From assembly GCA_040954595.2 (NCBI GenBank), contig CM082594.2:8191573-8255572 (forward strand): a stretch of DNA of 64,000 bases, written 5' to 3'. The stretch comes from Balanoglossus misakiensis (lineage: Eukaryota > Animalia > Hemichordata). The notes beneath the pieces are model-generated. The model did no database searches. It worked only from the letters and a program-made list of their open reading frames with translations, and had not been told where the DNA came from. Made by a program: the position numbers and the translations under genes. This document shows, piece after piece, positions 1 to 64,000 of the stretch (the first letter of the stretch is position 1; the number at the start of each line of letters is the position of its first letter).

Positions 1-2558
1 TCCTGTATACCAGGGTATGGTGTTGGATCATTTGTAGATAGGGTAACTCAAGGTTGTGGATGAAAGGAGTTTACATTACCAACAGGCATTACTTGGTGAA
101 GGGTTGTAACAATACTCCCCTCTACATCTTGGTAGATTTCCTACATATTTTTCTTTCTTCACTTTTTTGTCTTCACCACATCACCAACCATCACCTCTTT
201 CTTCCTACACACATCACATGTTTCATTACAGGTATTCAAATCCCAAACGAACTCAGTTCACTAACACTCAGTCACAAAATTATCATTGTACCACTTTTTT
301 TCTTCACATCATCACATTAAACCATCAGTCCGTAGTTTCACCTGGATCCAAGTACTACAATAAGCAAATTGATCCAATCGCGGCGGTAAGTTGTTACCAT
401 GGTAACAGAGCATGCGAAATGTGCACCTCCCACTTGTTGGTGTGACTAATGTTTAACATCCTGGGTTAATAACTTGGTATAAGAGGGAATTTTGGACACA
501 GATGCACAACTCAGGTGTTTATTCAAAATGTGGCAGTTTAGCGAACTCTGGTATTTTACATTTTATATGTCCACACTCTTTCAAAGGCATCAAATTTTCC
601 GTTCTTGGTGGGTTTCTGTGCAAAAGAGCTTTGTATGGCTTTTATAAGTGCACACAAACATTTGAGGGAATATCTCAGAATCCGCTGTAGTGAATGTCAG
701 CTAGACCACTGTGGTGTGTGTGATATGTCAACTGCTATCATGAAGTCACTTGGATAGTGGATGTTGTCAGTTTCGGTACCAATTTGACTCGTGATGGAGA
801 TTTTTGCAAAGGAGAACATGTTATCGTGTGGCAGAACTGAATTCTGTCAGTTGGGATCATTCACCTCCTCCGTTGCTGGCTACTAAACTGCAAATGTTTT
901 TTCCAGATTCGCAGGGACCTTTATTGTTTATCATATACATGCTAAGCACATAGCCCTTCTAGCTGCCACATTTCCTGTGTTTGTCTCTCAGAGTTGAGCA
1001 TGAGATATGTAGCTACATCTTTAAGGGTGCTGGCTGGATTGCTGGTTTGGTATTTGTTAGTATCATGCCTAAAAAAACTTGGCACTGGATAGAAGATTTG
1101 CGTGTCTTATGGACAATCTACTATTAAGGTCTGTTACATGGACATGCCTTTGGTTGCTTGGGTTTATGCAAGTTGCCTGATAAAAATCAAATTGCCAGTT
1201 CAAAAACATCCAACTCCGCAAAGAGGAAAAATAAAACCTGTTATACAAATGTGTACTGATGACTGTCTCATGTATTAAAGAGACAGTCCGAATATGAATT
1301 ACTGAAATTCTGCTTTGAAACACTGAAAAGAAATTGGATGTTTTTGAACAGCTTTGCATCGAAGTGCGGGTGAGCTCGTGGCACTGACTCTGTCCTTCAC
1401 TGTGTGTTGTCACCCCCCAGACGGACATCTATGCCTGGGAGGAGACGGCTGATGACAGACACTAAAGAGTCCACTGTAGATGGGTAGGATGAGTGAGACA
1501 GGATGGAATCACAGCTGATCTCCATTTACTCATATTAAACCCTGCTAAAGGATCTATGGCTGATTGCTTTCTTAATACAACCAACATTGTGTTGTGTTTT
1601 ATGTCATTTGCTTATTTGATATTAATTGGTCTTGCATGTTGCATTTTCATGGTAGTCATTATACATCATTTGAAATATTGAAATTTTAACTCCCTTAATA
1701 TGATTATTTAAACGTTTTTCTTCATATCGATATTTATTCAGAACTGTTTTATTCCATTTACATTTATAACACCACATTCCAACTGCAGAAGTTTTCATAT
1801 CAATGAAAGTTAGAGCAGATAGCCAAAGTGAGTTAGAGCAGATAGCCAAATTTAGGGAAGTACTTGCTACATAACTAGGCAACGCTAGCAAAGTGACGAA
1901 GTATAGAAATATGAAATTAACCAATAAATCATGTGGATTGCATGACTAAGGGGTCGGCGAAGTTTTACATCACCATTACAGTGGTTTCAATTCACCTTGA
2001 TTTGTTTTTTAATTAATATCCATATTGGGTTAAGGTGTATAACAGGTGTTAAATAGTTTGCCAATATTCATATATTTATTTTACCTTTACCTTTAACTTA
2101 TTTCAATCATGGCTAAGTTTTGTTGATGAGATTGATAACATCAGTGATATTGGACAGCTGCGATTGAATGATCATCAGCTCAGGCAGTTCTTGTCTGTTA
2201 ATGATTTCATGTTGCACATTCTGATTAAAAAGATTTTGGCACTCAAGATTTCTTTGCATTTGTATGTTGATGAATGAACAGTTTTTTCATGCTATTCATA
2301 AATACGATATGATTCAACAATATTTTAAGACCAGACCGCTAAGGTAAGATCTGAAACCTTCCAAGTGAAACCGCATAACAAAATCCAACCTATTTGACAT
2401 CACGAAAAAAATATTGTATTTTTTAATTCAGAATATTAATGGACACAAAATTGCTCCATGAAATATGATCGCAGACAAAAATCACTTTGTGTTTAAGTAT
2501 GTATTGAAAAATGACAGAAACTGATGCCAGCTATGATTTTTGATCATTTGCATAATAG

Positions 2559-3997
2559 ATTATGTCACCTGGTAAAGGAACTCCGCAAGGTGCTGAAGAG
2601 ATGCCGTCTGCATCTGCTGAAGAGCCAGCATCGGCCAATGACCATGAGAAGCCAGACGATGGCAGTATGACCAGCAGCAACATTGAGGTTGGGAGCACGG
2701 CTGCCAGTAGTGGCACAGTAACCAATGGCGATATGGTATCTGCCGAAGCATTGGCTGGCCACACAGAACTCAGGAGAAGAAATGTCCCAAAGGGGTAAGT
2801 CAGGCAAGCAGTATTTTAGACACGTAGAACTCAGAAACAAAAGGCAAACAACCACTGCAGTGAATCTGATCTGCAGTGAATTAACTGAATCTGATTAATT
2901 ATTTCATCATCCTACAGATCTGGAGACACTGAAGGAACAGGGCTTGGTAAAGTACAAGTAACATTACGATACAGCTCACAGAGAAATAAGCTGATTGTCG
3001 TAGTACACAAAGCTGAGTAAGTATAATCGCTTAAAGTCACAAGAAACACCATCTGAATAGATTGATCACACATTTCAAGACTTTGAAATAACTGACAAAC
3101 TGGCCCATGATGACCCCATGCATCTTTAACTCGACTTTACCATCTACAGGAATTTGCCAGCTATGAATTCTGACAATACATCTGATCCGTATGTGAGACT
3201 GTATTTGCTGCCAGACAAATCAAATTCTGGACGGAAAAAGACGCGCGTCATCAAAGAAAAACTCAACCCCACGTTTGATGAGACGTAAGTATATGCTGTG
3301 ACAACTTAGTGTACGGTACAACCAGCCCTAGAAGTCTCTAATCTTAAATGATTACAAATTGATCTGAAAACAAGTGCATTTATGTTTCAATGAACAAGAC
3401 AAGTTTTCTTTTGTATTGACCAGGTTTGAGTTTCACTGCAATTCTGATGAGGCACAGCAGCGGGTTATTGACATGGTTGTCAAGAATTCTGCTGGCATGT
3501 TCTCGCAAAGCAAGAATTTCATTGGTCAGGTAGGCGCTTATATTAAACTTTACGTGCATGTCACATGACTCTCACATGGCAGTCAAGTGCTGGTCATGTG
3601 ACATAATCAAGGTTTAATTCATGAAGATTAATGTGGAGGAGTTGACAGCACTTTCCTGCAATATTGATATCGATATGCTGTTTTATAGGATTTTTTGCAT
3701 TAAATTTCGATCTCCCCTGTCATTCTCTCGCAGGCCTTCATTCACCTTTCTGAACTTGATCTGACCAAAGCTTCGACTGTTTGGTAAGTGAACTACAGAC
3801 TTTTGGAGATGGTATTATCAATTAAAAAGTCATTTGGATTCACAGTGAAACGGTATACATGTACCACATACAACATTATTGTGATGAATTTCTTGTGATC
3901 AAATGAAGTTTGGTTTTCTTGTAGGTATGCACTACACAGTGAGGGTTCGTCAGTGGGTGCCTCTACTCCATCATTGTCAAGTGGAACAGCTGTATAG
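2559..3997 (+). CDS. ESYT2: Extended synaptotagmin (E-Syt), 3' part: linker and C-terminal C2 domain; 5' exons lie upstream of the window
   Basis: Exons 2559-2794, 2918-3016, 3150-3284, 3424-3529, 3734-3783, 3925-3997, all AG/GT bounded with consistent phases. Translation [29 protein letters not shown]...[38 protein letters not shown]...[13 protein letters not shown] matches the terminal C2 domain of E-Syt2/3. Stop TAG at 3995-3997. The paralogue number is nominal for an invertebrate. Confidence 0.92.
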
Positions 3998-5629
3998 TGA
4001 GAAGACAACTATATAAATATAAAAATCATTAAAAACTTATATATTTTGGTACTTGTTTTGAGCTACCATAGACTGCCAATATTATAGGGTTATTCACACG
4101 CATGGCCAAGTATGAGCTATGAAGTTGAACACAGATAAGCATGACTAAAATGCTATTTGTGAATGATTGTGTGCATCATCTGCATGATAGATCACATTCG
4201 CTTGATTAAGAGATTCAGTGGTCGTAACAGTGTGCTGATATGGTTATCTGCTTGCCCCATCATATTAAGGACATTTTTGTTTCCAGAAGAAGAGCAACAT
4301 TTCATCAATATTAGTCAGATATAAATCTAGAGTTACATCTCCAAGGGATAGAAGTTTTTAAATCTAAAAGTAGTGTACTACTAGAACAAGATCAATTTCA
4401 GTGCAATTAATAAGTTAAATTGCATTTTTGATTTTCTATTGGTGTGATGTATTTTAGATGAACTCTAACTTATTTTAATATGGTGTAGATTAAATTAATT
4501 TATAAAGTATTTATGTATATTAATTATAAGAGCTACTGATAAGAGTATGTTTCTACATTGCTTGGGTAGACTTTTAACAGTTTTAACATGGATATCTGCA
4601 ATCAAATCCCAAGCTACCACAGATGAAATTATAGTGGTGTTGAATCAGTTTGCATTCGTTCGCTTACATTTTTGGTTTGGCAGAAATATTACGTAATATT
4701 AAGTCAGTGATCTAAAATTTAACATCCCAGTACTTTTTAAATGTTAGGGAAAAGATAGCCAACTGAATTCAAGTAGATTTCTTAACATGGTTTTGTATGA
4801 GAATGCTGTTTGACTTGGTAATCTTGACTATAGAGGGCGCCATCTCAGGTACATAACAGTACTTCAGTCAAGAAACAACAGCCTTATCAGTACCATCTAT
4901 TTGGGGATACAGGTTATAATAGTTAATTATTTGTTGATTTGAACTAGTAGAGTTATAATCAAGAAGACAAAGCTTTGGGATCTTCAAAGGCAGCTATCGT
5001 GTGAGGTTTTTACTGTGCAGAAAATAACTGTAGAGAAATAGACTGCCAATTAAGTTGTACATGTAGTACTAAGCTGGCATATGAAATAGGGCACCAGTAG
5101 TACTAGCATAAAATATGCACACCAAGATAAGCCAGTATTTTTAACAGTAGTACTAAAAAGTTGCACGAGAACATGGTCATGAGAAGTACATTTGGAAACA
5201 CCTCTTTTGACAAAACAACAACTCATTCCACTCAATATCATTTCCTTTGTCACGGATGAACTTCACATTTCCTTCATGTGCCTCTACCAAGAAAGTGCCT
5301 TTATTCTTTCTCAACAGTAACTTATATGTTTTTTAGATTTTGTACCCTTATACTTATGTAGATGCTGAACGGACATTTTTCACTGGATATTAAACACAAG
5401 CATATCTTGCACTTTATACAGCTGCTTTCAATTTTAAAACTATATTTTCTAAGCTTGTATGCTTTTTATTTTGACTTTGTGATCATTTTTATACTTAGTG
5501 TGCTACAACAGATTATTATATTTAAAAAAAGGAACTTTTATCAGAAGTTTAAGATAATCTTGCAGGCAAAAGTAGTGTATCATATAAGAGTTTTTATTTC
5601 ACCCATGTCATGTTTGTTGCAGTGTAGAC

Positions 5630-5635
5630 AATAAA
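5630..5635 (+). terminator. Probable polyadenylation signal of the E-Syt gene (about 1.6-kb 3' UTR)
   Basis: AATAAA followed about 15 nt later by a GT-rich tract (tgtgtgtgtctc), just before the CpG-rich BMPR2 promoter region. Confidence 0.55.
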
Positions 5636-5929
5636 ACACGGTGAAGGACTTGTGTGTGTCTCATGTCTCCTGAATTTATTTAGTGCATGATTTTCTATAC
5701 TTTTAACATAAGAAATCCAGCCCAGAACTTGACTGTACCACACAGTAAATCTTGGCTACAAATGTAAATTTTATTTCACCTATATGCGTATGGCCTAAAT
5801 TTTGCACGGCCTTGGTCTAAATGCGGTGATTGTTTTCTCTTTTCGATAGTACTGTTATATTATAATTATAAGAAAAAAGCATGAAACGAGTGTATGGTGT
5901 ACCCCTCTCAAACGAATGGTTTCTCCCAT

Positions 5930-7270
5930 ATTTGACCTTTGACATGAGGGTCGATCCCAGACGGTTGTGTATTCATTCGACTCGGTCACTGTCGCGACCA
6001 TTTTTTGTCCCGAAATTCGAGCAGAATGAAGTCATTTGTGCGTATACTAAGACAATAAATCGCATAATTTAAACGATTCGCCTTGTTTCTTTCTAATAAG
6101 TGGGGAAATGAGTGGAAATGCTGGACTATATTATGACGCGGAATTATTCTTGTTTGTATGTTAAGTGGTTATAGGAGCCATGTGCCCTGGAGCTGAAATA
6201 TGTCTGGCTTAGCCTACTGGCTCTTGCCGTAAACAAGGTACTAAATGTACATTTCGTGCTGGTGAAATCGACGTGGGTGAATCACGAATGGCGTGTCGAC
6301 TCACCAGGGCCGTACAGCGATACCAGAAAACTGTCACTGTGGACTGATCTCTCTCTCTCGTGACAGTGGAACCCTAACAGACATTTTCAAGTTAGATATT
6401 ACAGACATTTTTGGTGCGATCTGCGTTGATTTGGATAGTCGATCCGATAGGCTACGCTACCTTCGATCGCGATCGTGACTAGTGTACAGAATTCTGGTGT
6501 ACCAACAGCTTTTATTTTCGTAGCCTGTCAGGTTTTTCTGATGATGCTGAGCTCCGATTTCGCTGAATCGCCAATCGACGACTGAAAATCGGAGGCTGCC
6601 CCAGTTACTAAGGAGTTGCGACGTGACGCTAATCACTTAGTCCGTCTGTCGAGCAGGTACGGCGACGCGCCAGACGGCGAGATTGATAAGAGGCCCCCGA
6701 AGTTTCCTGAGATTGGGCGAACGTCATACGTCAACACCACCCTCGAACCCCACTGCAGACTTGTCAAAATGGGGTTGTGGCACACATTATCGATTTTCAT
6801 CAGCGTTATATTGGTTTTACATCAGGGTGAGTGAAACACACTTTTTTCTTTCGACAGTCCAAGCTAGGCAAAAGCGGCTGTTTTAATTGATACTCAAGGC
6901 GACTGTCGCGTCAGACGGACGGGACCATCGCTGGGGGTTTGATGGTGCAAAGGTCGCCGGAAAGGTCGCAGCGCTGAAGCTCGGTCTGGAAAGAAAAGAT
7001 CGCAAAAGCATTGTTTTTCACTGTTTGCAGAAATAATCGCCTTGTCAGAGTAAGATTTTAATAAGACGGAGAGGAGTCCGATTTCCCCAGGAAAGGTTTT
7101 TGTCGCGCTGAATACGAGTGCGCAATAAAACTGACGTTGTTGGCCCCAATAGATAATTAACCGTATGCAAATACGCGTGTCTGAAGCCAATAACAAACAC
7201 ATGACAATAGGTGTCTAGACGCTCGACCACGAAATACACAACGCCCGTGCTGTGATAACGGGCGATCGCT
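5930..7270 (+). promoter_or_regulatory. CpG-rich promoter / 5' UTR / first-exon region of BMPR2
   Basis: Marked rise in CpG dinucleotides relative to the flanks, centred on the signal-peptide exon 6769-6826. Boundaries are approximate. Confidence 0.6.
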
Positions 7271-10200
7271 ATTATATTATATGTACGATTTCAGAACGCA
7301 TTTGTCATTATCAAAGAAATCAACATGACCACACACAGTGAGTCTATTTCGTATTTCAGAATGATATTTATAAAGTAAAAGAATAATGTGTAATTTATGA
7401 GTGTGCTGGGTGACCTCAACTAAGTTGAAGTGGTTGCTAAGGCGATCCTTTGAGAAGCCAGTCAATCGAAGTATCAATGACTTTAATGAAAACGGGAATC
7501 AAAATGATATTCAAGCGTGGTGGTCACAGGTGTCCATGTGTATAACAGAGATTCATCGCACAAGTCAGTCGCAGTATATTTTTAAATTTAAATCGAAGAA
7601 ACATCATGCTGCTGTCACATGTTCTGTGACATTCGAATCAACGGACTTTATTAGACTTCCGTATCATTCATTTTTTGACCGATCTGAACCATTGAAGATT
7701 TGGATTTCCAAGAAATTCGGAAATATGAGTCCTCTTACATTTCAACGATACATGTATTTGTAATGCTGTATCGCCAAGGAAACATGATGAATATTTTAAA
7801 TAATGAAACAAAGTGCTTTGCTAACAATTAAAAAGACCCTTGGCAATAAAGTCCACTTACAATATGCAAAACGATTCCAGGAATTTCTTGAAATGGTGAA
7901 TGTGCCCAGGGGCTGTATTTGGCATCTTAGCAGTGGAGAACATGTTCATCATGAAAGAATCTCAAAGTGTTAGATTTTATAGCTTACACAGGGGCTGAAA
8001 ATAACTGATAACATTTTATATGGTGAGCTGGTAAGTTTGGCGTGAAGGCAGTCTTATCAATGACGTACATATAATCAAAGCAGTGATACTGATTGGCTAA
8101 TCGTAGTATACTATACCATTGCCAATTTTAGAATAACCCAGACTGCTAGTTGGAATATTTTGTGTTAAGAATGTTGACTTTTACTGCAATGGTTAAGAAG
8201 GGGGAAAATGTTTGGTCTGATAAAGTCAGTGACACATCAGTGACAAAATTTTACTCCCAAAGAAGTACCAGGGATTTTGACGATGTGAACAACACTTCAG
8301 ATGGAATTCAAAATCATGACATACAGGGACCAGATCCAGATCAAATTGTCTACAACCTGATAGTACTGTATGTCCAAATGAGTGATATTGAACCATGTAT
8401 CACTGGTGTAAGATAACACACAGTGGCATATCTGGGCTAACCTCCCACTGGGGCTTTTGAAAATGATACACTCGTAAAAAATTGTAGTTTTCGTGTCCTT
8501 CAAACTTTCATAGAACAAGTATACATTTTGTAGTCGTCCAGCACTGGTTTATTATTCAATTATCACATGGTTTGAAAACATTGGAAAGAGATGATTCATC
8601 TCTAAAAAACATGTATTCTCTAGAAAACATGTTTGGTAAATTTCATACATTTAGTTGTTTAGCTGTTACCAGTGCATAGTGCTGTTTTTATCTGAGAGAC
8701 TAAAACCGCATGTGATAATTGGCTGATAAAGTTGAAGTGCTCTGCTAACCACAGGTAAAAGATTTCAGCAACGTTTGTACAAGGCTGTACCTCTGGATAA
8801 AAACTTGATGATATATGCAGTATGTGTCAGCTTGCATTTTATATTTACTGCTTTTTCTGGTGACACAACATGTGGGCTTTTTAAATGCAGTTAAACGTGT
8901 CTAAGCTGGCACGAAAGGGACAGAACATTGTTTGATTCACAGAGGTTCTTTTAATACAAAACATGCATGTAATGTCCTGTGTGAAATGGACTCATGTTCA
9001 GTTTAGGATTATAGATTGTAGACATGTATATTTCATTAATCATGTAAATTTCAGTGCGTTTTGATTTATATTTTTGCTTGAGTCATGTAGTTTCACCAAG
9101 TTAGAGACCTGAGGAAGGAAAACGAAATTTTGTTTCACACTGATACATAATGAGTAATGGTAAGGTTTATCATGACTTGTAAATGTCAGAGGTCTGAAAA
9201 TGGGAGCAGAGTATTACATTAATATGGTGTACTTCATTATAGCGTGCAGTGTGGTATATCTCATTTTATGACCAGAGAGACATTCTTCGTAGTGATTTCA
9301 TAGAGCTATCGGGGTCTTGGGAGTCAATACTGATTGTAAAGTTACAAAAAAATGTGGTGATGGAGGAGGTCAGTGTTTGGGGTCAGCAGAGAAGAATTGT
9401 TGACAAAAACAAGACTTTAAACTCTTCAACTTTTCGCATTGCTGCTCATGTATTTTCAAAATGTGTGGTTTGGCCCGTACGCAAGGTACATGTACATGTA
9501 TCAGTGATTAGGGTCAGAGCGGTATATATATATTATATCGGACTCCCGCTGAACAGTGATGTGATATTTGAAAATTGATCTAGGAGTCAAGAAAAGGGGT
9601 GTTCTAAATAGTCTCTCACGATACAGCAGGCTGTCAACTAAACCTATATAGATGGTGATTGATGTCCCAGAAAGAATTGATGGTTCTTTAGACTGAACGT
9701 CTCATTTCCGGAAATGTGGGAGTCATTTTTTACCAACCCTCAGTGGGATGGGTAGGGAATGAGTTTTGTCTTTCAGAGAATTCAACAAATGGTGATAAAT
9801 TGACAAACTCACTACACCACAGTATTATTAGAGCTTTCCTTACACTCTTCGCTTGCGGGATGAAATATGTTGTGTGGCCAAAAAGAAAGATCCTAAGCAC
9901 ATCAGAGCGTGTGTTGGGGATGGGATCCCTTGGAGTGCCTTTGTACATTTTACATTTCCCACACATTCAAGTGGCCGGACAAATCGACATTTCTGTATGT
10001 TTGCATTACATTATTAGTAGAGAAGCTTTTTTCTTGTAATAACTGTGCAAACAGACAATAGTGTTAGCCAGGATTGTAAAAGAAAGGAAGCTGAATAAAA
10101 GGCCTGTGTAAATATATATACGTCCAAGGCTGAGCAGCTGTCATGGATTTTAAAGCCGGCTGTTTTAGTGTAGTCATCCCGAACAGCACCAAGTTGTCTG

Positions 10201-13200
10201 TTTTTAACAGTTTTTCCATCGTCTCAACTAATACTAGCCAGTAATATACAGCTACGTGATGGTGGACTGAAGTTTAATAAACCGGCTGGTAATATGGAAC
10301 ATGTCAAGTCATAAGATCCAGTCATTGTGAAAGTATTGAGCCTCTGTGCTGTTTCTCATTAGAGAGAGAAGCAGTGTGCTCCTGCAGCCTAGCGTGCGAT
10401 TTTTGTGTACAATACCTCTGTTGTTGTACAGTGGATTTAATAACACACACCTTTTGTTACGTTTCACAAAGTGAGCAAAAAATCCATACCTGGCGGCAGT
10501 GGCGGGGTCTTTACAAGAATTTTTAAATTAAATTTGTCAACCGAATCACATATTGTTGGCTTTTGTATCTGAAATCCCCCCGAACAACTTCCATCAAACT
10601 GAGGTTTTATTTGAAGCATCCGGTAAACTCTGTAGTATATTTTATCGTACAGACCAATCTTATTGATTATTTTCATTCATAAATATTCTTATAATTATAT
10701 GGGGTTGGATTATACAAGATATTCTCAATTATTAGTATTTAAAACCTTTTGTTGTCATTGCTTGAATTGAAGGAATGAGTCCTATTGTCAACATCCCAAA
10801 GCTAAATCGTGTGAAGACTTGTTTCTTCAATCAAATGCTTTTTTTAGCAGGTGTTCTGTGGATCGAAGATTTATAACTTGTGTACCACAAGATAGGTGTA
10901 GAGGATTGATGGTTCTGATATGATGTCTAGATTGAAGACTATCACTGCTTTAACAGATATTAATGTTCCCTTGGGTAGATAGCTGTATGCTGTTGCCTTC
11001 ATGACCAGTCAATATGGCAATGCAATGGACATGAGGCATGTAGATTGCTGTGGCATGCAAGTCTAAACTTTCACAGTACATTGTCTAAGTTAAACCGTGC
11101 CCGGAGACCGAGGCTAGGTTTGTCCCCCTTTATGTAAGAAATTCAGTTGATGCATGGTGTTTTGTTCTCCATCACAATGGTAAACTAGTTCACTGGCTTT
11201 CCGCTTGTGGAACTGAGTCAATAGTGTGAATGGAAGTAAAGGTCAGTTACATTTGTACCTGGGAGTTTACAAAGCCTGAATGCATTCTCTTGGATGCTAT
11301 TAGTGCACACAGTCCACACAGGGGTGTAATTTCTTGTAGCGCCATTTGCGTAAGGTTATTCATCTTTGCATGACAGCATTTCACTTCCAGCAGTCTGAAT
11401 CTTATCACATTTTATTCTGACAAGAACTTCCTTGTTGTTTGAGATAAAGAATATCACTTCTACTGACTAGTTACATGTATATTCAGTGTTCTCATGTTCG
11501 CTGTATTTCTCTGTATTCCTCTCTCTGTATTTCTCTGTATATGTACGTCTCTATATTTCTCTGTATAAACTCAAAATGCTAACAAGCAGCTCACAGTCTA
11601 CAAACAGGAATGAGATAGCTGGGGAGAACGGCAACGTACAGTTGACTTGAAAACTGCTCCAGACATTACTAAAGTAAAGATGGAATGTACCAACTTTCTG
11701 TGTCATGAAGGAACTCCACAGATGTCTGTGGCTGGAAGTTTGGAAGTTTACAACTGTGTAATGACCTGTGAATGAACCTCTGAGGAACATGAGCATTCTG
11801 ATTGAATAACAGGGACATAGCAATTTGGCGTCAGACTGTCGGACATGCCCAGTATTTATATGGTTTTAGGAAGCATAAGATGTATACTAGGCCTGCCAGC
11901 AGTAGATGTTTGTACTCTGTTTTTTTTTAAAGTTGAGTACGGTTTTCTCCAACTCCAATTTACGCGTAGGAGTTCCGATCCTACCGGGCAGTGTTTAGTG
12001 AAATTTAAAAATCTCATTGGGAGACTGAGTGGAGAAAATAAAAATGATTAAAAGGAAGCATGAATAGCCAGGGAAAGTTTAAAAGTTACTGGTGGGTTTC
12101 GTAAACTTTCATTATTGACTGGAATTTTCCTTAGCTTGCAGTGCATGATGGGTATGTATTTACAATCTGTATTCTACAGGATTAATGGCTTGGAACTAAT
12201 AACAAAGGAACAAAACTGATGTGACATATCTGTATTTTGGGATTGTGTGAGAGAAGTTATTTTTGTCTGTGCTAGTCTGGTCACTGTGGTATAATTGCGA
12301 GTATACATGTACATGTATACCGTAAATTATTGGATTTGAATACAAGTCAGACATACTCTGACGAGGTGTCACAGAAGGCTATCTGAGACCAAGTGTAAAG
12401 GTCAGTTTGAAGTAGAAATTCTTTCCTTCCTTGAGAAGTCTCAGCCGTTTGCAGTATACTGGGTCATGGGCCATTGGACCAGCTTTGTCTTGTTTATGTT
12501 GAACTATTCTGAGACAGGTGAAAGGTCACTGACATGGCAGTAAAATAAAGAGTAATATACGATGTAACCCCAGCGGGCTTCACCCATCTTGGAATACTTG
12601 TTTTGTGGGGTTTCTCTATGTTTGAAAAGTTGGTGGCACGTTATATGTACAAATGATGATGCCATGTAGTTTTGGTGAAGTTTCTTCGTTCGATTGGCTA
12701 AAAGTTTATATCTTCCCAGTAGGTTATACTTGTGTATGCCTGTTGTATCTTATAAATGGTGGTTTGAAATGAGGTCATCACTCCAGGGGTGTCTTTGAAC
12801 TCTTTTGTTGAATACACATTGTTGATATCTGCATGGATTTATTTATGAGGAGTGTGGCACCTGTGTGTGCTTGACTTTGTGGTCTATCAGCAATGAGGAA
12901 TTCAACCGAGGAATTCAACAACAACAATGTGCTGTCCAGGTGTTGTGGTAGATTCAGTATTTTGATAAAAACAACTAAAGTTTAAGAAAGACTTGACGAT
13001 ACCGATTGATGGATTGATCATTCATTCGTTCCTATATTCATTCATTTTGAATCCACTAGAGGATAGGGTGGATGGTTCAGGTGTAAACCACCTTGGCCCA
13101 AACCCTCTGTTTGAAATCTGTAATAAATGTATTGATCCAACGAATCAAGATCTTGATGAACAGAGTGTTCAACAGCGTGGCCCAACCCTTTGCTGCTTGC

Positions 13201-16200
13201 AGTACCTTCATACATGTACCTCCTGATCAAAGCGTTTCTGTGTGTTTTATCTGAGGTCAAACTTTAAAAGATGAATATGGAACACGTCTCACATACTGGG
13301 ATTCTAAATGAATAACAGGAAGTGCAGAAGAAGGATTGGTTAATTTAATCATCTACATGGATGATAGGTCAAATTTACCTGATATGGTTTATGTAATCGT
13401 GGCAGTTTTGTGTTGAGACATGATTACTCAGGGCACTAGACAACTCCGGCCCTGTCTGTGCCAGATACATGTACATTACGTGAGCCATGCCAGAACATGA
13501 AAGATGATAGTCCTTGCGACTTGAAATTGCCTTTAGGCCACTGTGAGGCTTTTGTTGTATTACCTGTATTCATAAATATTTTATTCTCATCAAAATTTGC
13601 TGTTCTTAGTCGTACATTATGATGTATTTGTGTCATTATGACAGCTGAGACCTGTGCCAAAGTGTATTCAATTCAGCACAGTGGGTGACGGCATATTAAT
13701 TAGCTGGGTCTTAGCAGTGCATTCTGGGAAAGTTAACTGGTTTGTGTCTGGGCTGGGATAAGTAGGCCAAAGGGTCAAGGCTGATTTGACCTTTAGTGTA
13801 GGCGGTGTTGTTTGCTATTCTCTGAGGAAGCAAAGAATGAATAGTGTCGGTGATCAGTATTCAACGAGAATCGAATCTGGCGCACAAATCCGTTGATGTA
13901 CACAGCTCAGCACTAAGCTAATTGAGAAACTGTACAACTTAGGGAATCAAAAATGCAGGGAAAAGCTGATTCAAATGAGTGACCATTGAGAAACAGAAAC
14001 TATTAGAAGAGTGTTTTTAAAAAATAACAACAGATGGTGTTAAAAAGTGATATCAAGCTCTTCTATATTCTTTGTCATCTTGACTACTGATTCAAAAATG
14101 TGTCACTATTAACATAAATGATTCAGTGAGGGGTGTAGTATTTCCATTTTGTCTCACTTAGCTGCAATTTTTGGCCATTTTCCCAGCAGTATCAAATGGA
14201 GTCTTGTTCTACTCCCTGTTCTGAGCCAGTATTCTTCTAAGCAAACATTGTTGACAAATGAATTGAAGTCCAAACCCACAGTCAATTTTCAACAATTCTG
14301 GTGCTCACACATGGGGCCTCTGCTTTATTAATAGACCGAGTGTTGACAGGCTAAATACAGAGCATTTCGTCATGCTCTGGGTAGTCAAGCAAGAAACCGC
14401 AGTTGATATGGGGACAGGCTTCTGAAAGTTACAGCTAATAAATAAAAGCTTTTATGTAACTTTTTGTATCAGAAGTTCTCTTCTATATTCTTGCCGCTTG
14501 CTTCACCTGTCAATTGCCGAGGGATTGCATTTAATAAACTGTAATTATATGGAGATGTGGAAGTGTGAATTGCTATATCCTTTGGGACAGTCTACATGGC
14601 CGCGGTGACAGTGTGTTGGATGGCAACTTTCTCAGCAGTGTTCTTTGTTCTCACCATGTATAGACTCAGGGGCTGCACGTACATTCAGTATTTTCTTTGA
14701 AACCACAGAAATATAGTTCGGGTAAGTGGAATAAAGACCTTATGGTACTGACTTGGAACTACTAGCTCGGGGGCCAATATACGGTAGCTTAGTCTTCCAT
14801 CGAACTGAACAGGAATCATACTGTACTGTGATATTAGGTGGCTTTGTATATTCTATAGTAGGTGACATTTAATTACTTTGGTTGAATAAAGAATAAAGGA
14901 GTAAATATTAAAAGTAATTTCATACTAGCTTGAACTTGATTTCCCAAAGGCCTCTTCTGTCTTATTACTCTGGTGGTAATTTTTTTGGTTAGATTTTTGT
15001 CTTTGAAAAGGAAAAGATGCCAGTGATACGTGAAGTCGAAAGAGGGGGTTTCTTCTGAGGTAATTTGTACTTAAATGGATGGACACTTTCTTCTATGGTA
15101 GAGCCAGTGTCTTTGTGGAATGTTAATAATTACATTTGTATCGTGAAAAGGGCAAAGTTGCTGGCTGTTTGGACCCCATTAACTGCAGTGGTTGACAGTT
15201 TCTTTTAGTACGTTCTAAATATACTCAATGATAACTTTCCACATCTGAGCTCACACATGCGAGAGCATCTTGAGAACACACAACTTACTTGATGTTAATA
15301 AATGTCATGGAAGTATTAGTATGTCCACATCAAGTGAAAGTACATGTAGCTCTTTCTTGAGCAAAAGACAAATTGGCCTGCTTCTTTTAAAATATAACAA
15401 GCTCTAATACAAGCATGTTTTATCTTAGTGCATTTCTTAAAAGTCTGTTAAATAGAAGGTGATTGTAGTCTGGTTTGGTGCACAAGTGAACAGTCTGGTT
15501 TGGTGCATTGTTGTCTGTCTAGCCTGAAGGGGAACACCATCTGTTGATTATAGACTGTGGTGATTATTTTAGAGTAAATCTCTTTTTCTTGGAATATTAC
15601 ACAGAGTTTGCGTCACAGCATGGCCTAAGTAGATGAGACGTCGGCGCCTAAGGTACTTTCAATAACATTTGGCATTTCAGACTTTTAAAAAGAAATATTG
15701 TCATTATGCTACAGTAAATATGCTTTCTTGCACATGTACCTAAACTCTTCACATTCAGTTCTCATTGGTCGATTTTTGTCCAGTTGGACATTGTCTTCAT
15801 ACAGTTGGTGGAAGAACTATTTATCCATGTGTGTCTGTGACTTGCCACAGATTTGGCTCGGCTAGGCTGGCCTTGAACCCACACAGACAATTATATCCGA
15901 CTGAGAATAATTAAATTGTCATAAAAAATACCCAAATGGGGAACCAGGATGTAAGACTGTCACTTGTCAGGCCCAGAAGGTGAAGTGCGACCTACCGATA
16001 AATTTGTAAATGATCAGTTCAAAATGACACGCACGAACATGTTCATGTACGTGTCAGCTACATTTCATAATCGGAGTAGCGATGTCCTGATTCAGACATC
16101 TTGACTAGATCTACCTGACACCGACAACGACCCAAGAGCATGGGTTTATCCGTCAACTCCAACATCTGCTACTTGTGTAGATCTGATCATGATGCCAGGA

Positions 16201-19200
16201 ACATAAATCTAGCATCCGCACTACTGTTATATGTCCTTCACACTTATAGAGTGCCAGAGATTCTGGTATGTATTTGTTTTGAAGAATAAAAATGGCAGAC
16301 TAAACAACCAAGGATTAGGAGAAGAAATCCTTGAGGTTAAATTACTCCCAAGCTTGTCATTCCACCAGGAATTATTGTCTTTCATATTTGCCAAGTGTGA
16401 CCTTCCATTGTTTGATTGGAATCAACAAAGTGATGTTCTGAAATATGTCCATCTACACATCATCAACATGTGTGTGGAAAATGCTGTTTACGGCTTGGTC
16501 AGTTATAATCAATGATTTCACACAATCAAAGCAATACAATCTGTCATCAGTGTTGTACCATCTTGTTTATCAAACTCTAAGAATTATTATTTACATATCA
16601 CATGACACTTGGTGGAGATGAGCATACATGTATGTAACATCTACTCTGATTGGTGGAAGGTGTCTGTGATGGACAAGTGTACCCCGCATCACTTTGTTAG
16701 TCATCAAGATCGGTTCTAAAGTGTGCTGCAGTAGTATACAATCAGAATGAGATCCATTGAAGATGTTGTAACTCTACAGTGATGATTCCATAGCTGCTCC
16801 CATGGTTACCATAAAACCTTTTGAAAGATATAAACAGTTGATCTGCTGATCCCTTGGCTACCCTTGTCTTACATGCGGTGGTTTGAATACTAAATGAGGC
16901 GTGTTGCATTGAAACTCATCACCACAGATAGCTACTGACATTAACAATTGTTCAGCGTACTGAACACTACAATGAGGAGCGACTTTTCCTTTGAAATCTA
17001 CCTGTCGAGATATTTTCATTCCAAATCGTATGATATGGAGAAGAGTTATTATAAAAGGGGGAAGACCCTGCAGTTACAATACCCGCTGTCTGGCCTGTAG
17101 AGCCAAACCAAACACCATTGTTCACCTTGTAGTAAAATTTGTTTGTCAGTCTTTAGATTATTCACCAAGTCTTTTATGAGTCTGGGATGTGGTCCTTTTG
17201 TACTTCTGAGAGGTGTAACAATGCGTGATAATGAGGAGATGCCTTCATTGTTAAAAACAGTAAGTTGAAATTGATCTTGTCTTTTTAAAATATCGGTACA
17301 GCATTTGCATGATTTAATAGGAATGCTGTTGGCAGGAAAACCTCTCTAAGAAAACTGTTAATTATCTTGACAATTAAAGTGTAAACAAAGACTTATGACA
17401 CCAGCTATTGTTGTTTCTAAAGATCAATTGTTAATCTGTCTTAAAGTAAAGATTTCTGTCTGTCTGTCTCTCGTTAATCTGCATGTAACTGTCTGTCCAT
17501 CATGGTGTCAGTATCTGTCTTGATTTTTCAACCACTGTGAAAAGTATTGCTATCAATTACTTGACCATATCACACTACAGCTATCCACGAACTGACTATT
17601 CCACTAACTGACCACCCTGGACAAAATCAGCCTTAGTCCCACTGTAGTCTAGCATCTAGCTATTAAAAGAATATCAAGCTTGGAGGTTCTAGAATGACAA
17701 AGGTGTACCAGCAATTGTTCGGAGCGAGAAAATATTCCAGCTTTTATGTGAGGGATTGGACCCCTCCATGTCAAAAACTAAGGCCTCTTCCAGAGCACGG
17801 TTACTAGAAGAAGACGGTTAGGAAACTCTATTGTTCGGAAGGTGTGAACGAGGTGTTAGCTAGGAGAGTACATGTCCGAACCGCTATGTGGGGTTGTATT
17901 GGGGAACGTGTTAATTTTTGAACCCCTTCATCTGCCCTTTTTCGTCAGAGTACAGCGCCACTTTTTTTTTGTACGAGTTCCATATAGGCTTATGGAGTGC
18001 ACGGTCATAGTCTGTTGGGCTTGCGACACTCTACCATTGTTTCTTGGGTGGTTAACTAAAAGTCCGGACTCAAATAGCGTCGAATTTTGAACCCCTAGAA
18101 TTCAACCCTGATGGTCGCATTTCTGTTTTTTTTAAATATATTTAGATATTTTACACCTTTTTGTATTGCATGGGCTATTTCGTTTATTCCAATTGGAATA
18201 TTTCGTTGAGATTGCATACCCATTTCGATACAGTCGTTAACATTATCGATATAGCCTTTGGCGGCCATCTTGTTTGTTTTGGTTCGCATCGAATCTCTAG
18301 GGCACAGTCAAGACAAAGAATGTATGGCTTCATCATGTCCTTGAAAGTTCAAAATTGTCATAAATGTGCTGTGACTTTATAAATTATCCACTCTCTGTTC
18401 TGTTTTCCTCAAATCTGGTGGTATACGTACTGTGCGTGCAAGCAATTCCGTAAACATGAGTATGGTTTGCTTTGGATTGTAGGGGTAATGACGTCATTTT
18501 GACCGAGCGGTCAGTTATTCTGTCTGTTTATTCGTATGGCCAGGCTCGTTAGCACCTGATATCTTTCGTTTACACTAAGTGTTTACCGAGGCGAGCATCT
18601 AACAATGGAGAAAAAATAGTTTCCTAACCGTCTTCTTCTAGTAACCGTGTCCAGAGGTAATATAGTGCGGGGAAACAGAATATAGCTAGGTTAGCGTGAC
18701 CCATGGTTGAATACACCGTTATTTATCGCCGTGAATGTGTAGCTTAATTGCTGTAATAAAGTCTACCAGTATAGCATTGTTGACTGTCCGAAAAATCTTC
18801 GCCTTTTGATACGCTGCCAACTTTGTAACAAACTGGGAGTTGATTAGTATAGGACAGTGACCTAATGTGGCCTTCATAGCCTGGTGTGTTGCATAACTGT
18901 TTAAGTACTGGTAACTCCCCCAAGGCATCAGAAATGTTAATATGCCAATGAACGTCAGTGCTAGTTTGAATAGATGGTCACGTCCACACATACTGCGTGC
19001 TTGCTGGCGTTTACCTTCAGGTATAGGCAACGGAAATGAACCAGCCGCGTTCAGTTATAAAAATTGCATGCAATACAGTTAGTCCTTGGCAACAGCACCA
19101 GTATTAAAGCTGAATTGGCTGAAATCTGTCAATTTCAAATTACAATGAAACGGACAGTCTTTGAATTCTACCCGTATGGAGATACAGGCTGTACAATTTG

Positions 19201-22200
19201 ACTGTGTCAGAACGACATTCATTTGTGAGAGAATAGGCAAAAAATCATGTTTATAGTGCACACTAAATTTCCTGCACTATTTCTTGACAGTATGACTATA
19301 TTTGTCATGTTCAAAGTTGAACAGGCAATGCAATTAGTGGGTGATAATACTTGTGTACACATCCCTATCTGAGTAAGTTCATCATTTTCTCTTCATACAG
19401 GCTACATCTGACCCAGCATGCAGCTGGCTTTGTCTGACAGATTTTATTACAAATTTTTTGAGTATCACTGTCAGTCTGCATAAATATTGTGAACGGACCC
19501 AGCCAGGCAGAAGTTACAGTACTGGCCACATGTTGAAGTGTTGCTGTGTTGGTTTCATCTCAGACACATGATTTACACATGGGCAAATTGGTAGAAATTA
19601 GGTCAGATGCAGAGTGTACCATGGGTGAATGAGTTGGCAGCTTGGAAAGGTCATCGTGAAGTAGCCGTTCTGGTACAGCGTTGTTTCGTATACTATTACT
19701 ATAATCAGTGGTTTCTCGTTTGTTTTTTATGGTGGCAAGGAAGTGCCTGTTCCCTTATGAGTGTCTCTACTATACAGTTGCTTTCTCAGAATATGGCAGA
19801 TTGACCTGTGTACAGAGAAGTGGCAATAAATGAGGTTTCCAATCCACGAGTGAAGTGCTGGTTCTACTTTTTGAAGGAGGAGGGGGTGACTCTTCATCAT
19901 GATGAATAATTGCCAGTCAAAACAGTGTCATAAATTGTTGACTTTGCTCTTGTCATTTGCCTATCATTCCTACATTCTGGCCCCTCTGTGGCTGACTTAA
20001 ACAGTCTGTTCTGCCAAACTGTGCTGTATTTTATTGGTTGCCATATTTTATCAGTCTGAATCGATATAAATACTCGAATTTTTGGAAAACATTGATTCTA
20101 TTAATATAGTTTTTATTCACAAAACATGGCCTTGGTGTGGACTAGGGCTGTTGTGAATATTTAATATGAACCCTGGTGGCACCATATCACAAGTCCTCTA
20201 CTCGTTTAAAATGGATGCACCTCTGTAACCCAACCTCAATAAATATGTCCGAGCTATATGTTGTCATAGTAACCATGGCCTATCAACCTGGGTTGACTGT
20301 ATTCCCTTAGTATGCAAGCGATAGGTTCAAATCATTGCTGTTGGTGCTGAAATAAAGTGATCAAATGTAGACGGGGCCCAACAGACGTGTTCCTGCATTT
20401 AATTTGCCAGATATGTTTCATTAAAGGGAGATTTCATATAACCCACTCAAAGGGCCGAGCTATTTCTGCACAGGTGGTTAGTTTTCTTATTACGAGGGGC
20501 AATTAATTCAATTGTGTTGTCGAGGCGATGTCCTTCTCCCTTGAAGCATACTGCCAACAGTCGTGAAGCCCAAGTTGATGGACGATAACTTAGATTGATG
20601 TCAGTGATGAAGTTCAGAAGTACCAGCTTTACTTTCAGTCAAGTTATACAAAGAGATAAGTTTGTTTGTGATTTGTGTCAAATGCGAAATGATACCAAAT
20701 CACATGTTTTTAGTACAACGGAATATGGAAACAGATGGAACACATTACAGCAGTGGTGTGTGCAAGTTACAAGGACTACTTTAACCAACTGATAGACAGG
20801 CTGAAGTTGTCTCTGAATCTGAGTAGAAGCTTAGATGCAGCCCTGATGATGGGACTACAAAGTGTTTGGCAGACAAGCTGTAATAAGCTCCACACATCTT
20901 CTACTTGATATCCGCTTTAGATCATTGTAGAGCCGCAGTCACTCACTATTCAAACAATCTTGTCAGTTTGACTTCCTAATGTGACAGCTCTGTGTGCTAG
21001 TATAACCGAATGCAGTCTACGGATCTTTTTTGTCTGTGTGTCTGCTACTTCCAAGACATACAGACAGATGAGTCATCCTAGTTAACAGGCATTTTCTCCG
21101 CAATTTTGGCTTCTGAAATTGCTACGGCTTTTTTTCCCCCCACAGAAAATCATTGAGCGGTCATTTGTACTAGTCATCATGATGTGTCGTGATTCGAAAG
21201 TAAAAGGAATTGCAGTGCCGCATGCTTCCGGCAGCAAATCTCTCTGAAGTTGCCGACAAGCCGCTCATACCTCAGTGCTGTGCTTAATAATGTAGTTAAT
21301 ACGTGCTGAAAACTTCCTCTTATAAAAAAAAAAAATAAGTTGTATCTGAGGAACGAAGCAGAGTCAAAGCACAGTCAGGCATACTTTTGTTTCACATGAA
21401 TAACACATTGCAAATAGACCTTACAGAGGAAAGGAGATCTTACTTCATTTCTGAAGTTTCCATGCAGTGATCCACAATCAATTGCAATTTTCCTTTCAAC
21501 AAGTAAATTCGTCACTGCTGTTTTCAAATTTTTACTTGAGTGCAACTAATTTCAGTGTTTTCCCCCCTCTGTGTACATGAAAAGATTGACTTTATTTGTT
21601 TCTGTGGATAGGATAAACCATGGAGGAAATTTGATGCTGCCTTTAAACATAATTTATGGATTTCAGTTTGTGGATGAAAAGTGCCCTTTTATGCTGGGGA
21701 TGAGTAATTTCCTTCATCTTTATGAGTTTCTATCAGTTGAAAAAAGTACCGAGATTCACATAAATTAACAAATATAAACAGGGATATTGAAACTTGCATG
21801 GATTTGACCCCATACCCTCTCCGTAGACTTCACAAGAAACGTGCATTTTAAATTTTTTTATCAGTTTTCGAGAGGCCGTGTAGCGTGAGACTAATTGACT
21901 CAGACAGTGAACATCTGAAAAGGGCCAAGTAGAGTGATTCAGTTAGTGTCCTCATTAATAGTAAAATGAGTCATATTTGTTAATTTTTGATGTAGGCCCC
22001 CCAATTGAATACTTGGGGCTTTTTTATGCAGTGACGTTTCACTGGTTTTACAACAGTTTGATCATTGACGTTTTGTCTCTGGGTTGATAGAGTGGTAATT
22101 TCATTTGGCAGTTACATGTGAGCCTCACTTTCCCTACAGCTGATCTGCATCTGTTCTTGCCAGCGAGTGGGCTTGATTAGACAATTCTGAATTCCGCATA

Positions 22201-25200
22201 TTTATCCGATGGGCTTGATGAGTTAGCCGATAATCTAATTGTCAGTGTTTTACTGCGCGGTGGGCAATTGAAGGAAATGTTCTTTCCTTTCAACATCGCT
22301 TCGTGTTACTCCATCCACCGACATTCCCAAAATAACCCATCAACGGCGCGAGTCTTTGCTTCCTTTTCCTGAAATTTGGATTTGAGGAATTCACTCTGGA
22401 ATGGAATCGTACAGTAGACATCCTCCCCTACTTCCAAGTCGGTTTTACTTGTTGGTTGTATTTTGGACTCTTGTTCTCATGATTCTCATGATTATGGTCT
22501 TCTCGCTTCAAAATGGTGGTAAGTCTCTCTCCATCTTTCATGGTCTTTGTGTAATATTGTTTGTGGATAACAAGACACTCGTGATTTTAAATGTTTTGTT
22601 TTCCTTCAAATCAGTGGTATACATTTCTAATTAATTGTGAATCTGCCATAAATTTCTCACCTGGGTTTAACATGGCCACTCTGTGGTAAATGCAATTCAA
22701 TTCAGAAATGAACCAAACATCGGTGGCAAAATTCTTTAAAGCTTCGATAAGTTTGAAAAGTGACAGAAGCAGGTGGCCGCAAAACATATATTTAGTATTA
22801 GTAAATTGATCTGATGTGGAATATATGCATGGCCATGTTTATGAATGTTCATAAATCAATGTGTACTTGCGCTAGTAAAATCTCTTAGAAACCGGAAAAG
22901 GTCAGAGGCCATTTTTGGTGGCAGTCTAGAAATTTCCAAATTCAAAATGTTCCATGCGCAATTTCAGTCAAGAATCACATCCTGTGTACATTGCCAAGAC
23001 AATTTATGTTGTATATGATTCAGAAATGGTAACAAAATAAATCTTTATCTCAGATGGAATAACAAGCAGATTTAATCTTATGTGTATTTTGATATTATTA
23101 CAATGTAAACCATCTGAATGCGGATACCAGTGATTGGTTGGTTGTGGAATCTTCTTACAAAGAAATGTGATGGTTTTAAGCAGCTATGGAAATAAAATTA
23201 TTCTTGTTTTATTCACATAGTCTATGGCAGCCATATTGTATTAAATGTGAATGAAATTCAGCATTCATTTAAAAATTAATGAACGTGATGCTTGTAGTCT
23301 CTCTATAAAGGTGAGAATAGGTGAACAGTCTTGCGATAGACTGGTACGTTTGACAGTCACATTCCACACTTGCTTCATTGGACAATGTGGTTCAATGATA
23401 CAATGTATGTTATAAGATGGGATCTCATTTGCCAGAAGGTCAGCTACAGTCTGCTGTGTACATTGATAGTTGACGTCACTGATGAATCACTCTGTGATTC
23501 AGGTGTTGTATAATTAATACTATTAACTCCCATGTGCATAGCCTTTCATTTAGCTAGTTTTATGCTTAGGAATTCTCTCTTGTGTGACTGTGCTGTCTGT
23601 CTCTATGTGTTACTGGCTGTTTGTGTCTTTCTGTCTGTATGGCTGTCTTTGAGTCTGTATATACATGTATCTCTGTTCCTTTCCTCCAGTTGTGGCAAGG
23701 TCAAAAGCTACTGTTTTGTTAGCCCACATATTGGGTGGTGGGGGAAGCAAGGCTGATTTGATACTTTGCAATTACGTTTCAAACTAGGATGTAAGTGTTA
23801 CCGATGGTAACTTGACTAATGAAACATTTACAATGCAATTATGAAAATAGGCCAGAGTAGTCGAAGAATGTTGAAATTCCATTTGAATGTAATTTCTCTA
23901 GAGATTTGGGGTTGACTCGGTGATATAAGAAGATTGCTAGGTTTGTGTTCCATTCATCAAATTCCTCCATCCAGAAAGGTTTTCACAGTATCCTAGGGAT
24001 TTCAAAGAGTTACCTGAAGCCTTTTTGTTGGCTTGATTAATTAGTGAGGATGTCTGCAGAGACAAGAAAAATTCAGATGGTATTGAAATTTGAACTAACA
24101 TCAGTCATGTTGCTGCCCTTTGAAACCATCTACAAATTTCACCTCTTTGTCGCAATGCAGGAAAAATTTTCCAGCATAGGTAAAAGCATGTCTGGAAGGT
24201 GAATATTGCCATGGTTTCACTGCAGTGATTCATGTTGCCCTGATGGTATGTTGTCATGGTAAATTTGTGCTGCCTTGACAACAGAATCTGTTGGCAAAAT
24301 TGCGTAAAACATGCCAAAACTCTCACTCTATTGTGCCTTTCTCACTGGTGTAGCATGAAAGCCTTGTAAAAGTTATTATCAAAGTTTGTTCTAAGACTAG
24401 CTCTTCAATCACAAATAGTTAATTGAATCTAAGTCAGTAGTTTGTCATGTCTTTTAAATCACAACAAATCAAATCAAAATTCCAAGACTTTTACATGTAT
24501 TGTGTGTGTGTGAAACTGGGTTTGAGTATAATGACTTCATCAAGTCTGTCAATTGACAGATGTCTGATGGACGATAAATTAGAAAATATCCTATGTATAA
24601 TACTTCCCTGTATAGTTGCACCTGTTTGATCGACAAGCTTAAGGACTATTCCAGTTACAAGTAATAAAATTGTCAAGCTGCTACTGATTTTCACACAAGG
24701 TCATTTCTCTTCAAGTTCCACTTTGCCACATCTGTCACAGTACAGATTGCCGAGGTATAAAGAATCTTATGACCGTGTTGACATCAAGGAGCTGACATTA
24801 AGGAAATGTCATACCCTTTTATTCTTTTTAACAGATTGCTACTATATGTACAATATATAATACTGTGGATGATCATTGATGGTGACCTGTGTCTCATATT
24901 TTGCAACATTTCATATTTTTGTTTGCAGATATCCTGACAGCTGAGAGAGTAGTTTGCTCCTACTACAATGATCAACATACTAATATCACTGGCATGGATG
25001 CCTTTGAGAAATGGGGTGTCATTGATGAAACTAATGGAACCATTGTCTGCGAGGAAAGTGGAGACATGTTCTGCTTTTCTGCCTGGGAGGAGAATAATGA
25101 AGGAAGAATAGTAGTGGACAAACAGGGTGAGTAGTGTACAGTACACGTGTACTGTTATTGGCTGTTCACTTTCATGTGATCAGTTTGGGCTAAGCTGATT

Positions 25201-28200
25201 GGAAGACAGAAGAGTCCCGGGGATTGTGTGCCAAACTGGATGAGAAAGGTCATGGCTGATTGGCTGTTCAGGTCACATGATTAGTTGTGGCTGAGCCAAT
25301 GGGTTGATAGAAAAGCAGGTTAATACGTAGACCATGGTGAGAATTAAGGGTCATGTTTATTGGCAAGCAGGTTTTGCATAATCTGTTTGATTTAGGTGGA
25401 CTGATTGATGTGCAGTAAGTGGTAGTTAATGAGAACATATTATCAGTGGCCACCTGCCAATCAGATTTGAGCTTCTTACCAAAACAATAGGCCACTTGTA
25501 TGACCCCTGTGTGACCCTTACATCCTGGTAGTTTGTTGGACTGCTTCACTCCTTCACATACTAAGTGATATAGTCAAAAGAGTTTTCTGTCAGCTCAATC
25601 TGATAATTAATTGAAGGTTCTGGAATGTTGCAATGCAGCTCAGTGTATTTTTGGTACACTATCATGTGGTCAGCATATCAGTACAGTTAAAGTTACCAAC
25701 CATTACATTATAGCACATTGCTTGTATTACATAAACTCATCCAAAATAAGTAGAAAGTCTCAATTTGTTTTGAATATCGCCAAACACAAGAACTAGCACA
25801 AGCAAAGGTTCCTCTTGACAAATAAATTACTGCTTTCACATCCATTTTGTAGAATTTTCCTTGACTTTGGGATTGAGAAAAGAATGTATTCCAAGCTTGA
25901 CTAAACCTTTCGCCCAATTTGGCAACAAACCATGTGCTACTGAAAAATTATTCACATGAATATGATATATTACATTTTTGTGCCAACTTTACATCTTGTT
26001 ATTGTAGATAGGATTGTAGAAAGCAAGTTTATTTATATAAATGCACCCTAAATCTACCTACCAGGTAAAATGTATTGCCAAAATTAGCTCACAATTTTTT
26101 TCTAATTCGATTTTCCCGAAAGGATGAAAAAGTGGGAGTGGTTTTCTGACATAAAATCTTTCAAGAGACTGTTTTGCTATCAATACATGAATGTGAAATC
26201 GGGGGAAAAGATTTCATCTTGGCGTTCAACCCTGTTTAGGCCTCTAGACTATGACTCACTGTGCTGTACATAGTCAATTTATCCTACTCTCGTGTCTGCC
26301 ACATTGAGTCAGCCATAACCTTGATGAAAAGCCTACATGCAATTTCACATAATACACCATGTGGAAGCACAAACAGTTACATTTGCAGCATACTGCAATT
26401 ACAATGTGACGCCACAGTTTCTGGCATATTATCGATTCCCTTTGAGAAACCTGCAAGACTATACTCTGAATTATTTGCTGTTCTGATTATCCATTGCCGA
26501 GATGCTATAAATTGTTGACTATTTTTTTATAATATACTGATCATGAAAACACATGTATCAATGAGGCTTATGGTACTGTATGGTAATGATAATCAGTCTG
26601 TCAAAAGTGCAAAGGAAGTCTCTCAATATCTGTGTATCACCTGCCGGTGCAGTGTGTTGTGATACAAGGTTCGGATTTTCATTACGTTTCAAATTTCAGT
26701 AGCAAGCAAGAAAATGGACATCAACTTGGTAGGCAGGTGTAGGCAATAGGTATATTCAATTTTCAAATCATGTCTGGTCTGTCTCGACAGTTAATAAGTC
26801 CATAGGTAACAAGAACAACTCCTGAAATTAAATTCACCAAAACAGCATCAAAATTGGTAACTTTCTGTTTAAAAAACGGGATTAATAAAATTACGTCTTG
26901 GTACTTTGTTGAAATGGTTGTCCGAGTTAGCCTTTGAGATATTAGACTGCTGCTGTGTCTCTGTGAGATTGCTTCACCAAGCAAAAGAAAAATTGATTAC
27001 TTTCATCGTACTCGGCAGTTGAGGATTAGGATGGCCAGCGTTGCTGAGGATTACAATGTCCTCACCGTCGCCGTAAGATGAATTGGAGAGTCTGATCTAT
27101 TTGCCGGCCGGCCGGTTCTATAGTTGTGGAAAATCCATAATCCTTAGACAAACAGTGAACAGACACAAACATTCGGCAAGGTCAGACTTCCATTCAGTCG
27201 GCAAAATACTTCAGCCGGACAAAAACATCGAACGTGTTTTCCAGTATTGATTTTGTTAAGCAGTCCAGCCTGAAGGCATTGTTGTGACGTAAAATAGTGC
27301 CAGCATTGTCTGGTGACTGATTCCATGAAATCTTGTGTGCAGATTTTCAAGGGAAGAATAAAAATGCTTTTACCATCTCTCAAATATCGAGTCATAAAAT
27401 TCCCTGAAAGTGCGTGTGACTGATTTTTATGAAATTATGTCAGTCTACAAATTCCATGGAAAGCTATTATTTTTCTGCTAGTGCTAATACACGTTAACCT
27501 TTCACCCCCATTTCTCTCAATAGTGGTCCATCTTTACCATAGAAAACAATGGTTTTGGATCAAACCATGGTGGTGAAAGGGTTAAAGCCACTGTGTTGAA
27601 TGTTAAACCAAATGCTTAAGATGCCCTTGTGAATGGTTTGTCTAAATATATTTAATAGTATTCTGTTGTGTTTTCTAAATTTGCTATATATTATATATTA
27701 TCCAGGCTGTTGGCTTCCCAATGGAGACACCAAGTGTGCACAGTCAGAGTGTGTAACCACACGGAGTCCAACTCAAGCGAAAAACAAAACAGTCAAGTTT
27801 TGCTGCTGCCATGGAAACTTATGCAACAAGAACTTTTCTGATGAGTATGTGCCAACACCCACACCAGAACTTCCAACCCAAGGTAAATTTCTTATCAGTC
27901 ATGTTATTGGCCCATTAAAGGTCATGTGACAGGATTCTCTTATGGTTATTGGCCCTTTAAAGGTCATGTGACAGGATTCTCTTATGGAACGATGCATATA
28001 TGTATAATAATCCATTCTGAGCTTCATTTAAAAAAAAAACGCGAGCAGGATTTGATGTACCCTGTATATTCCAAATATCATGACATTTTAAAGTACACCC
28101 AAATCCCCGTTGAAATTCAATATTTCTACCAAGCGATAGTCGATACTTAGAAAGATCAGACATGTTACACCTGTGCAACATGTTGCCCGGAAGCACAAAA

Positions 28201-31200
28201 ATCCCCCCCAGTTGTAAAGACTCTGCTCATGCGAAGATAAGCTTTCACTCCTACATAGATTTATAAAATTCATAAAAAAATGATAGGTTTATTAAAACTG
28301 TAATCACTTGTTTTGATGTCAACATGCATCATGTTTCTGACAAAGAGAAATTGACTGGTTTATGATGGTATTAAAGGAAGTACAGTACAGGTTCAATCAT
28401 ATGGCTCCTACTTTTCCTACATTTCCTAGCATAAAAATATATATTTTTTTAGTGTCAGGCATACCTGGCTACCCACATATAGAGTAGAAATGTAGTTAGT
28501 GAAATGGGCTTGCGTGCGAGTGTAATTGACATGGTGAAAATGCATTGACGTAGCACTAGGTAGACGGATGCAGGTGACTCATATATCTAAGTTCCATGAG
28601 ACCCAAGTGTTAGTTCTGTTTAAGCTTTTCGCTACGGTTTCTTCAACTTTAACATAGCCGTGACACATCCGGTTGTTTATTGCGTATTCTGACTCATTTT
28701 GTCTCAAGAAACCAAGTGTAGGGGCCTAAGACAAGTAAGGTTGGCCAGCTGTGCTTTACCAGTCAACATGCATGATGCAGTTCATGTAATCCTCTGAAAT
28801 AAGTACAAACTGTACAATATATACCGAAGTGATGAGTTTTAAGGCAATTGGCAATGCAGTCTCTTAAGCGTTCAAGAGTTAAGTCTGCCATCAGTACTGT
28901 TCAGAGTTCATTGTGGGTCAAACCAAAGTTGACCATCAGTTGACTTTTATTGTGAAGTCTTCTGCTGGACACCTGGTTGATGGCTGGCACGACCGATGCC
29001 CGGACTTGATACCTGTCAAGCCAGAAGCATTGACAAGCACTTATTTACAAAACCAGAGCGTTTGGATTCTTTGTCATGTATCCAGTTTGTTTCACACCAA
29101 AAATGCATTTTACACAGCTCTGGTCTTACTCAGTTCAACGTGTGTTTACTGCGTTGAACAAAGAGACTATTCATGCCCGTGGAATCGCGGATGCTGACGG
29201 AATATGGGAACAGGTTTTCATTACTTTGGCATGATGAAAGACTTGTTGTGCTTTGCTATTACTGTTGAAAAGAGACTATTGTCTGATTTCTAAAGACCAA
29301 AATATAAAAATATATTCCATCTCGTTTGAATAGATAAAACATTATGAAAACATTATTTGAATGAGAGAGAGTAACAATATACTCTAAAGAACAGTTTGTT
29401 AATACTGAATGCATTGATGTGTTTACATTTTATAAGAAGCACTCAGTCTTGTTGAACAGACTATGGACATTCTGATGATTCTGAACTGAGGAATAATGGC
29501 CAAAACAAGAAACGGCAGCTCAACTACAAAAATCGCCAAACATTTCATCTCTTTCAACTCTTAATTCCCTTCCCAACTTGATTTTTTATTTTTTTTATGT
29601 TAGCTGCATTTTTATTATATTTTTTATGTTATTTTTCCAGGTTACATAACAGACAAGACATTCAACTACAGAGAAGAGACAATAATAATAGCGCTTGCAT
29701 CCGTCTGCTCTGTGGCCATTTTGACTGTCGTACTCTACTTCTTGTACCGCCTCTGGCTTGGATCCAGAAAGACCTCCATGGCTAACATGTCCGTGGCAGA
29801 ACCGCCGGGACCTCCGCCCTCGTTTGACATGGACAACCTCAAACTGAGCAGCGTGATCGGACAGGGGCGTTTCGGAAACGTGTGGAAAGGTTCGCTAAAC
29901 GAAGACACTGTGGCCGTTAAAGTTTTCCAATCGCCGTTTAAACCGTATTATTTGAACGAGAGGGAGATCTACGCTCTGCCGTACATGGAGAGCGACTGTT
30001 TCCTGCAGATGCTGGCGGCGGAAGAACGCATCACCGTGGAAGGAATGAGGGAATATCTGCTGGTGTTGGACTACATTCCCCACGGGTCTCTGCAGAACTA
30101 CTTGCGCAATAATACGTTTCACTGGATGGGGATGTGTGTGCTTGGACAGAGCATGGCCTGTGGGTTAGGTTACTTGCATTCAGAAGTCAACAAACCAGGT
30201 ATGTATTCTTCTTTATCACACATGTACACCACCAAAACAAAGTACCGAGCACATTGGTGTTTCCAACAACTTAATTTAGAAATACCTAATCTCTCTGACT
30301 CTCTGACTTTGTGTTCACATTTCCTGCAGGAAAGAGGAAACCAGCTATAGCTCACCGGGATTTCAACAGTCGGAATATCCTAGTGAAACCCAACGGTACA
30401 TGCGTTATAGTAGACTTTGGGTTCTCTATGCAGCTGTCTGGGTCAAGGATGGTGGGGCCTGGTGAAGAAGACACTGCCTCAATAAGTGATGTAAGTCTCA
30501 TTTCAATCCATATACAGATTTGTTATAACAGAAGAAACGTCAATTGGTTCAGCTTGACTAGCTGGTACTGTTGGGGGCACTCTTAGTCCTAATATTGATA
30601 TCAATTCCTGTGTTCATAGGTTGGTACACTGAGATATATGTCACCTGAAGTGTTGGATGGTGCCGTCAATCTTCGAGACTGTGAAGTTGCATTAAAACAG
30701 GTGGATGTCTATGCCATGGGATTGGTCCTCTGGGAAATCGCAACCAGGTGCTACGATCTCTTCCCAGGTGAGAACAGTTTGACGTTTACACAATAGACTG
30801 TATTGACCATAGTCTCTCTTCTCATGATTGAAAATTAACAGATTTAAACTTTGTTTAATTACTATCCTAAGTGTAAGTTTAACTTTTTCTCTGAGCAGGC
30901 GTACCAGTGCCGGAATATCAACTGCCTTTTGAAGCTATGCTCGGTCACCATCCGAACTTTGAAGAAATGCAGGTGTTAGTATCCAGGGAGAAGAAACGAC
31001 CACAGTTTCCAGATGCATGGAAAGAAAACCACCATGTAAGTATAACACCAGTGATTTTGTCATGATTTCATCCCAGGTTATAAACTTAAAATGTTCTCAT
31101 CTTCATCATTTGATTGTCATTCTTATTTGACTGCAGGCTGTGAGATCCTTGAAAGAAACCATGGAAGATTGTTGGGATCAGGACGCTGAGGCCAGGCTCA

Positions 31201-33422
31201 CTGCTTTGTGTGTGGAAGAACGCATGCTGGAGTTGATGACGCTTTGGGACAAGAATAAAGTGGTCAGCCCGACAGTGAACCCGACATCGTCGTCCGGAAC
31301 TGGCACGACTCAGACCACCACTGACCGCAACGTCAACCTGCAGAACGAGCACCAAGGAATGGGCGGGCATGTTGAGGACGGCATCAATACAACGGACACT
31401 GTAGATCATAATAGTAATTTCACCAGCGGACAGCACCATTCTGGACGAGGCCGGACTGCCGATGTCCAGAATGTTCCCGCTGCGGGGGAGGAATTGTTGC
31501 TTGATCGAAACGCCAACGTTGAACACGCGGTGCCTCACCAGCATCGAATGGTTAGTCGAGAACAGTCCACCTCAGTCAGTTCGACCACCGACCGCAACGT
31601 CCTCAGCAGTCTTGCGTTCGACCGCCACAGTCACCACCTCTCACCGGATACAATCAGTACCAGCTTGTCAGCAACATCCGACATCAATCTTGGGGAGTTT
31701 AGTTGTACGCAGACTGTGGACCCGAAGAATCTCCATTACTCCGATGAAGACATGCAAGGTGCTACGACAGACTTGAAATTCAGCGGAGGAGGCTATGGAT
31801 CGTCCCTAGAGTACTCTGTGCAAAGTGAGCCCTCAACGTCGCCAAGCCGACCCTTGGTGTCTTCGGAAATGAGGCCCAGCCTTGCGAGGAATCAAATGAC
31901 TGATAATTTATCCAGCTCCAACGTGAGCGTCAGGCCGAAACAACAGAACACATTACAGAGACACACAAGCATCCCTTCTTGGGGGCAACTGACAGTGAAC
32001 CAGGCGCGTGCACGCTCCAGCGGTGGGGCCACGAGGGGCAATTTTAAGGCGGACACCAACAGGCACAGAGAACAGCTTGTTGCCCAGAGATGGCATAACA
32101 CTGCCGACAGCAGGCCACCACATCACGTGCCAGGTGGAATTAGTCTGGAAGGACAGCTTGTGAACTCCTTGAGTATGAGCGATTCGGGGGACAGTGTTCC
32201 GCCCTTACAGAGTACAAGTCAGTTAGAATCATACATGGGGGCACAAGCTAGTCAGCCGGCAGCGCCTAGTGCCCAGGTACTTCCGCCGGATCGCGTGAAA
32301 AGGCCGACTTCCCTTGCCTTGAGCGCGGGACTGAACGGCATGAAGAAGAAGCTGGTGGCCATGTACGTCCCGCACTCCAGCCGCAGCTCCAAGAGCGCGG
32401 TGCAGACGGGCATCGCCAAGATGGAAGCCAGCGACCCGCACTGTCACCAGGTCACGGTGTCGCAGAACGATCGGCGGGGGAAGTCCAAGAGCAAGGGCGG
32501 CAAGATGACGGCCGCCCAGGCCACCAGGGAGTACAGCAGCAGGGATCTGGAGCGGGGGATCGCCCAAGCCCAGCAGCAACCACAACCACTGGTGGTAAAC
32601 GTCCCCGTTGTCGTGCCGCAGCCCAGTAGGATGAGACGGGATGGCTATGAGCCGGTTAGCACCAGGGCCGATGACAGCGTAGAAGAGGCAGGACAGGGCC
32701 CACCGATAGAACCACGGTCAACAGCGCTGTCACTCTCCTCCGAAACCTCGTCCGAAAGCCTCAGACCTCTTCCAGATACGTTGGAGATAAAAGCTGAGAA
32801 GAAAGCCAAGAGACGAAGCACTCCGTATAAACTGATCACGGGCAAAATGGCTGTCCATGATGATGGAAAGAATGGGGTGAAGAGAGGCTCGCATGAAAAT
32901 GTTAGCGTTCAATTGCGGGAAGGTCGGAAATCAGGGAAAGGGAAAGACAGGCGAAAAGTCACCAGTGTGGACATAGATTTCATGAATAAACTATCCATGT
33001 CCAGTTCGGACCTGGATCAAATGCCCAAAGGTACAGCATTAAGCAGCAGCCAATCAGAGAGTTCGTTGCATCAGAATGGGAATTCAGAGCAGTACCCGAA
33101 TAACAGAGGGGACGCGATTGGTCAAGCGCAGAGGATGGTGTCTCCCCTGAGCAACAATGAGAAGAACAACTCGCAAGCTCCGGGTGGACACGACAACTAC
33201 AGTGCAAACAATAACACGTCAGTAGACAAGGCTAATTCTCACAATTCGGAAAGAGTCCCGAATGGTGACATCATCAAATCGCCATTGATCCCCAATGGTC
33301 ACTCCATCAATATGGCCGACGGTCAGTACCAGCTGAATGACATTCATGACACAGTGGTCAAACCCCCACCAAACGCTGTTGAAACAAACGATGAATTGGC
33401 ATTCAAAGTATCGTGTTTGTAA
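6769..33422 (+). CDS. BMPR2: Bone morphogenetic protein receptor type 2 (about 1240 aa, long cytoplasmic tail)
   Basis: Exons 6769-6826 (signal peptide [19 protein letters not shown]), 24929-25126, 27706-27882 (CCCHGNLCN box), 29641-30198 ([27 protein letters not shown]), 30330-30490 ([11 protein letters not shown]), 30620-30767 ([21 protein letters not shown]), 30899-31035, 31137-33422 ([19 protein letters not shown] plus tail). Total 3723 nt, in frame. No GS box, so type II; the tail is diagnostic for BMPR2/Wit. Confidence 0.96.
17796..18649. mobile_element. Non-autonomous DNA transposon (MITE, 854 bp), probably P-element superfamily, in BMPR2 intron 1
   Basis: Perfect 32-bp terminal inverted repeats CACGGTTACTAGAAGAAGACGGTTAGGAAACT (17796-17827 and 18618-18649) flanked by the 7-bp direct repeat TCCAGAG (17789-17795, 18650-18656). 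No transposase ORF. The superfamily is inferred from CA..TG ends and TSD length. Confidence 0.9.
27498..27581. mobile_element. Miniature piggyBac-like element (84 bp) with TTAA target duplication
   Basis: TTAA (27494-27497), CCTTTCACCCCCAT ... ATGGTGGTGAAAGGG, TTAA (27582-27585): imperfect 14-15 bp inverted repeats with CC(C)/GGG ends. Confidence 0.65.
27903..27986. repeat. Tandem duplication, 2 x 42 bp, at the start of BMPR2 intron 3
   Basis: gttattggccc(a/t)ttaaaggtcatgtgacaggattctcttatg repeated head to tail with one mismatch. Confidence 0.85.
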
Positions 33423-36391
33423 ACAAAGGTACAACGAAACTTTGCATTGTTGACAAGAAGCCAGTCGTTCCAGTAATCGATAAGTGCTAGCACGGCTATA
33501 TCTCTGCTTCATCAGCCATCGTTATAAAAACAATTTTAAGAAGAACTTTCTTTCTGAAGACTTGAAGCAATTAATTGTAAGTTTAAGTAGCAAACGACTA
33601 AACACAAGCAAATGTATATCATCCACGGTTGGATGTTATATGAGTGTGAACTGACACTCGTAAGAGTGTAATTACGGTATCCTTGTTTAACCCAGCAGTC
33701 ACTAAACAAGTGACAGTGTTGTAGAAAGGTTATACACAAATTTCATTATGTACAAGTAAATGTGTAACTACTGAATACTGTATGGGATGTCTCTGAAATA
33801 TAAAATATTTCAGGGATTCAATCTCTGATAAGGTGAGAAATTATCTCACACACATAATTCACTTCCAAGATCTTTAAGTCAAAGTATACTTTCTCTCTGA
33901 ACCACACCACATAAATATCTTTGAGAGTGAAGCCATTATAACTAAGCTTCAGTACATTGATGATTGCTTGATACTATTCAAAATCAAGAATAAGATGTTC
34001 CTCCAGTGTTTTCTTAGTCTGTTATGTCAGCGGGACTTTGTTATTGACAATGACTTATTATAACGTACGATCATTCATCATGGAGCCAAGCATGAAAAAA
34101 ATCATGACTTATTCCAAAGTGGTTGCCAAGCCTGTGACAGAAAAATCCTGGAAACTAAAGTTTACCTAAAATGCATTTTAAAAATAGAAATGGCTGAGCT
34201 GTGTAAATGGAAAATAAGTTTATTTTAGTGCTACTGAAATGTTTGTGTGCAAAATTCAGCAAGGTGCAGTTTATCATTTCTGAACTGGGGATGTTTTTTC
34301 CATTGCATTGCCTAACCTGAAAATATACTTTCCCCAGTCCAAGGAAGACATTCTGAAATTAGCAATGTCAGTTTTTTTCTTGCATTTCCATGACAAAGTT
34401 TCATCAGCTACACTGTTTTGTCTGTTACATTCTGATTATTAAAATGGTTTAGTGGTCTTGCCAGGAAGACCATGTGACTATCTGCAACTTTATATACTGC
34501 CCTCTTGGGGCTGAAAAAGTAGTTTTTGTTTTTAAGTGTTGACTTCCTGCAAGTCTCAATAGAGCACATTTTAAAATGATTGCAAAGATTTTTTTTAAAA
34601 AACCTGAATGAGTATTTATTTAAGAATCAGATTGTTATTTGAAAATAACAATTTCTTTTTTTGTTAGAAAATAAAGATGAGTAGTTTTAAAAGGCTTTTC
34701 CTTGCGAGAAATGTAGTTGTAGAATGGAAACCATATTTGAAAGTTCTCTGTTCAATATCCATCACTCAAACACCACACTTGCAGTCACCAGATTTACAAT
34801 GGATATATTCCCCACTGTCATTTCTTACTGAAGCCCGAGTTATGTTGTAATAACAGATCATGATTTAATTAATTTGAGCAGAGAAGTCAAGGACACACTT
34901 TCTTGATTTTTTGGCTGTTTCATCCGTGGAGTACACCCATAGTAACCTTTTTTTAAACTTCTGAGCAGCAACAATGGTAATAACGATTGATTGGTGATGT
35001 TTGGAATTAAAAATTCAGCCATTGTTTTTTTGTACATAGAATATTAAAAGTACCACTTTGTATGTTGAAGAGTTTCAGCATAGCTTTTAGATGTACTACT
35101 AGTATGGATGTAATGTTACAAGTGTATCTAGAAAAAAAGTTAAATATTATTTGTCGAAGGGTGGAGTCAAAGCATTTTTGCTTTCACAAAAGTTTTTATC
35201 AGAGTAAAGTGCTGCTGCTTGCTTGAGAGCACAAATGATTCGCAGTGTTATCTTCTCTTACTTTCAGGAGATTTTATTTGAAATAACCAGTTGCTGTATT
35301 CTCCTATCATCGCAATTGTACATACAATTTAATTATTTTCCCCATGCCGCCTGCTTGAACTGGATAATTTGCTCACTGCGTTAGATATTTTTTTAATTCA
35401 AGGCAGACCTGCTCACTCACTCTGTGTACCTGCTTTGACAACCTTTGACCTTTGAGATTTAGCAATTCAATTATCTGCAGGTGGTATTCCCATAACAGAA
35501 GATGTGGAATAGGATCTGCAGGAAAACGACTGTGCAAAAAAACATAATTGTGCAAAAAAGAAGGTTTTTTTTCTATCCGAGTCAGAAGCTGACATAAAAC
35601 ACAAAAATTAAGAAAAAAATGTCTTTCTTTCTCTCTCGCCTATGAGGCATAGCCTTTTCTGGAATTTATTTTATTCTGTATGAAATACAACCCTACTATG
35701 TATTGTAGTCTTTGAGAAATATGTATGTAGAGGTATATTCAAACTTGTAGATTGGACAAAGCATATATATTATTAGTTTAAAAGGGTAATAGACTGGTCA
35801 CATAGAATTATGTATGTAATGTAATGTACTTAAGAAAAGATATGGAGTTTTGTGAGCATGCAGACTTTGAAAATATATCGCCATTGTTTGAAAAATTTTG
35901 TGTGGTGTTTTTAATTCTCATATGGATGGAGATGCTGCCTTCGTGATTTAAAAGCCACATTTCTCATTGAAGAGACCATGGGAAACGCCCACGAAACATG
36001 GGCCACATTTATTCATCAAAATAGAGTCAGTGATTTGCATTGCCCTACATCGGGGACCTTGTATGAACAAGTGGTCTTTGTGCGCATGTGCCAAGTATAT
36101 CGATAGATTTGTTGATCCAGATCATGTGACTGATGCTGTGCACCGTTTATCAAATGATAAATTGCCCAAAATATCCACTGGCAAAAGTTTATTTCTACAT
36201 AATATTAAGTTTATTTGTGCTCATTGTTATTCAAATTCATTAAGTGCCACTCCCATGGAAACCAAGCATTCGTGCTATCCGCCCCCAAGACCCCTGGATC
36301 AAGACTTGCAAACTGCGTCACTGCCCGCAACACCTTGCGCTCTGCAGAAGTTCTTTTCCACTTTTACTAAAAAACACATCGAATACCAGAG

Positions 36392-39300
36392 ATGAAATGC
36401 TTTCTTTCGATTCTAATAATTGTCGGGGTTTTCTTCAGAATAGGTAAGTTTTCTTTTAACTTCTTTGGAATTTGCAAAACGTCACCATGTGATAGAGCTT
36501 GCATTTCTTGCGTTTCTTAAGTTTCTACCAGGGAATATTTCAGTAGCAGAGATTTTTTTGCAAGACAGTGGACAATCGTATCGAAGCATTTGTTTCTCGG
36601 ACAATATTATTTTTGGGCCAATAATTCGAACGTTCGTGTTTTGTCTGGGAAGTATATTCTCGTAACCTCTCCGAAGTCGGACAAAATGCATCGGACCAAA
36701 AGCTTGGCAACTTCAGTTTATTGGAATGGCCATTTTTGAAAAAAAAAGTGCACTCGTCATTTTTAAGAAGTGAGGTTTGTTCTTTTAAAGGGGAATAGGC
36801 AATGCACAGCCAACTTTTTGTTTCCTGATTAGCAGTTCCGTGCACAGACAAAAGGGATATCGTTCATTTCTATAAAAGTGCCCTCGTCAAGAAAAATGGG
36901 TCTTTTAAAACTTCGATGAATTTTGATGATGGGTATCTGTTCTAATGTCGACACTGTATTACACGCGTTTATGGATCAAAATAAAATAAATCGTTTAGGG
37001 TCGGCGGGTCTACAATCCGTAAAGTTGAAAGTGAGACATTTCTTTTAGCCTATTTTATGGTTTCCGATTTTTTTCGTTAAGCAAATAATTTTCACAGTGC
37101 CCTGGGCGTGAATTTCAAACTGCGCTTGCAACTCAGTCGAACTTCATAAAACTGCAGAAGTTTTAGCCAGTGTCTGACATGAAAAAATTATGCTTCCTAA
37201 GACCCGCCTTCAAGTATGCAGATATTGAAACTGCTTGTTCGTGTATCGTTTCTCCCAAACACGCTACCTTCAAAACGTTTGCCGAATTTGGCAGAAAATC
37301 GATGAACCTTGTTATCACTGTCAACCGATCTGTCATACATGTGTCTGACAACTATTTCTTCTGTCAACGATCTGTTGAGCGCAGGTTTACTTAATGTGGA
37401 GTGCATCGATTAGAAAACCATGGCGAAAGTCGTGACTCTCAAACATCCAATAAAATTCACCTGTAGTTTTGTAAAGACAGATTTTGTAACAGATTTCGGT
37501 CAGAACCGAATCATCTACCCACTGTTAATTTTTTCAAAGCTACGTCCTTCCAATTTTACATGCATGTACAACATTACAAGTTAACTATGAAAATGCATGA
37601 ATATATATAAGTTATACAGTGTCTATAAAATAACACCATTGTAGGTGAGGGTCAGCGATGTCCGACAGGTTGGTTGACGCAATATCAGAGATGTTTCCTT
37701 ATTATTGACGACGAGGAAGCCCGGAATTATCATGACGCGGCCAACAGATGCAGACAGTTGGACCAAGGTGCAACGCTGGCCGTCATCGAATCGCCAGAAT
37801 TAAACGTAAGAACGTCACAGAATACTAAGGGACTATGCTTTTGTTTTAGATGTATAAACTAACTGATACTGTTGTCCTACTGAAAACCCACTGAATGAGT
37901 GGTCGGTACATACACTACAGCCTGGGGCATACACATATCAGTTCAGTTTTACAAATGACCAATTGGTCACATGATGGAGGATGCAAATAACATATTTTGT
38001 CTTGATAATCTGATAAGTATCGCCATGCCCGCATTTTATTTGACAGGACTACATCGCTTCTCATATGGTGCAAGGAACTGATGGACATTGGATCGGATTG
38101 GATGACCTGTCTGTAGAGGGCATGTTTGAGTGGGCAGACGGAAAGCACTTGGACGATGATCAAGCGTTAGTACTTTATACGTAGAGATATATCACAGTGA
38201 CATACAACTACGAATTATAATAGCTCTAGATAGACGGAAAAGGCAATCCAGAACGTTTTTTCACCAAATATCGCACTCAGATTATCAACAGATAAGCCAG
38301 ATAAATCGATTGGAAATTGGTGGATATTGGATTACACGGTCTTTGGCTACCAAGGGGCAAAATTCCCGTTATTCAAGTCTCTCTCTCGCTGCCCCTTTCC
38401 ATTAATTTTTATTACCGATATCGGTATGATTGAATTATGTGATTTGATCGTTTATACCGGCATACATGTCAAATCTGCAGGTCCTGGGACGAAGGTGAAC
38501 CAGCCGGTGGTCAGCAAGACTGCGTTCAGTTACGGAGATCGACGAAAAAGTGGACCGCCAAGACCTGCTCTTTAGTGTTACAAGGGCTTGTCTGTCAAAC
38601 AGCTATGAGTAAGCACTGATCATAATCTGATTAAGGTCACGAAGGTAGTATGCTCCTCGAAAATCAAAGTCTGAAACCTTTTCTCGTGATGTGGTAAAGT
38701 CAATTATTCTCAATATACCTTAAAGTCATAGTGGAAGATGTGGTCGGTTTCATACCACTGATTCGGTTTAATTTTGGCCCTTCATTTCTGCTGTCATCGT
38801 CTCTGAGGACTTTCACATATACCAATACAAAGTACAAGACCAAGGGAAGTGATCAATCTAACTGTGCCTACATGGGATCACCATCAAGGTCGTACCAACC
38901 CAATATGTTGATGGAATTTTTTAACCGAATGAATTGAGTTTTTCCCTTTTATTGCATAATTCTCTCATTTCTTCCAGAAATACCGACTGCTTGCGACGAG
39001 GACAACGGGTGGAACTCGGTCAACGACAGATGCATGAAGTACTTTTCGGACAAGAAAACCTGGGATGATGCCCAGTCGTACTGTAGAACTTTGGGTAATG
39101 CAAGGCTGGTGAAGATAACGGGTTTGATTGTACAAGACTACGTCACGGGACGCTCTGGGGATAGTAACATGTGGACTGGACTTTCAGACTTGGTGAGTAG
39201 TTTGGAGATAAAAACAATTCTGTATAATTATTTAGTACTTGTATATGTAATTATTTTCAAGAGATAAAGTATGCTCTATTGTTCCATTTACATGTGTACT

Positions 39301-40806
39301 GAAACACACACCTTTCCACTACTACAATGATGATGTACTAGTAGTATATTCAAGCCAAACGTCAATATTATTCAATGATGAGTAAAACCAAATTGCTCAA
39401 GAAGAGATTTTGTGTCTCGTAATTCTAAACTTAGTCCATTTTCAACCGATTGTCACAGGACGGACAGACTGGCGAGTATGCTTGGATGGATAAAACTACA
39501 CCGAAATATGTCAACTGGCTTGCGGGTCAGCCTAGTAATAGGTAAGTGTGACCAACAACGTGATCATGATGACTAACAGGTTGCTCACCAAAAATGCAAC
39601 GTTGACATTTTCACCGTGCATTATCACGAGGACATCCCTAGGTCCCTGCAGACCACATTGCAAAGCGATTGGACCAGAGGTCTGAGAAATATGATTTTTG
39701 GCCAAAAATGGGGGAAATGTGCTATAATATCAAAGGGAGGGCAATTACAAGACACATAAGAAGCTGGTATATCAATACTATTGCTTTTGGGGGCACTGTT
39801 TTACAACTTACACACATGTTGCATTTTGTAGCAATGCAGGTGGAAATTGCGTGGAAGTAAGGGCCTCTAGTAACGGACAGTGGAGCACCCAGGCATGTAC
39901 TGCAACCAATGCATTTATATGCGACAAGCCAGAAGGTAAGTCAACTCATTTCTAACATGTACAGAATTCAAATCTCTGGAACAACTCAGCTCGACACAAA
40001 CAGCAAATTAGTGATGCGGAAGAAATCATGACCAAAAACACAAATAGTATAGCCGTTCATGTTATCCTTGGGTCAAATCAACAACACATAACTGTTAGCG
40101 AACAGAACTGAAATGAATGACAACTGGGTTTTATCACAGGCAAGTGTGCACCTGGATGGATAATCAACAGAGGATCGTGTTATCAGTTAAACACGGCAAT
40201 CCCAGCGGCCTGGTCTGAGGCTAAACACATGTGTGACGCACAAGGAGGTCACCTGGTCACCATTGATAAGTAGGTATTTCACCTTTTTTTCGTTGAAAAC
40301 TCGTTACAAATGCAAGTGTATTGTCCTTGAGTGGTGACAGTACAGTACAGTGAAATCACGCAGCACCTAGTAATTATTCTTCTGTTTTTCTCTTTCAGCC
40401 GAATAGAAAACGATTTCCTGGTGAGCCAATTCACTGCAATGAATCTCGCTCATGTAACGGACATGTGGATGGGAATATCAGGTAGTTCATTCTTTTTTTC
40501 TCTCAAACAAAATCCCTGAAGCGATGCTTAGTGGCAAAAATGTCACCTTAGACAAAATTCGTAGCGGTTTTTGAATATCAATGTTAACATTGTTTGCAGA
40601 TAGAAACACAGATGGTAATTTCCTCTGGTCAGATGGTACCCAGACTGTCGGATTCACCAACTGGAATATTGGCCAACCGGAGAACAGGCTTGATGAAGCT
40701 GACTGTGGAGCATTGTATGCGGGTAGGTATTATTCACCACGACCACCACTACCACCACCACCACCACCACCACCACCACCACCACCACCACCACCACCAC
40801 CATCTA

Positions 40807-40891
<85 letters not shown>

Positions 40892-43800
40892 GTCATCATC
40901 ATCATCATACACACTTTTTTCTCATTTCAGCCTCATTACTGCTGTAACGTTCCTGTCGTCTAACCTAGGATACATCTCTGCCGTCAACCCTACAGTACAT
41001 CTCGGCCTTCAACCCTGTAATACATCTATGCTGTCAACCCTGCAGTACATACATGTAGCTGCCGTCAACCCTGCAATACTTCTCTGCCGTCAACCCTGGA
41101 CTATGTATCAGTTGTAAATCCTACAACCCTGGAACAATGTTCACTTTGTATTATTTTAGTCTGAATTTATGAATTCTTCTGCATTTCAATAAAGTGTAAA
41201 TAATTTTATTTTACGCAATAAAGGTTTATTTTCAAAAGTCAAAAAAAAGTCATCATCATCATCATCATCATCATGTAAAGTACCATATTTGCCAAGGATT
41301 TACTTATCATCTTCATTACATCTATTTTCGGCAGTAGTTCACATTACAAGTACATGTTGATTGCTGAGTGTGTTTGACGAACGATTATTTTGATATTGTT
41401 GTTTTTTTCTTGCCATTTACCACAGCCGGTTACCTGGGTCCAAAGACATGGCGAGACGATGGCCGTTGTGGTCCAAATTACCTCCAAGATGACGGGGTAA
41501 CTCCGGGAGAATGCAACCCTGACAAGTTATGGCCTTGTTGTTCCAAATATGGTTGGTGTGGCAACACAGACAGCCACTGTAACTGTCCCGAATGCATCGA
41601 TTTTGCAAAGGCATATGGTAAGTTTAGTTCGGTGCTTTTAATTTAAGATGTTGACATGACAAGATGCCATGCAAGAATTTTCAAAATAGAGAACTCTTAG
41701 ATGAAAGCAATAATTAAACGACACGGCATTACAGTGGTGTGCTATGCAGGTTGTATAGTTTCATGTCTCATCAAATGTGACTTCTTATTAATGTCTACTT
41801 ATTATTAATCGCCGATTTTTAAGACTAGACTACTTGGATCAATATTTCAGATCGTTACGACTAGTTTTATATTCTACACAACTACCCAGATATGACCCTT
41901 TCTCTTCTTCCACCACCATTACGTCAACTTCGGCCAATAATCGGATAAATAAATACAATTTACATTTTAGTCTCAGAAATCATTATTTTTGTGTTACTGA
42001 CAGATCTTGGAGACTGGAATACCAGACCTTGCATCAACAACTACCCATTCATTTGCGAAATTAACGCAGGTAAGATGAAAGGTTTACGAGTTAAAAGCGA
42101 TCCAGCTACGCGCAGCACGCATGCTCAGTAAATGATGCTATACCACTACATGTATTTACATGTGTCTATTGTTCTACCCATGCCACTGACTTACCTTAGT
42201 AGGTATGGAGTACATGTAATAACTGTTGACAACCAGAGAATCGAAATCCGCTCTGACACAGGAAAACAAACCATCACAAACAAAACAAAACAAGACATAT
42301 CTCCAGAACAAGATGACACTGAAAATTACGTTTCCAATGCAACACGTGGCTTACCAGTGCGAAGACCTTCATTTCCAGGGAAGCTGTTTCTCTGATCCAT
42401 CAATGATCCAGTGGCGCTCCCATGATTTCTGGCAAGGTTCAACTGCTTCATAAACATGCGCGTTTGAAGACTTCCTTGATACAAGTTTGCCTCAGTTTTC
42501 CAGTCAGTCAAGACAGTTAGAGTTCCGGTCGTGTAGACGCACGTAGCGCGACGTGGCGAGGTCTCTTGCTTCCAGTGCTCGAATAAAATGACGCGAGCAT
42601 GCTCCGAATGGAAATCTGCGAACATCTGGTCACTTGTGTTCAGCCAATGAGAAACCGTTCCTGAAATTCAAATTAACATTATTCCTTCATTGTATCATGC
42701 ATCATTAACCATTTCTGTTTTGTCATCTTTGTATAGACCAGCCTGTGGTACCTTTATCTCCGGATGTCGGTAAGTAGAATTGCTTTATAAAAAATCTGTT
42801 GATGATATTTTGGCTTTAGAAATCACATAAATGTACCGTATCACTTCTTTTCTCTTATGTGCACTTTATATACAGGTCTTGGTTACTGTGATGACATGTG
42901 GGTTCTGCATGGAGACTATTGTTACTTCTTTGAGGGCAATTCTCCACAGAATTTCCACGATGCCAGCACCGCCTGCAGGGGTATGGGCGGAGAGCTGACC
43001 AGTATTTTGACCGATGTTGAACAGAGTTTCATCGGCGGTAAGTCACGAATACATAACTGAATAGACAGCTGTACCAACCATACCACAGAGTTGCTTTGTT
43101 TGGAATTATTAAGATACCAGTTTTCGATTTTTGGTGGTAATCCATGGAAATGTGAATCATAGTGGGGTACAGCAAACATCCCTACATTTGTTGGCACACA
43201 AACTTACCGCGTGCACATCATCTATTTGAAGGTCGCCTGCGGTACTTCAACACTCAGCCATGGATTGGTCTTCACGATCATGGCAAAGGAGGTAACGTTG
43301 TGTGGATGGATGGATCACGGGTAAGGCTCTAAGACTCTCTTATTCAACAGTTTGCACTGTGACTCCTAATTTAATATTAAGAGAGAATAATAGGGGGTTG
43401 TAAGTCAGCAAATTAAGGTCAAACTAACGAGTTCCGTTGAACCAAGCCTACTTATTTGTTTGTCTTTTTCACAGTTGGAATTCACGTACTGGGCTCGAGG
43501 TAATCCGGACTACACTGAAGTTGAAGAACACTGCGTTCAAATCTACAGTGACGAGAGCGTCTTGGGGAAATGGAATGATCGAGACTGCAATGAGTTATTG
43601 GGTTACATTTGTAAAAAGCGTAAAAGTAAGTCACTCTGTCAATCGGTGTGATTTGGAAAATGTTTGCTTTTATCGTTTTATTTTGATGTCGTAGAGGAAA
43701 GCGCGTTGATAAAATTAATCACAATTGTGTTCTTTCTTCTTGCCAACAGATATCGATGCTGCGGCAATCAAAGACAGTCGTAAGTGATCTTCTATATTAA

Positions 43801-44137
43801 TGATCCAATTGAATCTCACCACATACAAAAAGACTGGTGGATAGAATTTAATTTGAATTCATTCAAACGTACTCGTTTCATTCTTAATGTAACGGACGAT
43901 TTCATTTTGGTCACTATTTCAGCTAGCGTAAGTGTCGGCGGCGTGGTTGCAATCGTCATCGTTATGTTACTCTGCATGGTTGGCGTTTCCGTCTTAGTCT
44001 ACTGCTGGGCTAGCGGTCGAATATCATCCGCATCTTTTCCGAAAGCACAGAATTTCGCTGGATTTTCGAATGACACATACACCACCAAGGAGAATCCGGT
44101 TGAAGTAAACGATGTAGAGGCCAACAAAGGTTTATAG
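36392..44137 (+). CDS. Type I membrane receptor with four C-type lectin domains (mannose-receptor-like, about 711 aa) carrying an inserted hevein-type chitin-binding module
   Basis: 18 exons: 36392-36443 (signal peptide MKCFLSILIIVGVFFRIG), 37645-37805, 38047-38165, 38481-38608, 38978-39192, 39459-39541, 39832-39935, 40140-40269, 40399-40481, 40600-40722, 41426-41617, 42004-42069, 42737-42769, 42876-43037, 43232-43320, 43475-43625, 43750-43779, 43923-44137. Total 2136 nt, in frame. CTLD hallmarks WIGL/WTGL/WMGI/WIGL and conserved Cys; TM VGGVVAIVIVMLLCMVGVSVLVY; tail motif FSNDTY. Confidence 0.88.
40735..40907. repeat. Compound trinucleotide microsatellite (CCA)n(CAT)n
   Basis: Directly visible; starts about 12 nt after the exon-10 donor of the lectin gene. 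Confidence 0.97.
40971..41101. repeat. Degenerate 25-bp minisatellite, about 5 copies
   Basis: Units such as tacatctctgccgtcaaccctacag / tacatctcggccttcaaccctgtaa / tacatctatgctgtcaaccctgcag. Confidence 0.85.
41250..41274. repeat. Short (CAT)n microsatellite
   Basis: About 8 CAT units in the same intron. Confidence 0.85.
41426..41617 (+). CDS. Exon 11 of the lectin gene: hevein/ChtBD1-type chitin-binding module (symmetric phase 1-1 exon)
   Basis: Encodes AGYLGPKTWRDDGRCGPNYLQDDGVTPGECNPDKLWPCCSKYGWCGNTDSHCNCPECIDFAKAY: 8 Cys and the hevein CCSxxGWCG signature. Acceptor ...ttaccacag, donor gtaagt. Confidence 0.85.
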
Positions 44138-45073
44138 CGGCTTTTCTTTTTATTTCTGATTACATTTTTGTAACTTTTTTCTTGTCAATCCTTTTATATA
44201 AATTGCACATATTTCCAAGTAAATTTTCTCTTGTATCAAACATATTGTATATAATTTGCAGATAGTATTTCGAGTTAATTTGTCTCTTGCATCAAACTTT
44301 TCATATATGATGTGCTTACCTATGTTTCATCAGTATTTGATAAAAAAAAATAGTTGACATATACTTAAAAATCATTTGGTCATTAAATATTGCACTGCAT
44401 TTATCGGATTGTATCGACTTGGCTGTGTTTTACGTTTTCTCGTGTCACTAGTGTTTGTTAGCAGCGAGTAACGTTTGAGTTGTTAGAGTTTTATTTAGTT
44501 TCAAGACGCATGTGATTTTCTATATAAGATCTGCAGATAACGATTATCTACATCTAGGGTAAAACGTACTTGGGACTGAAACGGGGTCATCTATTTTCGT
44601 TCTATTTGCTTTTGTGGGAGGGTAAGACATATATTATAGATTTATGCCGTCCAAACATCACGCCTATGTGATATTGCGATCAGACATCATATTTCATACT
44701 TTAAAGGACGGCGTTATCTAAACCAACGCAAAACTAAACAGAACAGGGCAATAAATTTATTGATGATAAATCATGAATAAACATCGCTATAGAGAAATTT
44801 TCACTGCTGTGATCAAACACCCTCTACGAACTATGCTGTGCTATTCAGGTTTATCAAAAGGGCAAGACGCCAATGATGAGAAAAAGTTTTGTTTACTTTT
44901 GTTGCATTTAAAGTATACACGATAGGTGGCGCTATATATTGTTTGGTAGCCTACACAGAATCAATAAGAAAATGTACTTACAGTTATTGTCAAAACTGTA
45001 CTATCAACAAATACTGGGTTGATGACCTTCCACTATGTGATCTCCCTAAATAAATAAAAAATATTATGATTTT

Positions 45074-45622
45074 TTAAGAATGGCAAACGTGCATAATTCG
45101 TGAACTTAAGAGATTTATTGAAATGAAGACTGCTGTGTGTGTGTGGATTAAACAGACTGTGATAGTGTCGTCCATCATAAAGTTCACAAGCATCGAGAGA
45201 AAAATGTAAACAAAGGGTGTTTTGTCAGATGTCTCTGCACGGTTAGGACCTACCGTTTTGTGTGTTCTGGTGGACATTGGTGGAACATAACTAATGTCCC
45301 CTGTCCCGCCTTCGTCAAGTTTTTTTCCAATTTTGGCAGCCCTTGATCTCTTCCGTGGGCGAAACATTTGTGTACCATAGTCTTCGCCTATACGAGGAAT
45401 CATACATAGTACCGGTACATTTCTAGTTGAAATGCAACAAAGTGTCGTTTCGTCTGTCACACGTACAAATACTGTAACGAACGTATACACGAACAAATTC
45501 ACTGTAGCCCTACCTTTATCAAACAACACTGATATAGTCAACTTCACATAAATCCCATAAATTGGAGTACAACATCCGTTGACAACACGACGATCGACGA
45601 AACTGGATTTGTCGTCTGCCAT
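45074..45622 (-). other. Orphan open reading frame / candidate small gene or transposon-derived transcript
   Basis: Longest unassigned ORF in the window (204 codons from 45688; ATG at 45622 in AAAATGGCAG context), preceded by two CCGGAA motifs. No recognisable domain. Confidence 0.3.
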
Positions 45623-45714
45623 TTTAACAACCGGAACTGACGCTATGCAACCTGGGATTGCCGGAAAAGGGTACGTGCAAGCTTTCAAGAATATGGGTGA
45701 TAAATAGCAATCTC

Positions 45715-45720
45715 TTTATT
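45715..45720 (-). terminator. Probable polyadenylation signal of the ABCC gene
   Basis: AATAAA on the minus strand about 630 nt downstream of the stop at 46355. Confidence 0.45.
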
Positions 45721-46354
45721 GAAACTGTACATCTACCTTGTGCGTTTTATAGCCGCCAATGCATCATCTTTTCGGGACAAATAAAGAGTAGATGAAACAA
45801 TTGACAATTGTTTTTTCTTTAATAAAGAAACGTTTGCGGAGTTCGTTTTGTGGTAGTCTATGATCTAGCCACAATAACTGCGTAGTACAATGTTTCTCCG
45901 ATGCAAACAAGTCAATGTCATTTCGTTATCTAAATATATAGAAGATAACATAAATCAGAAAGTATAGCGCAGATCTACAATGTACACTAATAAAATGCAA
46001 AATGTCTTTCATAGGCTAAGGCCTAACTATATGAGCATCTAGGAGATGGCAGCATATGCATCTAAATGAGTCCACAGTCCCTGGCAGAATTATCATCAGT
46101 GACGAATCAAGAGCTGACAATCTAGACTATGATTCGGCGATTGTCTTACAGACGACATGGAGACTGACTACTTGCTTGTAGACTGGGCATGCGTAACATA
46201 ACAGCAGAAAGAGCTGTTGTAGTAGTCCATACACAAACGATTGAGATCTTGAGCTGTCCGATTCGCCTGATGACTGGCTGAGATGGCAGGCCCAACAGTA
46301 GGCATTCAACAACATATACACTCCTAATAAATGTCACCAGTATGGTGTCATTTG

Positions 46355-56853
<10,499 letters not shown>

Positions 56854-57229
56854 TGTCGAGTAAAATAAGGTCAACTATCGAGCTCCCACCGACAGCCTGT
56901 AACATAAGCTATTTGTATACATATCTAAAACTGACAGTGACAGACGAAAATAAACGGGAGACAGGATGTCTGAACCCACTCCAATTGACGACCAGCCCTT
57001 GTGACTGTTCTTTGCAATTACGTGCTACCCCTAATGGTAACACTCGCGTGACTAATGCATATTATATTATACCAGTATATTGATGGTGTAAATCACGCTA
57101 TTTGATTGGTCGAGACACGACACGTGACCGTGATATATTAGCCATATACCACAGTCATATATCATAGTTAAAGAAAATGCCTTTTTAAAATGTTTTATGC
57201 AAAGTTTCAATATACTGGCATAATATAAT

Positions 57230-57372
57230 AGCAATAAAACACCCCCAGCCATGGTATACCACTCGATTTTGACCAGTTCAACTCCATATACGCACTCGCT
57301 ATCGCTCGTGCGTATATGTCGTGAACTGGTCAAAATCTCGTGATATACCATGGCTGGGGGTGTTTTATTGCT
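57230..57372. repeat. 143-bp foldback palindrome (hairpin-type repeat, probably transposon-derived)
   Basis: Outer 29 bp are a perfect inverted repeat (AGCAATAAAACACCCCCAGCCATGGTATA), followed by paired blocks GATTTTGACCAGTTCA and CATATACGCAC around a central TCGCTATCGCTC. Confidence 0.9.
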
Positions 57373-57665
57373 TAAATAGACAAGAAATAACCATGACCCC
57401 ACGACCGAACTTTCGCTAATATGCTAAAACCGTCTTGATATTCAGCTGTCCAGCACTCATTGGTTGATGTTATAGTGCCAGTATTGTGCTAAGGGCACGC
57501 ATAGTAATGGCATAATACTTGGCATTGTTCCTGTAGGTCACAGGAATTGGGGCGGAGATAGTTGTTGGGGTGTGGACAAATGAAGGTTGTCCATCTTCAT
57601 AAACAGAAGCTGTCTGCTAGTAGGTGAAATACTAGTAACGAGGCACAGGTCATGGGTTAAAACAG

Positions 57666-57685
57666 TTTATTTAATTCCTTTTATT
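57666..57685 (-). terminator. Probable polyadenylation signals of ACIN1
   Basis: Two AATAAA hexamers on the minus strand (57680-57685, 57666-57671) about 770 nt after the stop. Confidence 0.5.
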
Positions 57686-58454
57686 GGTCTAGATCTATTC
57701 TTATGTACTGAAAACACCACAACAGTACCTGTTACAAACTGATCACAGTATGCGTACCTTTTAAAAATACTATGACCATAGTTTTTAATCAATCTTTATG
57801 GAAACCTGATCTCAACGTGTTTACAGCCCACTTCTGTGTGCGAACAACGACATAAAAAAGATACTAACTACACTTTTCATGTTTCAACCTGCAGCGTTTT
57901 TGTCCTCAAACCACCTGAAATTATTTCCACAGAATTTTTAACATGACAGCAAACCCAACTTTGCTACATTGCAACCTGTATTGCACGATCATATTACAGT
58001 GTGCGCAACATATTTGTATGGATGTAAGTAAGCACGCAAATGAAATCTCTTTCCTGACATACTGAAACTGAAAATAGGAGCTCAAGTATTTGCCAATAAA
58101 AATAGAAAAACGATCAAAAGCAGAATTAGAAACTGTATGTGTGTGTATAATTTGAAGAATTCCCAACAAAAACAGTGGGTGTCTGGGTTACGAGAATAAC
58201 ATTTCAGCTTTTCAAAAACCGGTTTTCTAGATTCCTGTTGGCCTTACTATTTAAATGAACATAGTTCTTTGGAGGATACAAAGCACAATATCTACAAAGT
58301 TGGGTACACAAAGTAAAACCATTTAAAAACTGCAATCTCTCTCTCTCTCGCAACAAAAAAAAGGCTAGAAAGGTGTAAAGAAATGAACAAATCAAATTCT
58401 GTACAGTTTTCCCACTACAAAATGACCACTGAAACCTCAGTCTAAGAAAACGAA

Positions 58455-61400
58455 CTATCGTCGCCGCCTGTCGCGCGATCTTGATCTGCTGCGTCTCTGC
58501 TCCTGTCGTCTTTTCTGTCGTTCTTTCTCTCGCCTCTCTTCCTCCTCGACTCGCTCTTGTTCGATCTTCTTGCGTCTCTCCTCGCGCTGTCTGTTTCTCT
58601 CGACTCGTTCCTTCTCTTTCACGGCGATCTGTTCAAATCAAACGCAGTCATGATACATTTTAACCTTCCCTCAAAACAGAACCCGGAAGTACGCACTGTC
58701 ACTGAGAATAACGTTACACACTCCAGAACTGAAACACAGAGCCCAGTATGACCAACAACCCCACCCCTCCCCCACCACCTGTGATCCTAACACTGTTATG
58801 ACTCACCTGATCTTCTGATAAGGGAAGCCAATATATGCAAGGTGTGGCTTTGGTTTTACGGAACAAGTCATCCAATAATTTGGCTGGTGGCTCCTCAGGT
58901 TCCAACTCTTCTGTGGAAACAAAAAAATTGCATGCGTTACAAAACTTACATCAAACTGACAATGGATGGATTGGCTGTGTGTTATGATTTTCATGGATAC
59001 CAGACTTTATATAAATTCATTATCATATCATATGCTTACATTTGATTATTCAATATTTCAATCTGGTACTCACTTTTACTTTCCTTATGTCTTTCTTTTG
59101 CCCTATCACGCTCTCTGTCTCGTCGCTTTGTCTCTCTTAACGGGCTTCTCTCCTTCCTTCCCGTTCTGTCTGCATCCCTCTCTTTGGTCCTCTCTCTTTC
59201 CCTCTCTCTCTCCCGGTCTCTCCTCTCTCGCTCCCTCTCCCTCTGTGAATCTCTCCTTTCCCGGGCCGCCACTTCTGGTTTCTGCTCAACTTTGACCTCA
59301 GTTCTGTCGTGGATTCCTTTCTGTCGGTCAATCTGTGAAGAAAGAGAAATTAAGACAGGAATGACAACTATTATCTTGGTACTTCATAGGGCCAATGCTA
59401 GATTACGTGGTCAGGTTTGATCACTGATTATGTCCACTACCTATTCATATAAAGATTCGTAGTGCCACAACCCAGATCTGTACAACTAAATACCATTTCA
59501 AAGTCAGATCAAAGGGCAGTACTAGTAATACTAACCTCTGATTGTTGGGCGTACTCTACGATCAGATTTTTGGGATTACTGGACGGCCATTTGGTTCCAT
59601 GAAGAGCTTCTCTGGTTGTGATTGCTTGATCCTCAGATTCATACTGCAAAGTGACAATGCAGGAAATGAAGATTGTAAATCTGTATTCAAATGCTGTTAT
59701 ACAGATAAACCACATTCATGGCAACTATCAGAGGACTGTTGACTGTTCACTTTCAAAGCTACTCACTGTAACAAAGCAATGTGACTTGATCTTATCGATC
59801 CAGAATCCATCTTCCACCATGTCACCAGTTCTACTGAGTAACTCCTTGAGTTGGTTGATGGTGAACGGTCGGACCAGATTCATGACATGTACGATTTTAC
59901 TGATTGGCATCCTGGCAGGGCTTGGGGCTCCGCTCGTCATGACGGGCTCGTCCACTGGAAGGTTGGACAACTGACGCCGCGTCACCTTGGGTGGTGTTGC
60001 TATTGTGGACACAAAAAGAAGAAATTATTAACATTTCAGCTGAAGCATTCTAGTAAGTTGATAGTTGGTGAAGAGACAAGCTTATTTGGTAATACTGCCA
60101 GACATTTAACCTATTCAACACCATGGTTCAGTCCAAATCCATTGTTTTCTATGGTAAAGCTGGAACGACCACTTCCAAAGTAACCACACAGATGTTCTTT
60201 TCTTCTCTCACCTTTCTTTTCTTCTTCCACATCAACTTCCATCGGTTCAGCATCCTCTTCCTGTTCCGTGCCGTTCTTCTCCTGTGATGACGCTCCCTCT
60301 TGCTGTTGCTCCAGGGAATCTTCGTTGTCCTCCTCTTTGACGACCGGTGACGGCACAACTTGGGTCACGGTCCTCCTGATCGTGATTTCTTCTTCTGCCG
60401 GAGAACGGGAACGCTGTGGGGGTTCTTCAGTGTCAGAGACGCGACTGTCCTCCGTGCCGAGGTCGACCGTCACCGCATCCATCTGAGCTGACTTGATGTC
60501 TGGTATGATACCCTGCAACAGAAAATTTACATGCTAAAAACTTACATCTGTACAAAAACAAATCAAATTTAAATCAGCATGTGAATGTCTATCGTCAAAC
60601 ACTGTGACTTGTGAGAATGTTTCTACTCACTTTGAGAGAATCTGTACTTATAGACAATGCCGGTTTCTTGCTGCTTGGTGCACTCTTGCCAGACTTGCTT
60701 CCCCATCTTCTCTTCCTTGCTCCGGGCTCAACTTTCACTTCCGTGGTTTCCTCCTTCTTGCTCTCATCTTTTCTTGCTGTAATCCAGAATAAAATGCTTG
60801 TCTAGTATTGATTGAAATTCAACCATAACTACACCACTTACAAAGATTGAACACAGCAATATTCTCTCAAATACAGTGAAACCTGTCTATACGGACACCT
60901 CTCTGTTCTTGCCCAGGCCACTGAAGCCAGTTGGAAAAGAAACTACTGAGTAGTAGAGTGTGACTTACATGTGATAGATATCATCTTCCTGTGTTTGGCC
61001 ACTTTACTGGGAGAGACAGACCTCCATGGATCAACTGGCTTGGTCTCCTGTGAACGAACCGGAAATTTAAGTCAATTCCAATCTTTGAGCATCTTATTTA
61101 CCCTCTTCTTTAAGTTAACAGGTCCATCAGCAGGAGAAGACTTTCACCAGAACTGCTGCACTTTTTTGGGGGGAAATCCACCTTGAACAACAGACTTAAC
61201 AAGTCTGATTAACAAGTCATCATTCATAGATTATGTTGCCGACACAATAAAGAGAATCATTTTGAAACTTTTGATTGCAAAAAGTAAGTTTCATCAAAAT
61301 GAAGGGAACTTCCAAATGTGTGTGTCTGAGTGTGTTTTGCATGATGTGTGTACATGCATCTGCACAAATTTCAGTGAGTGTATGTATGTATGTATGTATG

Positions 61401-63533
61401 TATGTATGTATGTGTGTGTGAGTGTGTGGTGTAGGTATGTATGTATGCATATATGTAATACCATGTATTAACAGTACATTACAGTTTTATACACTTCATT
61501 ATCACCTCTGCTGAATTTTGGTCTCCTCTGCTAAGCACTAAAATAAGAACTCCCTAAATTCTACCAAATCATTGAAATGTATCTCCAGATTTTCTGCCCT
61601 GGCTTTTTTTTTGTTCGAATATCTGAGACAACCAGTTGTGTACTAAACCACCAGTAGGTGTACACTACCCAACCTATTGAGTGTAGCTGTTTACTTCAAG
61701 ACATCAGTTGGTCCACTACGATCACTGACAGTAGGGGGGTGGGGTTGCTTTACAATATTTCTTGACAGGCCGAAATAGTAACCGAAATACACGATGACAA
61801 TGCCCTTGCTGGAGTTTTTCTCAGTTTCACTACATCTCTCTGCCATCTCCTTCGTTTGTAGCATTTCATAGTGATAGTCTTTTAGGGATGGCTGGACTGA
61901 CATGGTTCCAAAGTTTGCAGGTAACACAGCTTCGATCAGTTCTTTGTTTTGCTCCAAAGATGTCCTCTATTGCTTTCTGGAACAACGTGGTCGCGAACAA
62001 AGTTCATTGAGCATACATTCTCATGTTGACAATCTGATGGATTTCTGTTCATTTCAAAGCTTCTTGTTGATTTCACATAATCAATTCGATTGTTGGCAAA
62101 GTTCCAGCACTCGGTATCGCAAAGATGATACAACAATGATCACAATGCCAGCAGGTTGAAGTACGGAAACTTCTTGTATGGGGTCCCTTTCTTGATCGGT
62201 TGACCTCAAAAAGTTGACTTGGTTTCTCGGTGACTGACGATCTGCCCCATTCAGCATCACTGCAAGCCATTTATTGGTTCATAGGCTCATGTCGGGCAAA
62301 GTAAAGTCTTTCTGTGGGATAGCAGTCTTCTTCAAAGAACAGTTAGATGAGCATTTGATAGTCTCTGAGTCTCTTCATAGCATTCTATGTGATCAGCATT
62401 TCATTGTCAACGTAGCTCAAAAAGTTTTAGGAACGTCTTCTTTGTATAGAACCACGGCAACAGCAGTGACAATAACCGGTATTTTCCACGTTTTACGAGT
62501 CTTATTGTCACATGCAGTTGTTGAAGATGTTGGTTACACCAATACATGATATGTCGTATTGTAGTGGTTCAATACTAAGTCGTGTTGAATATATTTCTGC
62601 TTCGTCTTCATTGGTCATGTTTGAGTAACATTTGCTCTTATACATTCAGCATTCACATATGTCCGTAATGTCACTCGAAGTTAGTCCAGGCCAAAATCCA
62701 CATACAGCTACAATGCTTTCACGTTCCAGTTCAATAGCAACATTGTCCACGTCCGTGTATTGAGACAGTTCTTACTGGTAGGGGGATGGACCACACACAG
62801 GTAACGCACACTGTGTTCTGTCATCCAAAACGGTCAAAGTTGGACAATCCAACAAGTGCAGTCTCTCTCACTCTCAGCAGTCAGTCGATCTAAACAGTCC
62901 ACGTTTGAGCAAAGGGCAAGTTGTCGGCAAATCTGGTGGGCCATGGTGTATTTACTAGGCAGGAATCTTATCTCGCATCCATTGCATTTAGACGGCTGCC
63001 ACTAGCATCCATTGAAGACCCCAGAGTGTACTGACCCTCCACTTACGCTGAGTAAATACAGGAGCATTTGTCATAGGTGAGGGAAGGAGTCACATTTACT
63101 AACTGAAGCTCTATTTTCCACTTTGACTGCATTATATCAAAAGTAATTTGAACAGACGATGCAAAATCAATTTTATCTCTACGTTCAATTCAAAATCCTG
63201 ATTCACTGTAAAAATGTTTTATATAAATTCAAAACATAATTACCTTGCAATCCATGCTTAACTTTTTAACATATGATTTATCGTTCTTTTACAATGAATA
63301 TAAAGTTTTTACAAAAGATGTTAGTTACTCATGGCTTTATATGTTACACACTCCTTCCCTCAAGTAGGTTTTAGTGACATGTGACTTTCGAAACATTAAT
63401 AGATAATACCTTTTCTTGACTCTTCGCATCGTCTGTTTCTTTCTTCATCTTTTCTTCGTCTTGGGTTTCCATGGCTTCCTCTTTTTCAGGTACTGTTTTC
63501 TCGTCTTCTTTCGGTTTCTTTCCATTATCTTGT
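58455..63533 (-). CDS. ACIN1: Apoptotic chromatin condensation inducer in the nucleus (Acinus), 3' part; 5' exons lie beyond the window
   Basis: Exons 63533-63410, 61047-60969, 60776-60631 (RKRRWGS...LSISTDSLK), 60512-60212 (GIIPDIK), 59999-59767 (RRM: [24 protein letters not shown]...[13 protein letters not shown]), 59643-59536 ([16 protein letters not shown]), 59332-59074 (RE/RD-rich), 58910-58807 (RSB motif [24 protein letters not shown]), 58628-58455 (ends [12 protein letters not shown]). Phases are consistent. Confidence 0.95.
61379..61448. repeat. (TATG)n/(TG)n microsatellite in an ACIN1 intron
   Basis: Directly visible tetranucleotide run grading into TG repeats. Confidence 0.9.
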
Positions 63534-64000
63534 CTGCAGAGGAATCCAATTGAAAGGACAATTTAGTTTTGCTGTTCTGAGATTTTGGTAACATTTCATA
63601 ACACATGGAAAAATAATAGGCAACCTTACAGGGACTTAAAACCCTTTGCTTTGTTGGTGTTTCAACTAACAGAAAGCACAACGAAAACCAGCTGCAGACT
63701 TGACATGCTTTCAAAACACTTGCGCAATCGTTAGTACTGGCTACGTTACTCAAAAGGTGTAAAATCAAACTGTGACATCTTGTCTAAGAGTTCAATCTAT
63801 TGTAAGTGCACTGCCGTATACCAACTGGTGTTAAAGGTCACAGACATTTAACCCTATATCTACACAATCAGATTTTACTATAGTTTTGAACACCACACAA
63901 AAACTAGTAGTTGTACAAACGTCGCTAAATTTCACCCCATGCAAAACTGGGTATATAGTCAATGTCCAGTTTTATCAGAAGAAAACTGTAGGGAAACATC

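What the first reader, a model, noticed from the sequence alone, without database searches (positions are those of the whole stretch)
40600..42069. Hevein-type chitin-binding module inserted inside a C-type lectin domain as a skippable symmetric exon
Seen: CTLD3 reads ...NWNIGQPENRLDEADCGALYA | exon 41426-41617 | DLGDWNTRPCINNYPFICE. The 64-aa, 8-Cys module (WRDDGRCG...CCSKYGWCGNTDSHCNCPECIDF) sits between the strand carrying DCG and the WNT strand, so between the two Cys of the CTLD inner disulfide and next to the canonical Ca2+/sugar site 2. The exon is 192 nt and phase 1-1; skipping it restores an ordinary CTLD (CGALYADLGDWNTRPC). The other three CTLDs have no intron at this position. Established: hevein domains bind GlcNAc oligomers through the Ser and aromatic residues of CCSxxGWCG, and such modules normally occur in tandem with other domains rather than inside them. 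Inference: exon shuffling grafted a Ca-independent chitin sensor into the loop of a lectin domain, possibly switchable by alternative splicing, in an endocytic pattern-recognition receptor.
Basis: partly seen in the sequence, partly recalled or inferred. Interest (0 to 1): 0.85.

Follow-up and report, generated by a model that had tools for sequence, protein, structure and literature searches.

The report
Chitin hook nested in lectin domain
A mannose-receptor-like surface protein gene, likely from an acorn worm, carries a 64-residue cysteine-rich module on its own exon in the middle of one lectin domain; the module likely binds chitin and is likely a fixed part of the receptor rather than the splicing switch first proposed.

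Summary
Observation confirmed. Exon 41426-41617 (192 nt, phase 1-1, AG/GT) encodes an 8-Cys module inside CTLD3 of an 18-exon, 711-aa receptor gene (signal peptide, 4 C-type lectin domains, TM, FxNxxY tail). The same nested module stands in database gene models of Ptychodera flava and Glandiceps talaboti, and is absent from the matching domain of 8 homologues (3 Glandiceps paralogues, starfish, feather star, one unnamed protein). A tree without the insert makes the three carriers one clade (100/99): one old gain in acorn worms. The closest solved relative is the hevein-like chitin-binding domain of amphioxus BbtPGRP3 (4Z8I, E 9e-17); all 8 Cys and the four binding positions (Ser, Tyr for Trp, Trp, His) are kept. 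AlphaFold closes the lectin fold around the insert; the insert itself was not modelled with confidence. The host domain lacks a full calcium site, so a switch between two sugar sites is doubtful. Skipping could not be tested on RNA; indirect evidence leans to constant inclusion. Module-beside-lectin proteins are common in lancelets and acorn worms; the nested form was seen in 2 of 162 module-bearing database proteins and not in the papers searched. New variant of a known kind.

The parts
36392..44137 (+). Whole gene, start codon to stop codon: 18 coding exons, 711 aa; signal peptide, four CTLDs, TM helix, short tail
   Evidence: exon model with all AG/GT introns and one open frame; 70% identical end to end to P. 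flava XP_070537334.1
36392..36443 (+). Exon 1, predicted signal peptide
   Evidence: hydrophobic N-terminus aligning with the orthologue's start; no dedicated predictor run
40140..40269 (+). Exon 8, first part of CTLD3
40399..40481 (+). Exon 9, CTLD3 helix 2 and WxG strand
40600..40722 (+). Exon 10, CTLD3 long loop (QPE at 40674-40682) and strand beta3 with Cys394 (40704-40706); ends in phase 1
40723..41425 (+). Intron 10 (703 nt, longest intron after intron 1) with CAC, CAT and TCA microsatellites and a 25-nt minisatellite
41426..41617 (+). Exon 11, the inserted exon: 192 nt, phase 1-1, 64 codons (short linker, 8-Cys hevein-like module, short linker)
41449..41604 (+). Core of the BbtPGRP3-type hevein-like module (Trp408-Phe459); predicted sugar-binding Ser 41542-41544, Tyr 41548-41550, Trp 41554-41556, His 41575-41577
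   Evidence: 31 of 57 aligned positions identical to PDB 4Z8I (counted); binding residues from PMC4610682; coordinates
41618..42003 (+). Intron 11 (386 nt)
42004..42069 (+). Exon 12, CTLD3 strands beta4 (WNT at 42015-42023) and beta5, with Cys473 (42030-42032)
42876..43625 (+). Exons 14-16, CTLD4: NPD (43502-43510), Glu, WND (43571-43579); the most complete calcium site of the four domains
43923..44137 (+). Exon 18: predicted TM helix (about 43943-43999) and cytoplasmic FSNDTY (44063-44080), an FxNxxY-type motif
   Evidence: hydropathy 3.2 over 19 residues from aa 648; motif in 8 of 11 related tails including this one, plus one FxNxxF

Best explanation
The gene encodes a four-lectin-domain membrane receptor whose third lectin domain carries a nested hevein-like module; the lectin domain is predicted to fold normally and hold the module out on its beta3-beta4 hairpin, where it likely grips chitin or other GlcNAc polymers and the receptor likely internalises them, with the exon likely included in most messages. 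Shown: exon, frame, position, conservation, single origin on the tree, kept binding residues. Predicted: the lectin fold closing around the insert. Inferred: chitin binding (from the amphioxus homologue), uptake (from the tail motif), constant inclusion, and insertion into a pre-existing phase-1 intron of a lectin domain that already lacked a full calcium site.
For: Module: E 8.6e-17 to BbtPGRP3 CBD, 4Z8I. In that protein the domain binds chitin beads, W53A/W55A abolishes binding, and it raises activity on S. aureus peptidoglycan about five-fold (PMC4610682). All three nested copies keep Ser, Tyr, Trp, His, against 109 of 319 related modules with the same core spacing. The exon is the most conserved of 18 against Glandiceps (69%) and joint fourth against Ptychodera (80%). 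Host: AlphaFold with 13 sequences gives pLDDT 75-94 per ten-residue block for the lectin parts on both sides of the insert and Z about 20, rmsd 1.4-1.9 A over 124-133 residues to solved CTLDs. Origin: absent from 8 of 8 insert-free homologues examined; carriers form one clade, 100/99; the module occurs beside kringle, CUB and CTLD domains in Saccoglossus, Glandiceps and Branchiostoma proteins, so a donor was at hand. Inclusion: acceptor 16/20 pyrimidines, donor 8/9 consensus; no skipped isoform in the collection. Uptake: FxNxxY tail like the FENTLY motif of the mannose receptor.
Against: No binding or expression data for this protein. The insert (model residues 115-176) has pLDDT under 50, so its fold and its position against the lectin domain are not modelled. 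Pfam PF00187 scores below its cut-off. Position Trp53 of the tested homologue is Tyr here. High identity is partly owed to 8 Cys and many Gly. The ancestral intron could not be seen because no genomic DNA of insert-free homologues was available. The nested copies share QPx and WNT where insert-free homologues do not, and P. flava has 3 of the 5 calcium ligands, so some calcium or sugar function of the host is not excluded. 3 of 11 related tails have no FxNxx[YF] motif.
Confidence: 0.55

Rival explanations
1. Splicing switch: the exon is a cassette, and tissues or immune states make receptors with and without the chitin-binding module.
For: 192 nt, phase 1-1; skipping keeps the frame and leaves a Cys+9+Trp loop, the same length as in CTLD1 of this protein. 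Symmetric class 1-1 modules can be lost by exon skipping (PMC3927616). Strong conservation is also typical of regulated cassette exons (own knowledge).
Against: Splice sites not weak; P. flava and G. talaboti models include it, carry no 'isoform X' suffix and sit in one-member clusters, while another cluster does show X1-X3 isoforms; region searches found no shorter form; 6 of 16 internal exons are symmetric too; the skipped loop is 2 residues shorter than in 7 of 8 insert-free homologues. These negatives rest on gene annotation depth, not on reads.
Confidence: 0.2
2. The module binds GlcNAc on the animal's own or dietary material (glycoproteins, mucus, chitinous food particles), so the receptor serves clearance or feeding uptake rather than microbial sensing.
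For: The mannose receptor also clears endogenous ligands (PMC8551360 passage); nothing in the window ties the gene to immunity; neighbours are a C2-domain gene, a TGF-beta-type receptor-like gene and an ABC transporter.
Against: The one tested homologue sits in an antimicrobial peptidoglycan-recognition protein and acts on bacterial wall.
Confidence: 0.15
3. Composite site: the host lectin domain keeps a partial calcium site and works together with the nested module as one extended binding surface for long GlcNAc polymers or peptidoglycan.
For: All 3 carriers have QPx and WNT; none of 7 parsed insert-free homologues has Asn after the Trp. The beta3-beta4 hairpin lies beside site 2 in CTLDs (own knowledge, e.g. 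selectins).
Against: Asp206 is Thr in all three, the Glu193 position is Ala, Asn or Pro; shared residues may be simple inheritance in a three-member clade; no confident model of the contact.
Confidence: 0.08
4. The exon is not part of this gene's message (separate nested gene or prediction artefact).
For: No RNA reads were laid on this locus.
Against: Same place and frame in annotated proteins of two acorn-worm families; no start, stop or second exon of another gene nearby; it is the only strong module hit in the window.
Confidence: 0.02

Closest known systems
Chitin-binding domain of amphioxus BbtPGRP3 (PDB 4Z8I/4ZXM; PMC4610682)
   Same: Same 8-Cys module, 31 of 57 aligned positions identical; Ser51, Trp55, His62 kept, Trp53 is Tyr.
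   Different: There it is an N-terminal domain linked in tandem to a secreted amidase; here it interrupts a lectin domain of a membrane receptor.
Plant and fungal hevein / Pfam PF00187 Chitin_bind_1 (hevein 1HEV, pokeweed lectin-C 1ULK)
   Same: CCSxxGWCG core with Ser and two aromatics; weak sequence hits (E 1.4e-6 to 0.014).
   Different: Longer N-terminal loop, His at the third aromatic position, below the Pfam cut-off.
Vertebrate mannose-receptor family (MRC1, MRC2/Endo180, PLA2R, DEC-205)
   Same: Type I membrane protein with tandem CTLDs and an FxNxxY tail; best PDB sequence hits are this family.
   Different: No cysteine-rich ricin-type or FN2 domain, four CTLDs, nested module.
Ambulacrarian 'macrophage mannose receptor 1-like' proteins (Patiria XP_038077198.1, Asterias XP_033624558.1, Antedon XP_071940974.1, Glandiceps XP_077993133.1, XP_077993134.1, XP_077993987.1)
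   Same: Collinear CTLD1-4, same non-canonical CTLD3.
   Different: No insert; much longer ectodomains; CTLD4 keeps EPN/WND.
FN2 modules inserted in MMP2/MMP9 (class 1-1 insertion)
   Same: Symmetric phase-1 module exon placed internally in a recipient gene (PMC3927616 passage); that the FN2 repeats interrupt the catalytic domain itself is recalled.
   Different: Different module and host; there a substrate-binding aid for a protease, here a likely ligand-binding replacement in a receptor.
Lancelet and acorn-worm mosaic proteins with the module beside CTLDs (e.g. Glandiceps XP_077981855.1, Saccoglossus XP_002731555.2, Branchiostoma XP_066266304.1)
   Same: Both domain types in one chain; 11 such proteins among 162.
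   Different: The module lies between or outside whole CTLDs, not inside one.

Membership tests
BbtPGRP3-type hevein-like chitin-binding domain | Eight Cys at the positions of C27, C41, C49, C50, C56, C63, C65, C68 | tested here: met
   all eight align without shift (numbering from PMC4610682)
BbtPGRP3-type hevein-like chitin-binding domain | Binding residues Ser51, aromatic 53, aromatic 55, His62 | tested here: met
   Ser, Tyr, Trp, His in the window, P. flava and G. talaboti
BbtPGRP3-type hevein-like chitin-binding domain | Hevein-like fold (three-stranded sheet, helix, four disulfides) | tested here: inconclusive
   insert unresolved in my model, pLDDT under 50; the Atlas model's insert aligns to Chitin_bind_1 clusters only at TM 0.36-0.40 by a 112-residue query
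BbtPGRP3-type hevein-like chitin-binding domain | Binds chitin | not testable with these tools
   shown only for the amphioxus homologue
Pfam PF00187 Chitin_bind_1 (hevein) | Score at or above the gathering cut-off of 27.8 bits | tested here: not met
   24.0 bits, E 4.8e-5; 22.6 and 21.7 bits for the orthologues. Works like hevein; not filed as a Pfam member
C-type lectin-like domain (CTLD3) | CTLD fold with both conserved disulfides | tested here: met
   P. flava orthologue model: Z 20.4, rmsd 1.4-1.9 A to solved CTLDs with the insert trimmed; Cys present in the window; disulfide bonding itself not measured
Calcium-dependent C-type lectin (CTLD3) | Five site-2 ligands (Glu/Gln185, Asn/Asp187, Glu193, Asn205, Asp206) | tested here: not met
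   window Q, E, A, N, T; Glandiceps Q, Q, P, N, T; P. flava Q, D, N, N, T, which passes a lenient 3-of-5 rule
Vertebrate mannose receptor family | N-terminal cysteine-rich (ricin-type) and FN2 domains before the CTLDs | tested here: not met
   Pfam finds neither in P0006 or P0008; CTLD1 follows the signal peptide in the window model
Vertebrate mannose receptor family | Tandem CTLDs, one TM helix, FxNxxY-type tail motif | tested here: met
Class 1-1 shuffled module | Module exon flanked by phase-1 introns | tested here: met
Class 1-1 shuffled module | Inserted into a pre-existing phase-1 intron of the recipient | not testable with these tools
Alternatively spliced cassette exon | Both included and skipped transcripts exist | tested here: inconclusive
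   only indirect tests: no skipped protein in the collection; no reads could be laid

The most novel reading that the evidence does not exclude
Acorn worms rebuilt a calcium-dead lectin domain into a new kind of sugar reader by grafting a chitin/peptidoglycan-binding module onto the hairpin beside its old sugar site, forming one composite surface, and switch that graft in or out by splicing: a natural domain-in-domain specificity switch in an innate uptake receptor.
Probability: 0.1. Interest if true: 0.8.

Novelty: new variant of a known kind. Interest (0 to 1): 0.5.

Why it matters
It is a clean, polarised case of one carbohydrate-binding module inserted inside another: present in two acorn-worm families, absent from sister paralogues and echinoderm homologues, with exon borders intact. 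That makes testable how a receptor changes ligand by exon shuffling (compare CTLD3 with and without the exon, and with the echinoderm domain), and it points to a candidate chitin or peptidoglycan uptake receptor in an invertebrate deuterostome. It also shows that the CTLD beta3-beta4 hairpin is predicted to tolerate a whole domain. It does not overturn a rule: class 1-1 module insertion is established, and both parts are known.

Tried and rejected
No RNA holder was listed for window 39400-43700, so no reads were laid; this is no evidence on expression. No whole genome is held, so paralogues in this genome were not counted. Folding the P. flava CTLD3 without an alignment failed (pLDDT 36.7). 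Two tool alignments (A1, A2) put the tails of insert-free domains onto the module and were discarded; A3 was chosen after trying row sets in scripts because it places the gap as one block, so the fold was given an alignment that already assumes the insertion. The metagenome scan (21 loci from 57 pattern matches) gave mostly long intron-free frames and could not settle the module's usual exon phase; none of the 21 showed a CTLD hit. P0088 (B. belcheri KAI8499823.1) has a module followed by a CTLD tail, but it is a repeated tail-plus-module fragment with no CTLD front half, so not nested. No second module exon and no further CTLD exons lie in the window. ESM Atlas feature searches stayed under 0.9. 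The fold searches listed only CTLDs among the rows shown, which says nothing on the unmodelled insert. Earlier findings by sequence and by words returned nothing. Horizontal transfer from plants, proposed for the amphioxus module in PMC4610682, was not tested and is not needed for this insertion, since the module is present in other acorn-worm genes.
Full report
Observation. The stretch 41426-41617 is bounded by a pyrimidine-rich AG and a GTAAGT donor. [quoted passage not shown] One donor (exon 3) has two in-frame candidates; 38165 fits the orthologue without a gap. Exon 11 is 192 nt, phase 1-1, and lies between Cys394 and Cys473, the inner-disulfide pair of CTLD3. Omitting it leaves an open 647-aa frame.

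Orthologues. A search with the exon found 16 proteins among 19 candidates, two of them with the same nested layout: P. flava XP_070537334.1 (712 aa, 70% identical end to end) and G. talaboti XP_077993991.1 (1983 aa, 52% over 642 columns). These species belong to two families of acorn worms, and the window is likely from a ptychoderid relative (inference from identity). A search with the Glandiceps CTLD3 region gave 12 proteins among 200 candidates; eight with collinear CTLD1-4 lack the insert: three Glandiceps paralogues on a contig of the same length, two Patiria, one Asterias, one Antedon and one unnamed protein. A tree of CTLD1-4 from these 11 rows with the insert removed puts the three carriers on one branch (100/99; 1 change; 3 of 500 shuffles as low), next to one Glandiceps paralogue (92/95, not starred); it is midpoint-rooted and two rows have long branches. 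The simplest reading is one gain in acorn worms after the gene had duplicated. No Saccoglossus orthologue turned up, which these word-based searches cannot turn into an absence.

The module. The best solved relative is the chitin-binding domain of amphioxus BbtPGRP3 (4Z8I, E 8.6e-17; 31 of 57 positions identical by my count), far ahead of plant hevein lectins (E 1.4e-6 and weaker). PMC4610682 (abstract, introduction, results and part of the methods read; 3 of 5 parts) describes it as hevein-like with four disulfides, names Ser51, Trp53, Trp55 and His62 as the binding residues, shows binding to chitin beads in Tris/NaCl buffer with no calcium listed, loss of binding in W53A/W55A, and about five-fold higher activity on S. 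aureus peptidoglycan that depends on this site. The window module keeps all eight Cys and has Ser, Tyr, Trp, His; so do both orthologues. Of 469 related modules harvested from fetched proteins, 319 have the same core spacing and 109 of those keep all four positions, so retention in all three nested copies suggests selection on the sugar site. Against this: Pfam PF00187 is hit below its cut-off, and one paper (PMC5297725, passages) calls hevein binding calcium-dependent, which I recall as not the usual view.

The host. AlphaFold on the P. flava domain with 13 sequences gave pLDDT 75-94 per block for residues 1-110 and 89-90 for 181-200, with strands on either side of the insert, and under 50 for 115-176. 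With the weak part trimmed it matches solved CTLDs at Z about 20, rmsd 1.4-1.9 A over 124-133 residues. So the lectin fold is predicted to close around the insert, but the insert's fold and position are not modelled, and the alignment was picked to place the gap properly. Of the five calcium site-2 ligands (numbering from PMC5297725 passage), window CTLD3 has Q, E, A, N, T; the insert-free homologues are further from the consensus (for example MPx with WDT, WST or WDS), while CTLD4 keeps EPN, Glu and WND in the seven long named homologues parsed. CTLD3 therefore had likely lost calcium-dependent sugar binding before the insertion, and the module likely supplied a new site rather than competing with a live one. 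The shared QPx and WNT of the three carriers keep a composite site possible.

Splicing. Not tested on reads (one search listed no run). Indirect results lean to constant inclusion: acceptor 16 of 20 pyrimidines and donor 8 of 9 consensus positions, at the upper end of the 17 introns; one-member clusters without isoform suffix for both orthologues, whereas another cluster shows isoforms X1-X3; no shorter form in region searches; 6 of 16 internal exons are symmetric, so symmetry is ordinary here; the skipped loop (Cys+9+Trp) is two residues short of the Cys+11+Trp in 7 of 8 insert-free homologues. For skipping: a 9-residue loop exists in CTLD1 of the same protein, and symmetric modules are readily lost by skipping (PMC3927616, passages).

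How common is the nesting? HMMER over 1.84 billion representatives found 984 proteins at E 0.001 or better, of which I saw the best 150. Among 162 module-bearing proteins in hand, 13 also had CTLD hits: 11 in tandem, 2 nested, the two orthologues; a motif scan of all 469 modules added only the fragmentary P0088; 14 later cluster members added no nested case. The ten tandem proteins looked up are from Glandiceps, Saccoglossus and Branchiostoma and several combine the module with kringle, CUB or F5/8 domains. One unnamed cluster shows genomic read-through and a differently flanked form that diverge right at the module's ends, with the same residue pattern as the window's phase-1 borders, a protein-level hint that the module is a 1-1 exon elsewhere (no DNA seen). 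The sample is biased to multi-copy proteins. One lead is open: the Atlas structure search aligned 87 residues spanning both lectin and module parts to an unnamed 428-member, mostly mollusc cluster (TM 0.58), more than hevein-only rows (53-66) or CTLD-only rows (44-50). I could not retrieve it; it may be a second nested family.

Literature. Ten searches of the open-access library showed no title or abstract start describing a hevein-like module inside a CTLD; three of them returned no paper at all (ChtBD1 + C-type lectin; hemichordate + C-type lectin + chitin-binding; C-type lectin-like domain + domain insertion). Most listed papers were seen as listings only, subscription journals are largely missing, and no supplements were read. 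The architecture is already in public gene models, unlabelled. PMC8551360 (two passages) gives the FENTLY internalisation motif; an FxNxxY match is in 8 of 11 related tails including the window's, with one FxNxxF, and is lacking in P0020, P0024 and the more distant P0026 (12 tails scanned).

Verdict. Real, conserved and neatly polarised domain-in-domain insertion; chitin or GlcNAc-polymer binding likely; splicing switch unproven and less likely than not. Both parts and the mechanism of class 1-1 insertion are known, the combination appears undescribed. New variant of a known kind, interest 0.5.

Noticed in passing
window 43475-44137: The window gene and the P. flava orthologue end after CTLD4 (711-712 aa), whereas the insert-bearing Glandiceps orthologue has 12 CTLDs and a PAN domain (1983 aa); in both short forms the CTLD4 motif is NPD instead of the EPN of the long homologues. 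A truncation with a possible change of CTLD4 specificity.
   Followed up: partly
ESM Atlas row 1: Unnamed 423-aa cluster (428 members, mostly Mollusca) aligns over 87 residues across both the lectin hairpin and the module (TM 0.58); could be another nested use of the module.
   Followed up: no
   Followed up: partly
P0018, P0020, P0024, P0008: Four Glandiceps paralogues of this receptor lie on contigs of identical length (24148329), likely one cluster; only one carries the insert.
   Followed up: partly
P0037 and P0182 (Glandiceps): Proteins with four CTLDs flanked by 4 or followed by 6 tandem copies of the same module: a second, independent lectin-plus-module design in acorn worms.
   Followed up: partly
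P0088 (Branchiostoma belcheri KAI8499823.1): Repeated unit of CTLD tail plus module without a CTLD front half; probably an annotation fragment.
   Followed up: partly
window 3130-3285, 24886-25131, 47730-54236: Neighbouring genes: a C2-domain exon (+), an activin/TGF-beta receptor-like ectodomain exon (+, weak Pfam hit E 0.018), and an ABC transporter on the minus strand. No link to the lectin gene seen.
   Followed up: no
L006, L007, L012, L013: The module sits deep in long (over 700 aa) intron-free frames on AT-rich metagenome contigs (GC 20-30%), context not examined.
   Followed up: no
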